Source of the DNA: Candidatus Shapirobacteria bacterium
Lineage (GTDB): Bacteria > Patescibacteriota > Microgenomatia > UBA12405
Assembly: GCA_017991615.1 (NCBI GenBank)
Contig: JAGOQF010000001.1
Span: forward strand, 53,019 to 117,018
Length of the DNA stretch: 64,000 nt
Reading direction: 5' to 3'
Position numbers and translations under genes: made by a program
Part shown: piece by piece, positions 1 to 64,000 of the stretch
Numbering within the stretch: position 1 is the stretch's first letter
How the letters are laid out: each line of letters begins with the position of its first letter
Notes under the pieces: model-generated
The model's input: the letters and a program-made list of their open reading frames with translations, nothing else
Told to the model about the DNA's origin: nothing
Database searches by the model: none

Positions 1-39
1 TAGAAAAGAAGTTAATAAACTGGTAGAATATGACTGCTT

Positions 40-234
40 TGGCTCCGTCGTTCCACCAGGGCGGATCCAAGACTTAGTGGCCTAGGACTTCCGCCTTTGG
101 CGGACAATCGAGGGTTACAGATGGTGGTTAAAAATATGGCTCCGTCGTTCCACCAAGGCGGATCCAAGACTTAGTGGCCTAGGACTTCCGCCTTTGGCGG
201 ACAATCGAGGGTTACAGATGGTGGTTAAAAATAT
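40..234 (+). repeat. Two tandem ~98-bp degenerate tRNA-Glu-like units (40-137 and 138-234, one SNP apart). They share the 5' acceptor/D-arm and T-stem start with the downstream tRNA-Glu, but have a 24-nt insertion, a variant anticodon hairpin (tccgcc-ttt-ggcgga) and no 3' acceptor strand.
   Basis: Direct alignment by eye of units to each other and to the tRNA at 235-308. The variant arm cannot form a 7-nt anticodon loop. Confidence 0.8.
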
Positions 235-308
235 GGCTCCGTCGTCTAGTGGCCTAGGACTCCTGGCTTTCATCCAGGCAATCGAGGGTTCGAATCCCTC
301 CGGAGTCA
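235..308 (+). tRNA. tRNA-Glu (anticodon TTC)
   Basis: Manual cloverleaf: acceptor ggctccg/cggagtc, D-stem gtct/ggac, anticodon stem cctgg/ccagg with loop cTTTCAt, T-arm gaggg-ttcgaat-ccctc, discriminator A. Confidence 0.85.
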
Positions 309-309
309 C

Positions 310-549
310 ATGTATTATGTGTATGTATTGAGAAGCTTGAGGAGTGGAAAGTTTTATAAAGGTCAGACAGCTGATATAGATGATAGGTTGGATAGGCATT
401 TTAAAGGTCAAAGTATTGCCACTAAAAGTTTATTGCCGTTAGAGTTAGTTTTTGTTCAAATTTGTGAAAGTCGCAGTGAAGCGATGATTTTGGAAAGGTA
501 TTTAAAATCAGGAGTTGGGAGAGAATTTATAAAATATATTGTAGTCTAG
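310..549 (+). CDS. Small GIY-YIG nuclease domain protein (79 aa). It starts 1 nt after tRNA-Glu.
   Basis: N-terminus YVYVLRSLRSGKFYKGQTADIDDRLDRH matches the GIY-x10-YIG motif plus conserved Arg/His. The stop codon lies inside the downstream tRNA-fragment repeat. Confidence 0.7.
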   Translation: MYYVYVLRSLRSGKFYKGQTADIDDRLDRHFKGQSIATKSLLPLELVFVQICESRSEAMILERYLKSGVGREFIKYIVV

Positions 550-596
550 GACTTCCGCCTGTGGCGGACAATCGAGGGTTTTTATCTTGGAGTCAT
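543..596 (+). repeat. tRNA-Glu-like 3' fragment carrying the same variant anticodon hairpin (ttccgcctgtggcggac) plus a degenerate T-arm/acceptor (ttggagtca).
   Basis: Shares a ~40-nt core (taggacttccgcc-t/g-tggcggacaatcgagggtt) with the units at 40-234. Confidence 0.7.
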
Positions 597-851
597 AAAT
601 ATTTTAAGAAATGTGAAATAATGGATACAGTTTTAGGAGTGTTTTATTTTTATTTGTTATATCTTATAATATTGATTTTTTACATAATTGTTGCTATAAT
701 ATGTGATGTTTAGATATATTATTTATCAATAGCGATTAATATTATATATAAACAGAACGTTGACAATTTTACAAGCAATTTTGATCAGGTTTTATTAGAA
801 ATTAAAACTTGATTTTTAATATAAAGATGTCTTAGGTCAAAAAGAAAGGAA

Positions 852-1580
852 GTGTTTGGAGTGGTGGAAAATATTGGGTTGATGGAATTGCCGAGTGGTT
901 TATGTGAGTACCTGCGGTCTTTGCCTATGGAGGGTAAAGATGAGATTCCGGTGTATTATCGGAACAATAAAGAGGAGGTTTTTTTTGTAAGCGATTTTAT
1001 CTTAAGAGATGTAAAGACTTTTGAAAAAACTGCTGTTTCGGGCCTTTATCGAGGCGGTGGTTTGCTCAGATTACGAACTAAAAATGGTCAAGTAGTAATC
1101 TACGATGACCGTTATAAGTGGTTTCGTCTGATTGGCGGAATTGCTCATTATAGTGAGGGTTCCGATTTGTTTAAGACCGCTGTACGGGAATCAGTGGTCG
1201 AAGAATTGAGTGTACTAACTAAAAATGAAAATTTTCGGTTGGTACCAAAAGGTTTTAAGAGTTTTGTTAAAACAGAGATTCCTGGATGGGGAATTACTGT
1301 TAAAGATGTTGTCGAAACTGGTTCGTTGTTCCAACTTCAACACTTTTTCAATGATGATAATAAATCATTTGAGGTGGTGGTGGAGTGGGATTTGAGTAAC
1401 TACAATAATGGTGATTTCATAATTTTACACAATGAAGACTGGTTTCGTGGTGGACGAAGTGGGTTTACCCCTTTCGTCATAAACGAAACTGGTCTTATTG
1501 TAGGCCTATATGATGGTCGGCATGGTTATGTGCCTATGTCAGTACAGGCATTCCATCCGACGCTTAAAGCTTGCTTGTAA
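852..1580 (+). CDS. Hypothetical protein (242 aa) with a weak, non-canonical Nudix-box-like segment.
   Basis: Long ORF after an AT-rich promoter-like region. No confident family recognised. Confidence 0.4.
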   Translation: MFGVVENIGLMELPSGLCEYLRSLPMEGKDEIPVYYRNNKEEVFFVSDFILRDVKTFEKTAVSGLYRGGGLLRLRTKNGQVVIYDDRYKWFRLIGGIAHYSEGSDLFKTAVRESVVEELSVLTKNENFRLVPKGFKSFVKTEIPGWGITVKDVVETGSLFQLQHFFNDDNKSFEVVVEWDLSNYNNGDFIILHNEDWFRGGRSGFTPFVINETGLIVGLYDGRHGYVPMSVQAFHPTLKACL

Positions 1581-1584
1581 AGAC

Positions 1585-1650
1585 GGGCGACCGATATCAA
1601 AATGCATTTGCAAATTGATTATCAACGGTCGCCCTTCTTCGTTTAATTTA
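1585..1650 (+). terminator. Candidate stem-loop (gggcgaccg ... cggtcgccc, 9-bp stem with long loop) followed by a T-rich tract.
   Basis: Inverted repeat 1585-1593 / 1626-1634, then ttcttcgtttaattta. The loop is unusually long, so this is weak. Confidence 0.25.
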
Positions 1651-1723
1651 TTAATATTTAAATTAGTTGATTTTATTTTGGTTAGATATTTAATTATGAG
1701 AAGGTTTTGGAGTTGAGGTAGAA

Positions 1724-2395
1724 TTGGTGGTGGATGTCAAAATAGAACCAGGTTGGAAACAAGTTTTAGAAAAAGAGTTTAATGAGTCTTATTTTGAGGC
1801 GTTGGTGGCGTTTGTTAAGGAGGAGTATAAAAAATCAACGGTTTATCCGCCGGCAAAGTTTATTTTTAATGCTTTTGAGTTGACTCCTTTTGAGAAAGTT
1901 AAGGTGGTGATTTTGGGTCAAGATCCGTATCATGGGCCAAAACAAGCAAATGGGTTGGCATTTTCAGTAAATGACGGAATAGCTATTCCCCCATCGTTGG
2001 TTAATATTTACAAAGAAATAGAGACGGATTTGGGGATAAAGACGAAAAACAAAAATGGTAATTTGGAAAATTGGGCAAAACAAGGAGTATTGATGTTAAA
2101 TGCAACTTTGACGGTAAGAGCGGGGATGGCGGGGTCGCATCAAAATAAGGGTTGGGAGAGGTTTACTGATGCAGTGGTTAGAATTTTGTCGGAGCAAAAA
2201 GAAAATTTAGTGTTTATTTTATGGGGAGCTTACGCGCAAAAAAAAGGTAGGGTGATTGATGAAAACAAACATCTAGTAATCAAGTCAGTGCATCCCTCAC
2301 CATTGTCGGCATTCAACGGATTTTTTGGATCTAAACCATTTTCACAAACTAATGCTTATTTGATTTTTAGTGGTCAGGATCCAATTGAATGGTAA
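1724..2395 (+). CDS. ung: Uracil-DNA glycosylase (family 1 UDG)
   Basis: GQDPYH motif, LLLNATLTV-like segment and HPSPLSA C-terminal motif. Confidence 0.9.
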   Translation: MVVDVKIEPGWKQVLEKEFNESYFEALVAFVKEEYKKSTVYPPAKFIFNAFELTPFEKVKVVILGQDPYHGPKQANGLAFSVNDGIAIPPSLVNIYKEIETDLGIKTKNKNGNLENWAKQGVLMLNATLTVRAGMAGSHQNKGWERFTDAVVRILSEQKENLVFILWGAYAQKKGRVIDENKHLVIKSVHPSPLSAFNGFFGSKPFSQTNAYLIFSGQDPIEW

Positions 2396-3481
2396 TTAGG
2401 TGTAGGTTTTGACAGTTTCTTGGCCATTTAATACCCGAATAGCACCGTCACGAAGAGCTTCAAGTTCTTTTTCACCAGGGTAGACAGTGATACCAACATC
2501 AATGGTATATAAATCATGTTTCACTTTTTCAACAACTAGAGGCCAACGAACAACTCCGCCGGTTAAAATAATTTGATCAACTTTTTCACCTTCGAAGTCG
2601 GGAATTAAACAGCAAATATTTCGGGAAATACCGGCAATCATTTCGTCAACGATATCTTTTTTTTCGGCATCCAAACTAGGATATTTATTTTCAAGATCAA
2701 TCATATCTTTAGTTCCTAGAAGAGCAAATAGTCCGCCACCACCAAGAGTTTTATAACTGATTTCTTCTTTAGTATATTTGCCGGAAAAACATAAATCGAT
2801 TAACCCTTGAGCAGGAATTTGACCAGAACGTTCAGGAGTTATTGGACCTTCACCAGTAGTAGCGTTGATAACATTAATGGTTTTGCCTTTTTTGTGAGCA
2901 CCAAAGGAGAAACCGCCACCAAGATGAGCGCAGATTAAATTCAAATCTTTATATTTTTTATTGATTGATTTGGCATATTCGCGACAGACAGCTTTTTGGT
3001 TGAGAGCGTGCCAGCCGGGAGCTCTTTTTATTTCAGGAAAACCAGTGATTTTATGTTTTGGTTCAATTTCGTCAGTAGTAACCGGGTCAACGATAAAAGC
3101 TTTATCGGTGATGTTGAATTTTTTGGCAATTTCTAAGGCAATAGGAGCACCTAAATTTGAGGCATGATTGGCTTGAGGACGGTCGCGTAAATCATCAAGC
3201 ATTTTTTGATTTACTTGATAAGTTCCAGAACTAATAGGAGGTAACATGCCGCCACGACCGACAACGGCATCAAGTTGAGTAATATTTTTTTCAGTTAAAA
3301 TTTTTAGAATTTGTTCGAGGCGGTAGGGATATTGATCAAAAACGTTGCCAATTTTACCAAACTGTTGTTGGAAGTTTTGATCAATGGCATGATCGAGTTT
3401 GTGTTCAAAAACGAGATCTTCATTGTTGAACAGGGCAATTTTGGTGCTGGTGGAACCGGGGTTAATGACGAGAATTTTCAT
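2396..3481 (-). CDS. buk: Butyrate kinase / acetate-propionate kinase family (ASKHA)
   Basis: N-terminus MKILVINPGSTSTKIALF is typical of butyrate kinase. ~360 aa length fits. Confidence 0.6.
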   Translation of the reverse strand: MKILVINPGSTSTKIALFNNEDLVFEHKLDHAIDQNFQQQFGKIGNVFDQYPYRLEQILKILTEKNITQLDAVVGRGGMLPPISSGTYQVNQKMLDDLRDRPQANHASNLGAPIALEIAKKFNITDKAFIVDPVTTDEIEPKHKITGFPEIKRAPGWHALNQKAVCREYAKSINKKYKDLNLICAHLGGGFSFGAHKKGKTINVINATTGEGPITPERSGQIPAQGLIDLCFSGKYTKEEISYKTLGGGGLFALLGTKDMIDLENKYPSLDAEKKDIVDEMIAGISRNICCLIPDFEGEKVDQIILTGGVVRWPLVVEKVKHDLYTIDVGITVYPGEKELEALRDGAIRVLNGQETVKTYT

Positions 3482-4088
3482 ATTTAATAAAAATTAGTCC
3501 GAAGACGATAAAAATTAAACTTGTAATTTGAGCTAAACTTAGGACAAACACAGGAATAGTGTCTGTTCTAATAAACTCTAATATAAAACGTATTATACCG
3601 TAACTAATAAGATAAATACTGGTTTGATGACGATTAATTTTTTTGAAAATTAAATAAAGAAGGAAAAGACTAATGGATTCATATAACCAAATTGGTTGTT
3701 GATTTGGGCCATAAATTTCATGGTTGAAATAATTTCCCCAGCGACCAAGACTTTGACATAAAGGTACAATCGGAGCTAAGGTATCAGTGATTTTGAGAAA
3801 TTTAAGTTGATTCTTTTTGGCGAAAAAGTAGATAAAAATTAAACTGAAACTGAGAGCGCCAATGATACCCAGTCCCCCACCCCGGAGATTTAGAATTTGG
3901 AGAGGATTTTGAGAAAAGTAATTCCAGGCGGCAATAACACCATAAACTCTGGCGCCAATGATGCCTGATAAGATAAGCAAAAAAATGAATTTATTTTCTT
4001 TGGTTTTGGGGATGATTTGGTTATGGCGATAGAAATATTCAATGCCAACGACTAATGAAATTCCAAGTATAAACCCATAGATTGACAT
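3462..4088 (-). CDS. lgt: Prolipoprotein diacylglyceryl transferase
   Basis: Polytopic membrane protein with Lgt-like segments (GARVYGV, GRWGNYFNHEIYGP). The start ATG abuts the tRNA-like fragment at 4089-4160. Confidence 0.65.
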   Translation of the reverse strand: MSIYGFILGISLVVGIEYFYRHNQIIPKTKENKFIFLLILSGIIGARVYGVIAAWNYFSQNPLQILNLRGGGLGIIGALSFSLIFIYFFAKKNQLKFLKITDTLAPIVPLCQSLGRWGNYFNHEIYGPNQQPIWLYESISLFLLYLIFKKINRHQTSIYLISYGIIRFILEFIRTDTIPVFVLSLAQITSLIFIVFGLIFIKYENSRH

Positions 4089-4160
4089 GAGTGGGTCTGT
4101 GCGGGGCCAAACCCGCGACCAATCCCGATAAATCGGGACTGTTCTACCTGCAGACTGACA
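4089..4160 (-). repeat. tRNA-Lys-like 3' fragment (D-stem 3' strand through acceptor 3' end) with variant anticodon hairpin tcccgatttatcggga.
   Basis: Reverse complement caggtagaacagtcccgatttatcgggattggtcgcgggtttggccccgcacagacccactc aligns to tRNA-Lys at 4431-4503. It shares a 36-nt core with the copy at 4640-4675. Confidence 0.7.
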
Positions 4161-4214
4161 AGTTTATTTATAAAATTTAATTGTTTGAGAGGTAATTATT
4201 AATTTGATGATTTT

Positions 4215-4427
4215 TTAACTTTTTAGGCTTTTTAGATATTTTTCGGTTTTTAGAGCATCGGAATGATTATCAAATTTTTGGCTATATTTTAGTTTAACTG
4301 GAAGATATTTACTAGTAAATCCACTTTTACCATTTTGATGATCGTAGATTCTTTGTTTAAGATTGCGAGTGCTGCCTATATAATATTTTCCGTTTGATAA
4401 TTTTAGAATGTAAACCCAAGAGGACAT
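4215..4427 (-). CDS. Small GIY-YIG nuclease domain protein (70 aa). It starts 3 nt after the tRNA-Lys 3' end.
   Basis: WVYILKLSNGKYYIGSTRNLKQRIYDHQNG: GIY / YIG motifs, conserved Arg, His. Confidence 0.7.
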   Translation of the reverse strand: MSSWVYILKLSNGKYYIGSTRNLKQRIYDHQNGKSGFTSKYLPVKLKYSQKFDNHSDALKTEKYLKSLKS

Positions 4428-4430
4428 GAG

Positions 4431-4503
4431 TGGGTCCTGCGGGACTCGAACCCGCGACCAATTGCTTAAAAGGCAACTGCTCTACCGACTGAGCTAAAGA
4501 CCC
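4431..4503 (-). tRNA. tRNA-Lys (anticodon TTT)
   Basis: Reverse complement GGGTCTTTAGCTCAGTCGGTAGAGCAGTTGCCTTTTAAGCAATTGGTCGCGGGTTCGAGTCCCGCAGGACCCA folds as a cloverleaf. Anticodon loop cTTTTaa. Confidence 0.85.
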
Positions 4504-4740
4504 TGATTGTTAATGCGATTAAAGATTATCGCGACTGCTGTCCGACTGACCTGCCTGCCGGCAGGCAGGGCTAAAGACCCTGATTGTTAAATTTGTAGCA
4601 ATCTTTAGCGCTGAATCTGTTGATTCAGGCGACCAATCCCGATAAATCGGGACTGCTCTACCTGTTCGCAATCGCTGAAGCGATAGCTGATGCAGGCGGG
4701 CCGACTGATCTGCCTATCGGCAGACAAGGCTAAAAATTCT
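4504..4740 (-). repeat. Two degenerate tRNA-Lys-like copies (A 4504-4575, B 4576-4740) upstream of tRNA-Lys. They carry palindromic insertions: a perfect 20-nt palindrome cctgcctgccggcaggcagg and hairpins gcgat..atcgc, ctgaatc..gattcag, tctgcc..ggcaga.
   Basis: Both copies retain gggtctttagc / tcagtcgg / ttggtcgc tRNA segments interrupted by hairpins. Copy B carries the variant anticodon hairpin tcccgatttatcggga. Confidence 0.7.
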
Positions 4741-4764
4741 TAAAAATTTTAGGTGCGAAATGAC

Positions 4765-5076
4765 TTAAATAGTTTTAGCTTTTGGATTTCTAAGATAGTA
4801 TAGTTTTGATCGGCGGACTTTTGTTTTTGGTCCACGTAATTTTTTGATACTATCAATCCAAGGAGAATTAATCGGGAAAATTCTTTCAACAACCACAGCA
4901 TCTGAGGCTTGCTTTTGGACGGTGAAGTTTTTGTTGTCACCACGACCTTTGATAGCCAAAATAAGGCCATCGAAAGCTTGAAGTCTTTCTTTGTCTTTTT
5001 CTTTGATTTTGTAGTTGACCCTGATAGTGTCGCCTACAAAAAATGTCTGATCTTTGTGTGTTATTTTTATTGCCAT
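4765..5076 (-). CDS. rplS: 50S ribosomal protein L19
   Basis: GDTIRVNYKIKE...RLQAFDGLILAIKGRG...FTVQK...VERIFPINSP.IDSI matches the L19 consensus. Confidence 0.9.
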   Translation of the reverse strand: MAIKITHKDQTFFVGDTIRVNYKIKEKDKERLQAFDGLILAIKGRGDNKNFTVQKQASDAVVVERIFPINSPWIDSIKKLRGPKTKVRRSKLYYLRNPKAKTI

Positions 5077-5132
5077 AGTTTCTAAAAAATGCTTTGAAAT
5101 TATATCAAAATAAACTCTGGTAGTCTAGCAAG

Positions 5133-8100
5133 CTAGCTTGGATTTGACAAGAGGATGCTATCAATTTGTTCTTGGAGTTCTTGATTATAGTTAACACCAT
5201 AACTTAACGGCAGATTTTTACCGTTTGGCAGAATAATCAAACCGCGGTGACCGTTGGGGTTATTTTTTAGAAGACTATTTAATTTCATAAGTTGATTCTG
5301 AGTAGCAGTTTTGGGGATATTAATGACAAAGTCATATTTGCTGCTATTTTCTGGAACTTGATTGGTTAAAACATCAACTAAAATTGACGGGTTGTCATCT
5401 CTAATATTGATTTTACCTTCGATATAAACAGCTTTGTTTTCTTCTAAGAGATCTGATACTTTATCGTATATTTTTGGGAAAATGACAGCTTCGATTGAAC
5501 CAGTTTCATCTTCAAGGGTCACGAAGGCCATTTTGGCATTGTTTTTTTTAGTTAAAATAGTTTTAAATTTTTTAATAACAGCGACAGTTTTAATTGGAGA
5601 GTCATTAGGTTTTTGGCTGATTTCTTCGATTTTTGGTAGGTCAAGATCAAGGAAGGGTTGAAGAATTTTATTGATAGGATTTTCGGTAACAAAGACTCCA
5701 ATCAATTCTTTTTCCATAATTAGGCGTTGACTTTCACTCATAGGCTCAACATTAAGAAATTGATCTGGTGGAGCAGAAATTTTGTCTCCGGATTCATGAG
5801 GTGAGTCAAACAAACTAAATTGACCGCTATTTTTTTTGGAATTTAGTTTTTCGCAATCAGAACGGATTTTATCCAAGGAAGCCAAAATAGCGTTGCGTTC
5901 ACCGAACTGGTCTAAGGCACCGACTTTAATAAGGCTTTCCAAAACTCTTTTGTTAACTTTTTGACTATCAACTCTGATGCAAAAGTCACTAACGCTTAGA
6001 AAAGGACCATTTTTGTTTCTTTCAGCAAGGATATTGTCGATGGCGGCATTACCGACATTTTTGATAGCGCTTAAACCAAAACGAATAGCAGTGCCTTCAA
6101 GTGATTCTGGATTTTTCTCCATTTCAAAACCACTATCGGATTTGTTGATATCTGGTGGATTGACAATAATACCTAAGTGACGGCATTCATTGACACCATC
6201 GGTAATAGTTTCGGTATCACCAGATTCGGCAGTTAATAGGGCACACATATATTCAGCGGGAAAATTAGCTTTCATGTAGGCAGTACGGTAGGCTAACATT
6301 CCATAAGAAGCGGCATGAGCTTTGTTGAAACCGTAAGAAGTAAATGGTTCGATAAGTTTAAAAATTTCTTCAGCTTTGGTTTTGGTATAACCATTGGCAA
6401 TACAACCGGAAATGAATTTTTCTTTTTGAGCAGCCATTTCTTCGGGGATTTTTTTACCGATGGCTTTTCTAAATTTATCAACTTCAACCCAGTTGTAGCC
6501 AGCTAATTCGATGGCGGTGTACAAACAGTCGTCTTGATAGACTAAAAGTCCATAAGAACTTTGAAGGAATTTTTCCATTTTTGGGTCAAAATAAGAAACT
6601 TTAGAAGGGTCATTTTTGCGAGCAATATATTCGGGAATAATGGCCATAGGTCCGGGGCGGTAAAGAGCGACCATGGCCATAAGGTCTTCGACTCGGTTAG
6701 GTTTGAGTTCTTTGATCCATTTGGTCATACCTTCACCGGCTAGTTGAAAAACTCCCATGGTGTTGCCGCTAGATAACATATCAAAAGTTTTCTGGTTATC
6801 GAGAGGAATTTTACGGATATCGATGTCTAATCCACGGTTTTTTTTGACGTTTAAAACTGATTGACCTAGAAAAGATAAATTACGGATTCCTAAAATGTCA
6901 TATTTAATCAAGCCAACATCTTCACAGGCGTGCATTTCGTATTGAGTGATAGGTTTGTCACCACCAGTTTCGGTTTGAACTGGAGAAAAATCAGTGATAG
7001 TAGTGGGAGAAATAACAATAGCACAGGCGTGGACACTGATGTGTCGAGCACAGCCTTCAATTTGTTTAGCGGTGTCAATAATTTTTTTAGCATCAGCGTC
7101 AGTATCATACATTTGTTTAAGTTCTGGAGTGGTATTTAGGGCTTTGTCAATAGACATAGGGAAACCTTGGGAACCAAGAGGAATAATTTTACTGATTCTG
7201 TCACCAACAGCATATTCGTATCCTAAAACTCTAGCAGTATCTCGAATGGCGCCTTTGGCCATCATTCGACCAAAAGTACAGATTTGGGCGACGGCGTCTT
7301 GGCCATACTGCTCAATGATATGGTAAAGCATGCTTTGACGTTTATCGTCGGCAACATCGAGATCAATATCTGGCGGTGAAGGACGGTCTTTGTTGAGAAA
7401 TCTTTCAAAAGGGAGTTGATAGATTAAAGGATCAACAGAGGTAATACCCAAGACAAAGGCGACCAAACAACCACCAGCGGAGCCTCTAGTATTGGTGGGA
7501 GTGTTATGTTTTTCGGTCCAACAGATAAAGTCATACATAATTAAAAAGTAAGCGGCATAACCTTTGGGATTGATAACATTGAGTTCATAGTTAAGCCGTT
7601 CTTTGACTTCTGGAGTTAATTTTCCATAATGTTTCTTGGCTCGTTGAAAGACTAAATCATGAAGAGTTTCTTCAGCGGTTTTATTGGGGGGAAGTTTAAA
7701 CTTGGGAAAATACCACTTACCGAGTTCAATTTCCAATTGACATTTGTCGGCGATTTTTTGAGTGTTTTCTAGAGCGTCGGGATAATCGGCAAATTGTTCG
7801 GCCATTTCTTCGGGAGATTTGATATAGAAATCAGGAATATTAATCATAGTGAGACGCTTAGAATCGTTGATAGTGGTTTGAGTATTAATCATCATCAAAA
7901 CATCTTGAGCAAAAGCATCTTCTTTTTTGAGATAGTGAGCGTCGTTGGTGGCAACCAAGGGAATTCCTAGTTCACGGCTGATTTTGATGATACCTTCGTT
8001 AGCTTTTTCCTGGCCGTCTAGGTTAGGATGACGTTGGATTTCCAAGTAATAGTCTTCGCCAAATAAATTTTGAAAATCTTTAGCTCTGATTTTGGCTTGG

Positions 8101-8552
8101 TCGTAATTGTCGTTTAAAATTAATTGAGGAATCTCGCCTTCAATGCAGGCGCTGGTGCAAATTAAACCGTTACTATATTTTTTTAGAGTTTCCCAATCAA
8201 TACGAGGTTTATAGTAAAAGCCTTCGATATGGCTGATACTGACTAATTTCATTAAATTTTTGTAACCTTGTTGGTTTTTGGCTAATAAAATAAGGTGTTG
8301 GTTGTGGCGGTTGGTGGAAGTTTTGTCAAGACGACCGTTAGGAGCCAAATAAGTTTCACAACCAATAATAGGTTTGATGTCAGCTTTTTGACAAGCTTTA
8401 TAAAATTCGATGGCGCCGTACATATTGCCATGGTCGGTGATAGCCAAAGAATTCATTCCCATATCTTTGATAGTGGAGACAAGATTTTTGATTTTGTTTA
8501 AACCGTCTAAAAGAGAGTATTCGGTATGAACATGAAGATGAACAAAAGACAT
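5133..8552 (-). CDS. dnaE: DNA polymerase III alpha subunit
   Basis: N-terminal PHP domain (FVHLHVHTEYSLLDG), ~1139 aa, polymerase core motifs. Confidence 0.95.
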   Translation of the reverse strand: MSFVHLHVHTEYSLLDGLNKIKNLVSTIKDMGMNSLAITDHGNMYGAIEFYKACQKADIKPIIGCETYLAPNGRLDKTSTNRHNQHLILLAKNQQGYKNLMKLVSISHIEGFYYKPRIDWETLKKYSNGLICTSACIEGEIPQLILNDNYDQAKIRAKDFQNLFGEDYYLEIQRHPNLDGQEKANEGIIKISRELGIPLVATNDAHYLKKEDAFAQDVLMMINTQTTINDSKRLTMINIPDFYIKSPEEMAEQFADYPDALENTQKIADKCQLEIELGKWYFPKFKLPPNKTAEETLHDLVFQRAKKHYGKLTPEVKERLNYELNVINPKGYAAYFLIMYDFICWTEKHNTPTNTRGSAGGCLVAFVLGITSVDPLIYQLPFERFLNKDRPSPPDIDLDVADDKRQSMLYHIIEQYGQDAVAQICTFGRMMAKGAIRDTARVLGYEYAVGDRISKIIPLGSQGFPMSIDKALNTTPELKQMYDTDADAKKIIDTAKQIEGCARHISVHACAIVISPTTITDFSPVQTETGGDKPITQYEMHACEDVGLIKYDILGIRNLSFLGQSVLNVKKNRGLDIDIRKIPLDNQKTFDMLSSGNTMGVFQLAGEGMTKWIKELKPNRVEDLMAMVALYRPGPMAIIPEYIARKNDPSKVSYFDPKMEKFLQSSYGLLVYQDDCLYTAIELAGYNWVEVDKFRKAIGKKIPEEMAAQKEKFISGCIANGYTKTKAEEIFKLIEPFTSYGFNKAHAASYGMLAYRTAYMKANFPAEYMCALLTAESGDTETITDGVNECRHLGIIVNPPDINKSDSGFEMEKNPESLEGTAIRFGLSAIKNVGNAAIDNILAERNKNGPFLSVSDFCIRVDSQKVNKRVLESLIKVGALDQFGERNAILASLDKIRSDCEKLNSKKNSGQFSLFDSPHESGDKISAPPDQFLNVEPMSESQRLIMEKELIGVFVTENPINKILQPFLDLDLPKIEEISQKPNDSPIKTVAVIKKFKTILTKKNNAKMAFVTLEDETGSIEAVIFPKIYDKVSDLLEENKAVYIEGKINIRDDNPSILVDVLTNQVPENSSKYDFVINIPKTATQNQLMKLNSLLKNNPNGHRGLIILPNGKNLPLSYGVNYNQELQEQIDSILLSNPS

Positions 8553-8599
8553 AGATTAGTTTATCAAGTTACAGAGTTTAAAATAGATAAAGTTTTTGA

Positions 8600-9490
8600 T
8601 CAAAGCATTTGACTGAGAGCCTTGATCCGGTCTTCTATCGGGGGGTGGGTAGAAAACAAGCTGGCAATTTTATTGTTTTTAAAAGGATTACTAATATAAA
8701 GTGAGGTGGTGGCGGTGGAAGCGGTTTGCAGTTGATTATGGTCGGAGGAAATTTTAACGAGAGCATTGATAAGGCCTTTAGGTTGACGAGTAAGTTTAAC
8801 AGCGGAAGCGTCGGCAAGAAATTCGCGGCGGCGGGAAATGGCAAGTTGAATCAATTGAGCAATAATAGGAGCAAAGATAACTAGAATCATACCGATAATA
8901 CCCAGAAGACCATTTTCTTGTTTGTCGTCGTCGCGACGGCGGGAACCAGAAAAGAAAGAGTATCTAGTAGTAAAATCAATAAGGATAGATAAGCTGCCGA
9001 TTAAAACACTAACCAGGGTCATTAATAAGGTGTCATAATTTTTGATATGAGAGAGTTCGTGGGCAACAACACCTTCAAGTTCAGTGCGATTAAGTTCATT
9101 TAACAGACCGGTAGTGACACAAATAGAAGCATGTTGAGGGTTGCGACCGGTGGCAAAAGCATTTAGAGCGGGGCTGTCGATAACATAGGCTTTAGGAATT
9201 GGAGTCTGATTAACTTGGCTAAGATTTTCGACAACGGTATAAAGATCAAAATGGCTTTTTTTGTCGGCAGGTTTGGCGCCATTAAGGTTTAAAACCATCT
9301 TATCGCCGATAAAATAACTAGAAAGTGAAGAAATAATAGAGAAAATTAAGGCACCAATAATTAAACCGTTATCGAGATTAAAAGAAACAGTAATAAAATA
9401 AGCAGCAACTAAAATGAAGGCGACAAACAGAGTTAGAACAAACCCGGAACGGATCTTATTATTGTTTATTTGTTGATAAAAATTGGCCAT
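8600..9490 (-). CDS. htpX: M48 family zinc metalloprotease HtpX
   Basis: HELSH zinc motif in GVVAHELSHIKNYD, transmembrane segments, adjacent to lemA. Confidence 0.8.
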   Translation of the reverse strand: MANFYQQINNNKIRSGFVLTLFVAFILVAAYFITVSFNLDNGLIIGALIFSIISSLSSYFIGDKMVLNLNGAKPADKKSHFDLYTVVENLSQVNQTPIPKAYVIDSPALNAFATGRNPQHASICVTTGLLNELNRTELEGVVAHELSHIKNYDTLLMTLVSVLIGSLSILIDFTTRYSFFSGSRRRDDDKQENGLLGIIGMILVIFAPIIAQLIQLAISRRREFLADASAVKLTRQPKGLINALVKISSDHNQLQTASTATTSLYISNPFKNNKIASLFSTHPPIEDRIKALSQML

Positions 9491-10071
9491 TAGAGATTTA
9501 CTTTGGGATTTTTCATATCTTCTGAGGAGACTTCAAGTTGATTTTTGTCATCAGGAGTATTTAATCCCTTTTCTTCTTTGAAGCCGAATATTTGAGCCAC
9601 CCAGACACCAGGAATGGTAACAATGGCAGTATTGTAGTCGGCGCTGAGATCAATTAAGGTTCGACGAGCATACATAAGTTTATCGGCGGTGTCGCGGAGT
9701 TCGTCCATGAGATTATTAACCAGACCGGAGGTTTGAATTTGAGGGTTACTTTCAACGACAACTTTGAGTCCTGACAAAGCTTTGTTTAGGCTGGCTTGAG
9801 CTTTATCAATAAATTTTGGGTCGTTATTGTTAATGGCGGATTCAATTGATTTTCTAGCATCAGTTAATTGGTCAAAAATACCTTTTTCGTGTTTCATATA
9901 ACCTTTGACAGAGTCGACCAGATTGGGAATAAGGTTTGCTTGACGTTTGAGTTGATTGCCAATTTCCTGAACGGAGGCTTTGATGAGAACCTGGAGACGT
10001 TTGAGTTTGTTGTAAAAAGAAACTAAAACAAGAGTCAGGATAATAATGATGCCTAAGAGATAAAATATCAT
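9490..10071 (-). CDS. lemA: LemA family protein
   Basis: N-terminal TM helix plus QLKRQANLIPNLVDSVKGYMKHEK matches the LemA consensus. Confidence 0.8.
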   Translation of the reverse strand: MIFYLLGIIIILTLVLVSFYNKLKRLQVLIKASVQEIGNQLKRQANLIPNLVDSVKGYMKHEKGIFDQLTDARKSIESAINNNDPKFIDKAQASLNKALSGLKVVVESNPQIQTSGLVNNLMDELRDTADKLMYARRTLIDLSADYNTAIVTIPGVWVAQIFGFKEEKGLNTPDDKNQLEVSSEDMKNPKVNL

Positions 10072-11126
10072 TTTTTAGATTTAATCTTTAACAATTGATT
10101 ATAGCATTTTTGAGCGGTTTCGATTTCGGTAGTGCCGGTCCGATTTTGGGGTGGAATAAAACAAAGTTTGAGAAAATTATATAATTTTTCTTCGGAAGTA
10201 AATGTATTGATCTTACCGGTTTTAAGGTCTTTTATACCGTATTCTGAAATTGATAAACCTAAAGACAGGGCATATTTCCTCAAAAGAATATTATGTTGTT
10301 TGGAGCCGGTAAAATGTTGAACCAGAGAATAAAAGTTTTTTGACGGTTGGATCATAAGATCAACTCTGATATCAGGATAAATTCTGATGGAAGCTTTTTT
10401 GGGTCCGCGGTTGATGGTTTGAATATTTTTGGGGTAAGTCAAAAAATAATCCAAAATATCTTTGGTTTGGGTTGATTTGGCAGCTAAATCAATATCACCG
10501 ACGGTTTTGGTTTGACGGCGAAGGCTTCCCAGAGCTTCGATTTCAATGTGAGGAAATTTTTTATGTAAATAATTAATGATTTTATCAGCGGCAGTTTTGG
10601 CTTCTTGATAGCTTAGACGGCGGTGACGACCTAAAAAAGCCAAGGTGTTATCTAAAATCATTTTTTCTGATTTAATGCCAAACCTAGGTAAATTTCTGAT
10701 TTTGCCTTTTTGGGCATAAATTGTTAGTTGATTTAGAGCTTTGATGGGATCTTGGGAAAATTTAAGTTTTTTGGTTAGGGTGTGGGCGATTTTGGGACCG
10801 ATGCCATTGATTTTGGTAAAAGTAAAAACTATGGGAGAAATATTTTTGAAGGCACGGATAATGTGGGGATGAAGTTTACCAGTTTCAAACAAATAAACGA
10901 TTTTGGAAAAGATATTGGGACCAATACCAGGGATATCATCCAGTAGTTTGGGATCTTTTTGCCAGAGGGAGTGGACTGATTTTGGGTAGGTTAAAATAGT
11001 GTCGGCGGCATCTTGATAGGAGCGGATTCGAAAAAAGTTTTTATTTTTGATTTCGTAGGCGGTGGCAATATTTTGGAGAATTTCGGCGATTTCAGCGTTG
11101 GAATAAATCTTTTTGATTTTGGTCAT
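10068..11126 (-). CDS. Family X DNA polymerase (Pol beta-like core, no PHP domain)
   Basis: HhH motifs (IPGIGPNI, INGIGPKIA) and nucleotidyltransferase motif GSLRRQTKTVGDIDL. Confidence 0.7.
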   Translation of the reverse strand: MTKIKKIYSNAEIAEILQNIATAYEIKNKNFFRIRSYQDAADTILTYPKSVHSLWQKDPKLLDDIPGIGPNIFSKIVYLFETGKLHPHIIRAFKNISPIVFTFTKINGIGPKIAHTLTKKLKFSQDPIKALNQLTIYAQKGKIRNLPRFGIKSEKMILDNTLAFLGRHRRLSYQEAKTAADKIINYLHKKFPHIEIEALGSLRRQTKTVGDIDLAAKSTQTKDILDYFLTYPKNIQTINRGPKKASIRIYPDIRVDLMIQPSKNFYSLVQHFTGSKQHNILLRKYALSLGLSISEYGIKDLKTGKINTFTSEEKLYNFLKLCFIPPQNRTGTTEIETAQKCYNQLLKIKSKK

Positions 11127-11188
11127 AATTGATTATAACGTTGTTTAAAAAGGAAGTTTTTGGTATATTAACAGAAGTTTTAGACCAA

Positions 11189-11265
11189 GGGCTCGTGGTG
11201 CAGCGGTCTAGCACATCCGCCTGTCACGCGGAAGATCGTGGGTTCGAATCCCATCGGGCCCGCCA
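11189..11265 (+). tRNA. tRNA-Asp (anticodon GTC), CCA encoded
   Basis: Cloverleaf: acceptor gggctcg/cgggccc, anticodon stem tccgc/gcgga with loop ctGTCac, T-arm gtggg-ttcgaat-cccat. Confidence 0.85.
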
Positions 11266-12714
11266 TACTGAAAAATCGTCATTTTTCCCCATATTTTCGA
11301 GATAAGAAAATGGTTGTTTATACGTAACCTTTTGAAGTTTTTGATTTTCTATTGTAGCGTTCCAAAGTGTTGATTTTAGTAAATTGTCTTTTACTTCCCT
11401 ATCGCCAGAGTCATACATTTTTTTGAGGGAAATAGCGGTGTTTTTAAATTTTTTTAAAAGTTCCAAGATTGTATTAAGGTCATTAAATTTTGAGTGGTTT
11501 TTTTGATTTTCAAGTGCGGTAATTTCAGTTTCAATTTCTAGTTTTTTACTATCGTAAGTTTGGTTGTCAATTTGTTGGTTTAGTAATAAATCAAGTAGTC
11601 TATTTTTCTTTTTATTCAAATTATTAATTTGATTGTCGATGGTTTGATCAATGATGGTTTTATTTGAATTTCCTCTTTTTAGATCGTCTATGTATAGATT
11701 TAAAGATAATTCTGCTATTTCTGGGTCTATGGTGATTTTAGACATAATTTGGGACATGAGAATATCAACGGATTTTTCGGTTAGGTATTTTAGGTGTTGA
11801 TCACAATTGTGACGACTGTTAGTGCAGTAGTAGTAAACGTGTTTTCCCTTTTTTATGGTGGCAGTTAATTTACAGTTACATTTATTACAGGTCAGATAAT
11901 TGCTAAAGAGAAAATTATGTTTTTGTTTTTTTTGGTGATTGCTTCTATTTAACAGATATTGTGCTTTAGTAAATAGAGATCTGGAAATTAAAGGTTTAAA
12001 GCTACCTTGATATTCTTTACCCTTGCTGACTATTATGCCACAGTAAAGAGGATTGGTTAGAATTCGGTGAATTACTGACCTGTGGACCTTTTTGTTAGCT
12101 CTGTAGGTTCTAAAACCCTCTAAATAAAGTTTATTAGTGATTTGGCTAATAGAATAATCGCCGGTGGTGTAAAGTTTAAAGATTTCTTTAATGAAATGTG
12201 AATTATTTTTGTTGGGAATAATATTCCCGTTTTTGTTTTTGTAGCCAAGAGGAGCAGGGGCGCCGTATTCACCTTTTTTAAGTTTGGTTTCAATCCCCTC
12301 TTTAACTCTTTGTGAAAGATTTCGAGAATAATATGTTGCTGAAGCTAACTCAATTCCCATCATAAACATATCGTTGGGAGTATTGTAGGTTTTTGCAGGA
12401 GTTCTGATTTCTTTAATGATACCCAAATCATGTAATTTGCTTATCTGTCCTGCTTCTATCCAATTTCGACTAATTCGGTCTATATGACAGACAAGAAGAC
12501 CTTCGGCTTCTCCTTTTTGAAATTTGTCTAACATTTTTTCAAACTCAGGTCTATTACCGTCATCTTTAGCACTTTTAGTTTCAATAAAAGTTTCAATTAT
12601 TTCGAGATTATTGGTTTTAGAAAATTCGTTGAGAATTCTTTTTTGGGTTTCTATTGATTGAGTTTGATGTGACTCGTCCTCTGATGATTTTCGACAGTAG
12701 GAAAAATATTTCAT
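11224..12714 (-). CDS. Large serine recombinase (resolvase-domain N-terminus, recombinase domain, zinc-ribbon region). Its 3' end runs antisense into tRNA-Asp.
   Basis: N-terminus YCRKSSEDESHQ...SIETQ (catalytic Ser region), ~496 aa, Cys cluster (CNKCNCK...C). Confidence 0.75.
   Translation of the reverse strand: MKYFSYCRKSSEDESHQTQSIETQKRILNEFSKTNNLEIIETFIETKSAKDDGNRPEFEKMLDKFQKGEAEGLLVCHIDRISRNWIEAGQISKLHDLGIIKEIRTPAKTYNTPNDMFMMGIELASATYYSRNLSQRVKEGIETKLKKGEYGAPAPLGYKNKNGNIIPNKNNSHFIKEIFKLYTTGDYSISQITNKLYLEGFRTYRANKKVHRSVIHRILTNPLYCGIIVSKGKEYQGSFKPLISRSLFTKAQYLLNRSNHQKKQKHNFLFSNYLTCNKCNCKLTATIKKGKHVYYYCTNSRHNCDQHLKYLTEKSVDILMSQIMSKITIDPEIAELSLNLYIDDLKRGNSNKTIIDQTIDNQINNLNKKKNRLLDLLLNQQIDNQTYDSKKLEIETEITALENQKNHSKFNDLNTILELLKKFKNTAISLKKMYDSGDREVKDNLLKSTLWNATIENQKLQKVTYKQPFSYLENMGKNDDFSVWRARWDSNPRSSA
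11259..11591. repeat. Left 333-bp direct repeat (contains the 3' end of the recombinase gene)
   Basis: Identical to 15882-16213 at every position compared. Confidence 0.85.
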
Positions 12715-13578
12715 TTAGATTGCTTCTTTTATATAAAACCTAGTATATTTTACATTACCGTTGAATTGACTTGTATATTCACTTTTGAAGTAAGGGGTAA
12801 TCTTTTTTTGATTTAACCTTTCAATTATTTTTTCAGCGAAATCTCCATATTTAATTTTAGGTTTCTTAAGTCCTTTAGAAGTAAAAAAGGATCTTCTTCC
12901 ATAAAGTCTTGGATCATTGCTATTTTTAGTTAAATATTTAGTAAAATAGCTTCCCATTCCTTCGATATAATAGATATCTTTGAGTTTAATAAAACCATAT
13001 TTCCAAAGTTTTTTAACGATTTTTTTCTCAATAAAAGGAACGTTGATTATTAGATGGTAATGAACAGCTCCTCTTTTTTGAAATTCTGGAACAGCTAAGT
13101 ATTTTAAATTTAAATTTTTAAAATTATTTTTAAGACTTACCATAAAATTATGAAACTTGAGGTTACAAATTTTTAAATCAGTAATGTCGAAATTATTTTT
13201 ATTATCAAAAGTTAATGTGAGAAAAACAGAATCTTTATTGAAATTTGATTCAATCAATCTTCTTACTTGACCAATAACTCTAGTTTTAGTTCGTTCTCTG
13301 TATTCCTCTTTTCTGCTAATAAAAACATCAAAATCATATGGTCGTGGTTCTCTATTTTTCTTTACTTTTTCTTTTGGTGGTTTGTTTATAAGTAATGGTT
13401 TTTCATATTGGTAAATTTCGATATGATGACCACAAAGGATAACTTTAGTATTTACCGATGTAATTGGATCTGTTTTATAAATTACATCGAATATTTTTTT
13501 CTTATTTGTGACGGTATAATCAAGTCTAGGGTTGAGACTCTTTGGACTGGCGCCAGAAATTTTGTTTCGAATGCTCAT
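12715..13578 (-). CDS. Rolling-circle replication initiator (HUH endonuclease, pC194/pUB110-like Rep)
   Basis: Motif 1 FLTLTFD, motif 2 HYHLIINVP (HUH), motif 3 YFTKYLTK (catalytic Tyr). Start chosen at MSIRNK with AGGAGG RBS 5 nt upstream. Confidence 0.7.
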   Translation of the reverse strand: MSIRNKISGASPKSLNPRLDYTVTNKKKIFDVIYKTDPITSVNTKVILCGHHIEIYQYEKPLLINKPPKEKVKKNREPRPYDFDVFISRKEEYRERTKTRVIGQVRRLIESNFNKDSVFLTLTFDNKNNFDITDLKICNLKFHNFMVSLKNNFKNLNLKYLAVPEFQKRGAVHYHLIINVPFIEKKIVKKLWKYGFIKLKDIYYIEGMGSYFTKYLTKNSNDPRLYGRRSFFTSKGLKKPKIKYGDFAEKIIERLNQKKITPYFKSEYTSQFNGNVKYTRFYIKEAI

Positions 13579-13733
13579 TTGAACCTCCTTTTTTTGAATG
13601 AGGAGATACAAATGGCTTTACCTAAATAAATTAAGGATTGTCTACATTCTTCAAAATCTTTTTTCGACAGATTAATCTCTGGGAATCGATCTTTGAATAT
13701 TTGTCTTAATTTTTCTTCTGCCAATACTGACAT
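13575..13733 (-). CDS. 52-aa ORF (MSVLAEEKLRQIFKDRF...) translationally coupled to rep by an ATGA overlap
   Basis: Open frame by manual translation. Stop overlaps the rep start; too short for the ORF track. Function unknown. Confidence 0.3.
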   Translation of the reverse strand: MSVLAEEKLRQIFKDRFPEINLSKKDFEECRQSLIYLGKAICISSFKKRRFK

Positions 13734-13815
13734 GACGGAAGAATAAGAGCTTTACTAGGGGTAGCTTCAAACTGTTTTTTTATTCGTAATTTGGGGTATG
13801 AAAAGGGGGTAGTTT

Positions 13816-14646
13816 TTAGAGTGTTGTTAGAAGATAAACTTTTTTATTTTCATCGTGTTTTATCGTAAGTTTTATATTTTTGATTCTATTTTTTATTTGA
13901 CGAATATTGGTTTTAAAAAGATAATGATTCATTTCGAGTTTTTTTCTAATGTCTTTTGAACTAATACCTTGATTATTTTTAATCAGTAATTTAATTATTT
14001 TTAATCTTATACTGCCTTTTTTAAAGGTTATCTCTTTTTTATTAAACGATAAGATGTTGTTCTTTAAACGAATTCCATTTGTTTTGATTGGTGAATATTG
14101 TGATTTTTGTTTTTCTAAAGCCTTGTCTGTTTCTTCTAAAATAAACTCAATTCTAGTTGGTATCGGAAATTTTTTACTACCGTTTATAGCAAACAAAGTT
14201 TCTATATCTCCTTGAAAATTTAAGTAATTTGCTCGATTATTTACCCAATTACCAATCATAGTTTTTGGATCTCCTAATAAGTTAGGAATCTCATCGAAGG
14301 TTATATCTTTATCCATTATTTGACTTAGGAACTTACCTCTCTTAAAGCCAATTTCTTTTAATACAAATAGAAATAGAGGATAGGCTATGTTAATATCTCG
14401 ATTTGGTTTAATAAATATGTTTTGATTATCTTTTAGAACACAATCTAAAATTTCTATTGTTTTTGAAAGTATTAATTTGTATATAAATAAGTATTGTTGG
14501 TATGTAAATTTACATTTTGTATAGATTTTTGTATTGCAAAGTGTTGCCATTGACTTATCATTTTTAGGGATTGTTGTTAATAAGAGATCGACTGTTTTTG
14601 GGGTCCATCCAGTGGTTAATATTTGATTTATGTAGGATTTAAGCAT
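13816..14646 (-). CDS. Hypothetical protein (276 aa) with a basic, possibly DNA-binding C-terminus
   Basis: Long ORF within the element. No family recognised. Confidence 0.4.
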   Translation of the reverse strand: MLKSYINQILTTGWTPKTVDLLLTTIPKNDKSMATLCNTKIYTKCKFTYQQYLFIYKLILSKTIEILDCVLKDNQNIFIKPNRDINIAYPLFLFVLKEIGFKRGKFLSQIMDKDITFDEIPNLLGDPKTMIGNWVNNRANYLNFQGDIETLFAINGSKKFPIPTRIEFILEETDKALEKQKSQYSPIKTNGIRLKNNILSFNKKEITFKKGSIRLKIIKLLIKNNQGISSKDIRKKLEMNHYLFKTNIRQIKNRIKNIKLTIKHDENKKVYLLTTL

Positions 14647-14723
14647 GGATAAATTATATCAAAGGGTATCATTGTGCCCATAGACTCCATAAGCAATAAA
14701 GTGTTTCCGTTGGCTTTTATAAA

Positions 14724-14802
14724 TCACCCCAACCCAAAGTCGTATTATCTCACGCCGTCCGGCGCGGCCGGACGTGAGGACGACTTTTAAGGTTGGGGGT
14801 GA
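14724..14802. other. GC-rich 79-nt imperfect palindrome with nested core hairpin gtccggc-gcg-gccggac. Candidate replication origin / nick-site hairpin, or regulatory structure.
   Basis: Arms tcaccccaacccaaagtcg...ctcacg and cgtgag...cgacttttaaggttgggggtga are reverse-complementary with bulges. Local GC far above the flanks. Confidence 0.5.
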
Positions 14803-14815
14803 GTTTAGGGAGAAA

Positions 14816-15028
14816 TTAAGAAAACAAATCTCTGATGTTGGTTTTTAGGGCTTTAGCTAATTTATCAATTGTATTTAATGTTGGATTTCTTTTGCCGTTT
14901 TCAATAGCTACTACTGTTCTAGGATCTCTGTAAATTTTCTCTGCCAATTGTTCTTGTGATAATCCGTTTTCTTTTCTTAATTCTCTAATTCTTTCGCCAA
15001 ACTTCTGATAAATATTTGCCATTGACAC
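14816..15028 (-). CDS. XRE-family helix-turn-helix transcriptional regulator
   Basis: IRELRKENGLSQEQLAEKI...RTVVAIENGKRNPTLNTIDKLAKAL matches the Cro/C1 HTH. Confidence 0.8.
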   Translation of the reverse strand: MSMANIYQKFGERIRELRKENGLSQEQLAEKIYRDPRTVVAIENGKRNPTLNTIDKLAKALKTNIRDLFS

Positions 15029-15088
15029 AATCTGACATAAATGTCACTATTACAACAGGAAATATATTTCGTATTTTTATATTAAATT

Positions 15089-15829
15089 ATGGTATTTAAG
15101 GAAATTAATACTAAAAATATACCGCATATAAATTCCCTACTTGAAAGATTGAATGAGTTTAATATGTCTGAAGTTGAAAAGATTCAAAGACAGACATTTT
15201 TAAACTGGATAAAGAAACTAAAGTTATCTAAAAATTCAATTGTTTTATCTGTGTCTGTTGGGAATGGTATTTGGGATTATTTGGCTTTTTTACATAATAA
15301 AACTATTAGAAAAATAGTAGCGACAGATGTGATTGAAAATCCAGTTAGAAAAAATGATGTTGAAATTTTAAGAAGAATTGGAGATTGGAAATTTAAAAGA
15401 GTAATCCCAGAGGGAAAACTACCGTTTAAAAGTAATTCGTTTGATTTAATTTTTCATCAAGATGTGATTGAACATACTAAGAAACCTCATTTATTTTTAT
15501 CGGAGCAATTTAGGGTTTTAAAAAAGGATGGGTTTTTGATATTTGGAACTCCAAATTTATTAAGACCAGCTAATATAATTAAATTAATTTTTAATAAACT
15601 ACATTTTCCTGTCACTTTAGGATCTACGATTGAATTGGGAGATTGCACTCATATTCAAGAATTTAACTCCCAACAAATTGTAGTTATGTTGAAGGAAATA
15701 GGATTTAAAGATATTGAAGTTAAAAATTGTTTTTTTGGTATTCATTTATTGAATATAGTGTTTAAGGATTATTTGAGAAAAGATAATTGCAATTTATGTC
15801 ATTTTTTAATGTTTAAGTGTAAAAAATAA
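15089..15829 (+). CDS. Class I SAM-dependent methyltransferase
   Basis: Motif I-like VLSVSVGNGIWD, motif post-I VATDV, and FDLIF...LKKDGFLIFGTPN. Confidence 0.6.
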   Translation: MVFKEINTKNIPHINSLLERLNEFNMSEVEKIQRQTFLNWIKKLKLSKNSIVLSVSVGNGIWDYLAFLHNKTIRKIVATDVIENPVRKNDVEILRRIGDWKFKRVIPEGKLPFKSNSFDLIFHQDVIEHTKKPHLFLSEQFRVLKKDGFLIFGTPNLLRPANIIKLIFNKLHFPVTLGSTIELGDCTHIQEFNSQQIVVMLKEIGFKDIEVKNCFFGIHLLNIVFKDYLRKDNCNLCHFLMFKCKK

Positions 15830-15836
15830 TTTATAT

Positions 15837-16088
15837 CTATTTGTTTACAAATAAATCTATTCTAATTTTGTCCCATATTGTCCGCCATACTGAAAAATCG
15901 TCATTTTTCCCCATATTTTCGAGATAAGAAAATGGTTGTTTATACGTAACCTTTTGAAGTTTTTGATTTTCTATTGTAGCGTTCCAAAGTGTTGATTTTA
16001 GTAAATTGTCTTTTACTTCCCTATCGCCAGAGTCATACATTTTTTTGAGGGAAATAGCGGTGTTTTTAAATTTTTTTAAAAGTTCCAA
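15837..16088 (-). pseudogene. Duplicate of the 3' end of the serine recombinase gene (inside the right direct repeat)
   Basis: Translation ELLKKFKNTAISLKKMYDSGDREVKDN...DDFSVWR is identical to the C-terminus of 11224..12714. Confidence 0.75.
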
Positions 16089-16213
16089 GATTGTATTAAG
16101 GTCATTAAATTTTGAGTGGTTTTTTTGATTTTCAAGTGCGGTAATTTCAGTTTCAATTTCTAGTTTTTTACTATCGTAAGTTTGGTTGTCAATTTGTTGG
16201 TTTAGTAATAAAT
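15882..16213. repeat. Right 333-bp direct repeat
   Basis: Identical to 11259-11591. Confidence 0.85.
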
Positions 16214-16357
16214 AAGGTGAAATGGTTGAGTGTTGGCTCGATGTTCAGTTGAATATTTGGAATAGAGAAAAATAACTTGATCCAGGGCTTTTTTATAAAT
16301 ATTGTTCACTGCTTGGATTATACAATTGTTACTGGATTTTTAATATATAATGTGTTT

Positions 16358-16786
16358 ATGGCAAAAAGGGAAGTTTCGATTGTAATTTTTTATGACACTA
16401 ATGGTAATGTTGCTGTTCAAGAAAGAGGTTTACATTCTAAGATAGGTGAAAAATATGGATATTTTGGAGGGGGTATTGAGCCTAATGAATCACCACAAAT
16501 GGCTATAAGAAGAGAATTAAAAGAGGAGTTGGGATACATACCAGATAGTTTAAAACTATGGACTGAACATAAATTTTATCCGACTGACGGAAAATATAAA
16601 GGTTGGTTAATTAAACTGTATGTATTTTTGTCTCCAATAACGGCAAAATTATTTAAAACGAGAGTAAATGAAGGTAATAAGGTGGTGAAAATGAGTATTG
16701 ATGATGCTATTAATAATGAGGGATTTCATTCTGGGGATATAGAGTTATTACAAAAGTTTAAGTTAAGATTTAGAGATATTACATAA
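16358..16786 (+). CDS. NUDIX hydrolase
   Basis: Canonical Nudix box GGGIEPNESPQMAIRRELKEELG. Start taken at MAKREV, after a TATATAAT -10-like element. The ORF track extends to 16277. Confidence 0.75.
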   Translation: MAKREVSIVIFYDTNGNVAVQERGLHSKIGEKYGYFGGGIEPNESPQMAIRRELKEELGYIPDSLKLWTEHKFYPTDGKYKGWLIKLYVFLSPITAKLFKTRVNEGNKVVKMSIDDAINNEGFHSGDIELLQKFKLRFRDIT

Positions 16787-16855
16787 AGTAAATCTATATT
16801 TTGATTAAATGGAAAAACTTTAATTCGTTATTTCAGGGGATTTTTAGTAAGTTTT

Positions 16856-17734
16856 TTAGGCTTTTACTCCGTGGCGTTCATATATTTCTTTATTATTAGT
16901 GGACAAAGCAGATTCTGAAATTCTCCAAGGTTCGGTTGGCCTAACTCCAGCTTGGTAACATGCTTGCACAAAAACGTGAAGTTTAAGTTTATTGTCGTAT
17001 AAAGGTAATAGTTTGAGTATGGTGTTACCCAGTATCGCCATTCTAGCTGAGTGAGTATAACCATTTAAACCGGCTATGGGTTCTTGGACTAATCCAATAT
17101 GATTTTCAGATATACCAGGGATTGGTCTTTGAAAGGGGTGATTTACACTAGACCAAATTTCGGAAAATTTTTGGTCTTGATATAGATCTTTTAAAATACG
17201 AGCCATAGTTATTGGTTGCCAAGTATATACGTCTGGATTGTCATAAGGATGGTCTTCGTTTTTTGTTAGAAGTGCCACTTTTTTTTCGGTACATCTTTTG
17301 GCAAATTCTAAAAAAAACAAATTTATTTTCTTTCTTTGTTCTGTCGTTTTGTTTTCCATTGATAAGTAGAATTTCCACCGATCATTTGGATAATTAGTTA
17401 TTAGGTGATTAATATCAACATTAGTATTCCATGGTTTTGAAAATCCATTAAGGAGGTGAATTGTTTCTGGATATCCAGTTGGAGGAATTAAATCAACTGG
17501 AAAAATTTGTTTATCTGGTTGTAAATTTCCACTAAGTGCAAAAGAAAGGTCGCGTCTTTCTTTTCTAGCTTTTTTAGTTAATTCGATAATTTGTGGTAAA
17601 TGTCTTTTTTCTATTATTGATGTGTCTTCAATGCAGGGAACTAATTCAGGTTGGGTTTTGTTTAAAATGATATGGGATTTGTTTTCTGAATTTATAAAAT
17701 CTCTTTTAATTTCGTTCATAAAAGATTTTATCAT
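16856..17734 (-). CDS. Hypothetical protein (292 aa)
   Basis: Long ORF, no recognised motifs. Confidence 0.4.
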   Translation of the reverse strand: MIKSFMNEIKRDFINSENKSHIILNKTQPELVPCIEDTSIIEKRHLPQIIELTKKARKERRDLSFALSGNLQPDKQIFPVDLIPPTGYPETIHLLNGFSKPWNTNVDINHLITNYPNDRWKFYLSMENKTTEQRKKINLFFLEFAKRCTEKKVALLTKNEDHPYDNPDVYTWQPITMARILKDLYQDQKFSEIWSSVNHPFQRPIPGISENHIGLVQEPIAGLNGYTHSARMAILGNTILKLLPLYDNKLKLHVFVQACYQAGVRPTEPWRISESALSTNNKEIYERHGVKA

Positions 17735-17768
17735 GTGGGTGATTGTTAAATGGTAGTTTGTTATTTTG

Positions 17769-17798
17769 TTGACAAAATCGATAAATAATGATATTATA
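17769..17798 (+). promoter_or_regulatory. Sigma70-like promoter (TTGACA-18-TATTAT) upstream of 17912
   Basis: Consensus -35 and near-consensus -10 read from the sequence. ~110-nt leader. Confidence 0.4.
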
Positions 17799-17911
17799 GG
17801 ATAATAATATAGTGGTTTTAGCTATATTAAAGAAAATAATGGCGTTTGGACGAAGCGTTCAAAAGAGCCTTTGTATAAAGCCCTTTTAAATCAAAAAAAA
17901 GGAGAAATGAT

Positions 17912-18133
17912 ATGAGTGGTTTTTTGGTCATAGTAGTGATTGGTCTTTTGTGGGTGATTGTTTTTTCGATTATGGAATATAGACAGGAGAAGAACGATAA
18001 AAATGTTTACATTCCAAGAGATTATGATAGAAAGATGGAAGAATGGAAGGAGATGTTATATAGGTCAAGGTGTGAATGTCATAGACCTATAATTCTTAGG
18101 AGAAGGAGGGATAATAGATGGGTTTGGCGTTAA
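17912..18133 (+). CDS. Small membrane protein, hypothetical
   Basis: N-terminal TM helix. Downstream of the promoter. Confidence 0.3.
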   Translation: MSGFLVIVVIGLLWVIVFSIMEYRQEKNDKNVYIPRDYDRKMEEWKEMLYRSRCECHRPIILRRRRDNRWVWR

Positions 18134-18495
18134 ATTATTGCCAACAGAGACTTATTTCTTGTTTGGTATGGATAATTTTGATTGGTTCAGTGGTAGTTGT
18201 TTTGATTGCGATAATTTGGTTGATTATAAAAAGATTAAGGATTTTATCTGACTTGGAAAGAGATTTGAATAAAAGATTGGTTATTGTTAAATCTGGTCAG
18301 TGTTTGAGTGTACAGGATGCGATTATTTTAGAGAAAGACCTAAATTCTTTACTTAATCTTTTTGAAGAGAGTTATAAAATTGACAAAAACCCAAAATTAA
18401 AAGATCGATTTTTGAATTGGAATAATATTCATCTCAATTTACAAAAATATCTCAGAAAGGAGATAAATTTTTCAGAATTAAAGTGTTTGATTTAA
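18118..18495 (+). CDS. Hypothetical membrane-anchored protein
   Basis: TM helix, then coiled/basic region. Confidence 0.3.
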   Translation: MGLALNYCQQRLISCLVWIILIGSVVVVLIAIIWLIIKRLRILSDLERDLNKRLVIVKSGQCLSVQDAIILEKDLNSLLNLFEESYKIDKNPKLKDRFLNWNNIHLNLQKYLRKEINFSELKCLI

Positions 18496-18568
18496 AAGGT
18501 TGGCGGTTGGCGCTACTAATGATATATTTATATCTTAGTTACGTTAGCCGCCTTCTTTTTGGAAAAAT

Positions 18569-19180
18569 TTATTCCAAAATGCCGTCAAGATTGACGTCAT
18601 AGATGATTTCTTCGGCAACCAGACGATAATTGAGGATTTCTTTTTTGTCAAACCAAATGGGAATTTCTTTGGCGGCTTCTTCAACAGAGCCAGAGGCGTG
18701 AATAATATTTCTGACGGCTCTGGCGTCAGCATCAGCAGAGGTGTAAGAATCGATAGTATAATCGCCGCGAATGGTGCCGGGAGCAGAAGTGAGAGGTTCA
18801 GTGGAACCGGTTATTTTGCGAACAACAGCTACAGCTCCCATCCCTTGCCAAATCATAGCAACTACTGGTCCACTACTCATAAAATCCATAAGTTTGCGAC
18901 GAATACCTTCAGCAAACTCAACTGGGTCTTTTCCAGGGAGGGGTAATCCTTTGGCTTTGTATGATTCAAAAGTTTTAGTGCCGCTTTTGATAGCCCAATC
19001 TGGATCGATAGAATAATGATCGAGGGTTAATTTTTTGGTAGGGATAAGCATTTTAAGGCCGACTAGTTTGAGACCGCATTGTTCGTAGCGGTGGATAACA
19101 TCCCCTATCAGGCCGCGTTGGACACCGTCAGGTTTAACAATAACTAAAGTTTGTTCTTGTTTGTTGTCAAAGTTTTTCAT
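18569..19180 (-). CDS. ndk: Nucleoside diphosphate kinase with an internal insertion and C-terminal extension
   Basis: VIVKPDGVQRGLIGDVI, SGPVVAMIWQG, Kpn-loop region with NIIHASGS (active-site His). Confidence 0.8.
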   Translation of the reverse strand: MKNFDNKQEQTLVIVKPDGVQRGLIGDVIHRYEQCGLKLVGLKMLIPTKKLTLDHYSIDPDWAIKSGTKTFESYKAKGLPLPGKDPVEFAEGIRRKLMDFMSSGPVVAMIWQGMGAVAVVRKITGSTEPLTSAPGTIRGDYTIDSYTSADADARAVRNIIHASGSVEEAAKEIPIWFDKKEILNYRLVAEEIIYDVNLDGILE

Positions 19181-19220
19181 ATTAGGGTATTTTCTATAAT
19201 ATTTGGTTAATAATCAAGTA

Positions 19221-19260
19221 ATAGATAGGTATTGAATATATTGATATTTATCTATATAAT
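19221..19260 (+). promoter_or_regulatory. Inverted repeat atagata-N21-tatctat overlapping a TATAAT -10 box upstream of the arsR-family gene. Candidate autoregulatory operator.
   Basis: Palindrome ends 7 nt before the ATG at 19267. Confidence 0.35.
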
Positions 19261-19266
19261 GTAGGT

Positions 19267-19572
19267 ATGGATAAAATATTTAAGGCATTGGCAGATAAAA
19301 ATAGACGAAAAATACTAACCTTATTAAAAGATAGAGAGATGTCGGTGAATGAATTATTGACTAGTTTTGAGATTAGGCAAGCGACATTATCAAATCATTT
19401 GTCTATTTTGAGAAAATCAGGATTAGTTTATTTTAAAGTAGTGGGAAAACAAAGAATTTATAGGATAAATTATGATCTGTTGGATGCATTTGCGGAGAAT
19501 ATGCGTAGATTTGTTGGAAGGTTGGACAAATCATTTATGGATGATATTGCAATTCGTTCCAAAATGGTGTAA
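19267..19572 (+). CDS. ArsR/SmtB-family transcriptional regulator
   Basis: LADKNRRKILTLL...SVNELLTSFEIRQATLSNHLSILRKSGLV matches the winged HTH. Confidence 0.8.
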   Translation: MDKIFKALADKNRRKILTLLKDREMSVNELLTSFEIRQATLSNHLSILRKSGLVYFKVVGKQRIYRINYDLLDAFAENMRRFVGRLDKSFMDDIAIRSKMV

Positions 19573-19611
19573 ATTAGGTTTAATTTATAATTAATTATTA
19601 TACTAGTTTTT

Positions 19612-20163
19612 ATGAAATTTTCTGATATCCGAAAAAAATATTTTAAGTCAACTGAGGAAATTGTGAGTATGTTTTTGGGTTTGATAATTGTGGTGGTGGT
19701 TGGAGGATTAATTTTTAGTTATTTTCAAAAAAATAAAGGGAATATTAATATTCCGGGGTCAAGTGATATTAGTTTAAGTGATAAAAGTGACGGTGATAGA
19801 TCTGATTTTTATGAGGTGGAATTGGGAGATAGTTTGTGGAAAATAGCCGAAAAAAAATATAATAACGGTTATGCTTGGACAGAAATTGCTAAAGCTAATA
19901 ATATAAAAAATCCATCAGTGATTGAGGTGGGGCAGAAGATTGTTTTGCCAGAAGTGGAGGTGACTGAGAAAATTGAGGTAGATAAAATTTTGGTGGGTAG
20001 TGAATATAAAGTGGTTAGAGGAGATAGTTTGTGGAAAATAGCGGTGAGGGCTTATGGTGATGGTTATCAGTGGGTAAAAATTTGGGAAGAGAATAAATCA
20101 AAGATTTATAATCCCAATGGTTTGGAAATTGGGATGATGATCAGTATTCCTCAGATAAACTAA
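19612..20163 (+). CDS. Membrane-anchored protein with two LysM domains
   Basis: Two copies of Y.V..GDSLWKIA...Y.....W..I...N.I.NP..I..G..I.IP. Confidence 0.75.
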   Translation: MKFSDIRKKYFKSTEEIVSMFLGLIIVVVVGGLIFSYFQKNKGNINIPGSSDISLSDKSDGDRSDFYEVELGDSLWKIAEKKYNNGYAWTEIAKANNIKNPSVIEVGQKIVLPEVEVTEKIEVDKILVGSEYKVVRGDSLWKIAVRAYGDGYQWVKIWEENKSKIYNPNGLEIGMMISIPQIN

Positions 20164-20187
20164 GCTGCGTGTTAAAATGTTTTGAGT

Positions 20188-20258
20188 GCGGCTATAGTTT
20201 AATGGTAAAATGTGTCCTTCCCAAGGATATGTTGAGGGTTCGATTCCCTCTAGCCGCT
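20188..20258 (+). tRNA. tRNA-Gly (anticodon CCC)
   Basis: Cloverleaf: acceptor gcggcta/tagccgc, anticodon loop ttCCCaa, T-arm gaggg-ttcgatt-ccctc. Confidence 0.8.
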
Positions 20259-20262
20259 CAAG

Positions 20263-20335
20263 GCCGAAGTAGCTCAGTTGGTAGAGCATGGCTTTCGTAA
20301 AGCTAGGGTCGGGAGTTCGACTCTCCCCTTCGGCT
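20263..20335 (+). tRNA. tRNA-Thr (anticodon CGT)
   Basis: Cloverleaf: acceptor gccgaag/cttcggc, anticodon stem tggct/agcta with loop ttCGTaa, T-arm gggag-ttcgact-ctccc. Confidence 0.8.
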
Positions 20336-20356
20336 CTGATAAAATAGGATACAGTT

Positions 20357-21076
20357 ATGGCAGAGTTTAAACGCTCTAGACTTGAAAGACAGGCTGAAGA
20401 GCAGATAACAAAAAAGACAGTGGTTTTGGGTTTGTTGACGGTAATTTTGGTGATTGTATTATTGGTATTTGGTTTGCCACTTTTGATTAAGTTTTCGATT
20501 TTGTTGGGTGAGGGTAAGGTTAAAAAATCAGTTGAAGTGGAAGAAAAAGTTTTGCCGCCGTTGGCGCCAAGATTAGTGTTACCCTATGAAGCAACTAACA
20601 GTGCGACTATAAAAATAACTGGGTTTGCTGAGTCTAAAGTAACGGTGGAACTGATGAAAAATCAAGTATCAATAGGGACAACTGAGGTGACGGAAAATGG
20701 TGATTTTGAATTTGATAAGATTCCTTTGGATGAAGGTAAAAATGAGTTTACGGCGGTGGCTAGTACAGAAAAATCTGGTAGTGGTGATGATTCAAAAACT
20801 ATAACTGTTGTTTATGACAATGAGCCACCGGAGTTGTTGTTGACTAATCCGAGTGAGGAAAGTTTGAATATAGATTATGCCGATTTTGATATTGTAGGAA
20901 AGACAGAACCGGGGTGCAGTGTGTCGATAAATAATCGGATTACAACCGTTGATAGTGAAGGAAATTTTAAGTTGAAGTGGCAGTTGAATATGGGTAAAAA
21001 CGATTTGGAAATTACATCAACTGATTTAGCCGGCAATTCAACCAAGAAAAAAATTTCGATTACCTACAGCCTTTAA
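20357..21076 (+). CDS. Membrane-anchored surface protein with Ig-like beta-rich repeats
   Basis: N-terminal TM helix, Thr/Ser/Glu-rich repeated beta-strand segments. Confidence 0.4.
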   Translation: MAEFKRSRLERQAEEQITKKTVVLGLLTVILVIVLLVFGLPLLIKFSILLGEGKVKKSVEVEEKVLPPLAPRLVLPYEATNSATIKITGFAESKVTVELMKNQVSIGTTEVTENGDFEFDKIPLDEGKNEFTAVASTEKSGSGDDSKTITVVYDNEPPELLLTNPSEESLNIDYADFDIVGKTEPGCSVSINNRITTVDSEGNFKLKWQLNMGKNDLEITSTDLAGNSTKKKISITYSL

Positions 21077-22149
21077 AAAAGAATTAGAGATAATAGTATC
21101 CAAGGGTATAGTAGAGAATTGGCAAAAAGGGAATGTAATAAGATTGTCCAAATAAAAGTTTGTTTTAGTAGGTTTGATTGGATATAAAGTTGTTTTAGAC
21201 CGAGGATAAATAAAGTGGTACCGATTAGTCCAGTAGTAACCAATAGAGTTAAAATACTACCGTCGAAGCCGGAATTGGCGTGGGAAATGGGGTTTTTATT
21301 ATTTCTAACAAAAGGAATGTGGTTGTAACCAAAACCGATCAGAGGTGATTTGATAAACAGATTGATGCCTTCATGATAGTTTTCAATTTTGGCAATAATA
21401 GAGGAAGTTCTTTCCAGTTTAGTCCCCTCTCCTGGGCGTCGAGGAAGTAAAAAGAGACTAAGAGTGATAATCAAAAGACTAAATAAAAATATTTTTGGTT
21501 TTTTTGTTTTGTGGGAAATGAAGGCAAAAGCTAATAAAAAGCAAAGGTAGGTGGCTCGACTGTAAGTGAGAATCATGGCCAGATAAGAAATTGTTAGTAT
21601 AGGTAAGCGATAAGGGAAATTTTGATTAAGAAAGACGGTGATGATAAAGAAAAGATAAATTAGGCCGGTAAAAGTGGGGTCAAAAAAAGTACTGACTAAA
21701 CGGTATAAATGAGGATCCCATTGGTAAACATCAAAGTAGGTGAAATCTGGCCAAAAGAGATATTGAATGAGCCCAAAGATAATATTGGCAAAAAGCGCTA
21801 AGTAAAAGAAATTTTTAGTTTTTTTATTAATTTGTGGGGGAAAAATAATTAGAGATAGAATAGAGGTTAATCTGACTAGATAAAAAGTTGGTCGAAGAGA
21901 GTTTATGTTGTACTTAATAGTGGTAATTCCAAGAGTGGTCCAGGCAAAAATTAAAAAATAAGTAAAAAATTTATTGTTATTTTTTAGTTTTTTACTGGTA
22001 AGATGGTTAATAAAATTAATCAAACTTAAAAATACAATAGCAATGTCGATTAAGGGAAATTGAAGGTTGAATAAATTTAGTCTAGCTATCTGACCGATAA
22101 AAAAAGCAAAAATAGTTAGGCCTAGGACTGTTGTTTGAATAAATGCCAT
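21073..22149 (-). CDS. O-antigen ligase / Wzy-like polytopic membrane protein
   Basis: Roughly ten TM segments, with a loop segment ISYLAMILTYSRATYLCFLL typical of Wzy_C. Confidence 0.5.
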   Translation of the reverse strand: MAFIQTTVLGLTIFAFFIGQIARLNLFNLQFPLIDIAIVFLSLINFINHLTSKKLKNNNKFFTYFLIFAWTTLGITTIKYNINSLRPTFYLVRLTSILSLIIFPPQINKKTKNFFYLALFANIIFGLIQYLFWPDFTYFDVYQWDPHLYRLVSTFFDPTFTGLIYLFFIITVFLNQNFPYRLPILTISYLAMILTYSRATYLCFLLAFAFISHKTKKPKIFLFSLLIITLSLFLLPRRPGEGTKLERTSSIIAKIENYHEGINLFIKSPLIGFGYNHIPFVRNNKNPISHANSGFDGSILTLLVTTGLIGTTLFILGLKQLYIQSNLLKQTFIWTILLHSLFANSLLYPWILLSLILF

Positions 22150-22907
22150 AGTTTAGCCTTGTTAAGGAAGACATGAAAGCTCATACATAAAGACATAATA
22201 ATTCCTGGGGTGCCGTCAAGAAAGCCTAATCTGAAAAAGTAATTTTGAAAAAATTTACCAATAGGATAAAAAATTATTTGAAACATATTAGTTTTTATAC
22301 CTTGATCGAACAATTCTTTAGCTCGAATATCGGTATAAAAGTTTATTTTTTGGATTAAAGATTTAACTGTCGGGTGAGAATAATGATAGATGATTAAATT
22401 GGTATTTTTGGTAATTTTTTTGGTTTTCCAAATTTCATGAACTCGACCAAAAAAAGAGCCGTAGTTTTTACTAAATAATCGAGTAAAATTTAATGAAGCG
22501 TTTTCGCCGTGTTTAAGAGTGTGGTTTAAAAAAATATCTTGACGTTTGAAGGAATAAGCTTTATATTTGTTTTTATCGAAATGATTGAAGAATCGGATTA
22601 ATTTTTGGCTTGGTTTTTCGTCGGCGTCTAACCAGAGAATCCAATTGTTGGTAGTTTTAGAAATGGCAAAGTTTCGTTGAGAGGCGAAATTCTGATCTAA
22701 CTTTCTAGAAAAAACCTTGACTTTTCTATATTTTGAAGCGAGTTTTTTTGCTATAGCGGTGGTTTGATCGGTAGAATAGTCGTCAACAACAATTATTTCA
22801 TTGACGGCGTGACATTTCTTAAGCCAGTCAAAGTTTTTTTTGATATTTTCTGCTTCGTTTTTAACTATGAGGATAAGGGAAATATTAGTAGTTTTATTTT
22901 GGATCAT
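22122..22907 (-). CDS. Family 2 glycosyltransferase
   Basis: LILIVKNEAENI...IIVVDDYSTD...WLDADE (DxD-like). Confidence 0.75.
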   Translation of the reverse strand: MIQNKTTNISLILIVKNEAENIKKNFDWLKKCHAVNEIIVVDDYSTDQTTAIAKKLASKYRKVKVFSRKLDQNFASQRNFAISKTTNNWILWLDADEKPSQKLIRFFNHFDKNKYKAYSFKRQDIFLNHTLKHGENASLNFTRLFSKNYGSFFGRVHEIWKTKKITKNTNLIIYHYSHPTVKSLIQKINFYTDIRAKELFDQGIKTNMFQIIFYPIGKFFQNYFFRLGFLDGTPGIIMSLCMSFHVFLNKAKLWHLFKQQS

Positions 22908-23140
22908 GGTTTATGTGTTGACAAATTTTAAGTATAGTTTCTTCAAAGTTGAATATTAATAAGAATATTATACTTTGAATTATATTTATTTTTTTTTTGA
23001 TATTTTTTTATTAAAAGATTTAGATAATAATCATCTTTTTGAGATATTTATTAATTAATTTAAGAGATTTTGGAAAGTATTTATAATTACTATCGTTGTT
23101 AATAAATTACTCTTTGACATGCTAGTGGTGCGTTAATTTG

Positions 23141-23214
23141 TGGTTGTTAGAGGATTCGGACCTCTGACCTCTTCGATGTGAACGAAGCGCTCTAACCAGC
23201 TGAGCTAAACAACC
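23141..23214 (-). tRNA. tRNA-Val (anticodon CAC)
   Basis: Reverse complement GGTTGTTTAGCTCAGCTGGTTAGAGCGCTTCGTTCACATCGAAGAGGTCAGAGGTCCGAATCCTCTAACAACCA folds with a perfect acceptor stem. Confidence 0.75.
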
Positions 23215-23300
23215 GAATATGCTTATTATAACTTATGATGGGTAAAACTTGTAAAAAAATAAACAGAATCTATCTTTTTTTTGGGGAATAAGTTAGAATT

Positions 23301-23897
23301 TTGAGTATGAAAAGTAAATATTTGAGTCAAGGTGGTTTTAGTTTTGGTAATTTTCTGTTGGAGTTTATTCAGTCAATTGTGTTGGCTTTGTCGGTGTTTG
23401 TACTTCTATATTTGTTTGTAGCCCAACCAAACGAAGTTAAAGGAACATCAATGTTTCCAAATTTTAAGGATAAAGAATATTTACTGACGGAAAAAATATC
23501 TTATCAAGTGGGTCAGCCAGAACGGGGTGATGTAGTTATTTTTAAGGCACCTCCGTCTGAGCCATGTGCTGCAGATGAGTGTGAATATATTAAGAGAGTT
23601 ATTGGAGTTCCAGGAGATAAAGTGATGGTATCTAAGGGTGATGTTTATGTAAACGGACAAAAGTTGGTCCAGGATTTTTTGCCAGAGATGGTATATACCT
23701 CACCAGGTGATTATATGAAGGAGGGGGTAGAGCGAGTAGTTCCAGATGGACAATATTTATGTTTTGGTGATAATCGACCTAATTCTAGGGATAGTCGTGA
23801 GTTTGGACCGATTGATAGGAGCTTGATTATAGGTAAAGCGTTTATGAAATATTGGCCAATTAGTGCTATCGAGATGGTTCCTAAGGTTAGGTTTTAG
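23301..23897 (+). CDS. lepB: Signal peptidase I (S26)
   Basis: GTSMFPNF (catalytic Ser), RGDVVIF, KRVIGVPGD (Lys box), GDNRPNSRDSR. Confidence 0.85.
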   Translation: MSMKSKYLSQGGFSFGNFLLEFIQSIVLALSVFVLLYLFVAQPNEVKGTSMFPNFKDKEYLLTEKISYQVGQPERGDVVIFKAPPSEPCAADECEYIKRVIGVPGDKVMVSKGDVYVNGQKLVQDFLPEMVYTSPGDYMKEGVERVVPDGQYLCFGDNRPNSRDSREFGPIDRSLIIGKAFMKYWPISAIEMVPKVRF

Positions 23898-24738
23898 TTT
23901 TAGGATCAGTAAGATCTTTTTGACAGATTTGTTTGTATAAATCTTTGAGATTGTTAAATCTTTGATCGACAGTGCCTTTGAATTGGAAAGTTACTTGGGT
24001 AGCAACGTTGGTTTGGGTGATTTTGACATGGGTAGTGGTATCGTTGAAAAAACTTTTCATATCAAGACTGATATTGTCTAGTCGAGATTTGAGGAACTGA
24101 GGAATATTTTCTTTAGTAATAGGTACAGAACCTTCTTCAATTTTTTTCTTCATCCTTCTGGCAATATCTTCGGTTCGTCTAACAGAAGCTTTTTCTTTGA
24201 GGACAATTTTGTAGGCTTCAATCATTAACCGAGTATCACCAATACTAGATAAGGCTCGAGCATGACCTTCACTAATAAGTTCAGACAAAAGACCATCTTT
24301 AATAGCATCTGGTAGGGTTAGAAGTTTAAGACAATTGATGACATAAGGGACGCTTTTGCTGACTTTTTTGGCAATTTGGTGATTATCAAAATTAAATTCG
24401 TCTTTGAGTCTAAGGAAGGCTTTAGCTCTTTCGATAGGATTTAGATCTTTTCTTTGAACATTTTCAACAATGGCCATCTCTAACATTTGTTGAGGATTGG
24501 TTTGTTTGATGATGGCTGGGACGTATTCGAGTTTAAGAATTCTAGCAGCCCGCCAGCGGCGTTCGCCAGCAATAATTTGATAACCGGCGGGAGTTTTAGC
24601 AATGATTAGTGGTTCTAAAATACCATGTTCTTTGATAGATTCGACCAATTCGGAAATTGATTCTGGAGAGATAATACCGCGGGGTTGAAGTGGATTAGGT
24701 TCAAGTTGATTAGTAGGTATTTGAGTGATTTGTTTCAT
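23887..24738 (-). CDS. parB: ParB/Spo0J-like partition / nucleoid-binding protein (no adjacent parA)
   Basis: ParB box GERRWRAARIL, N-terminal LEPNPLQPR. Confidence 0.8.
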   Translation of the reverse strand: MKQITQIPTNQLEPNPLQPRGIISPESISELVESIKEHGILEPLIIAKTPAGYQIIAGERRWRAARILKLEYVPAIIKQTNPQQMLEMAIVENVQRKDLNPIERAKAFLRLKDEFNFDNHQIAKKVSKSVPYVINCLKLLTLPDAIKDGLLSELISEGHARALSSIGDTRLMIEAYKIVLKEKASVRRTEDIARRMKKKIEEGSVPITKENIPQFLKSRLDNISLDMKSFFNDTTTHVKITQTNVATQVTFQFKGTVDQRFNNLKDLYKQICQKDLTDPKTKT

Positions 24739-24806
24739 AGATAAAGGTTACTATGAAAACATCCGTGAAAAAAGAGTGATAAACTGTGTCAAAAGAAATC
24801 AATCAG

Positions 24807-25058
24807 TTATTTTTTAGTGACTGAAACAAACCTTTTACCCATTCTTTTGAAAAATTTTACCAGACCAGGTTTGATGGCATAGATAGTGTAATCTTTGCCA
24901 AGTTTAGTGCCTTTACCGGCGTGAAAGCTAGAACCAACTTGTCTAACAATAATTTGGCCAACTTCAGCTCTTTGACCACCGAATTTTTTGACACCGCGTC
25001 TTTGACCAGGGCGATTAGATTTTTGATTGGTTTTACCTTGTGATTTTGTATGTGCCAT
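24807..25058 (-). CDS. rpmA: 50S ribosomal protein L27
   Basis: MAHTKSQGKTNQ...RPGQRRGVKKFGGQ consensus. Confidence 0.9.
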   Translation of the reverse strand: MAHTKSQGKTNQKSNRPGQRRGVKKFGGQRAEVGQIIVRQVGSSFHAGKGTKLGKDYTIYAIKPGLVKFFKRMGKRFVSVTKK

Positions 25059-25078
25059 AAATTATCGTAGATCGTGGA

Positions 25079-25393
25079 TTAAAAATTAATTTTTGAAATC
25101 TGAATTTCGGTTAGTTGGGGTCGGAAACCTTTAGTTTTGCGATATCTTGATTTAGCTTTGTATCGGAAAACACGAACTTTTTTACCTTTATAATTTTTGA
25201 GAACAGTAAAATCAACAGTAGCACCTTTGACAATTGGAGTACCGACTTTAATATTCTTGTCGTCGGCGACTAGCAGGACTTGATTAGTACTGCTTTTATT
25301 ACCTTCTTTTAGATTGAGATTGTTGGTAGATAGTTTCTGGTTTTCAGTAACTTTAAATTGAGAACCAGAAAGGGCAATAACGGCGTATTTCAT
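25079..25393 (-). CDS. rplU: 50S ribosomal protein L21
   Basis: MKYAVIALSGSQFKV...; start set at the internal Met matching the L21 N-terminus. Confidence 0.8.
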   Translation of the reverse strand: MKYAVIALSGSQFKVTENQKLSTNNLNLKEGNKSSTNQVLLVADDKNIKVGTPIVKGATVDFTVLKNYKGKKVRVFRYKAKSRYRKTKGFRPQLTEIQISKINF

Positions 25394-25431
25394 ACTTTTG
25401 TAGTATAACACAGGAAAAAAGGTTGACAAGA

Positions 25432-26430
25432 TTATGAGGAATAGATGATACCGATGGAAAAAAGCAGGGTTAAAATAGATGATCCACCGACGGAAAGGAA
25501 TGGTAGAGGAATTCCGGTGATAGGAAGAATACCGATATTCATTCCGATATTAACAAAAACCTGCATCCAAATTTGAAGAGTAATGCCGAGAGTAAATAAA
25601 AATAGAACCCGGTTATTGCGAACCAGAAAGGCTTTGTCTAAAAGAGTTTTGATAAGAAAATAGTAGGCGGTTAAAATGATAAATATACCAACAAAACCAA
25701 GTTCTTCGGCAGTGGCAGCAAACATAAAATCAGTGTGTTTTTCGGGGAGGAACAAAAGTTGTCCTTGTGTCCCTTTTTTGTAACCTTTGCCAAGAAAGCC
25801 GCCAGAGCCAATGGCTATTTTTGACTGAATAACATTGTAACCTTTATCGAGTGGATCTGAGGCAGGATTGAGAAAAGTAACAATTCTTTCTTTTTGGTAA
25901 TCATGAAGAGCGAAGTTATAAATCATGGGCGAGATAACTAAAAAAATAGTGGTAATAACTAGAGAAATTTTAAGGAATTTTGGATTATAAATAATAATTG
26001 GAGCCATGAGAAATAAAACTGATAAAGCACTGCCAAGGTCAGGTTGGAGAGCGATTATGCCGACAGGGATAAGGTGAAGGAGAGGAAATTTGGTATTGCT
26101 TAAAAATAGTAATAACCAGGGTTTGACAATCTCTGAAGGTTGAATAGAAACGAAACCAAGATCAATCCAGCGACAGGAACCTCGAGTGATAGAATTTAGA
26201 ACGATAGGAAGTAAAAGCAGAGCGCAACTAGTAAAGAAGATTAGTCGTTTAGAGGAAGAAATTTGTTTAGGATTTATTTGACGACCGATAAAAAACAAGA
26301 TTAAACCGATAATCCAGGCGATAAGTTGTTTTTTGACTAAATTTGGTGCCAGAGAGCTGACCATAAGAATATTGATAGCAAATAAAAAAACTAGGCTGAT
26401 TAAAACTGGTAACCAAGGAGATTTAGACAT
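25432..26430 (-). CDS. SEDS family protein (RodA/FtsW-like peptidoglycan glycosyltransferase)
   Basis: KHTDFMFAATAEELGFVG and C-terminal GGSSILTLL, ten TM helices. Confidence 0.8.
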   Translation of the reverse strand: MSKSPWLPVLISLVFLFAINILMVSSLAPNLVKKQLIAWIIGLILFFIGRQINPKQISSSKRLIFFTSCALLLLPIVLNSITRGSCRWIDLGFVSIQPSEIVKPWLLLFLSNTKFPLLHLIPVGIIALQPDLGSALSVLFLMAPIIIYNPKFLKISLVITTIFLVISPMIYNFALHDYQKERIVTFLNPASDPLDKGYNVIQSKIAIGSGGFLGKGYKKGTQGQLLFLPEKHTDFMFAATAEELGFVGIFIILTAYYFLIKTLLDKAFLVRNNRVLFLFTLGITLQIWMQVFVNIGMNIGILPITGIPLPFLSVGGSSILTLLFSIGIIYSS

Positions 26431-26439
26431 TAATAAATT

Positions 26440-29247
26440 TTAGCTGACTTTTTCGATTTTTAGTTGATCAGCTTTAGTGATAGATTCAGCTAGAGTTTTA
26501 GATTTGATTTCAGCCTCAAAATCTGAAGGCCAATTTGGTGAATAAATGTTGATTTTGTCTTTAAGATTAAGGTTTAATTCTTTTCGTAGATTTTGGATTT
26601 GTCTGACTAGATCTCGGGCATCACCTTCAGCTTTTAGTTGGGGAGTAATGTTGGTATCCAAATCAATGGTTAAACTTTTGTTGGATTTGATAAATTTAAT
26701 ATCTTTGACATTGATTTCGTTTTTGATGATTTCAATTAAGTCTTGGTTAAGTTTCAAATTTTGAGACGAAGAAACTGTTAGCAGTGATAGTGGTTGGCGG
26801 GTACTAATTTGTTTGGTTTTACGAATCATATTTCCTTGTTCACAGATTTGTTGGATTAAAAACATATCGTTGGTGATTTTTTGATCGATAGGTTTGGTTT
26901 CGGGGTAAAATTCCAAATGAATGGATTCTGGTTTGGTTGGGTCGATAGGAATAACTAAATTTTGCCAAAAATATTCGGTAATAAAAGGAATTATGGGAGC
27001 AGTCGAAAGGCTGAATTGGATAATGACTTGCCAAAGGGTTTGAAGAGCTTTGGTATCGCCAGAGACAAACCGATCGCGGGATTGGCGGATATACCAGCGT
27101 GATAAATCGTTGACAAACGGTTCGATAGATCTGGTGGCGGTAACCAAGTTATATTTTTCAAGTGATTGACTGATATGATGAGTAAGATTATTAGCTTGAT
27201 TAATAATCCAACGGTCAAGTGGATGATCGGATTCAGGGGCGTCTTTTTGAGGAGACCATTGATGGAGATTGGCGTAGGTAATAAAGTATTTGAAGGAATT
27301 AAATAAAGGTAGGAGAATATTTTTATATTGATTTTCAAATTCTTTTTCGTCGATGTTGATATTTTCACTGACCATAACGACACTGCTCATAAGACAAAGT
27401 CGGTAAGCATCACCACCATATTGTTGGAGAGTGGTTTTGGGATCGGGATAATTTTTGAGTAGTTTGCTCATTTTACGACCGTCATTGCCCATAATGACAC
27501 CGGTAACGACACAATTTTTGAAAGATTCGGAATCGAAGAGAGCGTTGGATAGGACATGAAGGGTATAGAACCAACCTCTGGTTTGAGCAATATATTCGAT
27601 GATATAGTCTGCGGGGAAACTTTTTTTAAAAAGATCTTTATTTTCGAATGGATAGTGAAATTGGGCATAGGGCATGGAGCCAGATTCGAACCAGCAATCT
27701 AAGACTTCGGGAACGCGATGAACAGTTTGATGGCATTTATCGCATTTTATAGTGATTTCATCAATGTCTGGTTTGTGAAGGTTGGTGATTTTTTGGCCTG
27801 ATTTGGTTTCCAGATCAGCAATACTTGAGGGGACGTATCGATAACCGCAGCTACATTCCCAAATAGGAATAGGAGAAGCCCAATATCTGGATCGAGATAA
27901 ACACCAGTCGGGAGCAGTGCTTATCCCCTGTCCAAAGCGACCATCTTTGATATGATCAGGGATCCAATTAATTTTTTGGTTGGTGGCAATCATTTGATCT
28001 TTAATTTTTTGAACATCAAGATACCAAGCATTTTGAGTTTTGTAGATTAAAGGGGTGTTGCAGCGATAACAAAAAGGATAACTATGATTGATAGTTTCTT
28101 GTTTTAAGAGTAGTTTTCTGGATTTAAGATCGTCAATAATCAACGGATCGGCTTTTTTGACAAATAAATTAGCAAAGGGAGTGACGGTGGAACTGATTTT
28201 ACCTTCATCGTCGACGTGGCTGATAACTGACAGGTTGACAGATTTTCCTAAAGCGGCGTCGTCTTCGCCAAAACCGGGAGCGATGTGAACAACTCCGGTA
28301 CCTTCAGTCATAGTAACTAAATCACCGTGATAAATATGATAGTCGTTTGGAGTGGTATCGTAAAAATGATACAGGGGTTCGTACTCTAAACCAACAAGAT
28401 CTTTACCGGAGAATTCTTTGATGATTTTGTAATCAGTGTGATTAAAAACGGCTTCAATTCTGGATTTGGCAAAAATAAGAGTTTGATTGTCGGCAATAAC
28501 TTCGACATAGGTTTCATTTTGGTTGACTGCTAAGGCTAAATTGGCGGGTAATGTCCAAGGAGTGGTGGTCCAGGCAATGATATATTTATCTTGATTTTTT
28601 AGTTTAAATTTGATGAAAATTGCCGGATCATCAACCATCTTGTAGGAGTTATCCATGGCAATTTCAAAATTTGACAGAGGTGTGGAACATCGGGGACAAA
28701 AAAGCGATACCCGATGGCTTTTGTAGATAAGACCACGGCGATAGATTTCGGAAAATGACCACATAACACTTTCCATATAATCTAAATCCATGGTTTTGTA
28801 GGCATTTTCAAAATCAACCCAGCGACCGGTGCGATCGATGTACCAAGGCCATTCTTTGGAAACGTTTTGGACATAAGAATAACAGGCGTCAATATATTTT
28901 CGGATGCCGATAGCTTCAATATCTTTTTTACTTTTAAGTCCTAAAAGTTCTTCGACTTTATTTTCGGCGGGGAGACCGTGACAATCCCAACCCCAAACTC
29001 GTCGAACTCGTTTGCCTTTCATAGTCCAGTAGCGAGGAATGATATCTTTGGCAATTCCTGGCAAAAGACTGCCATGGTGAGGAGTCCCGGTGATAAAAGG
29101 CGGACCATCGTAAAAACTGTAGTTGTTATCTTTTGGGCGTGAAGAAACTGATTTTTCAAAAATTTTTTTATCTTTCCAAAACTTTATAGTTTCTTCTTCA
29201 AGATTAGTGAGTTTGATATTTTGAGGGATATTTTTAAATTTAGACAT
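26440..29247 (-). CDS. ileS: Isoleucyl-tRNA synthetase
   Basis: Class I aaRS, 935 aa. KMSKL motif (GRKMSKLLKNYPDP), editing domain, Zn-finger-like C-terminal Cys pairs. HIGH-region variant TPHHGS. Confidence 0.9.
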   Translation of the reverse strand: MSKFKNIPQNIKLTNLEEETIKFWKDKKIFEKSVSSRPKDNNYSFYDGPPFITGTPHHGSLLPGIAKDIIPRYWTMKGKRVRRVWGWDCHGLPAENKVEELLGLKSKKDIEAIGIRKYIDACYSYVQNVSKEWPWYIDRTGRWVDFENAYKTMDLDYMESVMWSFSEIYRRGLIYKSHRVSLFCPRCSTPLSNFEIAMDNSYKMVDDPAIFIKFKLKNQDKYIIAWTTTPWTLPANLALAVNQNETYVEVIADNQTLIFAKSRIEAVFNHTDYKIIKEFSGKDLVGLEYEPLYHFYDTTPNDYHIYHGDLVTMTEGTGVVHIAPGFGEDDAALGKSVNLSVISHVDDEGKISSTVTPFANLFVKKADPLIIDDLKSRKLLLKQETINHSYPFCYRCNTPLIYKTQNAWYLDVQKIKDQMIATNQKINWIPDHIKDGRFGQGISTAPDWCLSRSRYWASPIPIWECSCGYRYVPSSIADLETKSGQKITNLHKPDIDEITIKCDKCHQTVHRVPEVLDCWFESGSMPYAQFHYPFENKDLFKKSFPADYIIEYIAQTRGWFYTLHVLSNALFDSESFKNCVVTGVIMGNDGRKMSKLLKNYPDPKTTLQQYGGDAYRLCLMSSVVMVSENINIDEKEFENQYKNILLPLFNSFKYFITYANLHQWSPQKDAPESDHPLDRWIINQANNLTHHISQSLEKYNLVTATRSIEPFVNDLSRWYIRQSRDRFVSGDTKALQTLWQVIIQFSLSTAPIIPFITEYFWQNLVIPIDPTKPESIHLEFYPETKPIDQKITNDMFLIQQICEQGNMIRKTKQISTRQPLSLLTVSSSQNLKLNQDLIEIIKNEINVKDIKFIKSNKSLTIDLDTNITPQLKAEGDARDLVRQIQNLRKELNLNLKDKINIYSPNWPSDFEAEIKSKTLAESITKADQLKIEKVS

Positions 29248-29294
29248 ATTTATCTTGAGAGATGATTATATAACAAAATTAGGTTTGAGTAAAT

Positions 29295-30458
29295 TTAGCC
29301 TTTTTTTCTGAGAAAGGCAGGAATGTCAAACTCGTCAACAATATCAACTCCGGCGGGAATTTCTTTGTCGCCTAAGAATTTTTCGATATCTTTGTTGTCA
29401 ATGGGGGTGGGTTGAGTCTCTTCAGTTTTGGTTTGAGGAAGGGGGTTTGATTCAACTACAGGGGTGGGTTTTTTAAGAGATTGATAAAAATTGGCTTTAG
29501 TAGTGTCAAAGCCAGTGGCGATAACAGAAATTTTGATTTTACCTTTGAGTTCATGATCAATGGTGGCACCAAAGATAATGTTGGCGTCGGGAGCAGCTCT
29601 TTGGGTGATATTTTTGGCTGACTCTTCGATTTCGGCCATAGTTAGGTCGGGTCCGCCGGTGACATTGATGAGAACCCCCCTGGCGCCTTCAATAGTGGCT
29701 TCGACTAGTGGTGATTCAATGGCGGCTTCAACGGCTTTTCTAGCTCTGTCTTCACCGTCGGCTTCGCCAACTCCCATGAGGGCAGAACCAGCATTGCTCA
29801 TAACGGATTTTATGTCAGCAAAATCGAGATTAATAAGTCCGGGAACGGTAATTAGGTCGGCAATGGCTTTGGTGCCTTTGTTAAGAACTGAGTCAGCGAT
29901 TTTGAAGGCTTCAAGCAAAGTGGCTTTGTCGTTGACTACTTCCATAACTTTTTGGTTGGGAATTACGATTAAGGTGTCGACGTGATTGCGGAGTTGAGAA
30001 ATTCCCTCTTCGGCGTTGGTCATGCGGCGGGTACCTTCAAAAAGAAAAGGTTTAGTAACGACAGCAATAGTTAGAATACCTAACTCTTTTTTGGAAATTT
30101 CGGCAATAATTGGGGCCGCTCCAGTACAAGTGCCACCGCCCATACCACCGGTGATAAAAACCATATCGGTACCAACAAGCATTTCTTTGATTCTTTCTCT
30201 TGATTCTTCAGCGGCTTTTTGACCCATTTGTGGATTACCACCAGCGCCTAGACCTTTGGTTAATTTCTCACCAATTTGGATTTTGATAGAAGCTTGAGAA
30301 TTTAACAGGGCTTGAGAGTCAGTATTGACAGCAATAAAATCGACACCTTTGATACTGTCTTCAGCAATCATAGAATTGATAGCGTTGTTACCACCGCCAC
30401 CAATACCGATGACTTTAATTTTAGCAAATTGTCCGGCGAGAGTTTTTATCAGGGCCAT
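29295..30458 (-). CDS. ftsZ: Cell division GTPase FtsZ
   Basis: GIGGGGNNAIN and tubulin signature GGGTCTGAAP. Confidence 0.95.
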   Translation of the reverse strand: MALIKTLAGQFAKIKVIGIGGGGNNAINSMIAEDSIKGVDFIAVNTDSQALLNSQASIKIQIGEKLTKGLGAGGNPQMGQKAAEESRERIKEMLVGTDMVFITGGMGGGTCTGAAPIIAEISKKELGILTIAVVTKPFLFEGTRRMTNAEEGISQLRNHVDTLIVIPNQKVMEVVNDKATLLEAFKIADSVLNKGTKAIADLITVPGLINLDFADIKSVMSNAGSALMGVGEADGEDRARKAVEAAIESPLVEATIEGARGVLINVTGGPDLTMAEIEESAKNITQRAAPDANIIFGATIDHELKGKIKISVIATGFDTTKANFYQSLKKPTPVVESNPLPQTKTEETQPTPIDNKDIEKFLGDKEIPAGVDIVDEFDIPAFLRKKG

Positions 30459-30459
30459 A

Positions 30460-31707
30460 TCAAGGCATTAGAGGTTCGATTAATTTTTTAATTTTTCCGA
30501 ATATAGTGCCGACTTGAATTTTTGGTCTTTTGACTGACGTGGCGGTTATTTTTTTATTTTCATTGATAAACATAAGCAAACCAATGGCGCTACTGTAAGC
30601 AGGATTGATAATGTCATCGATAATGCCACCAACTTTTGGTGGGCTGGCAATTCGTAAAGGTAGAGGAATAACCTTTTCACAGACTTCTTTGATATTGATG
30701 GTTTGAGCTCCGCCTCCGGTGAGAACAATTCCAGCGGGAATGGTTTGATGGAATCCACTTTCTTCTATTTTGTCGTAAATTAGGTGAAATAATTCTTCAA
30801 GCCGAGGATTGATAATGCCATTGATGGCGGTGCGGAGGGAAATTTTTCTTTTGTCATCGGCGGGAAGTCCAAAACTGGAAAGATCAACTTCATCTTCAAA
30901 TTTTTTGGAATCATTAACTTTATTAAGACGGAGTTTAATTTTTTCGGCATCTTCAAGAGAGAATCTGAGACCGATAGCTAGATCGTTGGTAACATTACTG
31001 CCACCGACAGGAATGACGGAGGAATAGACAGGGGAACCTTCATTAAAAATAGTAATGGTGGTAATACTGCCACCAATGTCGACAAGAGCAACCCCAAGTT
31101 CTTTTTCGGTTTCAGTGAGAGTAGATTTGGCGGTGGCCAGACCAGAGTAAACTAATTGATCAATTTTGATACCGATATCTTCAAGACATTTTTTGAGATT
31201 TTTGAGAGAAGGGGTAGAGGCGATAATAATGTGAGATTCGACTTCAAGGCGGACTCCATTCATACCAATAGGATCAACGACACCTTCTTGACCATCAACG
31301 GTGTAACGAATGGGGATAATATGAATAATTTCTTTGCCGTTGGGAATAGCAACAGCTTTGGCAGCTTCGATGACACGATCAATATCGGTGGCTTCAATTT
31401 CATTGTTGGGACTACTGATGGCCACTACTCCATGTGAGTTAATAGATTCGATATATGGGGCTGATAAACAGATGGAGGCTGAATTTATCTGAAAACCAGC
31501 CATTCTTTCGGCTGATTCTATACTTTGGACGATGGTCGAAGTAGCTTGTTCTAAGTTGATAATTTGGCCTTTACGAAAACCTAAAGACGGGATTGAGGAG
31601 ACGGCAATAATATTAAATTTATCTTCATTATCGGAGTATTGACCGATAATAGTGGTTATTTTTGAGGTACCAATATCGATACCGCTAATTATTTTTGAAT
31701 GTGACAT
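30460..31707 (-). CDS. ftsA: Cell division protein FtsA
   Basis: Actin-like ATPase; GIDIGTSKI, DIGGSITTITIF. Confidence 0.9.
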   Translation of the reverse strand: MSHSKIISGIDIGTSKITTIIGQYSDNEDKFNIIAVSSIPSLGFRKGQIINLEQATSTIVQSIESAERMAGFQINSASICLSAPYIESINSHGVVAISSPNNEIEATDIDRVIEAAKAVAIPNGKEIIHIIPIRYTVDGQEGVVDPIGMNGVRLEVESHIIIASTPSLKNLKKCLEDIGIKIDQLVYSGLATAKSTLTETEKELGVALVDIGGSITTITIFNEGSPVYSSVIPVGGSNVTNDLAIGLRFSLEDAEKIKLRLNKVNDSKKFEDEVDLSSFGLPADDKRKISLRTAINGIINPRLEELFHLIYDKIEESGFHQTIPAGIVLTGGGAQTINIKEVCEKVIPLPLRIASPPKVGGIIDDIINPAYSSAIGLLMFINENKKITATSVKRPKIQVGTIFGKIKKLIEPLMP

Positions 31708-32062
31708 ATGGTTTGACAGGGCTTAGGTCAACAAGCATTAATTGTTGTTGATTCATTTTAGCGGTTTTTAGTAATTCTTGCAAAGAAGAAATCTGCCAAA
31801 ATGGGTCTTTTTGGCTGGAGAGAATAACTCGAATGGGTTGAGAAGAAGATTGAACATAAAATTCAACTTGGTGATGAAAGTCTCTAACGTCAATAGATGA
31901 TGTTTCTAAATGACTTGTTTTTAGGGCTAGATTTAGTTTTTGATAAAAGTCACTTTGATTGGCGACAGGATTAAAGCTTTCTGGTGGGCGAATATTGGTG
32001 GTGACAAAAATAAAAAGGCTGACGAGAGAAAAAAGCAGAACAGTGATTTTAAATAATTTCAT
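31685..32062 (-). CDS. Short FtsQ/DivIB-like membrane-anchored protein
   Basis: TM helix plus ~95-aa domain, located between murG and ftsA where ftsQ normally sits. Confidence 0.4.
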   Translation of the reverse strand: MKLFKITVLLFSLVSLFIFVTTNIRPPESFNPVANQSDFYQKLNLALKTSHLETSSIDVRDFHHQVEFYVQSSSQPIRVILSSQKDPFWQISSLQELLKTAKMNQQQLMLVDLSPVKPYVTFKNN

Positions 32063-33137
32063 AAATTAATTTAAGAAGTTTTTGGTTGGGTTTAATTTTT
32101 GTTTTGACAATTTGGTTTGGAATTTGAGACAGTTGATTGATAGCTGATAATAGACTCTTTGGGGTAAGATCTTTTTGATTGATAATTATGGTTTGCTTAT
32201 TTAATTTTTTTTGAACCCAGAGAGCATTGAGAAGTTGTTCATCTTGTTGACTTTGAGGTAAGGGAATCAAAATTGATTTTTTAGAGAAAGCCACAATTTC
32301 TTGACTGGTGTTGGCGCCAGCACGACCAATAATGATATCGGCAAAATTTATAATCCAGGCAAAATCTTGGGTATCAAAGTAGTCGGAAGCAAAATAGTTA
32401 GATTTATTTATTTTTTTAAATAAAGGTAAATCTGATTTACCGGTTTGATGAATTATATTGTAATTATCAAGTTTTTTAATAAGAGATTTAATGCAGAGGT
32501 TAATACTATGAGAACCTTGATTGCCAGCGGTGATATAGATTAAAGGAAGGTGTTTTTTGAAATTTATTTTTTGGGGGCGTTGGGGGTGAGGTTGAAACAG
32601 TTGAGATCTAAGTAAATTGCCAGTGATGGCTATTTTTGATGAAGGTAATTGAGTCATTTGACGTTCGTTTTCAAAAGAGAGAGCGATTTTATCAACAAAA
32701 CGGCTGTTAATTTTAGTAGTTAAGCTGTTGGTTAGGGTTTGTTCGTGGGTAATGGTTTTGATATTTTTTAGACGGGCGTTAATAATGACGGGGACAGAAA
32801 CATAACCACCGAATGAAACTACAATTTGCGGTTTTATTTTTTTAATAAGACGATAGGATTGAAAAAAGCCATAAATGGTTTTTGGAATGCCAGCAAGAGT
32901 GTTAGGCCAATAGCGTCGGTCGAATTTACCGCAGTAAATTGGGTAAAATTTTATCCCTAGATTAGGAATGACTTTTGATTCAATTGAAGTATCGTTGATA
33001 TTGTTGGAATTGGAATGACGACCAAGATAATTAATTTGCCAGTTAGTTTTTGGATCTGACTGGAGTTGTCGGATTAGTTCGAGAGCGGGAGTGAGATGAG
33101 TGCCGGTGATGATAATGGTTTTTTTTGGTTTGGTCAT
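32049..33137 (-). CDS. murG: Undecaprenyldiphospho-muramoylpentapeptide beta-N-acetylglucosaminyltransferase
   Basis: GT28 fold. C-terminal IIGRAGANTSQEIVAF...IPLP matches MurG. dcw context. Confidence 0.75.
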   Translation of the reverse strand: MTKPKKTIIITGTHLTPALELIRQLQSDPKTNWQINYLGRHSNSNNINDTSIESKVIPNLGIKFYPIYCGKFDRRYWPNTLAGIPKTIYGFFQSYRLIKKIKPQIVVSFGGYVSVPVIINARLKNIKTITHEQTLTNSLTTKINSRFVDKIALSFENERQMTQLPSSKIAITGNLLRSQLFQPHPQRPQKINFKKHLPLIYITAGNQGSHSINLCIKSLIKKLDNYNIIHQTGKSDLPLFKKINKSNYFASDYFDTQDFAWIINFADIIIGRAGANTSQEIVAFSKKSILIPLPQSQQDEQLLNALWVQKKLNKQTIIINQKDLTPKSLLSAINQLSQIPNQIVKTKIKPNQKLLKLIYEII

Positions 33138-34236
33138 TATCAGAGTATAGCAGCAGTGAGTGGTTTTTTTCGACGTTACGAACTAGACCAATGGCAGTCA
33201 TCAGTGTTAAAAGAGAGGAGCCACCATAGGAGACAAAGGGTAAAGGTACACCAGTTAATGGGATAATGTTGGCAATGGCGGAGATATTTATTAATCCTTG
33301 ATATCCGATCCAACAAGCAATGCCGGCAACTAAAAGTGAGGAGAAAGTGTCCTGATGAACTAAAGAAGCCAGTTTAATAAGGTAAGTCAAAAGGAGAATA
33401 TAAATTAAGATAAGGGTGAAAGTACCTAAAAATCCGGTTTCTTCACCGATAATGGCTAGAATAGAATCGGTGGATATTTTGGGAAGAAAGCGGTATTTTT
33501 GGTCAGAGTTGGCAAAACCTTTACCAAAAAATCCGCCAGATGAAAGAGATAAGATGATTTGACTGTTATGGTAAGAGGTGGTTTCTAATTCTTGATCGGG
33601 ATTGAGAAAAGTCTGTAGTCGTGCCAGGCGATAAGGTGAATTGATGATTAGAATAAAAGAAAGACCAATAAGACCTAAACAAAGTAGAAATAGAGGAATA
33701 ACTTTGCCACCAGATAAATAAAAAATGGAAATGATGATGGCTGAAACTAGAATGGCAGTGCTAAGATTTGGTTGAATAATTATGAGGGTAAAAATTATAA
33801 AGAGATGGATAATGAGATTGGTAAAATTACGTTTTGATGGTTGGGTAAATAGGTAAGAAAAATAGAGAACTGAACTAAGTTTAAGTAATTCGGAAGGTTG
33901 GAAACTTAATGGGCCGAGATTGAGCCAGCGGCTGGCGCCAAGAGTTTGATGACTAAATCCTGGGATTAAAACTAGAATTAATCCTAAAATTGATAGAAAA
34001 TAGATGATTGGGGAAAGTTTTTTAATAGAATCGAGTTTAATTTTTGAGGCAATATAAAAGGCTACTAAGCTGATAGATAACCAAAAAAATTGTTTTCTGA
34101 GGAAATAGAATTTGTCACCAGTAGTGATGTTGGCTTCAGTGAGGGAAGAAATAGAAATAAAAATAATACCGGTGATGACGAGAAAAAAAACTAGAGGTAG
34201 AAGTGGAGATTTAGTTAGTTTCATGGAGCAGGTCAA
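33043..34236 (-). CDS. ftsW: SEDS protein FtsW
   Basis: FGKGFANSDQKYRFLPKISTDSILAIIGEETGFLG; dcw context next to murG. Confidence 0.8.
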   Translation of the reverse strand: MTCSMKLTKSPLLPLVFFLVITGIIFISISSLTEANITTGDKFYFLRKQFFWLSISLVAFYIASKIKLDSIKKLSPIIYFLSILGLILVLIPGFSHQTLGASRWLNLGPLSFQPSELLKLSSVLYFSYLFTQPSKRNFTNLIIHLFIIFTLIIIQPNLSTAILVSAIIISIFYLSGGKVIPLFLLCLGLIGLSFILIINSPYRLARLQTFLNPDQELETTSYHNSQIILSLSSGGFFGKGFANSDQKYRFLPKISTDSILAIIGEETGFLGTFTLILIYILLLTYLIKLASLVHQDTFSSLLVAGIACWIGYQGLINISAIANIIPLTGVPLPFVSYGGSSLLTLMTAIGLVRNVEKNHSLLLYSDNDQTKKNHYHHRHSSHSRSRTNPTTPVRSKN

Positions 34237-35386
34237 TAATATGAGGAGGAATAGTCACTGGATTGGTAGATTGACTGAAGGCAACAAAGTCGTTGTATTT
34301 TTTAATGGTTTGATTACTTTTATTTTTTAAGGTAATTTCGGAACCGATAATGTCAGTTTGGTTAATTAACTGTTGATGTTGATTAATATCAATATGAGGA
34401 TTTAGATTGGTAAATTCGGCAAGATGGAACAAAAATAAGGGGTTGAGAGAGTGATTAATTTCGATACGAGTATAAAAAGCAAAGGAGGCAGTCAGTCGTG
34501 GGTTACATTCCAGTAGATAAACTGAATTTTGATTGACAAAAAAGTCTAAACCAAAAAAGCCGCGGTAGTTTAATGATTTTATAAGTTGACTAAATTCTTG
34601 GGTGATTTTAATAACTTGCTGATTAATATTTTGGGGAGCCATAGATGGCCATTGACGACCAACGGTAGTAAAGGGATTTGGGGTTAAAGTTTTAAGACCG
34701 GTGTATTGTAGGGCAGGTGGGCTTTGGATAAGTCCTGATGAAGTTAGACAACAATTGTTAATGAGTGAATAACCTTGTAAGAGAGGTGAAAATTTGACAG
34801 TAGTTTCGGAAGGAATTTTATCAGAAACATCGTGCCAATTTTCGGCTAAATGAGTGCTGTTGCCTGCCCAACCAAAATGGGTTTGGATGACTAATTTAGA
34901 ATCTAGTTTTTGTTGATATTTAGTAAAATTTGATTGATTAAATTTATCAATAAAACCTTTGATTATAGGCAGGTTATTTTTTTGGCAAAAGTTAAAAAAT
35001 TCATTTTTATTTTCAAGAAAACGATTGAGTTGATGGGAAACAGCGGCACAAATCCAATTATGTTGACGGCAGATAATTTCGATTTTTGCTGAAGGTTTAA
35101 AAGGAATAATAACTGGAGTTTTTTTGCCGGCAGTGGAATTGATATAGTTGATAACTTGGGGCGAAGATAGTAGTCGACCGGTATTTTTTTGAGCTAGGGA
35201 AATATTTTTTTCTTCAAGACAAAAATAAGGAATTTGTTGTTGTCTAAGTGAAGTAAAAATGGGACTGCTAAAAGCGTAAATGAGGTGAAAATTTTTCAGT
35301 TGAGGTAATTGGATGTCCAGGAAGTTGTCAACAACTAAAAAATAAAAAATATAGTTTGACTGATTAAGAATTTCAAATAAATCCAT
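34211..35386 (-). CDS. ATP-grasp family ligase (divergent: Ddl-like / carboxylate-amine ligase)
   Basis: C-terminal RGFFGLDFFVNQNSVYLLECNPRLTAS matches the ATP-grasp motif (D..F....G..YLLE.N..P..T). Confidence 0.6.
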   Translation of the reverse strand: MDLFEILNQSNYIFYFLVVDNFLDIQLPQLKNFHLIYAFSSPIFTSLRQQQIPYFCLEEKNISLAQKNTGRLLSSPQVINYINSTAGKKTPVIIPFKPSAKIEIICRQHNWICAAVSHQLNRFLENKNEFFNFCQKNNLPIIKGFIDKFNQSNFTKYQQKLDSKLVIQTHFGWAGNSTHLAENWHDVSDKIPSETTVKFSPLLQGYSLINNCCLTSSGLIQSPPALQYTGLKTLTPNPFTTVGRQWPSMAPQNINQQVIKITQEFSQLIKSLNYRGFFGLDFFVNQNSVYLLECNPRLTASFAFYTRIEINHSLNPLFLFHLAEFTNLNPHIDINQHQQLINQTDIIGSEITLKNKSNQTIKKYNDFVAFSQSTNPVTIPPHIIDLLHETN

Positions 35387-35388
35387 AG

Positions 35389-36210
35389 TTATCTTTTGGC
35401 TCCAGTTAAAAGGATAACTGGGAAGTCTCCAACAGAAAAATTATTCTGGAGAGCTTTTTTATAGGCGGCAAAGGCGAGAGCTCCCTCAAGAGAGGTAGTA
35501 ATTCCAGAACGGCAAAAATAGTCATCGGCAGAAATTATGGCTTTGTTTTGGATAGTAAAGGAGTGGCCGTTAAATTTTTTGATAGTTTGAATAATTTGAT
35601 TTTTATGGGGTAAAAACTTGGCGGATAAAGCATCGGTGATAAGTCTGGTTTCGGGGGTAAAATTGGTATCAAAAATACGGCTGATAGGTGAATTAGCAAC
35701 TGATTGACAACCAAAAAGATGGACATAGGGTGGCAGTTTTTGGGAAATTCCCAAAAGGGTGGTGCCGCTGCCGATAGGGACAAAAAGACTGCTAATTTGA
35801 GGTAATTGCTTGGTAAGCTCAATAGCTATTTGTTGGTAACCGATTTGAGCTATTGGATCGGTGGATTGTCTAAGGAGATAACTGGAGTTATTTTTAGAGA
35901 ACTTAACAGCATCACTGATGGGTTGAGGGGAAATAATAATTTCGACTTCGTATTTTTTGAGAAGATTGAGTTTATTAGGGTTTATTTTTGGTGATAAGAA
36001 GATAATTAGTTTGATCTGGTGTTGGCGACAAAAATGAGCTGCAGAAATAGCGGCGTTGCCAGTGCTAGAGATAACGGCTTGCTGATAGCCTTGTTTTTTG
36101 AGATTTTTGATTTGGAGAGGAATAGCTCTGTCTTTGGCAGAACCGGTTAAATTTTGGTCTTCGCGTTTGAGGTAGAGATTATCTAGTTTGACTAAGGGAG
36201 TATTTGCCAT
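35389..36210 (-). CDS. Fold-type II PLP-dependent enzyme (cysteine synthase / threonine synthase / SbnA-like)
   Basis: PLP-lysine motif KREDQNLTGSAKDR, glycine loop GSGTTLLG. Start set at MANTPLV. Confidence 0.7.
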   Translation of the reverse strand: MANTPLVKLDNLYLKREDQNLTGSAKDRAIPLQIKNLKKQGYQQAVISSTGNAAISAAHFCRQHQIKLIIFLSPKINPNKLNLLKKYEVEIIISPQPISDAVKFSKNNSSYLLRQSTDPIAQIGYQQIAIELTKQLPQISSLFVPIGSGTTLLGISQKLPPYVHLFGCQSVANSPISRIFDTNFTPETRLITDALSAKFLPHKNQIIQTIKKFNGHSFTIQNKAIISADDYFCRSGITTSLEGALAFAAYKKALQNNFSVGDFPVILLTGAKR

Positions 36211-36243
36211 ATAATGTTGCCTAGACTTTATTATATATTTTTT

Positions 36244-36414
36244 ATGTTTATGACACAAATGAATAAAATTATTTGTCCTGATTGTGAGGCAGAAATTAAA
36301 CAACCGGAGAGGTTGATGATTGGTGATATTTTGGAATGTAGTGAGTGTGGCACTGAAGTGGAAATATTATCTTTAGAACCGCTTCAATATAGAGAATTAA
36401 TTGAGGAGAAGTAA
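36244..36414 (+). CDS. LysW-like zinc-ribbon protein (amino-group carrier protein homolog)
   Basis: CPDCEAEIKQPERLMIGDILECSECGTEVEILSLEPLQ matches the LysW pattern CP.CG.E......G..V.C..CG.E.EV..L.PL, but the C-terminus ends EEK rather than EDWGE. Confidence 0.55.
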   Translation: MFMTQMNKIICPDCEAEIKQPERLMIGDILECSECGTEVEILSLEPLQYRELIEEK

Positions 36415-36966
36415 ACGATAGATTCCTTGATTGTCGAAAGTGGGGTCGGTGATGTCAAACTGACCGTAATGAACTCCCCTACCCCAAAAGGAACTGTCAA
36501 CATAACTGATGTTTTTGCCGGTTTTTTCGATGATAAATAAGAGATGACGGCCGTTTTTTTGACGGACAAGGTCGCCGGTTTGGATTTGGTTGTAATCTGT
36601 AATTTTTATAGATAAAGGGGCGGAGGTAAGCATATCAGCTGAAGTTCGTCGGGGGTTAAGATTGATTTTTTTACCTAAAATATGGCCATAGAATATGAGT
36701 AATTGGCTGGCTAGTCCGGAACAGTCAATACCAATTTTGTGTTTTTTTTGAAATTGATAAAGTTGTTTTGGGGTTAGTTTTTTTAAATTTAAGTTTTGTG
36801 AGGCGGCTATTTTTTTGGTTTCTTTTTTGATGTCTTTCCAGTGACCTTTGCCGCCAAGGACTCGTTCTTTGATAATTTTGCCGTTGCGGATGATGTTGGT
36901 CATATAAGGTAGGCCAATATAATTATCAATTTCTTGTTTTAGTTTTTTTAGTTTAGGCCCAACCAT
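36397..36966 (-). CDS. NlpC/P60 family cysteine peptidase (gamma-glutamyl / cell-wall peptidase-like)
   Basis: Catalytic Cys motif IGIDCSGLASQLL with downstream His (GRHLLFI). Confidence 0.6.
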   Translation of the reverse strand: MVGPKLKKLKQEIDNYIGLPYMTNIIRNGKIIKERVLGGKGHWKDIKKETKKIAASQNLNLKKLTPKQLYQFQKKHKIGIDCSGLASQLLIFYGHILGKKINLNPRRTSADMLTSAPLSIKITDYNQIQTGDLVRQKNGRHLLFIIEKTGKNISYVDSSFWGRGVHYGQFDITDPTFDNQGIYRLLLLN

Positions 36967-37982
36967 AGTCCAAAAATAGCGAGAATAATTCCGGCTAACC
37001 AGGCTCGGGTAACAATTTTAGGTTCTTCCCAACCCATACTTTGGAGAGTTAGATGGATTGGGGCGGCGGGAAAGATTTTCTTTTTAAAATATTTTTTACT
37101 AATCATTTGGGCAGCACTACTAATTCCTTCAATAATAAAGGGAGAACCAACAATAATTAAAGGAACTATTTTGCCAAGCATGAGGGCAATAACAGCAAAG
37201 GTGGCTCCAAAGGAAAGAGCACCGACATCACCTAGCCAAATTCTGGCTGGATAAACATTGAAGTAAAGAAAAGCGATAAGAGAGCCGATCCAGAGGGTGA
37301 GAAAAATAGAAATAGGAGTATCCATGGAAGTGTTAGATAAAATCCAGAAAGCAAATAAGGCAATCATTAATAAGCCGCAAGAAAGGCCATCAAGACCATC
37401 GGTAATATTAAAGAAATTAGCAAAACCAGTAATAATAATAGTAGAGATGGGGATAAAAAACCAATTTAACCTGATGGCACCAATAATAGGGATGTAAATA
37501 AAATCAATTTTAAGTTGAAAGTATATTGCTAAAGAAATGATTAGTGATAGAAATATTTGGAGGAAAAATTTATGTTTCATTCTCAAACCAAAAAATCCGG
37601 TTTGTTTGAAACCAAAAAATTTATAAACGTCGTCGTATAGACCGAGTAATCCAAAGCTGATGAAGGTAAAAAATATAATTGAAACTTCACTGGCAATTTG
37701 GTAATTTGAGGAAATAAAAATTTTGGAAAATTTAATGATGGGAAATAGAACAAAAAAGAGAGTGGTAACGGTGACGATGATTAAGACTCCCCCACCGACG
37801 GGAGTGCCTGTTTTACTATTATGAAACTTGTCAAAAATTGGAGTTTTTTTGTTAAGAAAATCGGTAGTCTGTTGCTTTTGGCGTTGAAATTTGAGTTTGT
37901 AAAGAATGTTAATAAAAGGAATAACCAAAATACTGGTAATTAAAAAAGAAAACAACAGCAGTCCTAAGTATAAATGAATCAT
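36948..37982 (-). CDS. mraY: Phospho-N-acetylmuramoyl-pentapeptide transferase
   Basis: Polytopic; NVYPARIWLGDVGALSFGATFAVIAL. Confidence 0.85.
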   Translation of the reverse strand: MIHLYLGLLLFSFLITSILVIPFINILYKLKFQRQKQQTTDFLNKKTPIFDKFHNSKTGTPVGGGVLIIVTVTTLFFVLFPIIKFSKIFISSNYQIASEVSIIFFTFISFGLLGLYDDVYKFFGFKQTGFFGLRMKHKFFLQIFLSLIISLAIYFQLKIDFIYIPIIGAIRLNWFFIPISTIIITGFANFFNITDGLDGLSCGLLMIALFAFWILSNTSMDTPISIFLTLWIGSLIAFLYFNVYPARIWLGDVGALSFGATFAVIALMLGKIVPLIIVGSPFIIEGISSAAQMISKKYFKKKIFPAAPIHLTLQSMGWEEPKIVTRAWLAGIILAIFGLWLGLN

Positions 37983-37984
37983 AT

Positions 37985-39313
37985 TTAAGTTTTTATATAT
38001 TCTATGTTAGCACCCAAAGAGTAAAGTCTTTCAGCCAGTTTTTCGTAGCCACGTTCAATATATTCGACTCCATCAATAATGGAAGTGCCTTCGGCGGTAA
38101 GAGCGGCTAGAGTGGTTGAGGCGCCGGCGCGGAGATCATTGATAATAAAATTGGCTGGTTTTAATTTGGTGGGGCCATAAATTTTGACTCCGTGAAAATA
38201 TTCTGGCTTATCATTTTCAGGGTTAAATTGGTAATAAGTTTCGGGATTGTCAACTTTGGGATTAAAAAATTTGGCCTTAACACCCATTTTTTTAAGATTT
38301 TCGATATGTTGGAAACGGTATGGGTAAACTCTTTCGATAACGGTGCTACAACCGACAGTTTGAGTGAGGAGAACCGAAAATATGGCTTGCCAATCGGTCA
38401 TAAATCCGGGTTCTGGTCCAGTTTCGATATTGATATTTTTTAAAGGTTTAATCCAGGAGATAGTAATTTCATCGCGACCAGGAATAATTTTGGCACCCAT
38501 AGTTTCAATAGTATTTAAAAATGTTTGAACAATTTCTGGATTGCTACGAAGAATATTGATTGAGCCTTTGGTAGCCAAGGCAGCACAGGCAAAAGTAACA
38601 ATTTCGTTTCTGTCGGCAATAATTTGATGGTTGGTGCCCTTAAGTTGTCGGACACCGTTGATAACAATTCTTTTGGGATCCTTGAGGTCGCGGTGGATAT
38701 TGGCACCCATATTGTTAAGCATCAATATAAGATCATCAATTTCGGGTTCTTGAGCTGAATTATCAAGAATAGTTTCACCGTGAGCAAAAGCGGCGGTCAT
38801 AATGACGGTTTCGGTAACAGTGTGACTGGGTTTGTTAAAAACATAATGAACAGCTTTGATTTTGTCGGTATTAAAAGTGATATTGGTATCAGTAACTTCG
38901 GTTTTTATACCCATTTTGTTGAAACAATCAAAAAGACGATCCAGAGGTCTGGCGCCAAGTTTGTCACCTCCCGGAGTAGGCACAATAGCTTGACCGGTTC
39001 TAACTAAAAGTGGGGCAGAAAACATAAATGAGGTTCGGGATTTTTCGCCGGTGCCAGCAGGAACAATTGAACTGGTGATTTTGGGAGTAGTGATTTCCAA
39101 ACAGTGTTCGCCATAATAATTAATAGTCGAACCAATACTTTTAGCAATACTTTCGGTTATTTTTATGTCAGAAATTTTAGGAACATTAGTCAGTTGAGTT
39201 GTTTGAGGACTAAGGATGGAGGCAATAATTTGTTTATAACTAGCGTTTTTGGCACCGCGAATAGAAACTTCGCCGTTTAGTTCTTTACCACCAGTAACTA
39301 TATATCTAGACAT
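37985..39313 (-). CDS. murA: UDP-N-acetylglucosamine 1-carboxyvinyltransferase
   Basis: GEVSIRGAKNASYK N-terminal signature, ~440 aa EPT fold. Confidence 0.8.
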   Translation of the reverse strand: MSRYIVTGGKELNGEVSIRGAKNASYKQIIASILSPQTTQLTNVPKISDIKITESIAKSIGSTINYYGEHCLEITTPKITSSIVPAGTGEKSRTSFMFSAPLLVRTGQAIVPTPGGDKLGARPLDRLFDCFNKMGIKTEVTDTNITFNTDKIKAVHYVFNKPSHTVTETVIMTAAFAHGETILDNSAQEPEIDDLILMLNNMGANIHRDLKDPKRIVINGVRQLKGTNHQIIADRNEIVTFACAALATKGSINILRSNPEIVQTFLNTIETMGAKIIPGRDEITISWIKPLKNINIETGPEPGFMTDWQAIFSVLLTQTVGCSTVIERVYPYRFQHIENLKKMGVKAKFFNPKVDNPETYYQFNPENDKPEYFHGVKIYGPTKLKPANFIINDLRAGASTTLAALTAEGTSIIDGVEYIERGYEKLAERLYSLGANIEYIKT

Positions 39314-39316
39314 ATT

Positions 39317-40714
39317 TTATTTAAATAAATTAATAATTGATTTAAAGATTCGGTTGCCTTCAAGTCCCCCAGAACTCATGTAGATTAAAATATCATTTGA
39401 CGTTAGGCTATGTTTATAATACTGTATAATTTGGGTTTTAAGTGGAAGATAGATTAGTTTTGGACCGAGACAGTCACGAAAATCTTTAGCAGTATTTCTA
39501 TTTTTTTTATCGATATTGCGGTTAAATTTGAGTTGAGTTAGAACCACTTCGGTGGCTAAATCAAAAGCATGTTTGAGTTCATTAAGACTGCTTTTGTATT
39601 GACAAAAAGAGGCGTGAGCTTGGTAGAGAACTTTTATTTTCCTTTTGGGATAATGTTGTCTAATGGCTTCTAAGGTTGATTTGATACGGTTGGCTGATTG
39701 GGCAAAATCATCAAAAAAGAGAATATTTTTAAGTTTGGCGATTAATTCGAGGCGACGTTTAATTCCACGATAAGAGAAAATAAATTTGGAGATAGTTTTA
39801 GAACTAACATTAAGGTAGTCACTGAGAGCAACAGCGGCTAAAATATTTTCAAAATTAAACTGACCAATAAGGGTAGTATTGACTTTAATAATACCAGATG
39901 GGGTACGGATAATGAGGGTGGTGAAATTTTTTTGAGGGATTATTTTTTCTAAAAAATAATCTGATTTGGGAGTGTTGTAAGTGATGATTTTGGCCGGTGA
40001 GTAATGACTAAGTTTTGAGGCAGATTGACTTTGTTGGTTGATTAACAAGACTCCGTTTGAGGGTAGATTTTGGACAAGTTTTTTGTAGGCTTGAAAATTT
40101 GATGAGGCGGAGGAGTAGGAATCTTTGTGTTCCCAGTCAGCGCTGGTAATAAGGAGATATTTGACCGGATAGTAAAGAAATTTGGCATGTTTGTCTAGTC
40201 CGTGGATAGATTCGTCGCCTTCAACTATTGACCAAGTAGATGTTGATATTTTAATGGGATTAAATTTATTTTTAGGACTACCACCAAACATATAACTTGG
40301 TTTAAATTTGGTGTGACGAAAAATCCAGGCTAGAAGACTAGTGATAGTAGTTTTGCCAAAACTACCAGCGACAACAATAGAGTTGGATTTGACGATGTTT
40401 TTGGCGATATACTTAGTGGCGGATAGGTAGGGAATTTTTTGTTGTTTGATTTGTTTAAATTCTTCTTTGGTGTTTTCAAACAAATCATAAGATGAGCCGA
40501 TAATAGCTTGATCAATTTGATGATTAATGTCGGTAATGTTGATTTTTATGCCAGCTTTTTTGAGAGTAGTACTGATGGGAGGAAAAATTTTGGGTTGGTC
40601 GGAACCAGTGACTTTGGCACCGGCTTGTTTGAGAGCAATAGCAAGATTGGCAGTCATGGTGCCGGCAATTCCCAGAATGTGAATATGGAGATTAGATAAA
40701 GGTTGATTTGTCAT
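39317..40714 (-). CDS. murC: UDP-N-acetylmuramate--L-alanine ligase
   Basis: HIHILGIAGTMTANLAIALKQAGAKVTGSD (MurC N-domain) and P-loop GSFGKTTITSLL. Confidence 0.75.
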   Translation of the reverse strand: MTNQPLSNLHIHILGIAGTMTANLAIALKQAGAKVTGSDQPKIFPPISTTLKKAGIKINITDINHQIDQAIIGSSYDLFENTKEEFKQIKQQKIPYLSATKYIAKNIVKSNSIVVAGSFGKTTITSLLAWIFRHTKFKPSYMFGGSPKNKFNPIKISTSTWSIVEGDESIHGLDKHAKFLYYPVKYLLITSADWEHKDSYSSASSNFQAYKKLVQNLPSNGVLLINQQSQSASKLSHYSPAKIITYNTPKSDYFLEKIIPQKNFTTLIIRTPSGIIKVNTTLIGQFNFENILAAVALSDYLNVSSKTISKFIFSYRGIKRRLELIAKLKNILFFDDFAQSANRIKSTLEAIRQHYPKRKIKVLYQAHASFCQYKSSLNELKHAFDLATEVVLTQLKFNRNIDKKNRNTAKDFRDCLGPKLIYLPLKTQIIQYYKHSLTSNDILIYMSSGGLEGNRIFKSIINLFK

Positions 40715-41408
40715 ATTTTAACCATTGATGATTATAAAAGTGTTCAAATCCGGGCATATTTCTTTTGTAATAACCGGTTGATAAAGAGAATCGACCTAGA
40801 TAGCAATAATCTAAATTTAGGTCATAACTATCAATGATAGTCTGTAAAACCAATCTTATAGGGAGATTACCATGATTATAGTTAGGGTGATAAAAGACAT
40901 AAGCGATATGGCTGATTTGATCAGAAAAATAGCAAATTGAATAAGCGACGATGTTATTTTGCTCATCTTTCCATATATATAGATAATTAAAAATATGTTT
41001 ATTAAAAATGGTTTTAACAGAATTTATAGGAAAATCCCAACCCAATTGTTTAATCCAAGAAGAGATTTGTTTTTGGGTATCGGGAGTAAGTTTAAATTCA
41101 TTTAAAGAAATTTTTTGGTAAGTAAAATGCTGAGTTTTACTGAGAATGCGGCGGTTTTCGGAATTGAGTTGAAATGATTGTTTTAGGTTGGAGCGGCAAC
41201 TAGTGTCGGAATACCAAAAACCGGCTTGATTTCTTTGGGGTAGGAGCCCTTGGGAGTAATTAATTTCAGGAGATTGATTGTTTTTGAGATTATATTGAGG
41301 CATCAGCTTGGCGTAATTTAAAGGCAGTTCTGAAAGCTTCGGCTTCAGACCAAGGATATTCAGTATTGCCGTCAAGAATGGTAGTTTCATGACCTTTACC
41401 CATAGCAA
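40692..41408 (-). CDS. ATE/Bpt-like aminoacyl-tRNA--protein transferase homolog. Its real start may be an internal Met near 41303.
   Basis: C-terminal DYCYLGRFSLSTGYYKRNMPGFEHFYNHQWL resembles the ATE_C consensus (YLGY....YK..F.P.E....W). N-domain has a Cys-containing segment. ~238 aa fits Bpt. Confidence 0.45.
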   Translation of the reverse strand: MLWVKVMKLPFLTAILNILGLKPKLSELPLNYAKLMPQYNLKNNQSPEINYSQGLLPQRNQAGFWYSDTSCRSNLKQSFQLNSENRRILSKTQHFTYQKISLNEFKLTPDTQKQISSWIKQLGWDFPINSVKTIFNKHIFNYLYIWKDEQNNIVAYSICYFSDQISHIAYVFYHPNYNHGNLPIRLVLQTIIDSYDLNLDYCYLGRFSLSTGYYKRNMPGFEHFYNHQWLKYDKSTFI

Positions 41409-42675
41409 TGATAATATCTTTGGCTTGAGCTAAACTGACAGCTAAATTGAAAGCGTCTTGGCGATTAGGAATGTTGAAATAAATAAATTTATTTTTATTA
41501 TTTCTGATGGTTTTTTTAATTTCAGAGAGTGGTTGGTTATGATCAATTAAAATTGAATCATTGGAGATACCACTAATGATTTGTTGATTAATCTGGTTAA
41601 TATTTTCGTTGCGGGTATCATCGGCGGTAATAAAAGCGATGTCGGCTAGTTGAGAAACAATATTACCCATAATAGGACGTTTGGTTTGATCTCGGCCGCC
41701 AGTAGCACCGAAAATGGTTAAGATTCGGTTTTGTCCGATTTTACGGAGAGAAGAAAGGGTATTTTTGATGGCATTTGGAGTGTGAGCAAAATCAATTAGT
41801 GCTAGAATATCTAATTGATTGCTGACTTCTTCACGTCGACCTTTGGTATCAGGGAAGTTTTTGATAGTTTCTAGGGCATATTTAGGATTAATTTTGAGTT
41901 GTTCGATAACAGCGATGGCGGCTAGAATATTATAAGTCTGGTAGTAATAAGGACTATTAGTTTTTATTTTGAGATTATTAAGATTGAAGCTAAGTGAATT
42001 TTTATTTAATTTAATTTTTTTGGCCTGATAATCTGATGGTTGTTTAATACTGTAAGTTATTATTGATTTGCTAACCAAACTATTTTTAATAGTTTGATAA
42101 GAGTCGTCATCGCGATTGAGAATAGAGATCTTTGATTGGGAAAAGATGAGACTTTTGGTTTTAATATAACGATTCATATCATGGAAATAATCTAAGTGTT
42201 CGTGAGAAGTATTAGTGATAACAGAAACTTCAAAATTACAACCGTAGTAACGAAATTGGTCAAGAGCATGGGCAGTAACTTCACAGACAACATGAGTAAC
42301 GCCAGCATCAACCATTTTTTTGAAGATCTTTTGAATGACTGAGGGATCAGGACTGGTTATATGAAGACCGGTGTCAATTTCTTCATTGCCATATTTAGCA
42401 CCGATGGTGGTAATAACACCGGCATTAATGCCTGATTTTTTGAGGATTTCATAAAGTAGAATTGAAGTAGTGGTTTTGCCATCAGTGCCGGTAACGCCAA
42501 TTAAAGTTAGTTTTTTGGAAGGCCAATGATAGTAGTAATTGTAAAAAATACTTTTAGAAAGATGAAAGAGGCGGTTTTTGATTTTTTGCCACATTTTGAA
42601 TGATTTAATTATAACAAACCGTTGATTTTTGAGACCATTTTGAACCAAATTGGGGCGGCGGTGTTTGAACCCCAT
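41290..42675 (-). CDS. murE: Mur ligase, most likely UDP-MurNAc-tripeptide synthetase MurE (short N-domain)
   Basis: P-loop GVTGTDGKTTT, C-terminal GKGHE motif. Follows ftsI in the dcw order. Confidence 0.65.
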   Translation of the reverse strand: MGFKHRRPNLVQNGLKNQRFVIIKSFKMWQKIKNRLFHLSKSIFYNYYYHWPSKKLTLIGVTGTDGKTTTSILLYEILKKSGINAGVITTIGAKYGNEEIDTGLHITSPDPSVIQKIFKKMVDAGVTHVVCEVTAHALDQFRYYGCNFEVSVITNTSHEHLDYFHDMNRYIKTKSLIFSQSKISILNRDDDSYQTIKNSLVSKSIITYSIKQPSDYQAKKIKLNKNSLSFNLNNLKIKTNSPYYYQTYNILAAIAVIEQLKINPKYALETIKNFPDTKGRREEVSNQLDILALIDFAHTPNAIKNTLSSLRKIGQNRILTIFGATGGRDQTKRPIMGNIVSQLADIAFITADDTRNENINQINQQIISGISNDSILIDHNQPLSEIKKTIRNNKNKFIYFNIPNRQDAFNLAVSLAQAKDIIIAMGKGHETTILDGNTEYPWSEAEAFRTAFKLRQADASI

Positions 42676-44258
42676 GATGATGATTTAGGATTGTTGATGG
42701 TGACCATCATAGTAAATTTTGGTTGAGAACAAGGCCAAAATCCGATATAAGATCCGATAGTGGCTGAATCGGTATATCCGCCTTTAATGGCTACTTGGGC
42801 GGTACCGCTTTTAGCACAAACTTCAAGATTTTTAGGTTTAAAAATGGAGACGGCGCCGGTGTCAACGGCATATTTTAAGATAGATTTGATTTCAGAAACA
42901 GACTCGTGTTTAAAAACACGAGATTCTTTTTTACCCTTGACAGGGTAAGAGCGATTTAATTGGTCAGAAAAAGATTGAGCAACTTTAGGATTGACTAAAA
43001 TACCATCATTGGCAATGGTATTGAAAGCCTGAAGCATGCCGATTTGAGTGACAACAATCCCCTGCCCGAATGAAGCTGTGGCTAAATCAATTTCAGGCCA
43101 ATTGTTTTTGACAGCAGCTTTGACTTCGCCTTGAAGGTCAATACCGGTTTTTTGGTTTAAACCTAAACGTTGGTAGTATTTGAGGAAATTATTTAAACCT
43201 AATTCTCGGATAATATGGCTCATACCGATGTTATCGGAATTTTTGATAATATCTTTTAAGGTTGATTCAGGGTGAGTGGATTTATCCCAATTATTGATGG
43301 TGTACTGACCAATGGTTAATGGTTGAGAACATTGGTGACAAATATAGTCTGGGGTGATTGATTTTTGATCTAAGGCCATGGTAACAACTATGGGTTTAAA
43401 GATAGATCCAGGTTCAAATAGGTCAGATATGGCTGGGTTTCTGGAAGCGCTAGGAGTGGCAATGGTATCGGCGGTTTGACTGGTCATGGCTACGATTTGA
43501 CCGGTTTTGGTTTCCATAACGATGATTGAGCCAGAATCAGCTTGGTATTGACTGATACCGTGAGCTAATTCTGTTTCGGCTTGGTACTGAATATAGCGAT
43601 TGATAGAGGTGAGAATAGTGTGACCATCGATTGATGGGGAACTCCAACTTTTTTTAGTAAGGATAGTTTTACCGACAGCGTCTTGGGGTGACCAAGTAAA
43701 TCCGGTTCGGCCGGTGAGTTGTTTGTTGTAATAAGCTTCAAGACCACCATAGCCAGTTTGGTAACCGTAATGATCGTTGGCAACAAAGCCGAGCATGTCA
43801 GCAGCTAACTTGTTTTCAGGATAATATCGGGAACTATATTTTTTAAAAGTGAGTCCATTGATGTTTTGAAGTTGATCTTTTTCAGATTCAGAAAAATCAG
43901 TGGTAAGATCAAGCCATTTTTGGTTGGGATTAGTTTTGAAATTATTAAGGTGAGGATTTTGATTAATAAATTCGGGATGAACAGAATCAATTTTGTTTAA
44001 AATATCATCGATATTTTCAGTCATATTTGGCTTATATATAGAGAGTCGATAACTAGTTTGATTGAGAACCAGAGGGAAATTGTCAGAGGCCAAAATTTGG
44101 CCTCGAGAAGGGTTTTTGATTTCAAGTTTGTAAGTTTGACTAAGAGCTTTTTCTTTTAACTCTGGACTTTTGATGACTTGCCAATAAAAAAGTCTGCCAG
44201 TGACAGCTAGAAAAGAAAAGATAAATGAAAATAATAAAATGCGATAGCGATGGATCAT
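42609..44258 (-). CDS. ftsI: Penicillin-binding protein transpeptidase (FtsI / PBP3-like)
   Basis: N-terminal TM anchor, SxxK (GSIFKP), KSGTA motif. Confidence 0.85.
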   Translation of the reverse strand: MIHRYRILLFSFIFSFLAVTGRLFYWQVIKSPELKEKALSQTYKLEIKNPSRGQILASDNFPLVLNQTSYRLSIYKPNMTENIDDILNKIDSVHPEFINQNPHLNNFKTNPNQKWLDLTTDFSESEKDQLQNINGLTFKKYSSRYYPENKLAADMLGFVANDHYGYQTGYGGLEAYYNKQLTGRTGFTWSPQDAVGKTILTKKSWSSPSIDGHTILTSINRYIQYQAETELAHGISQYQADSGSIIVMETKTGQIVAMTSQTADTIATPSASRNPAISDLFEPGSIFKPIVVTMALDQKSITPDYICHQCSQPLTIGQYTINNWDKSTHPESTLKDIIKNSDNIGMSHIIRELGLNNFLKYYQRLGLNQKTGIDLQGEVKAAVKNNWPEIDLATASFGQGIVVTQIGMLQAFNTIANDGILVNPKVAQSFSDQLNRSYPVKGKKESRVFKHESVSEIKSILKYAVDTGAVSIFKPKNLEVCAKSGTAQVAIKGGYTDSATIGSYIGFWPCSQPKFTMMVTINNPKSSSWGSNTAAPIWFKMVSKINGLL

Positions 44259-44512
44259 TAAAAACTAATTTTAATAGATTTGGTAATTGGTTTGAGGTTG
44301 GCTGAAGGAGTGCTTTCAGTAAGAAATTTGATAGAAGTAAGATCGGCAACTTTTTTCCAGGCCGACTCAACTTCCAGTTGAAGTTGATCGGCTTCTTTTT
44401 GGTAAAGATCAAGTTGATTGTTTTGGGTAACGATACTGCTGGAATAAAAAAAAGAAAAAATAATTTGAATAAGGAGACTGATGATAATTATGCCGGTAAA
44501 TATTTTGGACAT
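44258..44512 (-). CDS. ftsL: FtsL-like small membrane protein
   Basis: 84 aa, N-terminal TM helix followed by a coiled-coil. Sits between rsmH and ftsI. Confidence 0.4.
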   Translation of the reverse strand: MSKIFTGIIIISLLIQIIFSFFYSSSIVTQNNQLDLYQKEADQLQLEVESAWKKVADLTSIKFLTESTPSANLKPITKSIKISF

Positions 44513-45387
44513 TAAACTATTTTATACGATCTAAGGATACTTGAGCGAGATAAAGGATTGAATTTGATTTCTGAAGGTGATGGTCTGATAAACTTTTGTT
44601 TTAAAACCAAGTCTTGGTGATGGTTTAAAAACTGTTTAACGAGACGATCTTCGCCAGAATGAAAAGTTATAATGGCAACGTGACCACCAGGTTTGACAAC
44701 TTCAAGACTTTGAGATAAAAGTTGGGATAAATTTTGAAATTCTTGATTGACAGCAATTCTTAGACTGAGAAAAATTTTAGTGGCGGGATCAATTTTGGTT
44801 TTGAGATGGCGTTCACGATAATATTCTCTAATGATGTTAGCTAGTCTTAGACTATCTTTAAAGGGAGATTTTTGTCTTTCTTTAATAATTTTTAAGGCAA
44901 TTGGTTTGCTGTAGAGCTCTTGACCGAGTTTGGAAAAAATCTCAAACAATTGTTCAAATGAATAAGTGTTGATAATTTCTTCGGCGGTTAGGGTTTGAGT
45001 TTTGGGGTTTAGTCGCATATCCAAAGATTGAGAGTCATTGAAAGAAAATCCTCGGTTTATGCCGGTTTGTTGGTTTTGGCTTAAACCAAGATCGGCAATA
45101 AGACCGTCAATTTTTGATTTTATTTTTTTGGAGACAACCGAACTTAAGTTGACAAAATTTTGATTGATAGGAAAAAATTTTTTTGATAGGTTGTGATCTT
45201 TGATGCGATTGATGGCAATGTTGAGATTGTCAGAATCGAGATCAAAACCGTAGACAATACCGCCTTTTTTGAGAATTTCTAGGGTATGACCGCCGTGACC
45301 GACAGTGGCATCGACATAAATATGATCAGGTTTGACAGCAAGAGCATCAATTGCCTCTGTTAGTAAGACAGGATGGTGAAAATTCAT
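44512..45387 (-). CDS. rsmH: 16S rRNA (cytosine1402-N4)-methyltransferase
   Basis: HHPVLLTEAIDAL...YVDATVGHGGH. Confidence 0.9.
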   Translation of the reverse strand: MNFHHPVLLTEAIDALAVKPDHIYVDATVGHGGHTLEILKKGGIVYGFDLDSDNLNIAINRIKDHNLSKKFFPINQNFVNLSSVVSKKIKSKIDGLIADLGLSQNQQTGINRGFSFNDSQSLDMRLNPKTQTLTAEEIINTYSFEQLFEIFSKLGQELYSKPIALKIIKERQKSPFKDSLRLANIIREYYRERHLKTKIDPATKIFLSLRIAVNQEFQNLSQLLSQSLEVVKPGGHVAIITFHSGEDRLVKQFLNHHQDLVLKQKFIRPSPSEIKFNPLSRSSILRSYKIV

Positions 45388-46082
45388 TAATTAATCAAAT
45401 AGTCTCCGACTAGACTGTTGATATTTTCTTTAATAACAGTTTCAGGAGAGATTTTGGTAATTTTAGCGGCGCCGTTACCGTTGGAAAAAACGGAGTAATA
45501 AGGACGATAATTCTTGATAAGAATAAAGAAATCGTTTTTAGTGGTAGTAGTGGCGTTGATGGAAAAATTTTCTAAGTCTAAAGATAAACTTCCGGATTTT
45601 TTGATATCAGTCGAGGTAGCCAAAGTAAAAGGAGTTTCAAAGACGGCAGTTTGATTATCTTCGGTATAGAAAGTTAGGGATAGAACTCCACCGACGACTC
45701 CTTCGTCAAATTTGTATTTGCAGCCGTTAGTACAGCTTTCGGTACCTAAGAGAAGATCTTTTTCAAAACTGTTGGAAGTTAGTTTGACAGTATCACCAAC
45801 ACCTTTTTCCATTTCCAGACCATTATCTTTGGCAGAATAAATAAGTTCGTATTCTACTTGAGTAATAACGGTGGGGATATTAGTGACTTTAAGCTTGAGT
45901 TCGTGACCGTCGGCTCGGGGAATGAGGGCGATAATAGGTTTTTCGTTGTCAGCAATAGTCAATTCTTTTGGAATCGTTCTGGTTTCGGTTTGAGCTGGAG
46001 GAGTTTTTTTACGACAACCTGACAAAATGAATGATGAAAGAAAAACTACCAAGGTGAGAGAAATAATTTTAAATTTGTTCAT
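45387..46082 (-). CDS. Putative lipoprotein
   Basis: Signal peptide with lipobox (ILSGC). Confidence 0.5.
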   Translation of the reverse strand: MNKFKIISLTLVVFLSSFILSGCRKKTPPAQTETRTIPKELTIADNEKPIIALIPRADGHELKLKVTNIPTVITQVEYELIYSAKDNGLEMEKGVGDTVKLTSNSFEKDLLLGTESCTNGCKYKFDEGVVGGVLSLTFYTEDNQTAVFETPFTLATSTDIKKSGSLSLDLENFSINATTTTKNDFFILIKNYRPYYSVFSNGNGAAKITKISPETVIKENINSLVGDYLIN

Positions 46083-46083
46083 A

Positions 46084-47403
46084 TTAACTATTTAACCTTT
46101 TTTCTAGCCAAGTGTCAATTTCATCTGATTTAAGACGAATTTGTTCCATAGTATCGCGATCGCGGATAGAGACGGTATCATCTTCTAAGGTTTGATAATC
46201 GACCACTAAGCACCAAGGAGTGCCGATTTCGTCTTGACGGCGGTATTTTTTGCCAATACTACTACTGTCGTCCCAGTCGACACTATATTTGTTATTTAAT
46301 GACTGATAAATAGATTCGGCTTTGGAAATTAGTCTAGGTTTGTTGGCAGCTAACGGTAAGATAGCCATTTTGTAGGCGGCAATTTTGGGGTTGATTTTAA
46401 GATAAATTCGGGTTTCTTTGCTGGGAGTGGTTTCTTCGCGATAGGCGTCAAGAAGAAGGAAAAAGAAACTGCGATCAATTCCGCCGGATGTCTCGGTGAT
46501 CCAAGGAAGATATTTTTCTTGGGTGACAGGATTAGTATAAGATAGGTCTTGACCACTGAATTTGGTGTGTTGACTTAGATCATAGTCAGAGCGCCAATGA
46601 ATTCCTTCCATTTCGGCCCAACCCCAAGGAGCTTGATATTCGATATCAAAAGCTTTTTTAGCATAAAAAGCTAGTTCGTCTTTTTGGTGTTGACGGAAAC
46701 GAAGATTTTCGGGTTGATTAAAATATTTTTGATACCAAGTCATCCGGTTCTCTTTCCAGTATTCATACCATTTGTCCATTTCGGAGGGGTGGACAAAATA
46801 TTGGATGTCCCACTGTTCAAATTCGCGGGTGCGGTAAAGAAAGTTTTTGGGAGTAATTTCATTTCTGAAAGCTTTGCCGATTTGAGCAATTCCAAAAGGA
46901 ATTTTGATGCGGGTGGAATCAATAATATTTTTAAAGTTGAGATAAATAGTTTGGCAAGCTTCTCCCCTGAGATAAGCATGTTGTTTTTCGCCATCAATAA
47001 CGCCAATTTTGGTTTCAAACAATATGTTGTATTTTCGACCTTCAGTGAATTCTCCACCACAATCAGGACATTTATTAGGATTATCCAAAAGATCAGGACG
47101 GAAGCGTTTGTGGCATTTTTTACACTCCACCATAATATCAGCAAAATTTTTGATGTGACCTGATGCCTGCCAGACGGTGGGATGAGTGATAATTGAACCA
47201 TCAATACCAACAATATCGCGACGGTGGATAACATTTTCTTGCCACCATAAATTTTTCCAATTAAGTTTCATTTGAGAACCAACTGGGCCGTAATCATAAA
47301 AACCTTGAACTCCACCATAAATTTCGGAATTTTGAAAAACGATTCCTCGACGCTTACAGAGGCTAACAACTTTACTGACAAGGTCATTTTTAGATTCTGA
47401 CAT
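46084..47403 (-). CDS. glyQS: Glycyl-tRNA synthetase (dimeric alpha2 type)
   Basis: Class II motifs, Cys-rich insertion CPDCGGEF, ~440 aa. Confidence 0.85.
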   Translation of the reverse strand: MSESKNDLVSKVVSLCKRRGIVFQNSEIYGGVQGFYDYGPVGSQMKLNWKNLWWQENVIHRRDIVGIDGSIITHPTVWQASGHIKNFADIMVECKKCHKRFRPDLLDNPNKCPDCGGEFTEGRKYNILFETKIGVIDGEKQHAYLRGEACQTIYLNFKNIIDSTRIKIPFGIAQIGKAFRNEITPKNFLYRTREFEQWDIQYFVHPSEMDKWYEYWKENRMTWYQKYFNQPENLRFRQHQKDELAFYAKKAFDIEYQAPWGWAEMEGIHWRSDYDLSQHTKFSGQDLSYTNPVTQEKYLPWITETSGGIDRSFFFLLLDAYREETTPSKETRIYLKINPKIAAYKMAILPLAANKPRLISKAESIYQSLNNKYSVDWDDSSSIGKKYRRQDEIGTPWCLVVDYQTLEDDTVSIRDRDTMEQIRLKSDEIDTWLEKRLNS

Positions 47404-47417
47404 AGGAGTATTATAAC

Positions 47418-47978
47418 TTATGTAAATAATTTGTTGCTTTGGAGAGGTTTTTCAATAATCGATTCAAAAAATCTTTTGATAAGTTTTTGACTGGTTTTAT
47501 AGTCTTTTTGAGCAAAAGAGGTTTTAATATCTAAAGGAACACCAAAGCCGAGAGTTTCTAGAAAATAAATCTCGTTTTGGATATATTGACGAATGAGATT
47601 TTTGTTGATGGCGGTGATAATATTTTGGGAAATTTCAAAAATTCTATCGAGGTGTTGGTTTTCGGCGATAAGAAGATTGACTATTTCTAAAAAATAGAAA
47701 AGAAGATTGAGTTGGGCTAGATTTTTGGTATCTTGGAGGAAAGGAGAAATATTTTCTGACTCTGAAATCCAGGTAAAATCTCCTTTTTGATAGAGTTGGA
47801 CTTTGATAGTGTTACCGAGTTGAAGGTTTCCCAAACGACTGCTTTTGATATTTTTAGCGCCTTTGGCGATGGCAGTGATTTTACCCATTTTTGGGGTTAA
47901 TAGGGTAACAAGTAGATCTGACTCTTTGGAAGTTTTTTTGTTGATAACAATTCCTAAAGTTGATTTGTATCGTTCCAT
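47418..47978 (-). CDS. recO: RecO-like DNA repair protein (short form)
   Basis: N-terminal OB-fold pattern GIVINKKTSKESDLLVTLLTPKMGKITAIAKGAKN resembles RecO. Confidence 0.4.
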   Translation of the reverse strand: MERYKSTLGIVINKKTSKESDLLVTLLTPKMGKITAIAKGAKNIKSSRLGNLQLGNTIKVQLYQKGDFTWISESENISPFLQDTKNLAQLNLLFYFLEIVNLLIAENQHLDRIFEISQNIITAINKNLIRQYIQNEIYFLETLGFGVPLDIKTSFAQKDYKTSQKLIKRFFESIIEKPLQSNKLFT

Positions 47979-49907
47979 TTAGAGACTGAATCTGATGGTT
48001 TTGTCGGCAACCCATTGAAAGGTGGGTTGTTTAGAACCATTGATGGTGAGTTCATAATCAACCGGTTTGGTGCCGGGTTGCTTTTGGAGCATAAGATTGT
48101 AAACAGAACCGATTTGAGCTCCAGAAGTATATTCAATTGAAGTTTTAAGATTTGATTGAGGATTGAGACCAAACTTGTTACCATAGAAACCTTCAAAAAC
48201 TTGTTTGTTAAGCTCTTCGTATTGGACAGGTTCAATTTCAGAGCCGGTCATTTTGATAAGTTGTGAACCTTTGGGGGTATAGAAGCGAAATAAATTTCTG
48301 TAGGTGGAAGCATTAAGACAAAGACCACCTTTTTCTAGATTACAGTTGGAACCAGGGGCAGAATTGGTATAGGTAATGTTAATTTTGTGTTGAGCTTGAC
48401 CGTTTTTAACAGTGATATCGTGTTTGATTTTCTGGGTGATAAAAATGTTACTTTTGGCACTAGCAAAATTAGTATCATTGAGATGGAGATAATCAATCGA
48501 GTTGTCAGTATCATATATTTTGCCGGTAATGTTGGCTAGGTCGCCCATTTTTTGATTTTCTTCTTCAGGAAAATAGAAGAGGACGTGTTTTTCATTGATA
48601 CTTTTGAAACCGGCTTGAATCAATTGACCCATTTTGTTTTTTTCTGAACCCATGACGTTGGCTAAAAGGGCCGACATTAGCGGGTTCATAAAGTCTTTTC
48701 GGTTTTTTTCGATATAGTCTCGGGGGCGGCCAGACATCCATTGCATTTCGTAAATAATTTGAGGACAACCATGACATCTTTTGTCGGGTTCAGTGGTAAA
48801 AGTGCCAACTCGAGTGTCTAGTTTACCTAAAACAGTCACCATATCAACTAGAAGTTGAGTATCAATGGCAATAATGGCGTCAAATTTTTCTTTACTGCCG
48901 GTGGCTTTGAGATATTGATCTAAGAATATTTTGGCATCGGTGGGAAAGTCGGGAGAAAGATTGCTGTCGCGGAGATTAAGATAAGGAACATTGATATGAT
49001 AGTTTTTGATAAGTCGGGGAGCGGGAGTGCGACTGTTGATACGATCATCAAGATCATAAATATTGCTAGCAACTCCAGTTTTAATTTTGCCATTGTCGAC
49101 TGTCATAGTACTGTAAGCCGTCCAAAAACCACCGCTAGGTCGAAGTTCACCATCATTTTGAAAGATCATTAGATATTTTCGAGGAGAATCTTTACCCAAA
49201 AGCCAGGAAACTTTTGACAAGAGAGGTTTACCATCTCTTATCATTTTATGAGATTGAGACAAGAGTTCTTGAATTTTGATAATATTTGATTTGAGTTGAT
49301 AACCACGGAATTCTTCCGGATATCGAGAGGGGTCAATTTCGGCAGCAGATTTATCAATTTGGGCAATTTTGGTTTCAATAGTGTCCAAATATGGGATCAA
49401 GCCTTCAACTGATTGGGTTAAAAAAGCAATTCTGTCTTGGGTAGTTTCTTCACTAGAAGTGGCTGAGCCGGTCATACCTAGAAAATCTTTATAAGGTTCG
49501 ATAGCTTTAATTAAAATATCACCGGTATCAAGACTATTTTTGGCGATACTAATAAACCTGAGACCATCTTGGTAATAATTATTAATAACAGGGAGAAAAC
49601 CGATGATTTTGAGTTTGGAATAGGTACTTTCAATGGAATGAGTCTGATCCCTAAGATTACTGAGATTGATTTTAATTTTTTCTAAATCTTTTTCGTTGAT
49701 GGATTGTTTAAGATGGTCAACTTCGATTTTAGTAGATTCAATTTTAGTTTTGAGCTCTTGGGTTGGCAGATAGACAGTAAAAAATAAAATTGAGGTTAGT
49801 ATAAAAATGGACGTAAAAACAAAACCGATAATTTTAAGCCATTTTCGGTTGTTTTTGACAACTTTTTTACCCGGTCGAGTGTTGGCAGTTTTAGTGATTA
49901 AATCCAT
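47979..49907 (-). CDS. DUF4012 domain membrane-anchored protein
   Basis: N-terminal TM, ~640 aa, hallmark segment DGELRPSGGFWTAYS. Sits upstream of the polysaccharide locus. Confidence 0.55.
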   Translation of the reverse strand: MDLITKTANTRPGKKVVKNNRKWLKIIGFVFTSIFILTSILFFTVYLPTQELKTKIESTKIEVDHLKQSINEKDLEKIKINLSNLRDQTHSIESTYSKLKIIGFLPVINNYYQDGLRFISIAKNSLDTGDILIKAIEPYKDFLGMTGSATSSEETTQDRIAFLTQSVEGLIPYLDTIETKIAQIDKSAAEIDPSRYPEEFRGYQLKSNIIKIQELLSQSHKMIRDGKPLLSKVSWLLGKDSPRKYLMIFQNDGELRPSGGFWTAYSTMTVDNGKIKTGVASNIYDLDDRINSRTPAPRLIKNYHINVPYLNLRDSNLSPDFPTDAKIFLDQYLKATGSKEKFDAIIAIDTQLLVDMVTVLGKLDTRVGTFTTEPDKRCHGCPQIIYEMQWMSGRPRDYIEKNRKDFMNPLMSALLANVMGSEKNKMGQLIQAGFKSINEKHVLFYFPEEENQKMGDLANITGKIYDTDNSIDYLHLNDTNFASAKSNIFITQKIKHDITVKNGQAQHKINITYTNSAPGSNCNLEKGGLCLNASTYRNLFRFYTPKGSQLIKMTGSEIEPVQYEELNKQVFEGFYGNKFGLNPQSNLKTSIEYTSGAQIGSVYNLMLQKQPGTKPVDYELTINGSKQPTFQWVADKTIRFSL

Positions 49908-49935
49908 ATTACCAGTTTAGCAAAGATGTAACGAT

Positions 49936-50577
49936 TTACCAACGAGAAATCATCGACATGGGAGTTTTGAGAATGATGAGAAGCTCTTGGCGGATAGATT
50001 GATTGCGGATGTATTTGGAATCAAGTTTGGCTCGTTGTTCAAAATTGAGTTCATTTCTGCCGGATGTTTGCCAAAGACCAGTAATGCCTGGTTTGACGGA
50101 TCGGATGTCATCAATATATTTTTTGGTGTTTGGATATTTCTTTTCGTATTCTTGAAGTTCTTCTTCGCGATAGGCTCGAGGGCCAACCAAACTCATTTCT
50201 CCTTTGAGAACGTTGACTAATTGAGGAAATTCATCGATTGATGAGGCTCGGATAATTTTACCGATGGGAGTAATACGAGGATCTTCCGACATAGGTAATT
50301 TCCATCCGCTTTCTTTGTATTTTTTCCATAATTCAGGATAATTTTCTCGGAGACGTTTGTCGTTGTCGCCAGTGTACATGGAACGAAATTTGTACATCCA
50401 AAATTCTTTGCTATCCTTGGTAACTCGTTTTTGTTTGAAGAAAACTGGTCCAGGTGAAGTGATTTTGATTAAGATGGTAGTTATCAAAAATATGGGAGAA
50501 AAAATAATCATCAGAACGATAGAACTGATGATATCAAGTATTCGTTTAAAAACGTTGAAATAGGGTTTATTTTTCAT
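49936..50577 (-). CDS. Polyprenyl-phosphate sugar-1-phosphate transferase (PglC/WbaP C-terminal-domain type initiating enzyme)
   Basis: KRILDI...PGPVFFKQKRV...KFRSM...DEFPQLVNVLKGEMSLVGPRA. Confidence 0.85.
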   Translation of the reverse strand: MKNKPYFNVFKRILDIISSIVLMIIFSPIFLITTILIKITSPGPVFFKQKRVTKDSKEFWMYKFRSMYTGDNDKRLRENYPELWKKYKESGWKLPMSEDPRITPIGKIIRASSIDEFPQLVNVLKGEMSLVGPRAYREEELQEYEKKYPNTKKYIDDIRSVKPGITGLWQTSGRNELNFEQRAKLDSKYIRNQSIRQELLIILKTPMSMISRW

Positions 50578-51662
50578 GATTTTTTAAGAAAAAATGATTT
50601 ATATTTTTTATTTTTGACCATTTTACTGATAAGATCACGGACATGATAACTATTATCTAGGTGACAAATAAGCAGACCATCATTGGTATCAATAATGGCT
50701 AGATTATTAACTCCAACTAAACCGATAAGTTTATTTTTAGGACCATTAATAAGGCAATTGGTGGAATTGTAGGTAAGATAGTTGGTATCGGGGTTAAGAA
50801 CAGCATTATTGTCAAGATCTTTGTCTGATCGTTGGTGAATAGATTTCCATTCGCCAATATCACTCCAATCAAAAGTGGCGGGAATGACATAAATTTTGTC
50901 ACTTTTTTCGGAAACGGAACGATCAATAGGTAGATCGGGTGATTTGGAATAAATTTTGGTGACGATTTTGGGTTTGAGATCAGAGTTGATAAGTTGTTGA
51001 TAGAGCTTAAAATATTCCGGTTGAAGTTTTTCGATTTCGTTGATCATATCGGTTAAGGTGAAAGTATAAATACCGGAATTCCAAAGAGCACCTTTTTTGA
51101 TTAAGTTTTGAGTCGTTTCTTTGTCAGGTTTTTCAATAAATAAACTGACATTGGAAAAGGGTTGATTTTTTTGACGAGGAATAATATAACCGTAGGAAGT
51201 GTTGGCAAAAGTTGGTTTGATACCGATAGTGATAAGGCGATGATGATCTTGAGCTAATTTTTGAGAGTCAGAAATGTTTTTCTTAAAGTTGATGATTTTT
51301 TTGATGTAGTGATCGGCAGGAGTAGTAGTAACTACGGCTTGAGGATCAATTTTTTGAATATGGGCTAGGCTGAGAAGAATGGCCATGGTGGTGTTTTTTT
51401 TGCTAGGTTCGTAGATAAAGTTTTGAGGTGGAAGTTTTTTGCCGAGGATTTTATCAATTTTTGGTTGATATTTTTGGTTGGAGACAATAAAAATATTTTT
51501 GTTAGGGCAAAGTTTTTGGCAACGAGAAAAAGTTTGTTCTAAAAGAGTTTTTTTACCTAAAATTTTGAGAAATTGTTTGGGATGACCGGCGTGAGAAAGT
51601 GGCCAGAGGCGAGGACCACTACCACCACAGAGAATAACTACATACTGATTTGATTTCGCCAT
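50574..51662 (-). CDS. NDP-sugar pyrophosphorylase (mannose-1-phosphate guanylyltransferase-like)
   Basis: VVILCGGSGPRLWPLS nucleotidyltransferase motif. Confidence 0.75.
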   Translation of the reverse strand: MAKSNQYVVILCGGSGPRLWPLSHAGHPKQFLKILGKKTLLEQTFSRCQKLCPNKNIFIVSNQKYQPKIDKILGKKLPPQNFIYEPSKKNTTMAILLSLAHIQKIDPQAVVTTTPADHYIKKIINFKKNISDSQKLAQDHHRLITIGIKPTFANTSYGYIIPRQKNQPFSNVSLFIEKPDKETTQNLIKKGALWNSGIYTFTLTDMINEIEKLQPEYFKLYQQLINSDLKPKIVTKIYSKSPDLPIDRSVSEKSDKIYVIPATFDWSDIGEWKSIHQRSDKDLDNNAVLNPDTNYLTYNSTNCLINGPKNKLIGLVGVNNLAIIDTNDGLLICHLDNSYHVRDLISKMVKNKKYKSFFLKKS

Positions 51663-52735
51663 AGTTGATTGATTGTTTGTTTAAAGTTTAGCATAAAATT
51701 TTTTCGAGAAAATTTAGCGGCGTTTTGGGTACAATCTGTAGTTGAGAAATTTTGGGGATTGAACTTGATTAAAGCTTGAGCTAGAGAGTTGGTGGTTTGA
51801 TGGTTAAAAAAGATACCGGTTTTATCGCTAATAACGGTTTCGGTTAGTCCTCCTTTATTGAAAGCAATGACGGGTTTGCCGCAAGCTTGGGCTTCAAGCG
51901 GGGTTAAGCCAAAATCCTCAATTTGAGGACAAATTAAGGCTTGACAATTTTGGTAGAGATAGAGGAGTTTTTTTGGTGAAACTTTGCCGGTAAAAGTAGT
52001 TTGGGAGTGGGGTGATTTATCGGCCAGTTTAATTAACTGGCGTCGACAGCGACCATCTCCGACAATAATTAGTTTTTTATTAGTTTGTTGGCAGGCACGA
52101 ATAGCTAAATCAATCTTTTTATGTTCGACTAGTCGGGAAACGATTAAAAAATAATCGGAGTTTTGGGGTTTTTTGGCGGGGACAAAAAATGAAGTGTCAA
52201 CTCCAGGATAAATAACTTGAGCTGGTCGATGGTAAGCTGATTGAATGCGGTTTTTGACAGTGTTGGAATTGCAGAGACAATAATCGGGTCTTTGACCGTA
52301 GATAAAATCGATTTGTTGGTAGTGTTTGAGAAAAGGAGTTAGAAACTTAAATTGTTTGGGGGTTTGATAAAGATAACGATTGACATTGTGAAAGTAACAA
52401 ACAAACAGAGTTGATGGTGGGGTTAAGAGACAATGGCCAACGGTGGAAGTAGTAGAAATGACGATATCAAATTGAGAAAAATCAAACTTTTCCAAGACTA
52501 AGGGATAAAAAGGGGTGTAAATGAGAGGATTTTGATGACTTAGAGGCAAGCGATCGATTGAGGAAGGAATTACTTTGATAGAAGATGATAGCCAGGGGGT
52601 GTTTTTGGCAGAATAATTTAGGGTAAAAATGGGAGAATCTGGAAAAATTTTGATAAGGTCAAGAAGAACTTTTTCGGCACCACCCCATTGATTTAACCAG
52701 TCGTAAAAAATGGCAATTTTAGGTTTGGTGGTCAT
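51638..52735 (-). CDS. GT4 family glycosyltransferase
   Basis: C-terminal GT-B domain with E..G....EA.A.G.P motif. Confidence 0.7.
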   Translation of the reverse strand: MTTKPKIAIFYDWLNQWGGAEKVLLDLIKIFPDSPIFTLNYSAKNTPWLSSSIKVIPSSIDRLPLSHQNPLIYTPFYPLVLEKFDFSQFDIVISTTSTVGHCLLTPPSTLFVCYFHNVNRYLYQTPKQFKFLTPFLKHYQQIDFIYGQRPDYCLCNSNTVKNRIQSAYHRPAQVIYPGVDTSFFVPAKKPQNSDYFLIVSRLVEHKKIDLAIRACQQTNKKLIIVGDGRCRRQLIKLADKSPHSQTTFTGKVSPKKLLYLYQNCQALICPQIEDFGLTPLEAQACGKPVIAFNKGGLTETVISDKTGIFFNHQTTNSLAQALIKFNPQNFSTTDCTQNAAKFSRKNFMLNFKQTINQLWRNQISM

Positions 52736-53852
52736 TTAAAAGTCGTTGATAAACCGATAAGGTTTTTTTGGCGGTATTTTCCCATGAATATTTATTGACT
52801 TGACGACAACCCTTTTGAATAAGTTGTTGACGTAGATGTGGATTTTTGATAAGACGATTGATTTGTTTGACTAGCTGGCGACTGTCGTGGGGGTCAAAAT
52901 AAAGGACTGAATCCTGATAAATTTCGGGGAGACAGCTGCTATTGGAGGAAATAACTGGACAACCTAAGGCCATAGCTTCGAGACCGGTTAGACTAAAACC
53001 TTCCATAAAGGAAGGATGAACCAAAGCAATGGCGCGGGAATAGAGTTGTTTAAATTGGTTGTCGGGGATGTAACCAAGAAAATCTATTTGATGATTAACT
53101 TTGGCCTTTTTGGCTTCATTTTTGACTTGGTTGGTAAAAAAACTGCGAGCACTAATTATTTTTAGTCTTAGATTTGGTAGGTTTTTTAGAGCCTGAAGGA
53201 TGATAGTAATATTTTTGTGAGGATAAAGGTTGCCGGTGTAGAGGAGGTAATCCCCTACCGGTTTGGAGTTGGGGTTGATTTTGTCAAGATTTTTTTTGAA
53301 ATCGGGATCAACGGCTTCGTGGGTGGTGGTGATTTTTAAAGGAGAAATATTAAAATGTTTAATAATATATCGACGCCAAAAATTGCTAGGAACTATGAGA
53401 GTATTGGTTTTGATAGTGATATGAGTGATTAGTAAATAAAACAAATATTTTGGCCAATAAAAAAAAGAATTTTTGGTAGTATTGGCTTTACCTCGAAAAA
53501 AATGTTTAATCAGATCATGAATAGTGACGACTGATCGACCAAAGTAAAGCAAAGGTTTATTAAAATGAGTAAAGTGGACTAAATCGGGTTTAAGTCGGAA
53601 AATAACAAAAGGTAAAAATAATTGTTCTTTGAGAGAATAGTGGCGAATATTGGTGGTTAAGTAATTAAAATTGTCACCTAAATCAGTTTTAATTTCTGAG
53701 AGAAGTTCGGGATAAACAATGAGACTGAAGCGGTAGCAAGAAAAATGAGGTTGATGGGTTAGGGAGAGAAGAATATTTTTGGTATAACGACCGATGCCAG
53801 TATGTTTGGGGCCATAAAGCCTGGCGTCAATAACAATATGTTTTTTGGTCAT
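52719..53852 (-). CDS. GT4 family glycosyltransferase
   Basis: EGFSLTGLEAMALGCPVISSN. Confidence 0.75.
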   Translation of the reverse strand: MTKKHIVIDARLYGPKHTGIGRYTKNILLSLTHQPHFSCYRFSLIVYPELLSEIKTDLGDNFNYLTTNIRHYSLKEQLFLPFVIFRLKPDLVHFTHFNKPLLYFGRSVVTIHDLIKHFFRGKANTTKNSFFYWPKYLFYLLITHITIKTNTLIVPSNFWRRYIIKHFNISPLKITTTHEAVDPDFKKNLDKINPNSKPVGDYLLYTGNLYPHKNITIILQALKNLPNLRLKIISARSFFTNQVKNEAKKAKVNHQIDFLGYIPDNQFKQLYSRAIALVHPSFMEGFSLTGLEAMALGCPVISSNSSCLPEIYQDSVLYFDPHDSRQLVKQINRLIKNPHLRQQLIQKGCRQVNKYSWENTAKKTLSVYQRLLNDHQT

Positions 53853-54772
53853 AAATATTTGGCTTTGAAGAGACGTTTGAATTCTAAAAGTTTGATGCCG
53901 CCGAGGACTAGCTGTCGGGTCAGAAAATTGTATTTTGAAAATAAGTTTTGTTTATAGAAAATTCTCATTGCTTCGGTGCTGGATTTGGCGGCTAAAATTT
54001 TGGTATGGCGGTCGGCGGAGGACAGTTTTTGACTCTGAGATTTGATACCGGATGAAATACCTTGAAAATGGGTGATTTGACAGTGAGGATTGAAATATAA
54101 TTTGTATTCGCGTTGATAAAGTTGGTAACAAAAATCGAGATCTTCACCGTAGAAAAAATACGCTTCGTTCCACCAATTTATTGTTTGACCGACATTCTTT
54201 TTAACCATTAGAAAGGCGCCAACACAAGCTTCGATAGGATGAACTTTGGTGGTGTCAAGATGACCTAGAAAGTAACCGTTAAAAAATTTGGATTTGGGAA
54301 AGAGTTTAGAAATACCACTAAAGTAACAAAAAGAGCGCCAAGGAGTGGGAAAACCGCGATGACATTCCGGTTGCATCTTTCCAGTTTTAGCCAGTTTAAT
54401 ATAACAGGTGGCGGCAGAAACAGTTGAATTTTGATTGAAAAAATCAATCATAACTTTTAGAGTGTTGGTTTGAACGATAGTATCGGGATTAAGAAACAAA
54501 ACATATTTGGTGTCAGGAGAGATAATCTTGATACCTTGATTGTTGCCGGCGGCAAAGCCGAGGTTTTTTTTGAGGACTAAATATTTGACTGATTGAGGAT
54601 GATGTTTTTTGGCGAGATCAAGACTTTGGTCAGTTGAAGCATTGTCGACGACAATAATTTCTATTTTATAGTCCCCTAGTTTGGACTTAAAAAGGCTGTT
54701 TAGGCAACGGTTAAGATAATCGGCGGAATTGTAGTTGAGAATAATAACTGAAAGATCAATTTTTTTTGGCAT
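53849..54772 (-). CDS. GT2 family glycosyltransferase
   Basis: LSVIILNYNSADYL...VVDNASTDQS. Confidence 0.8.
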   Translation of the reverse strand: MPKKIDLSVIILNYNSADYLNRCLNSLFKSKLGDYKIEIIVVDNASTDQSLDLAKKHHPQSVKYLVLKKNLGFAAGNNQGIKIISPDTKYVLFLNPDTIVQTNTLKVMIDFFNQNSTVSAATCYIKLAKTGKMQPECHRGFPTPWRSFCYFSGISKLFPKSKFFNGYFLGHLDTTKVHPIEACVGAFLMVKKNVGQTINWWNEAYFFYGEDLDFCYQLYQREYKLYFNPHCQITHFQGISSGIKSQSQKLSSADRHTKILAAKSSTEAMRIFYKQNLFSKYNFLTRQLVLGGIKLLEFKRLFKAKYL

Positions 54773-55982
54773 TGGTAATTTTTTGATAAATTTTATTCAA
54801 ACCATTGACGCTGTTTTGGTAAGAATATTTTTGGGCGATTAATTTATTGGCGGCTTTGCCCATAGCTTGACGTTGTTTGTGGTTGGTAAGCAAGTTAATG
54901 GCATTTTTTGGGACATCGTTGTAGTTGCAAACAATAGACTCTTGGAAATTTTTAATTTTGATGCCACCCATACCTTCGGGGGTGGTAACGATTGGAAGTT
55001 GGCAGGCCATAGCCTCCAAAAATTTGTTTCGAGTGCCACCGCCACTGCCCATAGGAGCAAGTAAAATCCAACAATATTGATAGAAGTACATAGGATCTTT
55101 GGGTTGACCGTCAAAATCAGCTTCTTGAACAATGACATCTGATGATCGATAGTGACCATAATAATCAGGAGCGTGTCGGCCGATAATATAAAGTTTGCAA
55201 TCAGGGATAGCTTTTTTAATAGCTGGCCAGGAGTCTTTGATAATCATCTCTACGGATTCGCGATTTTGCATCCATTTCATATTGGAAACGCCAAATAAGA
55301 CTGAAGGAAATTTACTTCTGGGAGTTTTGGGTTTGGACTCGAAAAATTTATTATCAACTCCGTTCTGAAACAATTCAATGTCAGTTCGGCCGGTAATTTT
55401 AGAGATTAATTCACGGTCTTCTTCAGCAAAAGCGACAACGGTATGAGTATTTTTCCAATAATGGGTTTCCCAATATTTGAGTTTGAAGACATCAATCCAA
55501 AGAAGAGGTTTAAGAATTTTTTTCCAACCTGTAAGAGTCTCGACATAATGTTGATAAACGGCGTATTCAACAGTTAGATCAACTAAAACAATCGGAGTTT
55601 TAGTTTTGGGGATATTGGGCATAGGATAGAAGCAATCGCAGTGAATCAGGTCAAATTTGTTATGGTCTAATTCGTGTTTGATGGCTTGGCGAAAGTTTTT
55701 ATTAATATGTTTTACAACTAAAAAAGGGTATTTGCTAAATCCAGTGAGAAGAACTTTTTTGGGATCCCAGGTTTTACCCCGTTTGACAACAATGACTTTG
55801 GAACAATACTTTTTAATATCTTCCAAACCTTCTTCATCGGGACTGAGACAAATAAGAGTAATATTGTTGTCGGGGGATAAATATTTGATAGAGTAAAAAG
55901 AACTGTTTTGACCACCGGATTGGGAAAGTCTGGGAATATAGGGAGTAATCATTAAAATGTTTCGTTTATTTTTTTGAGTCAT
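54756..55982 (-). CDS. GT4-like glycosyltransferase
   Basis: LEAMACQLPIVTTPEGMGGI. Confidence 0.65.
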   Translation of the reverse strand: MTQKNKRNILMITPYIPRLSQSGGQNSSFYSIKYLSPDNNITLICLSPDEEGLEDIKKYCSKVIVVKRGKTWDPKKVLLTGFSKYPFLVVKHINKNFRQAIKHELDHNKFDLIHCDCFYPMPNIPKTKTPIVLVDLTVEYAVYQHYVETLTGWKKILKPLLWIDVFKLKYWETHYWKNTHTVVAFAEEDRELISKITGRTDIELFQNGVDNKFFESKPKTPRSKFPSVLFGVSNMKWMQNRESVEMIIKDSWPAIKKAIPDCKLYIIGRHAPDYYGHYRSSDVIVQEADFDGQPKDPMYFYQYCWILLAPMGSGGGTRNKFLEAMACQLPIVTTPEGMGGIKIKNFQESIVCNYNDVPKNAINLLTNHKQRQAMGKAANKLIAQKYSYQNSVNGLNKIYQKITNAKKN

Positions 55983-57465
55983 TTTTGTGTTTAATGTTTA
56001 AAGATTGATGGTAACAGCCTAACATGATCCAAAAGAGATAAGCGGTCTTTGAGGCTTCAAAAACATCGATAAAAATGGCATTTGCCAGAGTTGTAATCAA
56101 GCCACCAAGGCAGATTAAAGAAATCATATCATAGTTGGTTTTTGATTTTTTGAAAACGATAGGGACAGTTTTGACAATAAAGTAGAGCATGATGGCAGAA
56201 AAGGTGATGAGACCCAGTAAACCGCTTTCACCCAGACAACGGAGATAATCGTTGTCGGTAGCTAAGGTAATAGAACCTAATCCGCTACCAACAAGAAGAT
56301 TGCGATGCCAAGCGGTGATGGCTCGTGGCCATTCAGCATTGAAACGGATTTCACCGGATCGGGCGACACCGACATCGGCATCGACTGGTGGGTAGGTTTC
56401 AAGTTGGTGTCGAATGACGGTAGGAGTGGGTTTAATAACTTGCTTGGGAGTGGGAGTTAGTTTGGAGATGAGAGTGGGGGTAGGAATAATGGTGGGTTTA
56501 GGGGTTTCGATGGTTTGACCGGTTTGATTGAATTGGTTTTTGAGAGCCGGAATGGTAGCAATCAGGCGTTGATTGAGATCGTTGGAGTTGAAAATACTAA
56601 AGACAACCAGACTAGTGATGGGGATAATCCAGAAATATTTTTTAATAAATATAAGAGTGAGACAAACTCCGCCTAAAAAGGCAAAAATAGAAATTCGGGA
56701 AGCAGTCAGAGTCAAAATATGATACGAAGGCAGCCAAACTAAAAGACTGATAATTTTGGTAAACCGATTTTTAGTTAATAGAAAAACTGTGAAAATAATA
56801 ATAAGAGCGACACTAAGAAAAGCGGCTAAGTCGTAGTGGCCAGCAAAGGTGGAGCTGATACGAGTCCAAATGTTCATTTGTAATAGTTGACCTTTGGAAA
56901 ATTCGGAATTCATAGTGGAAATGACGGGAAAGTGAAGATATTTTTGACCATAGCCGTAAAAAGAAATCAAACTGGTGGCGACTAGAAAAAAATAATAAAT
57001 GAATTTAAAATCGGTAAACGATTTAACAGCATCAAGGGTAATAAAAAATAAAGACATATATTCAAAACGTCGGAAAAGATGGAGAAGTAGAATGTTGACG
57101 GGTTCGGTTTGGTAGATAAGGTAAGCGTGAATAAAACTGACAAAAATGGCTAAAAAATAAAGGAAAAACAGTTTAGTTATTTTTTGTTTTAAAAAGGGAA
57201 AACCAAGACTGATTTGATAGATAAACCAAATCGAAACTGCCAGAGCGACGACAATATCGTCTAAACGAATAGCCACATAGGTATTGGGGACATTAAATAG
57301 AGGAAACTTGGGATAAAGAGGAATAAAAACTAGTAAAATAGCGATAATGGATTTGATAAGGTTTATATTTTTGAACATGCCTGAAGATAGACGGGTGAAA
57401 AATGAATAATTGAGCGGATGAGAGCATTGATTTTGAGCAAAACTTTGACGAGAGGATATTGCCAT
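55966..57465 (-). CDS. Wzy/O-antigen polymerase-ligase family membrane protein with a Pro/Thr-rich linker
   Basis: ~11 TM helices. TPKPTIIPTPTLISKLTPTPKQVIKPTPT low-complexity segment. Confidence 0.6.
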   Translation of the reverse strand: MAISSRQSFAQNQCSHPLNYSFFTRLSSGMFKNINLIKSIIAILLVFIPLYPKFPLFNVPNTYVAIRLDDIVVALAVSIWFIYQISLGFPFLKQKITKLFFLYFLAIFVSFIHAYLIYQTEPVNILLLHLFRRFEYMSLFFITLDAVKSFTDFKFIYYFFLVATSLISFYGYGQKYLHFPVISTMNSEFSKGQLLQMNIWTRISSTFAGHYDLAAFLSVALIIIFTVFLLTKNRFTKIISLLVWLPSYHILTLTASRISIFAFLGGVCLTLIFIKKYFWIIPITSLVVFSIFNSNDLNQRLIATIPALKNQFNQTGQTIETPKPTIIPTPTLISKLTPTPKQVIKPTPTVIRHQLETYPPVDADVGVARSGEIRFNAEWPRAITAWHRNLLVGSGLGSITLATDNDYLRCLGESGLLGLITFSAIMLYFIVKTVPIVFKKSKTNYDMISLICLGGLITTLANAIFIDVFEASKTAYLFWIMLGCYHQSLNIKHKNDSKK

Positions 57466-58295
57466 TTGGGTTTGTGTTTTTTGAAAAATGAAAGGAAGCC
57501 TTTATATTCATTGAGAATCGGGTCAAGTTTTTTGACGGCTGAAGCCCGACCAAAATGAATTATTTGCGGACCGATAAGGTACCAAACTTGGTTGTTGGGA
57601 GTGATTTGATGAATTCGATAAGCCAGTTCCAATTCTTCGCCATACATAAAATAATTTTCATCGAAACCGTTGACTTTGTCCAACAGTGGTTTGCGAGTGA
57701 GAAAAAAAGCGCCGGTAACCCAATCTTGGCGGTGATCTGAGAGATAAAATTTGTCTTTGGTATAAAACTGGGGAGTGTGGGGATGAATTGGTTTAATGAT
57801 TTTATTGACCAAAGGAAGGTCGTCAAGGCTGAGACACCAAGTGAAAATATTGGCAAGATTGGGAAAAAATCCACCTGATGCTTGGATGGTTTTGTCGTGA
57901 TTTAAAAGTTGGGCGGTGCAAATGGAACTTTCGGGATGAGAACAAAGCCAATCAAGTGATTGGCTGATGGCGGAGTGAAGAATGAGAGTATCGGAGTTGA
58001 GAAATAAAATGTAATTGCCGGAAGCGATTTTTAAGCCTTGATTGTTGGCTTTACCAAAGCCATGATTGGTCTTGTTGATAATGAGTTTTAGGGAGATGTT
58101 TTTTTTGGATTTGATATCAGTTTTGAATTGATTGATTTTGGTTAGACTGTCGTCGGAGGAGTTGTTGTCAACAACAATAATTTCATAGTCAATTTGAGCT
58201 AAACCCTTATCTTGGATAATCGATTTGAGACAATTTAAGGTCAGATCGGCGGTATTGTAGGAGACGATGATAATGGATAGGATAGGATTGGTCAT
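57363..58295 (-). CDS. GT2 family glycosyltransferase
   Basis: LSIIIVSYNTADLTLNCL...VVDNNSSDDS. Confidence 0.8.
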   Translation of the reverse strand: MTNPILSIIIVSYNTADLTLNCLKSIIQDKGLAQIDYEIIVVDNNSSDDSLTKINQFKTDIKSKKNISLKLIINKTNHGFGKANNQGLKIASGNYILFLNSDTLILHSAISQSLDWLCSHPESSICTAQLLNHDKTIQASGGFFPNLANIFTWCLSLDDLPLVNKIIKPIHPHTPQFYTKDKFYLSDHRQDWVTGAFFLTRKPLLDKVNGFDENYFMYGEELELAYRIHQITPNNQVWYLIGPQIIHFGRASAVKKLDPILNEYKGFLSFFKKHKPKWQYPLVKVLLKINALIRSIIHFSPVYLQACSKI

Positions 58296-58840
58296 TTTTT
58301 AACAAAGGATTTGAGGACTAATATAATGGTGATTAAGGAGATTTCGGTAGCAAAAAAAGTGATGAGGCGGTTGGGAACACTGACAGGAAAACGACGGAGA
58401 GTGATTTTGGCGTGATATTCTTTATCTTCGTAGATAAGTTTATTTTTGATGCGGTTTTCGGGTTTAGTGAAAACATCTTGTTCCCATTCAAAACCGTTGA
58501 TATAAAGAGATTCTTTGAAAGGAAGGACAATCTCTTCAAGATAATAACTGGGGATGGTATTGACAATAATTTCTTTGGCCTTTTCGGGAGGGTGATTTAA
58601 ATTAATTCGGAAAAGTCCGGTATAGTAGGCTTTGTAAAAATTCATAACTTCGGTTCGGCTCATATTGGTGTAATAGGCGGTGACATGGCTGATTTGGGTG
58701 GTGTCGCCGGGAAGATTTGATTTGACACTATTTGGGAGATCAGGGAGGGTGGGGGTAGGAGAAATTAGATAGATGATGGCAAGGAGATTGAAAATTATAA
58801 GGAGGAATGGATAAATTTTTCGGGTCATTATTGAAACCAC
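58292..58840 (-). CDS. Hypothetical membrane-anchored protein
   Basis: N-terminal TM helix; within the polysaccharide locus. Confidence 0.4.
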   Translation of the reverse strand: MVSIMTRKIYPFLLIIFNLLAIIYLISPTPTLPDLPNSVKSNLPGDTTQISHVTAYYTNMSRTEVMNFYKAYYTGLFRINLNHPPEKAKEIIVNTIPSYYLEEIVLPFKESLYINGFEWEQDVFTKPENRIKNKLIYEDKEYHAKITLRRFPVSVPNRLITFFATEISLITIILVLKSFVKK

Positions 58841-59421
58841 ATGGCTCTTCCAAGCTGATAATTTGGTTTAGTTATCTTTCGGTCAGAAATTTTTTTGGCC
58901 GGAACTCCACCCCAAATTTCGAATTCAGGAACATTTTTGGTGACGACGGCGCCAGCAGCGATAACGGCGCCGTTGCCAATGGTGATATTGGGTAAAATTA
59001 TGGCTCGGGGACCGATAAAAACATAATCACCGATAGTGACTGGTCCAAATGAGTTACTATATTCGGGAGAATTGATGTCATGTTCGTCGTTGTAAATTAG
59101 TACTTGACTAGCAATACCGACGTGGTTGCCAATTTTAAGAGGTGCTCGACCGTCCAAAAAACAATGATCACCGATAATGGTGTCTTGACCAATGGTAATG
59201 TTGGTAGGTTTAAAAAAATTAGCGCCAATATGAATAGTTGAATTCCAAGGCATATTGATACCGGAGAGGATATAAAAAATTTTACGGACAGTATGGATGG
59301 GGATGTAACCGACAAATCGGAGAATCATTAGCCAGAACTCTAAAAAAGTAGTGGAAATTCTAGTGATTGTTTTTTGGATGATTTGATTGGGAGAAAGTTT
59401 CTTACCGGTACGGTCTTTCAT
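58828..59421 (-). CDS. Hexapeptide-repeat (LbH) sugar O-acetyltransferase
   Basis: Repeated [LIV]G..[LIV] hexapeptides: IGDHCFL...IGNHVGI...IGDYVFIGP...IGNGAVIAAGAVV. Confidence 0.8.
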   Translation of the reverse strand: MKDRTGKKLSPNQIIQKTITRISTTFLEFWLMILRFVGYIPIHTVRKIFYILSGINMPWNSTIHIGANFFKPTNITIGQDTIIGDHCFLDGRAPLKIGNHVGIASQVLIYNDEHDINSPEYSNSFGPVTIGDYVFIGPRAIILPNITIGNGAVIAAGAVVTKNVPEFEIWGGVPAKKISDRKITKPNYQLGRAMWFQ

Positions 59422-59465
59422 AGACAGATTATAGTTAAATTGTTGGCTTTATGCCAGTAGCGGGA

Positions 59466-60620
59466 TTAGAGGTTTTCAAAAACTTTGATAACTGAGGTGG
59501 CGGTGTTATGCCAACTGAATTTATCGGCTTGGGTTTTGCCAAGTTTTGAATAACGCTGATGAGTTTTTTTGTCGGTAATTTTTATCATTTTTTGACAGAG
59601 GTCGGATTCGTTGGTGGGATTTACAAATAAACCGTTGGTTTGGACGACTTCTTTGAAAGGAGGAATGTTGGAGACGATAACCGGAGTGCCAACTTTCATA
59701 GACTCGATGGCGGGAATACCAAAGCCTTCGTAGGTGCTAGGTAAAATTGAGGCAGTGGCGTGTCGGTAGAGAGTCCATTTTTGATCTTCGGTGACAAAAT
59801 CGGTAAAAATAACTCGGTCTGTAATTCCCTGCTGTTTGACGGTGGCAAAAATTTCATCAAAAAGCCAGCCTTTTTTACCGGCAATGACTAGTTTGGGAGT
59901 TGAACGGTAGTTGGTAGATTTTAGGAATAAAGCAAAGGATTTGACCAGGAAAGGAATATTTTTGTTGGGTTTGAGAGTTCCTAAATAAAGGAAATAGTTG
60001 CCAGGTTGGAGTTGATAGGTTTTTAGGATTTTTTGTTGAGCCAAACGATTTATTTTTGGCGGCGAATTGACTCCATTGTAAGCAATGGTGATTTTGTCGG
60101 GGTTGAGATGATAGGTTTTAATGATTTCGTCTTTGGAAAATTGAGAAACAGTGATGATGTGTTTGGCGTGTCGAAGAGACTGTTTGGTCCAATGAATTAG
60201 TTGGTGCAAATCTTTTCGATTGAATTGGTCTTGAAATTGAAGGTAGCCGATATCGTGAATGGTAGGAATGGTGGGAAATTTGGAAAAAATTGGTGAATAA
60301 TGACTGGGGGAGAAAAACAAGTCCAAAGGAATTTTATCGATAAAAAGATGTAAAGGCAGAGCAAATCGAGTCCAGAGTTTGGCAGGACCGAAAACACGAT
60401 ATTGCCAATTTGATCGGGTCGGTGGCAGATCGGTGGCGGGTTGATCTTTGAGGTAGATAAGATAATTATTTTTTTTATCTAATTGGTAAAGATGCCAGAG
60501 AAGTTGAAAAGCATATTGACCGACACCGACTTTGTTGGCAATATTGGCTTCGTTGCCGTCGATTCCAATTAACATAGAGAAGTGTAAACCATTAAAGTTT
60601 GTTTGGCGGCGGTTTGCCAA
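59466..60620 (-). CDS. GT4 family glycosyltransferase
   Basis: EGFGIPAIESMKVGTPVIVSN. Confidence 0.8.
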   Translation of the reverse strand: MANRRQTNFNGLHFSMLIGIDGNEANIANKVGVGQYAFQLLWHLYQLDKKNNYLIYLKDQPATDLPPTRSNWQYRVFGPAKLWTRFALPLHLFIDKIPLDLFFSPSHYSPIFSKFPTIPTIHDIGYLQFQDQFNRKDLHQLIHWTKQSLRHAKHIITVSQFSKDEIIKTYHLNPDKITIAYNGVNSPPKINRLAQQKILKTYQLQPGNYFLYLGTLKPNKNIPFLVKSFALFLKSTNYRSTPKLVIAGKKGWLFDEIFATVKQQGITDRVIFTDFVTEDQKWTLYRHATASILPSTYEGFGIPAIESMKVGTPVIVSNIPPFKEVVQTNGLFVNPTNESDLCQKMIKITDKKTHQRYSKLGKTQADKFSWHNTATSVIKVFENL

Positions 60621-61702
60621 CTGAACTTTTTGGCAATTTCGATGCCTCGGCGACTAAGTTGCTGGCGAAGTTTTTTGGAGTGGACAATTTTTTCGATAGC
60701 CTTGGCAATACTTTCAGTAGAATTAGGATCAACTAGAATAGCGGCTCCTTGGGAAATTTCTATAAGCGAGGAATTGTGGCTGGTGATGACAGGAACGCCG
60801 ACTTTGAGTGATTTGACTACCGGTAGGCCAAAGCCTTCATAAAGTGAGGGATAAGCTAGACAGATAGCACTGGCGTGGAGGCCAACCATATCTTTTTCTG
60901 GAATAAATCCAAGTATTTTTATACTTGGGTCTTTGGTGGTGACATCTTGACCCCAACCATATTTACCAGTAATTGCCAATTGAACTCTAGTTTTGGGATA
61001 TTTTTGCTTAAACTTAAGAAAGGCATCAATAAGTCGGTTGAGGTTTTTGCGGGGTTCTCTGGTTCCTTGGGCTAAAATAAAATTATTTAAACCGTATTGT
61101 TTTTTGATGACAGATTTTTTCTTGGCTTGAGCGGCGGCGGGTAGTTTTAGAAATTGGCTGTATTTGGTTTCGGCAGATTCGTAGATAACACTGGTTTTGG
61201 CTGGGTCGACTTGAGGAAAAAGTTTAAACAAATCGGATTGAGTGTTTTGGGAAACACAAATCAAGTGGCAACATTTTTTGACGGCATGGCGCATTTTATT
61301 TTGATGAGCTTTGATGACCTTAGGGTGATGCCATTGAGGATACAAAAATGGGGTAAGATCGTGGATGGTGGCGATGGTTTTGGCAGAAATGGTTGGTGGT
61401 TGAGTCCAGTCGGAAGTGTGAAAAATGTCGCATTTGCCAATAAAAAGTTCGATGGGTAAAATTCGAAGACGGTTCCAGAGAATTTCAAGCAAGGTTGGCG
61501 GTAGACGGTGGTGATAGATAGTGACGTGGGGTTTTTTGCCAAGAACTTTGATGGATTCGGGTAGAGGCATTCGGAGGGAGGAATAAAAGAGTTTGTAGTG
61601 ATTGGTTTTGTCGAGATTGATGAGATTTTTGACAATATTGAGAGTATAGTTGCTGACGCCGGTTTGGTAGCAAACAGAGGAAACATCGATGCCAATAATC
61701 AT
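60569..61702 (-). CDS. GT4 family glycosyltransferase
   Basis: EGFGLPVVKSLKVGVPVITSH. Confidence 0.8.
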   Translation of the reverse strand: MIIGIDVSSVCYQTGVSNYTLNIVKNLINLDKTNHYKLFYSSLRMPLPESIKVLGKKPHVTIYHHRLPPTLLEILWNRLRILPIELFIGKCDIFHTSDWTQPPTISAKTIATIHDLTPFLYPQWHHPKVIKAHQNKMRHAVKKCCHLICVSQNTQSDLFKLFPQVDPAKTSVIYESAETKYSQFLKLPAAAQAKKKSVIKKQYGLNNFILAQGTREPRKNLNRLIDAFLKFKQKYPKTRVQLAITGKYGWGQDVTTKDPSIKILGFIPEKDMVGLHASAICLAYPSLYEGFGLPVVKSLKVGVPVITSHNSSLIEISQGAAILVDPNSTESIAKAIEKIVHSKKLRQQLSRRGIEIAKKFSWQTAAKQTLMVYTSLC

Positions 61703-61714
61703 AAGTGTGTAGAT

Positions 61715-62710
61715 TTAATGACTATATTTTATCATTTTTTGGATGTGACGGCGTTTTTGGATCATGGTTGGAAAATTGATGATAACTTCGCCGTAGGTGC
61801 GGATAATATCAAAAGGAAGGTAAAAAATTGATTTTAAACGGTAAATTTTTAGAGTTTGTTTAATAAGGTACGATAAGTTTCTTAATCTTTCAACGAAAAT
61901 TGACCAAAAATTTTTTTGGATTTCTTTTGAGGAGTAATTTTTGATGATGATGTAAATCCAGTTTTTGGCGTCCATGCGATGACGGAAGTTTCCCATTGAT
62001 TTGCTGGTAGCGCCACCCCAATGATAAGAAATGGCTTGAGGAACATAAATTGTTTGATAACCGAGTTTGTGAAAACGGAGAGCCATGTCAACATCTTCTT
62101 CATAAGCAAAGAAATCAGAATCGAAAAGACCAACAGATTGGATAATTTTTTTGGGGTAAACTGCTAAGGCGGCGGAAGCACCCCAGACAACTTGAGGGTT
62201 TTGAGGAAGTTTTGAAGTCAGATATTTTTGGCCGTTGGCAAGATTGTGACACCGTCCGTTTGGATAAAATTTCAGGCCTTGAGATTCAAATCGAGTACCG
62301 TCACGAGTGAGGATGGTACCAAAAAAGGTGGAAACTTTTGGGGTTTTGTTTTTGACAATAACTTTGGAAACAATTTGAAACCAATCGGGTTTGATGACAA
62401 TATCGTTGTTGGTGACAACCACATAAGGGCAAGCAGCGTGATTGATACCATAGTTAATAGCAGCGGCAAAACCGGTGTTTGATTGTTGATAGTAAACAGC
62501 GGATTGAAGATGGGAGAGTTTGTTTTGAGAAAAGAAATCTTTAAAAATGGACGGACTATGGTCATGAGAGTTGTTGTCGACCAAGATGATTTCAAATTGG
62601 TTTTGGGGACAGTTTTTGACGGCAGCAAAAATAGATTTAAGACAATCTGGAATAAAAGCGGAACCGTTGTAGTTGGGAATGATGATGGAATAGTTTGGAG
62701 TCGGTGTCAT
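61715..62710 (-). CDS. GT2 family glycosyltransferase
   Basis: SIIIPNYNGSAFIPDCL...ILVDNNSHDHS. Confidence 0.8.
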   Translation of the reverse strand: MTPTPNYSIIIPNYNGSAFIPDCLKSIFAAVKNCPQNQFEIILVDNNSHDHSPSIFKDFFSQNKLSHLQSAVYYQQSNTGFAAAINYGINHAACPYVVVTNNDIVIKPDWFQIVSKVIVKNKTPKVSTFFGTILTRDGTRFESQGLKFYPNGRCHNLANGQKYLTSKLPQNPQVVWGASAALAVYPKKIIQSVGLFDSDFFAYEEDVDMALRFHKLGYQTIYVPQAISYHWGGATSKSMGNFRHRMDAKNWIYIIIKNYSSKEIQKNFWSIFVERLRNLSYLIKQTLKIYRLKSIFYLPFDIIRTYGEVIINFPTMIQKRRHIQKMIKYSH

Positions 62711-62715
62711 TTTAT

Positions 62716-63204
62716 TTATGATTCACCGGTGATATTTGACAGTTGGATGGTATCGCCTTTTTTTAGATTAAGTTTAAAAACTTCGTTGGCATTGAGTTCG
62801 ATGACATACATAGCCGGTTGGCTGTTGGCAAAGCTTTTGATGGAATCGGTTTCGGTGGCAGTGACAAAATCGACAACTTCAAATTTGGAATTGAGCCAGA
62901 TAATATCAAGAGGAATTTTAGTGTCTTTCATCCAAAAGGGATGTTTACCTTCCCGATCAAAAACAAAAAGCATGCCACAATTGGAACAAAGCTGGGTGCG
63001 ATGAGAAAGTCCGGTTTGTCGGGTAGAGTAAGTTTTGGCAACTTCCAAATAATAAGGAGTGTCTTTGATAACAGCGCTGACATTATCACCAAAATTTTCG
63101 GGTTTAGGGTGAGGGTGGGAAACAAAATAAAATATAGCGACGGCAATAAGAATGAGGATTAGGAGAGTGATTTTGGGCATATTTTTTGTCAGATCTTGGT
63201 CCAT
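62716..63204 (-). CDS. DUF192 domain protein
   Basis: Signal/TM plus the conserved DUF192 pattern GL......C..CGMLFVF...PFWMKDT.IPLDIIWL. Confidence 0.6.
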   Translation of the reverse strand: MDQDLTKNMPKITLLILILIAVAIFYFVSHPHPKPENFGDNVSAVIKDTPYYLEVAKTYSTRQTGLSHRTQLCSNCGMLFVFDREGKHPFWMKDTKIPLDIIWLNSKFEVVDFVTATETDSIKSFANSQPAMYVIELNANEVFKLNLKKGDTIQLSNITGES

Positions 63205-63391
63205 AGATAATTATTTTTAACATATTTTTTGCCGTTTTGCCCGAGTTTAAAAGTGGTGGTTTGAGGGAATTAAAGATAAATTTTAAGGTCGATGAAAGCG
63301 GTGATAAATAGGAAGGTGAAAAAATATGGCTGATGGGCAAATTGATCATGTTTATTTGAATTTATTATACGTGCTATCCTAATGAATAATC

Positions 63392-64000
63392 ATGTTTAAG
63401 AAAATAATAAATTCAAAATTGGTTAAGTTGTCGGTTTCATTAGTGTTGATTTATTTTGCTTTTAAAAAGGTGGATGTGGCAGTGTTGGCAAGAGATTTGT
63501 CTAAGATAGAGTGGTGGTTTTTGGTAGCGAATATCGTAATAAGTTTGATATTATCGTGTTTGGTTTCTTGGCGGTGGAGTTTGCTGTTGATCAAAAAACC
63601 GAGGTTTAAAGAAGTGTTATTGTTTTTTAAATCCAGCTTATCAGCCTCTTTTTACGGTTTGTTTTTACCGTCGTCGGCGGTAGCCGGGGATGCGTTGAAA
63701 TGGATTATTATTGATGAGAAATATCCAGAAATTCCAAAATCAAAATTGTTAGGATCGATATTATTGGACAGATTTGTAGGTTTGACGGTATTTGTGGTTT
63801 TAGGGTCAGTAATGATTTTTTTGGCAGGAACCAGAGGGATAGAAATACCTTTGATTTTGCAAATAGTTTTTGTGGGATTATTGGTAGGGTGCGTAGTATT
63901 TTATGTGATAGTTATTTTTTTTGATATTAAAAAAATTTTAAAGTTTAAGTGGTTGAACAAATTTAGCGGAGTTTTAGATTTGGTGGATCGGGGAAATTTG
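63392..64000 (+). CDS. Lysylphosphatidylglycerol-synthase-TM-like / flippase-like membrane protein (UPF0104); 3' end truncated by the window
   Basis: Multiple TM helices with LPG_synthase_TM-like spacing. ORF runs off the window. Confidence 0.45.
   Translation, partial: MFKKIINSKLVKLSVSLVLIYFAFKKVDVAVLARDLSKIEWWFLVANIVISLILSCLVSWRWSLLLIKKPRFKEVLLFFKSSLSASFYGLFLPSSAVAGDALKWIIIDEKYPEIPKSKLLGSILLDRFVGLTVFVVLGSVMIFLAGTRGIEIPLILQIVFVGLLVGCVVFYVIVIFFDIKKILKFKWLNKFSGVLDLVDRGNL

Follow-up and report, generated by a model that had tools for sequence, protein, structure and literature searches.

A probable Ssn-like nuclease and hairpin cassette, now degenerating, at a tRNA-Lys gene of Candidatus Shapirobacteria

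The Ssn family (Chenal 2025, PMC11893778; CDD cd10448) consists of single-domain GIY-YIG nucleases that cut single-stranded DNA (ssDNA) beside NTS/SRM hairpins. SsnA of Neisseria meningitidis, a single-domain protein of 94 aa with catalytic residues Y6, Y17 and E64, binds the NTS hairpin (CGTCATTCCCGCGMAVGCGGGAATCYRG) solely as ssDNA, does not bind RNA, and cuts upstream of the hairpin; its minimal substrate is 37 nt (PMC11893778). Ssn genes are typically flanked by hairpins (on both sides in 42% of SsnA homologues), and Neisseria carries hundreds of dispersed NTS copies (PMC11893778). The role of Ssn nucleases beyond Neisseria transformation is stated there as open, mobility of the hairpin-gene-hairpin unit is put forward as a hypothesis only, and tRNA goes unmentioned in the main text (PMC11893778). 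Chenal et al. also draw the analogy to REP/RAYT and IS200/IS605 elements (PMC11893778).

The locus described here lies in a 64,000-nt stretch of DNA from a Candidatus Shapirobacteria bacterium (GCA_017991615.1 JAGOQF010000001.1:53019-117018), called the window throughout. Reading the minus strand, the order is rplS, copy B, copy A, tRNA-Lys(UUU), a GIY-YIG ORF, a 3' tRNA-like fragment and lgt, with the following features.

4765-5076, minus strand: rplS (ribosomal protein L19), upstream flank; Pfam PF01245, E 2.7e-29
4592-4738, minus strand: copy B, a tRNA-Lys-derived cloverleaf-like element, from sequence reading and folding
4709-4724, minus strand: hairpin TCTGCC-GATA-GGCAGA, an insertion in copy B where the D-loop would lie
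4637-4652, minus strand: hairpin H (TCCCGAT-TT-ATCGGGA), replacing the anticodon arm of copy B
4611-4628, minus strand: hairpin CTGAATC-AACA-GATTCAG, in place of the T arm of copy B
4504-4590, minus strand: copy A, a recent tandem duplicate; repeat D6, 21 nt, 100% identical
4550-4569, unstranded: palindrome of 20 nt without mismatch, CCTGCCTGCCGGCAGGCAGG, within the copy A D-loop; single occurrence in the window, where chance would give 0
4431-4503, minus strand: functional tRNA-Lys(UUU), CCA not encoded; ARAGORN and Rfam RF00005, 76.3 bits
4215-4427, minus strand: single-domain GIY-YIG ORF, 70 aa, TAA stop, Ssn-like; Pfam PF01541, E 1.7e-16
4164-4214, minus strand: decayed 3' end of an ancestral 87-aa ORF, 16 in-frame codons and a stop; KIIKLIITSQTIKFYK followed by the stop matches P0001 and L088
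4092-4159, minus strand: downstream partial tRNA-Lys copy, D-loop to 3' end, with H at the anticodon-arm position; repeats D1 and D3
4123-4138, minus strand: hairpin H (TCCCGAT-TT-ATCGGGA) in the downstream copy
4084-4096, minus strand: junction repeat ACCCACTCATGTC, comprising the tRNA-like 3' end, 3 nt and the lgt ATG; repeat D3
3462-4088, minus strand: lgt (prolipoprotein diacylglyceryl transferase), downstream flank; Pfam PF01790, E 1.6e-42

A first-pass annotation of this DNA had placed tRNA-Lys at 4503-4431, where both ARAGORN and Rfam (tRNA, 76 bits) now find it. The three tRNA-like copies that it described are likewise present, with borders that had to be moved: copy B, given as 4740-4576, maps to 4592-4738; copy A, given a start at 4575, has its tRNA-like part from 4580 and its leader from 4590; and the 3' fragment, given as 4160-4089 and only slightly off, maps to 4092-4159. 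None of the three is detected as a tRNA. ARAGORN makes no call for them, and an Rfam search of positions 1-6000 at E<=10 returns two true tRNAs as its sole matches, with no family for the copies. The anticodon arm of the copies is a hairpin with a 2-4-nt loop, so there is no 7-nt anticodon loop.

Copy B consists of a closing stem of about 10 bp around four perfect hairpins, with H at the anticodon-arm position. Its fold energy is -62.4 kcal/mol (z = -6.4), and related locus L088, which also has copy B, reaches -72.6 kcal/mol (z = -6.6). In the hairpin that replaces the T arm, the stem is kept between the window and L088 and the loop is different. The hairpin class found at the D-loop position (TCTGCC..GGCAGA) is also seen upstream of a homologous ORF at locus L038. 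Copy A is composed of a 10-nt leader, the tRNA 5' end, the palindrome, the D-loop and D-stem, and an altered anticodon-arm hairpin (GCGAT-N8-ATCGC), and it contains neither H nor the T arm nor the 3' acceptor. Its leader and tRNA 5' end form a 21-nt exact repeat (4570-4590 = 4493-4513), and the whole copy is missing from L088, whose L19 is 95% identical. The perfect palindrome reported at first pass was located once in the window. Also borne out is the near-identical 36-nt core said to be common to copy B (4629-4664) and the downstream fragment (4115-4150), at 97% identity; a 29-nt version of the core matches at just these two sites in 64 kb, with 0 expected. The downstream copy has a mutated T loop and acceptor in the window and has orthologues in L088, L011 and L012. 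Its junction repeat (4084-4096) equals 4423-4435, the 3' end of tRNA-Lys plus the GIY-YIG ATG, so that the ATG of the next gene is included. A search between the repeats and nearby found no integrase gene, the segment holding the tRNA and the 70-aa ORF alone; an HUH (Y1) transposase is likewise absent, and the sole protein of the unit is the GIY-YIG protein.

The ATG of the GIY-YIG ORF stands 3 nt past the tRNA-Lys discriminator base. Full-length orthologues have 85-87 aa and are GIY-YIG domain end to end, with no extra DNA-binding domain. The 70-aa ORF is what a recent, premature nonsense codon has left of an 87-aa gene. The first-pass coordinates (4427-4215) and the 3-nt gap were correct; what it called a 54-nt spacer is the dead end of the gene, because the in-frame codons match the C-termini of orthologues. 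Residues Y6, Y16, R26, H30 and E62 show no, or almost no, variation in an alignment of 14 sequences, and orthologues show dN/dS of 0.07-0.24 at dS of 0.9-2.5, where synonymous sites are saturated. NCBIfam and PADLOC give nothing specific for the protein, with a weak group-I-intron-endonuclease match and a weak "HEase" match below cut-off. Its nearest solved relatives by sequence are UPF0213 (YhbQ-type) proteins (PDB 1zg2 and 1ywl, E 7e-5 and 5.5e-4), which have the same size and a single domain but low similarity (about 30% identity), and for which we know of no hairpin or tRNA association. Ten contigs with an identical 70-aa protein are clonal in the region and carry no comparative signal. 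A scan of viral contigs yielded four weak homologues, none with a tRNA or hairpin nearby.

Hairpin H occurs twice in the 64-kb window, on either side of tRNA-Lys and the ORF and nowhere but at this locus, where 0 occurrences are expected by chance. The variant anticodon hairpin of the first-pass annotation exists; its nature is that of a conserved hairpin, not of decay. The 16-mer does not differ between the window, L088, L011 and L012, although synonymous sites are saturated, and the partial copies keep about 10-13 nt on its 5' side and about 8 nt on its 3' side. At least 120 metagenome contigs also carry the exact 16-mer; in many of them it forms part of a longer palindrome whose flanks are NTS-like (GTCAT.../...AATC or CGTCA-), and some adjoin GIY-YIG ORFs (L185, L192, L198). 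The ends of the partial copies, 7-26 nt from H, are too variable to pinpoint a cut site. The asymmetric loop (TTTA vs TAAA) was examined for the strand read by the enzyme, and the metagenomic repeats show both orientations relative to the GTCAT/CGTCA flank. In some hairpin loops the anticodon triplet is retained. A terminator function for H was rejected, there being no T run after it, and evolution of H in place from an anticodon arm is unlikely, since the identical 16-mer is common far from tRNAs.

Related loci, at every one of which rplS is found as neighbour, include both empty and filled sites. The empty site in relative L092 has rplS, tRNA-Lys, 4 nt and the lgt ATG, and reads ACCCAccacATGTCA. 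The window and the related Shapirobacteria loci L088, L011 and L012 have the filled site, and in these relatives H-bearing copies lie on one side or on both, so that the GIY-YIG gene shows presence/absence polymorphism at a fixed genomic site. Relative L090 has a copy-A-like partial duplicate that stops at position 27, and no GIY-YIG gene at the locus. Although synonymous divergence is saturated, the downstream copies of L011 and L012 still match the tRNA exactly in the T arm and 3' acceptor. Taken together, the sequences indicate that the cassette entered between tRNA-Lys and lgt, that its entry duplicated everything from the tRNA D-loop through the tRNA 3' end, the trailer and ATGTC, and that copy A arose as a later tandem duplication. 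They also indicate that the protein and H have been maintained by selection in the lineage. The copy in this window is, by the signs of its nonsense codon and its mutated T arm and acceptor, degenerating.

A sister locus at tRNA-Glu in the same window repeats the arrangement on the opposite strand.

41-234 (41-137 and 138-234), plus strand: two 97-nt tandem pseudo-tRNA-Glu units
235-309, plus strand: tRNA-Glu(UUC); ARAGORN and Rfam
310-549, plus strand: GIY-YIG paralogue, 79 aa, starting directly after tRNA-Glu; Pfam, E 7.8e-15
543-596, plus strand: 3' tRNA-Glu-like fragment with hairpin TCCGCC-TGT-GGCGGA (554-568)

In each pseudo-tRNA-Glu unit the place of the anticodon arm is taken by the hairpin TCCGCC-TTT-GGCGGA; the number of units is polymorphic within the species, with one unit in L004. 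The TAG stop codon of the Glu-locus GIY-YIG gene falls inside the downstream tRNA-like fragment. The first-pass annotation had raised the possibility that the two GIY-YIG proteins share ancestry and that the variant hairpins of the two loci occupy the same tRNA position. Alignment shows the proteins to be homologous, as old paralogues (38% identity, E 7e-15), and both hairpins are at the anticodon-arm position.

The survey set comprises 73 loci with homologous ORFs in many phyla. In 53 of these loci a tRNA lies within 150 nt, and in all but one of them it shares the strand of the ORF; same-strand neighbours are thus found for 52/73 ORFs, representing 25 isoacceptors, and a single locus of the 73 has an opposite-strand tRNA alone. 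A TCCCG..CGGGA (CCCG..CGGG) hairpin lies within 300 nt at 50/73 loci, typically in place of the anticodon arm in partial copies of the local tRNA, and outside the anticodon arm these copies are a 100% match to it. The hairpin consensus, TCCCG[A/C]..[T/G]CGGGA, holds across phyla and across at least 12 isotypes. Its inner stem pairs covary, with 61/66 and 53/66 Watson-Crick and three pair types at each, and hairpin class follows the nearest protein neighbour (45/55 vs 29 expected, a value reached in 0/2000 permutations). Carriers include CPR bacteria and cultured Bacteroidota; a cultured Salegentibacter has a tandem array of units, each made up of an H-copy and an ORF. At locus L071, a "tRNA-???" call with an 8-nt loop is a hairpin-bearing copy. 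The sequences thus indicate a tRNA-embedded design that is widespread across phyla. The earlier proposal that a tRNA plus GIY-YIG pair between variant-core copies is a structured, recurring element, as opposed to random decay, is upheld by related Shapirobacteria and by dozens of loci in many phyla, and this same recurrence contradicts the alternative it had named, lineage-specific hairpins unlinked to GIY-YIG genes. A literature search on a link between GIY-YIG proteins, tRNA-like elements and anticodon arms found no description of the tRNA-embedded arrangement, which as far as we could find is apparently undescribed; the hairpin class itself has already been tied to single-domain GIY-YIG nucleases (Ssn/SRM, PMC11893778).

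The likeness to Ssn systems extends over several features. The proteins are single-domain GIY-YIG of about 90 aa, with Y6, Y16 and E62 here for Y6, Y17 and E64 of SsnA, and a short GC-rich hairpin lies on both sides of the gene, as in the NTS-ssnA-NTS layout. The palindrome core, TCCCGC/A...G/TCGGGA here vs TTCCCGCG...CGCGGGAA in NTS (NTS/dRS3 type), is conserved in sequence and not in structure alone. Different protein/hairpin pairs coexist (the window has TCCCGAT at Lys and TCCGCC at Glu), and the conserved unit of about 36 nt compares with the 37-nt minimal SsnA substrate. Unlike in the described Ssn systems, the hairpin here sits within partial tRNA copies, its flanks being tRNA D-arm and variable loop instead of CGTCA.../...AATCYRG, and the gene abuts a functional same-strand tRNA, usually without a spacer. 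H is also not dispersed within the 64-kb window, whereas dispersed copies of the 16-mer occur in other organisms. The SRM pattern HGTCWYN(0-2)YYVSBRHN(0-5)WNVSBRGN(0-2)RNCYNB has 0 matches in the window and one chance-like match in the 73 loci (control NTS matched); it fails on H because the flanks are tRNA sequence, the core alone being common to both. Between the L088 protein and the GIY-YIG protein of L185, which is flanked by canonical-looking hairpins, identity is 31% (E 3e-8), and the solved UPF0213 proteins are about equally distant from the L088 protein.

It would appear, then, that the Lys locus is probably a degenerating Ssn-like nuclease/hairpin cassette living at tRNA-Lys. By analogy with the Ssn pairs, H looks like the presumed cognate DNA hairpin of the adjoining GIY-YIG protein. 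If the protein behaves as SsnA does with NTS (PMC11893778), it would bind H in ssDNA only, as during replication, transcription or DNA uptake, and would nick a few nucleotides from H. Breaks so made could be repaired against neighbouring tRNA homology, by which tandem partial tRNA copies would be made and reshuffled, while replacement of the anticodon arm would keep the copies from tRNA function and mark them as nuclease sites. The nuclease gene has no space in front of it for a promoter or Shine-Dalgarno sequence; most likely it is co-transcribed with the tRNA, and its near-leaderless mRNA would be released by 3' tRNA processing. Such a module may be purely selfish, or it may benefit the host, for instance by curbing the recombination of incoming DNA, an effect seen in Neisseria.

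Part of this evidence could be read differently. If the tRNA-like copies were RNA-level punctuation, acting as RNase P/Z processing or stabilising elements that release and protect the co-transcribed nuclease and lgt mRNAs, with the altered arm blocking charging and use in translation, the start codons observed 0-4 nt after tRNA or tRNA-like 3' ends at both filled and empty sites (lgt, L092) would be accounted for, as would a tRNA on the strand of the ORF in 52/53 loci, the very stable, closed multi-hairpin fold of copy B (z about -6.5), and downstream copies in L011 and L012 whose T arm and 3' acceptor are identical to the tRNA. We consider this unlikely as the explanation, because downstream copies without the 5' acceptor strand, and upstream copies without the T arm and 3' acceptor, are not normal RNase P/Z substrates; structure alone, moreover, leaves unexplained both the conservation of the TCCCG/CGGGA sequence across phyla and isotypes and the way hairpin class follows the protein, and SsnA does not bind RNA (PMC11893778). 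An RNA-level role in gene expression may well exist beside a DNA-level role. Somewhat less likely still is a free-standing homing endonuclease that makes a double-strand break at the tRNA anticodon arm and has its gene copied in by repair, the hairpin copies being immune targets. The GIY-YIG fold, presence/absence at exactly the same site, partial-copy breakpoints clustered at the anticodon arm (the L090 copy, for example, ends at position 27) and related proteins at different tRNA isotypes in different phyla all fit such an enzyme, and T4 SegB, in a tRNA cluster (PMC2330249) and with SegB-driven tRNA-locus amplification (PMC13096335), provides a precedent. SegB resembles the present case in having a GIY-YIG gene among or beside tRNA genes, presence/absence, and local duplication or amplification (PMC2330249, PMC13096335), but it is multi-domain, phage-encoded and cuts dsDNA, whereas the proteins here are bare catalytic domains from bacterial chromosomes. 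The protein of about 87 aa lacks the DNA-binding domain of site-specific GIY-YIG homing enzymes, and the functional tRNA beside the gene keeps its normal, supposedly cleavable anticodon arm. To our knowledge, SegB has no hairpin sites or anticodon-arm replacements. Immunity would need just any change of the arm, yet the same TCCCG..CGGGA hairpin is found in at least 12 isotypes; the identical 16-mer is also frequent at places without a tRNA, and the elements are mostly inherited vertically and under purifying selection.

Neutral debris, that is, tRNA duplications decaying after slippage or integrase-type insertion, with the hairpins as ordinary palindromes unrelated to the GIY-YIG gene, is highly improbable. 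It would accommodate the variable number of tandem units within a species (L004), the young copy A without H, the L090 partial duplicate without a gene and the visible decay of the cassette in the window, and the integration of mobile elements is known to leave tRNA gene fragments behind (PMC9897764). Like the att repeats of integrase islands and prophages (PMC9897764), the locus has direct partial-tRNA repeats around an insert beside an intact tRNA. Unlike them, it has no integrase nearby, an insert of only about 0.3 kb, repeated 5' tRNA parts beyond the att-like 3' parts, and a foreign, conserved hairpin in place of the anticodon arm; integrase att remnants were rejected as the source of the repeats on the first and third of these points. 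Debris would also leave unexplained that H is identical across lineages with saturated synonymous sites, that the same hairpin consensus is found at the same tRNA position beside homologous ORFs in many phyla, and that GC-rich perfect hairpins in the AT-rich window are nearly confined to the two GIY-YIG/tRNA loci (4/6).

The Ssn-like reading admits a bolder and more tentative extension, possible though less likely than not, in which Ssn-type cassettes are autonomously mobile and target tRNA genes specifically, with a ssDNA-nicking nuclease of about 90 aa as their sole protein. Such elements would have their hairpin grafted into the anticodon arm of a duplicated tRNA, the universally conserved flanking tRNA blocks serving as homology for host repair; their expression would depend on the promoter and 3' processing of the tRNA, and they would cause tRNA genes to duplicate in tandem and would hop between isotypes and phyla over evolution. 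REP/BIME elements with RAYT, and IS200/IS605, are alike in having a small nuclease gene between the hairpins that it recognises, in the use of ssDNA hairpins, and in arrays and copy-number changes; they differ in that no HUH (Y1) transposase is present here and that the hairpins here are grafted into tRNA-like scaffolds. A hydrolytic GIY-YIG enzyme is incapable of strand transfer alone.

These loci account for "degenerate tRNA" repeats, and for contig breaks by tRNA genes, in metagenome-assembled genomes. They also carry a warning for annotation, as some odd tRNA calls are hairpin-bearing copies (L071 being an example). By analogy with SsnA, they offer candidate natural pairs of ssDNA nuclease and site with new flanking specificities, possibly of use as tools. 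Ssn nucleases were described only in 2025, and the question of their role is made testable by the tRNA-linked loci, which add a clear contrast of empty vs filled site, a defined niche in tRNA genes (25 isoacceptors, many phyla), a defined graft point for the hairpin in the anticodon arm, and long-term purifying selection on protein and hairpin. Should the mobile-element reading prove true, these cassettes would represent mobile DNA of a new class that has no transposase, and would show what Ssn nucleases do outside Neisseria.

The tRNA-Lys locus of the window carries a short GIY-YIG gene set directly against a tRNA, with partial copies of that tRNA on both sides. Its features, and the sister locus, are as follows:

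4765-5076, minus strand: rplS, the upstream flank of the tRNA-Lys locus
~4592-4738, minus strand: copy B, a partial tRNA-Lys copy between rplS and copy A
4504-4590, minus strand: copy A, a partial tRNA-Lys copy between copy B and tRNA-Lys
4431-4503, minus strand: tRNA-Lys(UUU), called by ARAGORN; Rfam, 76 bits
tRNA-Lys to GIY-YIG ORF, minus strand: 3-nt gap, ctc
4215-4427, minus strand: GIY-YIG ORF
GIY-YIG ORF to tRNA-like 3' fragment, minus strand: stretch of 51 nt
4092-4159, minus strand: tRNA-like 3' fragment
tRNA-like fragment to lgt ATG, minus strand: 3-nt gap, ctc
3462-4088, minus strand: lgt, the downstream flank
1-600, plus strand: sister tRNA-Glu locus, same design, hairpin class TCCGCC-TTT-GGCGGA

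The repeats listed by the first-pass annotation are all present. The 36-nt core recurs (4115-4150 and 4629-4664, 97% identity), copy A is an exact 21-nt repeat of the leader and tRNA 5' end, and the 20-nt palindrome occurs a single time in the window; a 29-nt version of the core has no further match in the 64 kb (0 expected). Copy B and the 3' fragment carry a hairpin, TCCCGAT-TT-ATCGGGA (H), at the anticodon-arm position, and neither ARAGORN nor Rfam recognises any of the partial copies as tRNAs, even at E<=10. The 3'-side repeat extends beyond the tRNA: the real tRNA-Lys and the fragment are each followed by ACCCACTCATGTC, so the GIY-YIG and lgt start codons share one duplicated context.

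Further hairpins lie at the D-loop position of copy B (TCTGCC..GGCAGA, 4709-4724) and copy A (CCTGCCTGC..GCAGGCAGG, 4550-4569). They resemble the tRNA-Glu locus class (TCCGCC..GGCGGA) and also hairpins that precede a homologous ORF in L038, a Planctomycetia genome, and may be sites for the second nuclease paralogue. Elsewhere in the 64 kb, perfect hairpins rich in GC occur only at 14756-14774 (CGTCCGGC-GCG-GCCGGACG) and 44086-44104 (GAGGCCAA-AAT-TTGGCCTC), both with 8-bp stems.

The tRNA-Glu locus opens with two pseudo-tRNA units of 97 nt in tandem. Then come tRNA-Glu, a 79-aa GIY-YIG paralogue whose ORF begins with no gap behind it, and a 3' fragment within which the stop codon of that ORF falls. 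Because this locus uses the other hairpin class, one genome holds two distinct protein/hairpin pairs. The locus varies within the species by one 97-nt unit, L004 having a single pseudo-tRNA-Glu unit where the window has two (region 1-310). In L003, of the same species, tRNA-Glu and its pseudo-copies are swapped for unrelated sequence containing HTH genes and a PLDc_2 gene, and the ATG of the GIY-YIG ORF marks the exact junction. (Pfam gives no match for a 242-aa ORF at 852-1580, plus strand, between this locus and a uracil-DNA glycosylase-like gene.)

The names borne by L19 homologues place the window in Candidatus Shapirobacteria (CPR). Relatives of the window's species present the tRNA-Lys site both empty and filled. 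(Ten contigs with an identical protein are clonal and carry no comparative information.) The locus of L092 runs rplS, 120 nt, tRNA-Lys, ccac, lgt ATG, with no GIY-YIG gene and no pseudo-copies. In L088, whose L19 is 95% identical, copy B and the tRNA precede an ORF of the full 87 aa, a hairpin-bearing fragment and lgt; copy A is absent. L011 has two clean ~105-nt units upstream, each combining the leader and an undamaged 5' half of the tRNA with the hairpin and the variable loop, an unrelated hairpin replacing the T arm; the tRNA, ORF and fragment follow, and the TAG stop of the ORF falls within the D-stem of the fragment. The order in L012 is tRNA, 35-nt hairpin core, ORF, fragment, the T arm and acceptor of the fragment being identical to those of the real tRNA. 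The L090 locus, with no GIY-YIG gene, has a copy-A-like partial 5' duplicate of tRNA-Lys ending exactly where the anticodon arm begins, and inserted ORFs of 108 and 558 aa preceded by an lgt 5'-end remnant (3400-4040). (A 39-nt GC-rich hairpin lies in the D-loop of this partial copy.) Compared with one another, these loci indicate that the cassette is inserted between tRNA-Lys and lgt, that its arrival there duplicated everything from the D-loop of the tRNA through the trailer and ATGTC, that copy A is recent and that the arrays are dynamic. In the window, H flanks the tRNA and gene on both sides.

What had been annotated as a 54-nt spacer downstream of the ORF turns out to be the dead 3' end of the GIY-YIG gene. 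The closest relatives of the protein (69-96% identity) are 85-87 aa long; the window ORF has TAA in place of a Gln codon, and 16 in-frame codons past it (KIIKLIITSQTIKFYK, then stop) still match the L088 orthologue, which puts the ancestral end of the ORF 4 nt ahead of the tRNA-like fragment. The T loop and acceptor of the fragment are mutated in the window and L088, and intact in L011 and L012. Judged by these comparisons, the window's copy of the cassette is decaying. Among orthologues of this locus, dN/dS is 0.07-0.24 at dS of 0.9-2.5 (saturated), and the 16-nt hairpin TCCCGATTTATCGGGA is identical in all four loci compared (window, L088, L011, L012). Protein and hairpin are, on this evidence, both maintained, and the cassette at the tRNA-Lys locus is not drifting debris.

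A degenerate-peptide scan, one genome per species, yields 73 loci encoding relatives, picked by similarity to the window protein rather than as an unbiased sample of the Ssn family (single-domain GIY-YIG ssDNA nucleases). Their sources include Patescibacteria, Bacteroidota, Ignavibacteria, Planctomycetota, Saganbacteria, Omnitrophota and Marinimicrobia; several end at contig ends, where repeats break assemblies. Of the 73 ORFs, 52 have a same-strand tRNA no more than 150 nt away (upstream in 27, downstream in 29, both in some), and only one has an opposite-strand tRNA alone; 25 isoacceptors are represented among the tRNA-linked loci. Most loci have extra partial copies that are 100% identical to the local tRNA over positions 1-28 and/or 44-76 but depart from it in the anticodon arm, which is exchanged for a hairpin of common sequence, TCCCG[A/C]...[T/G]CGGGA. 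Examples of the replacement are:

Tyr: TCCCGACCGCAGTCGGGA
Gly: TCCCGCTCGGAGCGGGA
Val: TCCCGATGATATCGGGA
Met: TCCCGACCAAAGTCGGGA
Ala: TCCCGCTAGCTAGCGGGA
Ser: TCCCGCATTTTGCGGGA

The window's tRNA-Glu locus belongs to a second hairpin class, TCCGCC..GGCGGA. A TCCCG..CGGGA hairpin lies within 300 nt in 50 of the 73 loci, and its inner stem covaries (Watson-Crick in 61/66 and 53/66, three pair types at each). Hairpin class tracks the nearest protein neighbour in 45 of 55 cases against 29 expected (0 of 2000 permutations reach 45), an association partly due to shared ancestry. L031, L060 and L069 have an otherwise unaltered anticodon loop into which the hairpin sequence is cleanly inserted, behind position 35. 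Nearest-neighbour proteins (50-68% identity) sit at differing isotypes in differing phyla, which argues that the unit moves over evolutionary time.

The cultured Salegentibacter tibetensis JZCK2 (L043, 1400-2900) carries a tandem array, so the design is no artefact of metagenome bins, and the array would make a tractable experimental system. Cultured Algoriphagus aquatilis (L073) and Jejuia spongiicola (L053) also have homologues. Three ~118-nt hairpin-bearing tRNA-Val 5' copies precede tRNA-Val, which is followed by two full and one partial 386-nt units, each a hairpin copy plus an 81-aa GIY-YIG ORF. (The copies have a second hairpin of the same type at the T-loop position.) Variants elsewhere include a tRNA-Ser-like copy in which the hairpin takes the place of the anticodon arm and of the T arm alike, ahead of a duplicated ORF 5' end (L198, 1050-1600), and a small second hairpin nested in the loop of the main one (L016, 406-479). 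ARAGORN reports L071 2728-2805 as "tRNA-???" with an 8-nt anticodon loop (caca), the arm actually being a hairpin of the TCCCGAAT..ATTCGGGA type; hairpin-bearing copies can be mis-annotated as unusual tRNAs.

Outside the scanned loci, the exact 16-mer TCCCGATTTATCGGGA is present in 120 or more metagenome contigs (L094-L213) from unrelated environmental bacteria, mostly away from tRNAs, with a tRNA within 500 nt of only 13 of 123 occurrences. Usually it lies at the centre of a longer, REP-like palindrome flanked by GTCAT/AATC or CGTCA; many of the flanks are NTS-like, for example ..GTCATTGCGAG-core-CGAAGCAATCTC.., or CGTCA-core on the other strand. Some of these 16-mers adjoin GIY-YIG ORFs (L185, L192), and in L198 the 16-mer has the tRNA-embedded form.

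NTS is the hairpin repeat of SsnA from Neisseria meningitidis, a 94-aa single-domain GIY-YIG protein (CDD cd10448; catalytic Y6, Y17, E64) that binds NTS, CGTCATTCCCGCGMAVGCGGGAATCYRG, only as ssDNA and on one strand only, does not bind RNA, and cuts a few nt upstream of NTS, with a minimal substrate of 37 nt (PMC11893778). A related hairpin (SRM) lies near 71% of SsnA homologues and on both sides of 42%; Chenal et al. 2025 compare the "NTS-ssnA-NTS" unit with insertion sequences and give the role of Ssn outside Neisseria as unknown (PMC11893778). H has the NTS palindrome core, and the proteins here agree with SsnA in size and in catalytic positions (Y6, Y16, E62); on each point of architecture compared, the tRNA-Lys locus behaves as an Ssn/SRM unit would. 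The published SRM pattern does not match H in its tRNA context, because the flanks of H are tRNA sequence. The L088 protein shares 31% identity with one that has canonical-looking flanking hairpins, and is about equally far from solved UPF0213 proteins. The locus is therefore called an Ssn-like variant, a putative rather than a strict member of the family.

That the repeats are neutral debris is barely credible: the same design recurs across phyla and H is under selection, conserved at saturated dS, which bears out the earlier view of a structured, recurring element. A purely RNA-level role for the copies, as punctuation, would account for start codons set against tRNA or tRNA-like ends and for the high stability of the copy B fold (z ~-6.5); we consider it unlikely, as the acceptor and T arms of the copies are incomplete and the stem is conserved at the sequence level, though such a role may still hold for expression. 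Quite unlikely, too, is a homing endonuclease that makes double-strand cuts, with the hairpin copies as "immune" versions. Presence/absence polymorphism and breakpoints at the anticodon arm fit it, but the protein lacks a DNA-binding domain, the functional tRNA would be unprotected, and one hairpin sequence is conserved whatever the isotype.

By analogy with SsnA, we favor instead a model in which the protein would recognise H in single-stranded DNA and nick nearby, and repair against the adjoining tRNA homology would make and reshuffle tandem partial copies. The recognition unit would include ~10-13 nt 5' and ~8 nt 3' of H, which always travel with it; H with these flanks matches the 36-nt core of the first-pass annotation.

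New here, and unlike the known Ssn/SRM units, would be a hairpin borne on tRNA-like scaffolds and a nuclease gene living beside a tRNA. The word tRNA is absent from the main text of Chenal et al. 2025 (PMC11893778), and we did not find the arrangement described in literature on GIY-YIG proteins with tRNA-like, anticodon-arm, tRNA-adjacent or tRNA-fragment elements. The GIY-YIG ATG lies 0-3 nt past the tRNA, leaving no space for a promoter or Shine-Dalgarno sequence, and the tRNAs have no encoded CCA; the gene is thus probably expressed from the tRNA transcript, whose 3' processing would probably release a near-leaderless nuclease mRNA. (In the window, lgt and the GIY-YIG ORF start 3 nt past tRNA-like and tRNA 3' ends, at 4084-4096 and 4423-4435; in L092, at 3413-3500, the lgt start codon comes 4 nt after tRNA-Lys.) It would appear that lgt uses the same tRNA-abutting arrangement in the empty site, which suggests that this lineage has tRNA-mRNA co-transcripts with processing-dependent, near-leaderless translation.

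Follow-up and report, generated by a model that had tools for sequence, protein, structure and literature searches.

The closest described counterpart of the genes studied here is the Ssn family of GIY-YIG nucleases, whose reference is SsnA/NTS of Neisseria meningitidis (Chenal et al. 2025; PMC11893778). The Ssn enzyme, 94 aa long and made up of one domain, binds its hairpin repeat only as single-stranded DNA and cuts a few nucleotides upstream, and its gene lies between two such hairpins (hairpin-ssnA-hairpin), a layout that was termed "identical to" an IS (PMC11893778). The family was characterized only in 2025, its role outside Neisseria is given as unknown, and the paper makes no mention of tRNA (PMC11893778). 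The best solved relatives of the proteins described below are the UPF0213 proteins, for which neither function nor genomic context has been described (PMC1564403) and which the CDD files separately from the Ssn clade (cd10448). A search of the literature found no account that connects tRNA genes with small GIY-YIG genes. In the stretch of DNA analyzed here (64,000 nucleotides, referred to as the window), a small GIY-YIG gene lies between tRNA-Lys and lgt and is surrounded by hairpin-tagged copies of the tRNA, an arrangement that appears to be undescribed for the Ssn family. With a probability of roughly 0.6, we read it as a cassette of an Ssn-like nuclease and its cognate hairpin that lodged between tRNA-Lys and lgt with partial duplication of the tRNA.

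The features of the two cassettes in the window are listed in the table. The order at the first is live tRNA-Lys, the GIY-YIG gene, and a dead 3' copy of the tRNA that is fused to lgt. The sequence-only reading had noticed a 13-nt identity where the two protein genes start; the identity is real (ACATGAGTGGGTC), although it had been placed one base too low and lies at 4085-4097 and 4424-4436. These are the only two matches in the 64-kb window, against a chance expectation of 0.02, and two matches were found in 0 of 100 shuffles. The exact repeat is 14 nt long (GACATGAGTGGGTC, at 4084-4097 and 4423-4436) and forms the 3' tip of a gapped repeat of ~75 nt (4084-4158 vs 4423-4492), which spans nt 12-73 of tRNA-Lys plus CTCATGTC (CTC-ATG-TC) and has a local alignment score of 75 (300 shuffles: mean 16.9, maximum 30). 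What was duplicated is not the 13 nt that had been supposed but about three quarters of the tRNA, with the anticodon arm swapped for a conserved hairpin. As proposed, the CAT in both copies is the reverse complement of a minus-strand start codon, that of lgt (4088) and that of the GIY-YIG ORF (4427), and GAGTGGG is the tRNA-Lys acceptor end, i.e., the complement of the acceptor 3' strand of the functional tRNA-Lys(UUU) at 4431-4503, and in the other copy the end of the tRNA-Lys-like sequence at 4092-4158. A generic repeat present at many gene starts is contradicted by the finding that, among the six tRNAs in the window, only tRNA-Lys and tRNA-Glu have partial duplicates.

Table. Features of the tRNA-Lys and tRNA-Glu cassettes and their neighbors, in window coordinates.
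Feature	Position	Strand	Details
Two tandem 97-nt dead tRNA-Glu units	41..234	+	
Functional tRNA-Glu(UUC)	235..309	+	ARAGORN
Second GIY-YIG gene, 79 aa	310..549	+	38% identical to the first
Dead partial tRNA-Glu copy, T arm decayed	544..595	+	TCCGCC-TGT-GGCGGA (554-568) replaces anticodon arm
lgt, 208 aa	3462..4088	-	Pfam LGT 1.6e-42; prolipoprotein diacylglyceryl transferase
Repeat copy 1, exact 14 nt	4084..4097	-	Last 6 nt of dead tRNA-Lys copy, CTC, ATG TC of lgt
Dead partial tRNA-Lys copy C	4092..4158	-	tRNA nt 12-73, then CTC (4089-4091)
Conserved 31-nt motif	4117..4147	-	GTAGA(A)CAG-TCCCGA-TTTA-TCGGGA-TTGGTC; hairpin 4123-4138
Rest of ancestral 87-codon ORF past the premature stop	4164..4214	-	Still in frame (KIIKLIITSQTIKFYK*)
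GIY-YIG nuclease ORF, 70 aa	4215..4427	-	PF01541 1.7e-16; in-frame TAA 4215-4217
Repeat copy 2	4423..4436	-	Last 6 nt of functional tRNA-Lys, CTC, ATG TC of GIY-YIG gene
Functional tRNA-Lys(UUU)	4431..4503	-	ARAGORN; Rfam 76 bits
Unit B, 77 nt, no ORF	4504..4580	-	Absent from 96.6%-identical L013
Unit A, dead, full-length tRNA-Lys-derived	4590..4736	-	Second copy of the 31-nt motif at 4631-4661
rplS (ribosomal protein L19)	4765..5076	-	Conserved 5' neighbor

The ancestral arrangement is seen in four related Patescibacteria with empty sites (L001, L002, L004, and L005), in which the order is rplS, tRNA-Lys, lgt. The ATG of lgt lies 2-3 nt past tRNA-Lys in these genomes (17 nt in the more distant L005), and the L002 site has an identical acccactcATGtcaatcta and a tRNA-Lys identical to the functional one of the window. 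Since tRNA-Lys adjoins lgt in all four, the ancestral adjacency that had been postulated from the window is confirmed: tRNA-Lys abutted lgt. The start of lgt in the window, MS(I/L)YG, is the same as in the relatives without the cassette. As a separate observation, lgt in the lineage of the window begins 2-3 nt after a tRNA, which ties its expression to tRNA processing. The best promoter-like site of the region is at 5099-5127, upstream of rplS, and the ATG of the GIY-YIG gene is 3 nt past the end of tRNA-Lys, with an AGGA in the acceptor strand 7 nt upstream; expression of the gene probably proceeds from the rplS/tRNA transcript, with this AGGA as the ribosome-binding site.

Copy C lacks nt 1-11 of the tRNA and shows partial decay of the T loop and acceptor. 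It is dead because the hairpin TCCCGA-TTTA-TCGGGA, with a 6-bp stem and a 4-nt loop, stands in place of the anticodon arm; neither ARAGORN nor Rfam calls a tRNA at 4092-4158, and both call only the one at 4431-4503. An Rfam scan of 3900-5100 at permissive E-values likewise returned the real tRNA-Lys only, and the dead copies match no family. The 31-nt motif consists of this hairpin and tRNA-derived flanks (GTAGAGCAG ... TTGGTC). It is nearly invariant, with at most two variants per column among 30 copies in 17 sequences (12 lineages), even though silent sites in the nuclease gene are close to or at saturation in these lineages (dS 0.65 upward), and as single-stranded DNA its hairpin folds at -9.2 kcal/mol vs -5.5 kcal/mol for the native anticodon arm. 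By analogy with Ssn, it looks like a candidate recognition motif of the nuclease, and GTAGAGCAGTCCCGATTTATCGGGATTGGTC would be the sequence that the 87-aa protein binds and cuts in single-stranded form.

Additional dead tRNA copies on the upstream side of the gene carry the motif as well, which gives the layout motif, (tRNA), nuclease gene, motif; the Lys-linked gene is flanked by the copies at 4631-4661 and 4117-4147, both in the orientation of the gene. Unit A contains four tetraloop hairpins within a closing tttagc/gctaaa stem, carries a TCTGCC-GATA-GGCAGA hairpin (complement of plus-strand TCTGCCTATCGGCAGA, 4709-4724), and folds at -60.3 kcal/mol (z -5.9). In unit B, nt 1-11 of tRNA-Lys are combined with the palindrome CCTGCCTGCCGGCAGGCAGG, tcagtcgg, and a spacer with GCGATAATCTTTA. 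In every upstream dead copy the tRNA homology ends right after ttggtcgc, whereas all downstream copies start at tRNA nt 17-20 and overlap the stop codon. The break-points of tRNA homology are 6-11 nt from the hairpin stem on both sides, which may hint indirectly at cutting close to the hairpin. The spacers that follow the upstream dead copies were also considered as relics of the 3' end of the GIY gene, and their translations were unconvincing, bar one KSIDLL-like stretch; they are better read as decayed T arm and acceptor. GC-rich 6-bp hairpins are confined to the cassette regions (9/15 in the window vs 0-4 in shuffles), and this census ruled out genome-wide REP-like hairpins.

The GIY-YIG gene of the window stops at codon 71, whereas its relatives encode 87 aa; L013 has CAA in place of the premature stop. 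The shortened ORF keeps the catalytic residues Tyr6, Tyr16, Arg26, His30, and Glu62 and has lost the C-terminal helix. In 27 sequences, Tyr16, Arg26, His30, and Glu62 are invariant and Tyr6 is nearly so. The proteins are 79-87 aa long, nearly all of which is spanned by PF01541, and the AF2 model is a single compact domain (pLDDT 90.5). In the fold search UPF0213 ranks best and Slx1 next, and I-TevI is 16th (E 0.77); TIGR01453 covers only the first ~35 residues at 20-22 bits, vs a cut-off of 56. Enzymes of the I-TevI/SegB type have a C-terminal DNA-binding module and a total length of about 200-270 aa, and no NUMOD, zinc-finger, or HTH module was found in the 79- to 87-aa proteins. The protein is a single-domain GIY-YIG enzyme of the Slx1/UPF0213 kind and not a homing endonuclease of the I-TevI/SegB type. 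The dN/dS of the gene is 0.06-0.38, with dS from 0.65 to saturated.

A second cassette of the same design is found at tRNA-Glu (window 1-600). Each of its tandem dead units has a D-loop insert, TCCGCC-TTT-GGCGGA in place of the anticodon arm, and a T arm without its 3' half. The ATG of the second GIY-YIG gene immediately follows the tRNA-Glu end called by ARAGORN, 1 nt after the discriminator, and its stop codon TAG falls within the D-arm remnant of the next dead copy. The hairpins around this gene (90-104, 187-201, and 554-568) are all in its orientation.

Filled tRNA-Lys sites with the same order as in the window are found in L012, L013, L017, L019, L021, L023, L024, L026, and L027. The distribution is patchy, with empty sites in L001-L004, scars in L018 and L022, and about ten filled lineages, and no GIY gene was found in L001-L011. 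Lineages with an lgt no more than 39-48% identical to that of the window have the arrangement too, and the identity of GIY tracks that of lgt (Spearman 0.80), which indicates that inheritance is mostly vertical and that mobility is rare or local. These diverged lineages, the correlation, and the dS values together show that the present identity of the repeat is due to retention and not to a fresh conversion tract. In L023, the dead copy shares the hairpin, but its T arm and acceptor are those of the tRNA that resides there, which is a different one. Recent events are seen as well: L034 and L036 are ~70-78% identical up to a point and 100% identical from exactly the ATG of the gene, the one sharp conversion boundary observed, and L030 has tandem gene copies. 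Judged by its presence in the window and its absence from L013, unit B is a gain of the window lineage after the split from L013, and between these two genomes unit A differs by 2 SNPs only, vs ~6% in the flanking genes.

Outside the window, the design is found at tRNA genes for Arg, Gln, Glu, Leu, and Tyr; in all, it recurs at no fewer than six tRNA species and in both orientations, the mirror-image versions duplicating the 5' part of the tRNA. Among the distinct GIY loci that were examined, a single one lies farther than about 130 nt from a tRNA gene or tRNA remnant, and in the 35,405-cluster family, over-called N-termini are translated tRNA T arms or hairpin. There are three hairpin types, and the type goes with the GIY clade. 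A dead tRNA copy or hairpin is not obvious in L031-33, nor at the second gene copies of L023 and L026. We considered whether tRNAs with a modified U34 (Lys and Glu) are the only hosts, and found Arg, Gln, Leu, Tyr, Ser, and Asp neighbors as well. A phage origin was rejected, as neither the motif nor either protein was found in 2.9 million viral contigs, and PHROGs and PADLOC gave only weak, generic homing-endonuclease matches. A search of plasmid homologues for a link to bona fide Ssn gave no usable match.

In the reading that we prefer, the cassette would function as Ssn and its cognate hairpin do: the hairpin motif, when single-stranded, would be bound by the protein and nicked a few nucleotides to one side. 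The resulting breaks at the motif edges, with tRNA homology beside them, would lead to recombination with a tRNA gene, either a neighboring or an incoming one. If the crossover fell 3' of the anticodon arm, the result would be exactly the order seen (live tRNA, gene, dead tRNA, lgt), either by a single crossover with a unit made up of dead tRNA 17-73, CTC, and the ATG-gene, or through break repair. The same recombination would account for tandem dead copies, precise losses, and mini-units without an ORF. Such nuclease-stimulated recombination seems a reasonable mechanism. A further-reaching version, in which tRNA genes are dedicated landing pads of unrecognized single-stranded DNA mobile elements made up of an Ssn-type nuclease and a hairpin, is unlikely in our judgment when taken as a whole: the hairpin, with or without the gene, would enter the D, anticodon, or T loop of the cloverleaf of a single-stranded tRNA gene, a working tRNA would be regenerated by partial duplication, and dead hairpin-tagged copies and ORF-less units (4504-4580; the tRNA-Leu unit in L026) would be left behind. 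If this is true, the biology of the Ssn family would be transposon-like and selfish, and its natural target would be defined.

The sequence-only reading had proposed that a cassette with its own ORF start inserted at the tRNA junction by a homing-like gene conversion. The GIY-YIG gene does start at the junction, inside a duplication of the tRNA end that is larger than envisaged; the insertion and duplication are real, but they are old and largely vertically inherited, and the enzyme does not belong to the classical homing endonucleases. A free-standing homing endonuclease like T4 SegB would cut the intact tRNA-Lys, repair would copy the cassette in, and the hairpin copy would be a cleavage-immune target. 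SegB is indeed a GIY-YIG enzyme in a tRNA cluster that targets a T-arm motif, cuts its own tRNA genes, and drives tRNA+segB amplification (PMC2330249, PMC13096335), and the patchy presence or absence among close relatives, the clustering of break-points at the start of the T stem, and the recombination break-point at the edge of the gene in L034/L036 would all fit. However, this remains a doubtful explanation for a one-domain protein of 79-87 aa without an added DNA-binding module and with a structure closer to Slx1/UPF0213 than to I-TevI; moreover, the unaltered target tRNA is kept in the cassette-bearing genome, immunity does not need a single exact 31-nt sequence that is invariant across 12 lineages, and the cassette largely co-diverges with its host by vertical descent.

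Such co-divergence of the gene with lgt, together with purifying selection (dN/dS as above), would suit a domesticated host function instead, in which the nuclease and the hairpin-bearing tRNA mimics benefit the cell, e.g., by restriction of incoming single-stranded DNA in natural transformation or in RNA/tRNA processing with the dead copies as structured RNAs, and the tRNA duplication is an old one-off event. SsnA modulates transformation in Neisseria (PMC11893778), and the strong structure and near identity of unit A point the same way. A non-mobile host gene is nonetheless distinctly improbable, given the recurrence of the design at so many tRNA species in both orientations, the clean empty sites in close relatives, the occurrence of tandem copies, relic gene fragments, and decayed copies, the nonsense mutation in the window gene, and the 77-nt unit gained since the split from L013. 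A remnant of an integrase-mediated island in the 3' end of tRNA-Lys, with GIY-YIG as left-over cargo, is the remaining alternative. Integrative elements that target tRNA genes have as their classical signature a directly repeated tRNA 3' part where the insert ends distally, and the locus resembles these in that the insert lies by a live tRNA that is still functional and ends in such a repeat (4084-4158 vs 4423-4492); the slot can also be taken by other genes, as in L022 (a nucleoside phosphorylase) and L014 (a dockerin protein). Unlike in such elements, the insert is only ~340 bp and carries the same tiny gene every time, the repeat is three quarters of a tRNA whose anticodon arm has been substituted by a conserved hairpin, and mirror-image forms duplicate the 5' part. 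No tyrosine or serine recombinase is encoded between the repeats, where GIY-YIG is the only ORF, as it is in all related loci, and an integrase was found in none of about 16 loci. This explanation is highly improbable.

On the preferred reading of an Ssn-like cassette, an Ssn relative or close analogue is consistently wedged against tRNA genes in ultra-small bacteria, with candidate recognition hairpins grafted into disabled tRNA copies and a motif conserved far above neutral expectation. The motif would provide a concrete candidate natural substrate for an Ssn-like nuclease and would tie the family to selfish-element behavior. The fragmentary tRNA genes that form arrays in Patescibacteria genomes, and that are mishandled by tRNA finders and gene callers, would also be explained by the cassettes.

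Compared with known systems, the prokaryotic Slx1-like UPF0213 proteins (PDB accession numbers 1zg2 and 1ywl) are the best sequence and fold matches and share the minimal beta-beta-alpha-beta-alpha-alpha domain, although the identity is only 21-26%. T4 SegB and the T5 F-Tfl enzymes share the position of a GIY-YIG gene among tRNA genes and its cotranscription with them, a stop codon that abuts or overlaps tRNA sequence, targets in tRNA genes, and the promotion of tandem tRNA+gene duplications; however, SegB, at about 220 aa, includes a DNA-binding domain and cuts double-stranded DNA at a T-arm motif, whereas the proteins here are small (79-87 aa) and Slx1/UPF0213-like, are encoded on Patescibacteria chromosomes, and go together with a conserved hairpin motif. 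IS200/IS605 and REP/RAYT elements likewise place a small nuclease gene between subterminal hairpins that are read in single-stranded DNA and have ORF-less hairpin derivatives, but they use an HUH tyrosine transposase fold and not GIY-YIG, and the target here is tRNA genes. We know of no strand-transfer chemistry for GIY-YIG enzymes. The published Ssn motif, HGTCWYN(0-2)YYVSBRHN(0-5)WNVSBRGN(0-2)RNCYNB, has no match on either strand of the window and fits none of the three hairpin types, in contrast to the NTS control from Neisseria, which it does match. Further differences from Ssn are that the hairpins here lie inside partial tRNA copies, where they replace the anticodon arm, D loop, or T arm and have tRNA sequence as flanks, that the gene abuts a live tRNA gene, and that the motifs occur only beside the two GIY-YIG genes in 64 kb, with no genome-wide amplification. 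On the other hand, both systems consist of a single-domain GIY-YIG protein of about 80-95 aa and a directional hairpin motif of 20-50 nt with conserved non-palindromic flanks on both sides of the gene; the stems are similar (NTS core ATTCCC-N8-GGGAAT vs AGTCCC-N8-GGGATT here), and separate protein clades pair with separate hairpins. Likened in this way by size and layout, the window nuclease, whose nearest solved relatives are the UPF0213 proteins, may be regarded as a relative or close analogue of Ssn.

Within the 64-kb window, the 13-mer ACATGAGTGGGTC occurs exactly twice, at 4085-4097 and 4424-4436 (chance expectation, 0.02), and the exact repeat is 14 nt long (4084-4097 and 4423-4436). The sequence-only reading had reported this 13-nt identity at two gene starts; the repeat is real, while its true positions are one base higher. 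On the minus strand, both copies read ...GACCCA CTC ATG TC, i.e., the 3' end of the tRNA-Lys acceptor, three bases, and a start codon, which bears out the assignment of that codon to lgt in one copy and to the GIY-YIG gene in the other. Gapped alignment extends the repeat to approximately 75 nt (4084-4158 versus 4423-4492; score of 75, where shuffled sequences averaged 16.9 and reached 30 at most), spanning tRNA nt 12-73 plus CTCATGTC. The lgt-proximal copy was not called as a tRNA by ARAGORN or Rfam; it is a dead copy that lacks nt 1-11, has an altered T loop, and carries tcccga-ttta-tcggga in place of the anticodon arm gttgc-cttttaa-gcaat. Of the six tRNAs in the window, tRNA-Lys and tRNA-Glu alone are accompanied by partial duplicates. 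The duplicated junction is confirmed as an observation, and its earlier interpretation is partly supported.

Features of the two GIY-YIG cassettes and their neighbors in the window
Feature	Position	Strand	Evidence or remark
Second cassette	1-600		at tRNA-Glu; same design, hairpin TCCGCC-N3-GGCGGA
Two 97-nt dead tRNA-Glu units	41-234		before tRNA-Glu; hairpin TCCGCC-TTT-GGCGGA
Live tRNA-Glu	235-309		
Second GIY-YIG gene (79 aa)	310-549		immediately after tRNA-Glu; 38% identical to first
Dead 3' tRNA-Glu copy	544-595		anticodon arm is TCCGCC-TGT-GGCGGA at 554-568
lgt	3462-4088	minus	Pfam LGT, 1.6e-42
GIY-YIG ORF	4215-4427	minus	PF01541, 1.7e-16
tRNA-Lys(UUU)	4431-4503	minus	ARAGORN; Rfam, 76 bits
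rplS	4765-5076	minus	

Related Patescibacteria loci, including Candidatus Shapirobacteria with lgt 67-71% identical, were found by scanning genomes with lgt as the protein query. The order rplS, tRNA-Lys, lgt without a GIY-YIG gene is present in L001, L002, and L004, with 2-3 nt between the tRNA and the lgt ATG, and in the more distant L005, with 17 nt; the L002 junction, aggacccactcATGtcaatcta, is identical to the lgt junction of the window, and no GIY-YIG homologue was found in L001-L011. These empty sites show that the ancestral adjacency of tRNA-Lys and lgt had been read correctly. The junction is insertion-prone: in L003, tRNA-Lys and lgt are separated by an unrelated 606-aa ORF (478-2298), and the tRNA is not duplicated. 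The same slot is occupied in L022 (minus strand; conserved motif at 287-313) by a nucleoside phosphorylase gene, flanked by the live tRNA-Lys (1168-1243) and the dead copy, and in L014 (1237-2910) by a gene for a dockerin-domain protein downstream of the dead copy. In the lineage of the window, lgt starts 2-3 nt past the tRNA-Lys discriminator base, and its only Shine-Dalgarno-like AGGA is inside the tRNA acceptor stem; lgt would therefore be translated from an unprocessed tRNA-mRNA precursor or from an essentially leaderless mRNA.

The same cassette, or scars of one, was found at sixteen further loci. In the common form (the window, L012, L013, L017, L019, L021, L023, L024, L026, and L027), the live tRNA-Lys is followed after 2-4 nt by the gene ATG, and the stop of the gene overlaps tRNA nt 17-20 of the dead copy; then come the hairpin, ttggtcgc, and an intact, decayed, or replaced T arm. 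The lgt gene is directly next in the closer lineages and a few hundred nucleotides away in L023, L024, L026, and L027. The live tRNA is itself preceded by one to four more dead copies with the same hairpin, all of which lose tRNA homology immediately past ttggtcgc. Among the variants, L014 has a gene with its own TATAAT and a hairpin segment on both sides, L018 has the upstream dead copy only, and L022 has kept the downstream one. A 31-nt core, GTAGAGCAGTCCCGATTTATCGGGATTGGTC, is present in 30 copies, which come from 17 sequences of 12 independent lineages and show no more than two variants per column. In the same lineages, the GIY-YIG gene has a dN/dS of 0.06-0.38 and a dS of 0.65 to saturated, at which a neutral 31-mer is expected to be heavily mutated; the core is therefore under strong constraint. 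In L023, the resident tRNA-Lys differs in its acceptor and T stem, and the dead copy combines this resident T arm with the unchanged hairpin; the hairpin thus moves with the cassette, whereas the T arm is host derived. On both sides of the stem, tRNA homology breaks off at a distance of 6-11 nt. Relative to L013, the window has only two substitutions in the stretch of 4431-4804 that holds the dead unit A (4590-4736), the spacer, and the tRNA, compared with approximately 6% of sites in rplS and lgt; unit A is predicted to fold into four tetraloop hairpins and one closing stem (-60.3 kcal/mol, z of -5.9).

At tRNA-Glu, the stop TAG of the second gene lies within the D-arm remnant of the dead copy. 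The tRNA-Glu of L001 and L005 is clean, and the same design with a decayed tRNA-Glu is present in L028, L034-36, and L037. In a mirror-image form, the gene follows a dead 5' copy of the tRNA whose D loop holds a hairpin, and the gene's stop is within the live tRNA or immediately ahead of it; the hosts are tRNA-Arg (L030, two tandem genes), tRNA-Gln (L038), and tRNA-Glu (L040). The gene is between two tRNAs in L039, approximately 115-130 nt past tRNA-Ser or tRNA-Asp in L031-33 and L023, and without a nearby tRNA in the L026 copy at 12.1-12.3 kb. The hairpin type goes with the protein clade, and 9 of the 15 GC-rich perfect hairpins of the window are within the two cassette regions (0-4 in shuffles). 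Over-called N termini in the wider family are translated T arms (FES, GSNP, GSIP), tRNA 5' parts (AQLVEH), or the CTGCC...GGCAG hairpin (PAGRQ, PACRQAG). L005, without a GIY-YIG gene, has a dead tRNA-Lys 5' unit (3855-3910) with TCCGCC-AACT-GGCGGA directly before the live tRNA-Lys, so tRNA fragments tagged with a hairpin can outlast the gene or spread without it. Elsewhere in the window, which is otherwise 36% GC, two minus-strand ORFs are separated by an extended inverted repeat of high GC content (14720-14800; caccccaacc ... ggttgggggtg; inner GTCCGGCGCGGCCGGAC).

By both sequence and fold, the GIY-YIG protein best matches the UPF0213 proteins 1zg2 and 1ywl, followed by the Slx1 nuclease domain; I-TevI ranks 16th, and domain searches detected no DNA-binding domain. 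The family profile matches 35,405 clusters (50% identity). Relatives of the window ORF are 85-87 aa long. Codon 71 of the window gene is an in-frame TAA, which is CAA in the 96%-identical homologue of L013 (P0001); the reading frame is still intact for 16 codons beyond it. All catalytic residues precede the TAA, which removes the final helix seen in the AF2 model (pLDDT of 90.5). The gene is probably carried on the rplS/tRNA transcript; the only good promoter-like site of the region is upstream of rplS. The acceptor-strand AGGA, a likely ribosome-binding site, is 7 nt ahead of the ATG. A possible hairpin, AGGAC-CCACTCAT-GTCCT (4421-4438, minus strand), spans both and pairs the acceptor 3' strand with codons 1-3, which recalls the translational occlusion proposed for T4 segB.

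Several features bear on mobility. A 77-nt unit (4504-4580) separates the window from the 96.6%-identical L013, where it is absent. It is made up of tRNA-Lys nt 1-11, the palindrome CCTGCCTGCCGGCAGGCAGG (also CCTGCCTGCCGGCAGG), tcagtcgg, and a spacer with GCGATAATCTTTA, and has no ORF; in L026, tRNA-Leu is preceded by a unit (14490-14560) that shares this hairpin and GCGATAATATTTA (GCGATAATNTTTA spacer) and duplicates nt 1-26 of that tRNA. The 77-nt unit looks like a miniature, non-autonomous derivative. Identity between the metagenomic contigs L034 and L036 rises from 70-78% upstream to 100% exactly at the gctcac/ATG boundary of the gene, for at least 740 nt; this jump (around L034 630-640) points to a recombination break-point where the cassette begins, or the assembly may be chimeric. 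The tandem genes of L030 (1140-1800) are 97.5% identical, and each is preceded by tRNA-Arg nt 1-16 and the D-loop hairpin CTGTCTGCCGACAGGCAGG. The stop TAG of the second gene coincides with nt 8-10 of the live tRNA-Arg, and RNase P processing would thus cut the mRNA ahead of it. L034-36 retain a relic of a second gene start beyond the dead tRNA. GIY-YIG identity follows lgt identity (Spearman, 0.80; n = 33), which speaks against frequent horizontal movement.

The cassette inserted with partial duplication of the tRNA, and a constrained hairpin motif lies on both sides; we place the probability of this structural account at about 0.9. The earlier proposal of an insertion that duplicated the tRNA end and CTC-ATG stands as to the insertion and duplication, and we infer the recombination. 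The nuclease would read the motif in single-stranded DNA and nick beside it, and breaks flanked by tRNA homology would promote recombination. If a unit [dead tRNA 17-73, CTC, ATG-gene] and a resident tRNA-Lys crossed over 3' of the anticodon arm, the product would be exactly live tRNA, gene, dead tRNA, and lgt, with the CTC-ATG context duplicated along the way; recombination between the two T-arm/CTCATG repeats could restore a clean empty site. An Ssn-like mechanism of this kind is somewhat favored.

The Ssn nucleases (Chenal et al. 2025, PMC11893778) are single-domain GIY-YIG proteins of approximately 94 aa. They recognize a directional hairpin repeat exclusively in single-stranded DNA and cleave a few nucleotides upstream of it. 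Their repeats are the Neisseria NTS, CGTCATTCCCGCGMAVGCGGGAATCYRG, and, more generally, "Ssn-related motifs", which lie near 71% of homologues and on both sides of 42%; the authors describe the hairpin-flanked layout as identical to that of an insertion sequence and the role outside Neisseria as unknown (PMC11893778). The word tRNA is absent from that paper, and no link between small GIY-YIG genes and tRNA genes was found in the literature searched. The cassettes resemble Ssn in protein size and fold, in the hairpin-gene-hairpin order with conserved asymmetric flanks, in the covariation of hairpin type with protein clade, and in a related stem (ATTCCC-N8-GGGAAT in Ssn and AGTCCC-N8-GGGATT in the cassettes), but they do not match the published degenerate motif. 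A functional parallel is phage T4 SegB, whose GIY-YIG gene lies within a tRNA cluster, is co-transcribed, and has a stop abutting a tRNA; tRNA genes are its targets, and it can drive tandem amplification of the tRNA together with its own gene (PMC2330249, PMC13096335). However, SegB is a 220-aa two-domain double-strand endonuclease. We regard the element as an Ssn-like nuclease-hairpin cassette resident in Patescibacteria tRNA genes, a variant of the recently described Ssn kind.

Follow-up and report, generated by a model that had tools for sequence, protein, structure and literature searches.

The question raised by this locus is what kind of element adjoins the tRNA-Asp gene of a Candidatus Shapirobacteria (CPR) bacterium, and how it enters and leaves the chromosome. 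In the window (the whole 64,000-nucleotide stretch that was analysed) it lies between two long direct repeats, and assemblies of several digester metagenomes also contain it in the form of a free circle. We consider it likely that the element is a 4,622-bp integrative rolling-circle plasmid; the original prediction, that a plasmid-like element with rolling-circle replication has integrated at the 3' end of a tRNA gene, is supported in this respect.

The host target is tRNA-Asp(GTC) at 11189-11265 on the plus strand, for which ARAGORN and Rfam agree. The direct repeat (R) is perfect over 332 bp, with copy 1 at 11260-11591 and copy 2 at 15882-16213; perfect direct repeats had been correctly predicted, with a length of 333 bp and a left start that were each one base off. 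R overlaps the final 6 nt of the tRNA gene (CCGCCA), and not the last 7 nt as first stated. Leftward beyond the perfect repeat the two copies stay similar (TCCCATcggGcCCGCCA versus TCCCATattGtCCGCCA). The copies are spaced 4,622 bp apart, and the mobile unit (R plus the unique part) has this size; the ~4.95 kb given earlier corresponds to the 4,954-bp span, in which R is counted twice. The GC content of the element (0.289) is lower than that of the left flank (0.374).

The gene content was as predicted. A large serine recombinase of 496 aa in its integrated form (11224-12714, minus strand) contains Resolvase, Recombinase and zinc-ribbon domains, and its S10 and four Cys residues were invariant in 26 homologs. 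Its start codon abuts the stop codon of an HUH Rep (minus strand, 12715-13578 with ATG start, 287 aa, or to 13611 with TTG start, 298 aa). Upstream of Rep lie a 52-aa ORF (13575-13733, minus strand), conserved in related elements, and a 276-aa ORF (13816-14646, minus strand) encoding a lineage-restricted protein, whose last ~85 residues are predicted to fold into a winged-helix-like DNA-binding domain; neither protein matched any PHROG or Pfam family. Beyond them are a GC-rich long hairpin (14723-14802, minus strand, 5' arm CACCCCCAACCTTAAAAG), an XRE-family HTH regulator (14816-15028, minus strand), a class-I SAM-dependent methyltransferase as cargo (15089-15829, plus strand) and an 83-aa copy of the recombinase C-terminus with the circular-form tail (15837-16088, minus strand).

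The Rep had been assigned to the pC194/pUB110 type, and this assignment has to be changed. It belongs to PF23343 (REP_ORF2-G2P), and the Rep_1/pC194 model was not among its Pfam hits at E <= 0.01. Its motifs are FLTLTF, HYH and YFTKYLTK, and residues T121, T123, H173, H175, Y211, Y215 and K218 were invariant in the alignment, which bears out the predicted conservation of the HUH and Tyr residues. It is phiX174-like, sharing with the phiX174 gene A protein the two-tyrosine motif III (YxxKYxxK), but without overall sequence similarity outside the motifs. The hairpin carries a box resembling the phiX174 origin, CCCCCAAC(C/T)T in the element versus CCCCCAACTTG followed by ATATT in phiX174 (annotated origin at 4306). 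Unlike in phiX174, this box is at the base of a ~80-nt hairpin. DNA-fold z-scores of the hairpin were -4.9 and -5.9, and in its seven homologous versions the mid-stem sequences differ yet still pair; the MAFFT/RNAalifold consensus was poor, and the hairpin was found in the closer Rep subfamily only (7 of 54 loci scanned). From this conservation and a 10-11-nt resemblance to phiX174, we infer that the hairpin is a candidate, and probably the actual, double-strand origin, with a role as single-strand origin being the alternative.

Such an origin box could also belong to a phage satellite or to an ssDNA phage, inovirus or microvirus, that has integrated. PF23343 is named after inovirus/plectrovirus replication proteins, PHROG replication-initiator families match the Rep, and inoviruses were reported in CPR (PMC6813254). 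However, the element has no capsid, coat or morphogenesis (pI/Zot) gene, its only unassigned proteins are those of 52 and 276 aa, and five non-structural genes in 4.6 kb leave no space for a virion module. No relative of Rep was found in IMG/VR either, and a phage in place of a plasmid seems to us hardly credible.

The recombinase ORF extends 42 nt into the tRNA-Asp gene on the opposite strand, and in the integrated form the tRNA 3' end, read in antisense, supplies its last 11 codons (ARWDSNPRSSA); in the circle the protein has 499 aa and the C-terminus TIWDKIRIDLFVNK. Copy 1 of R encodes the final ~110 codons of the full-length recombinase, and copy 2 is a remnant copy of the same 3' end. R is the 3' end of the recombinase gene, and not an att duplication from tRNA integration as had been proposed, because relatives are bounded by a 6-15-bp core only (one related element by TGGCGG, the same 6-bp core as here) and because one R remains in the chromosome without the element. 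The true core of the family is ~6 bp, CCGCCA. The original model, a single recent recombinase-mediated insertion with the 333-bp repeats as att sites, would account for the position of the repeats, which lie on both sides of the element and start within the 3' end of the tRNA. It is contradicted by the short cores of the relatives and by the empty site, where the retained R is coding sequence of the recombinase and not of the host; moreover, serine recombinases use a 2-bp crossover and leave very short repeats (PMC5704250). We regard this model as very improbable. Nor does the 100% identity of the R copies imply a recent integration, because homologous recombination with a resident remnant predicts the same identity, and an assembler threading a collapsed repeat yields it by construction.

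Circle, integrated and empty-site forms were all present in public assemblies, all 100% identical to the window. Circular contigs of 4,622 bp, that is, exact rotations of the unit with a terminal overlap of k-1 or k, came from 3 samples (L008/L028, DRR438533; L009, ERR14064716; L027, ERZ27249273), so that the expected circular junction exists. Another exact rotation of the 4,622-bp unit (L010, ERZ27239170) has a terminal overlap of 14 nt and is compatible with a circle, the overlap being no proof of closure since two branch points in R would also give 14 nt. The 499-aa recombinase can be read only through the junction of the circle; three recorded contigs, none longer than 4.5 kb, carry it. 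Empty tRNA-Asp sites exist as foreseen, but one R is still retained there: the exact 778-bp junction polX-tRNA-one R-NUDIX was found in 11 sequence-checked contigs, including one of 78.7 kb with coverage 11.7 (L120) and one from a 99-kb contig of an NCBI MAG (L017), and the 64-aa remnant ORF was found on 22 contigs. This tRNA with a single R is the commonest chromosomal state. In the integrated form, both repeats are spanned by two SPAdes contigs (L020 and L021) and by the window.

At 332 bp, R exceeds the assembly k-mers and probably the inserts of some libraries, so that flank joins across it cannot be proved from contigs, and the integrated arrangement could be an assembler path. The chromosome would then always be tRNA-R-NUDIX, the element would be solely a free plasmid sharing R, and the window would thread the collapsed repeat, which by construction gives perfect identity. 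The prevalence of the empty state fits such a chimera, all four flank pairings across R were seen in different assemblies, and many contigs end precisely at R boundaries (L008, L009, L013, L014, L018, L029 and L133). However, besides the three sequences spanning the whole structure, 12 collection blocks had Rep on contigs of at least 20 kb, with lengths of 0.2-1 Mb in three cases, and a 122-kb NCBI MAG contig holds both the tRNA-fused recombinase and the 83-aa fragment. In L036 the recombinase 3' end is duplicated in the same architecture with copies only 95% identical; such architecture therefore exists where an assembler could not have made it. A perfect 332-bp homology between plasmid and chromosome is also expected to recombine in vivo. 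Considering both sides, we think an assembly chimera unlikely.

For the integrative plasmid, we propose the following history. The circle would replicate via its phiX174-type HUH Rep, probably from the hairpin with the CCCCCAAC-TT box. Its attP would be embedded in the last ~25 codons of the recombinase's own gene, and the recombinase would insert the circle, antisense, into the tRNA gene 3' end; the anatomy of this insertion is seen directly and its catalysis is presumed from it. The 6-bp core CCGCCA would restore the tRNA upon integration. An earlier tRNA-Asp insertion in this lineage may have been truncated, so that only R, 332 bp from the 3' end of the recombinase gene, stayed attached to the tRNA. 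The tRNA-R-U-R arrangement in the window would be the product of a single crossover between R of the circle and the chromosomal R (Campbell-type cointegrate), from which the reverse crossover would free the circle again. Because attR, in which the P arm would meet the original downstream flank, is absent, the current interconversion is most likely due to homologous recombination and not to the recombinase. No recombination directionality factor was identified.

The junction at 15882 is nevertheless an intact attP-type site composed of P arm, core and recombinase 3' end; a junction of the same kind occurs in L036, and related loci contain several P-arm copies in series. These might point to insertion of a tandem (or plasmid dimer) by the serine recombinase, with the distal copy deleted to R and the proximal copy still excised by the recombinase via the attL-type and attP-type junctions. 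But the serine integrases that have been studied act on attP x attB, or on attL x attR when a directionality factor is present, and on no other pairing (PMC3783163). The products would be those of homologous recombination, so the data do not favour this route, and the frequent remnant alone fits more simply a history in which the remnant came first. We consider such recombinase-driven exchange improbable; the remnant may have existed before the crossover, or a tandem insertion may have preceded a deletion.

Among known systems, AICEs are also small, lie in tRNA 3' ends, excise to a circle and carry a rolling-circle Rep (RepSA), and their xre and nudix-type genes are a further likeness (PMC2440964). 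They differ in having a tyrosine integrase, Xis and an FtsK-like transfer protein in actinomycete hosts, whereas our element encodes a large serine recombinase and lacks a transfer gene; its Rep gave a weak local match to RepSA, far under the family cut-off (Pfam 27.8 versus 34 bits; NCBIfam 17 versus 700). According to a preprint (bioRxiv 10.1101/2020.12.28.424599), Prochlorococcus tycheposons and cryptic tRNA-island elements likewise combine a site-specific integrase with autonomous-replication genes beside tRNA genes, and the islands grow additively, marked by partial tRNA copies. As described there, these elements have primase, helicase or polymerase modules and almost always a tyrosine recombinase (large serine recombinase in 27 of 937) in marine cyanobacteria, whereas the present family has an HUH Rep translationally abutting a serine recombinase, in 3.6-8 kb and in CPR hosts; the preprint's single passage on large serine recombinases makes no mention of an attP inside the recombinase gene or of a shifted T-loop box. 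Serine-recombinase IMEs (Tn4451 group, streptococcal) are small and non-conjugative, carry one serine recombinase and are bordered by very short repeats, and some IMEs have RCR-type Rep or relaxase genes (PMC5704250); in our element no oriT or relaxase function was assignable. Since these IMEs disrupt dispensable genes and all tRNA-3'-end entries in the consulted passages of that review use tyrosine recombinases, the earlier description of Rep plus recombinase as typical needs a qualifier. SSV-family archaeal integrases also have the recombination site inside the integrase ORF (PMC7253208), but these are tyrosine recombinases whose gene is split in two by integration; in our element the gene remains undivided, and only its last 14 codons are replaced, by 11 codons antisense to the tRNA.

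Phage large serine integrases (A118/LI, phiC31, Bxb1) share the domain set of the element's recombinase. Their known targets are protein-coding or intergenic, whereas in our element a tRNA T-arm and acceptor stem make up the attB arm, attP falls within the integrase ORF, and Rep, not a phage module, is the partner gene. The B arm in tRNA-Asp (T-arm and acceptor 3' strand) has TTCGAA at 11243-11248 and TCCCA at 11249-11253, and the core at 11260-11265 forms an attL-type junction joining the tRNA arm to the recombinase 3' end. The attP-type junction (15859-15887) has TTCTAA at 15860-15865, TCCCA at 15871-15875 and CCGCCA at 15882-15887; its TCCCA is in register with the tRNA and its TTCNAA box is 5 bp further outward. 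Among ~86 related loci, 70 recombinase genes had a complete 3' end, and 59 of these run into, or directly adjoin, a tRNA gene on the opposite strand (Ser, Gln, Tyr, Asp, Lys, Val, Arg, Ala, Pro or Asn). The P-arm motif TGGNANNANNTTRGAA occurred 33 times on the recombinase strand versus once on the other strand (930 kb). Between tRNA arm and P arm the TGGGA box was in register and TTCGAAC/TTGGAAC was displaced by 5 bp; this comparison covers the P and B arms, and no clear motif was apparent in the other two half-sites, which are the recombinase 3' end and the original downstream flank. We found no description of this element family in the literature. In phage integrases the inner motif is likewise in register and the outer motif is 5 bp nearer the centre in attB than in attP, and the ZD-motif rule of Rutherford et al. 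2013 (PMC3783163) agrees with the shift seen here. The element belongs to a family whose serine integrases insert into tRNA gene ends, and in which the arm on the element side mimics a T-arm of tRNA whose T-loop box lies 5 bp further out, following the known attP/attB logic of serine integrases.

The tRNA-Asp(GTC) gene was located at 11189-11265 on the plus strand by ARAGORN and Rfam, and the Rfam search of the window gave no matches except tRNAs. A perfect direct repeat of 332 bp, called R, occupies 11260-11591 and 15882-16213 with a spacing of 4,622 bp, and its first six bases are the 3' end of the tRNA, CCGCCA. The similarity of the two copies extends to the left of R, where the tRNA side reads TCCCATcggGcCCGCCA and the right-hand copy TCCCATattGtCCGCCA. 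One R and the unique part U form a 4,622-bp unit with a GC content of 28.9%, compared with 37.4% in the left flank. A large serine recombinase of 496 aa, in which Resolvase, Recombinase and zinc-ribbon domains were recognised, is encoded on the minus strand at 11224-12714. Directly adjoining its start codon is the stop codon of a HUH Rep (12715-13578). The element further carries a 52-aa ORF that is conserved, the gene of a 276-aa protein specific to the lineage, an XRE regulator gene and, on the plus strand, the gene of a SAM methyltransferase of class I; within the right-hand R the C-terminus of the recombinase is present a second time, as an ORF of 83 aa. The tRNA-Asp, direct repeats and gene content of the original prediction are thereby confirmed. 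The recombinase ORF enters the tRNA gene for 42 nt on the opposite strand; there the CCA end, acceptor stem and T-arm, translated in antisense, supply its C-terminal residues W-R-A-R-W-D-S-N-P-R-S-S-A.

The divergent XRE and methyltransferase genes are separated by 60 bp, and a palindrome that lies there (15048-15081) is a likely operator. Past the second R copy, GC is also low (0.308 in 16214-18500), and this stretch contains a NUDIX hydrolase, a 292-aa ORF that matches no family and a pair of small membrane-like ORFs, followed by NDK. The entire interval from tRNA-Asp to NDK looks like a hot spot, because different cargo occupies it in the relatives L033 and L032. Further on, about 86 bp (19635-19719) found no alignment to contig NODE_5467 (L001/L021); they lie in the region of a LysM-domain gene called as 113 aa or 183 aa depending on the assembly.

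The recombinase matched Resolvase (PF00239, E=6.7e-25) over profile positions 2-144 of 145 and Recombinase (PF07508, E=7.9e-14), and the zinc ribbon (PF13408) scored 25.3 bits, exactly the cut-off. Among 26 recombinase homologs, Y6, R8, K9, S10 and the R-rich motifs were invariant, as were C276, C279, C297 and C304 of the zinc ribbon. The homologs were named as Shapiro-, Gottesman-, Dojka-, Collier- and Amesbacteria, with one partial MAG protein of Tissierellales, and the majority of their tails were of the W-R-x-[RG]-x-D-S-N-[PSL]-R type, that is, tRNA antisense.

In pC194 Rep, motif III carries a single catalytic Tyr (plus Glu). The assignment of the Rep to the pC194/pUB110 type (Rep_1) was rejected, as Pfam gave PF23343 (E=6.4e-20, cut-off 27.8 bits), no Rep_1 appeared among the Pfam matches at E<=0.01, and motif III holds two invariant tyrosines (YxxKY). 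Conservation of the HUH and motif III residues, on which the original prediction depended, was found across 18 sequences, the most distant with 16% identity: motif I (uTuT; T121, T123), HUH (H173, H175) and motif III (Y211, Y215, K218; YxxKYxxK) are all invariant. These motifs place the Rep in the phiX174-type two-tyrosine class.

Between the XRE and 276-aa genes we found a GC-rich hairpin of about 80 nt (14723-14802, minus strand), with a DNA fold of -27.8 kcal/mol and z = -4.9. Homologous hairpins are present 0.2-1.1 kb upstream of rep in the related loci L031, L032, L033, L037, L038 and L042. They have in common the base CCCCAAC...GTTGGGG, a TTAWAAG internal loop and a TAAAAT/ATAAT bulge, and their mid-stems differ between loci yet still pair. 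RNAalifold on a MAFFT alignment of the seven hairpins gave a poor, partial consensus only, and the conserved hairpin with the CCCCAAC-TT box was recorded in 7 loci. The 5' arm, CCCCCAAC(C/T)T, resembles the phiX174 origin, which reads CCCCCAACTTG followed by ATATTAAT (annotated at 4306). We take the hairpin to be the candidate double-strand origin, although it may instead serve as a single-strand origin.

The 276-aa protein (13816-14646) has 8 homologs on small contigs, none with a Pfam domain or an informative name, and itself gave no Pfam, NCBIfam or PHROG match. Its AlphaFold2 model was moderate (mean pLDDT 70), with residues 190-276 confident and winged-helix-like, and Foldseek returned weak winged-helix matches (ScpB, MarR/ArsR domains) at E>=0.18. 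A DNA-binding C-terminus is therefore predicted as probable. Genes for NUDIX hydrolases and PF13489-type methyltransferases were seen repeatedly within or next to such islands in unrelated hosts (window 16358-16786; L037 158-661, 3369-4277 and 5499-6233; L036 8891-9364), and AICEs also carry nud genes (PMC2440964).

Three states of the element were seen among the contigs of public assemblies. Proteins identical to those of the element carry the NCBI name Candidatus Shapirobacteria bacterium, and the descriptively named sample records were anaerobic-digester or generic "metagenome". The circular-junction contigs that the original prediction called for were found: L008/L028 (DRR438533) and L009 (ERR14064716), Logan contigs of 4,652 bp with a 30-nt terminal overlap, and L027 (ERZ27249273), a k=141 contig of 4,763 bp with a 141-nt overlap, are exact rotations of the 4,622-bp unit. 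L010 (4,636 bp) is also a rotation, but its 14-nt overlap is geometric, expected from two branch points in R, and is no proof of circular closure. Read over the circle junction, the recombinase has 499 aa and the C-terminus TIWDKIRIDLFVNK; this exact protein is recorded on three contigs, all <=4.5 kb. We regard the free circle as very probably real.

The empty tRNA-Asp site, a check proposed in the original prediction, was also found. An exact 778-bp sequence of polX, tRNA, one R and NUDIX, equal to the window minus exactly 4,622 bp, occurs in 11 contigs without the element, including L120 (78.7-kb SPAdes contig, coverage 11.7) and L017 (from a 99-kb NCBI MAG contig); however, one R stays at the site. 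The 64-aa ORF that gene callers report for the lone R, with its tRNA-type tail, was present in 22 contigs. The integrated form, tRNA-R-U-R-NUDIX, was found in full in two more SPAdes contigs, L020 and L021, and partial paths of it in JGI, ENA and Logan contigs. The Rep was found in 12 collection blocks on contigs 20 kb or longer, among them three of 0.2-1 Mb, and a 122-kb NCBI MAG contig contains the tRNA-fused recombinase and the 83-aa fragment together. Contigs often break exactly at the R edges, and R is longer than the k-mers used, so contigs cannot prove that the flanks are joined in single molecules; we consider the integrated state real with good probability. More than one of the states occurs in each of the samples ERZ27239170, ERZ27257428, JGI 3300028593, DRR438533 and ERR14064716. 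In sample ERZ27239170 (L019 vs L010), a G/A polymorphism at R position 269 (window 16150) places G with the recombinase body and A with the NUDIX side, a linkage which fits integrated and separate states alike. In the divergent strain L002, the differences are all outside the element. Two contigs, L020 (ERZ2647912) and L024 (ERZ2647956), showed 57 and 25 gap openings with split recombinase and Rep calls, more likely from error-rich assembly than from gene decay. The integrative, excisable rolling-circle episome of the original prediction was right in kind.

The interpretation of the repeats as the att duplication of this integration did not hold, and the argument from their 100% identity to a recent integration was mistaken. 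R is recombinase coding sequence, yet one chromosomal copy persists without the element. Serine recombinases leave very short repeats, according to a review (PMC5704250). In the relative L031 (recombinase 58% identical, same tRNA-Asp), only the core TGGCGG bounds the element, and the far junction is composed of a terminator hairpin, TGGCGG and the P arm, the element-side arm of attP beyond the core. Other relatives have a common core of 8 bp (L033) or 15 bp (L047), and shared cores across the family are 6-15 bp; the crossover core of serine integrases is itself short, at 2 bp. On these grounds, the 332-bp R is not the attachment site.

The simplest history would begin with an earlier recombinase-mediated insertion at tRNA-Asp which became truncated and left a tRNA-R remnant. 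A circle with the same 332 bp would then have joined the remnant by a single crossover, and the product would be the entire plasmid between two copies of the common segment, as observed. The right-hand junction would be the plasmid's intact attP-type junction (P arm, core, recombinase 3' end). As in a Campbell-type cointegrate, the direct repeats equal the common segment, and the circle and the empty site have one copy each in the contigs. The identical sequence could also have arisen by tandem insertion with a later deletion. The P-arm motif occurs once in the 64-kb window (15860-15875), and between 16214 and the NDK gene we found no terminator-type flank and no attR, that is, a P arm with the original host flank. 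With no attR in the window, canonical recombinase-mediated excision by attL x attR is unavailable, and the studied serine integrases use no pairings beyond the canonical ones (PMC3783163). Another candidate, R as the start and stop site of Rep (a duplicated origin with replicative excision), was rejected, as the candidate origin hairpin lies in U, outside R.

The remnant and crossover history concerns an architecture that is not confined to the window. In L036 (recombinase 49% identical, tRNA-Ser), a second copy of the final 242 bp of the recombinase gene, with 95% identity to the first (2553-2794 vs 7652-7893), lies at the element's far end, where it adjoins a P arm. Since these diverged copies cannot be a collapse artefact, the duplicated 3' end is real. 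It recurs but is uncommon: of about 70 related loci, L036 shows it in addition to the window, and L057 possibly does. In L057, a recombinase 3'-end copy with the P arm at the far end (1-116 vs 3598-3713; 116 bp, 100% identity) is cut by the contig end and may reflect reads of the circular form.

A family survey comprised 86 loci, 80 of them from metagenomes, with 70 recombinase genes having a complete 3' end. An antisense tRNA was overlapped or abutted by 59 of these 70 genes, and the targets by script count (n=59) were Ser 21, Gln 19, Tyr 6, Asp 4, Lys 3 and Val 2, with Arg, Ala, Pro and Asn 1 each. The remaining 11 included three with a T-arm-like sequence missed by ARAGORN and four with the P arm directly 3' of the gene, the attP configuration. 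In the former (L053, L066 and L079), GG(A/C)TCGAACC follows the recombinase 3' end where ARAGORN called no tRNA, and the tRNA genes there may contain an intron or be unusual in some other way. A PF23343 Rep is directly upstream of the recombinase in 29/69 loci. The P-arm motif TGGNANNANNTTRGAA lies upstream of the Rep-recombinase pair, in every case on the same strand; in 930 kb it occurs 33 times on the recombinase strand and once on the other.

Numbering from the first core base on the recombinase strand, TGGGA is at positions 13-17 in both the tRNA (T-stem) and the P arm, and the T-loop box is at 18-24 in the tRNA (TTCGAAC) and at 23-29 in the P arm (TTGGAAC/TTAGAA). In the window, TCCCA at 11249-11253 and 15871-15875 is in register at +4622, and TTCGAA at 11243-11248 has its P-arm counterpart in TTCTAA at 15860-15865, displaced outward by 5 bp. 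The pattern of in-register TGGGA with a 5-bp-shifted box was found in 20 loci with the targets Asp, Gln, Ser, Lys and Asn. Serine integrases follow an established rule (PMC3783163): attP and attB share an inner (RD) motif that keeps its register, while the distance of the outer (ZD) motif from the centre is 5 bp smaller in attB than in attP. The present sites, read for one arm pair only, obey it. Near the core, the P arm agrees with the acceptor stem of the tRNA that serves as target. We might speculate, tentatively and as a possibility short of an even chance, that these recombinases form a CPR-wide clade in which the universal tRNA T-arm serves as one attB half-site and the attP in the gene's own 3' end is a T-arm mimic with the T-loop box 5 bp outward, the core-proximal P arm tracking the acceptor stem of the target (Asp, Gln, Ser, Tyr, Lys and others).

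Serial P-arm copies were seen in related tRNA islands: L033 (3109-6624, within repeated units of about 390 nt), L047 (5506, 6464), L030 (558/847/1635/4096), L119 (761/1285/3680), L037 (1427, 7623) and L031 (1082, 4396). A terminator-like hairpin and a tRNA-3'-end core precede the motif in L033, L047, L031 (4396) and L119 (761), and are absent in L030 and L037. These copies look like an accretion of decayed elements or mini-cassettes; the terminator hairpin at each L033 and L047 copy finds no explanation in serial insertion at a tRNA.

Among known systems, the element resembles the pSAM2-type AICEs: both sit at a tRNA 3' end with xre/nudix genes nearby and have a circular, rolling-circle form. 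The hallmarks of AICEs are a tyrosine integrase with Xis, RepSA, an FtsK-like Tra and an actinomycete host (PMC2440964). Unlike these, the element has a serine recombinase, its RepSA matches are below the cut-offs, its host is named Candidatus Shapirobacteria, and no Tra-like gene was found among its six ORFs. Prochlorococcus tycheposons (bioRxiv 10.1101/2020.12.28.424599) likewise combine an integrase with replication genes and build additive tRNA islands with partial tRNA copies, and 27/937 of them have a large serine recombinase; here, however, a HUH Rep replaces the primase/helicase module and the host is a CPR bacterium. The element thus falls outside both AICEs and tycheposons. The attP within the integrase ORF resembles that of the SSV-family integrases (PMC7253208), but the exchange is limited here to the C-terminal tail. 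An inovirus or microvirus prophage or satellite was rejected: no ORF gave a pI/Zot, coat or major capsid match in Pfam or PHROG, and the Rep had no relative in IMG/VR. In comparison with IMEs, the Rep could double as a relaxase, with no oriT or helper system identifiable. A full-text literature search returned no description of this element family.

The single locus has a familiar life style. What appears new is at the family level: tRNA-targeting serine integrases with attP in the integrase 3' end, a 5-bp-shifted T-arm mimic and a phiX174-like origin box. For annotation, long perfect repeats beside a tRNA are not necessarily att sites; they can also arise where a plasmid recombines with what an earlier insertion of it has left behind. 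Serine integrases are sought for genome engineering, and a constant outer motif with a target-matched inner segment offers a handle on specificity.

Little seems to be on record about mobile elements in Candidate Phyla Radiation bacteria, and here all three life-cycle states (circle, integrated copy and scarred empty site) are recoverable from public data. If the T-arm reading is true, the C-terminal tail would be swapped on integration and could in principle tell the free from the integrated state, and the clade would be a naturally modular integrase family with a changeable target. Passages of the IME review (PMC5704250) list tRNA-3'-end entries with tyrosine recombinases and describe serine-recombinase IMEs as disrupting dispensable genes; a large clade of T-arm-reading serine integrases obeying the 5-bp rule would, if true, widen this picture of IMEs.
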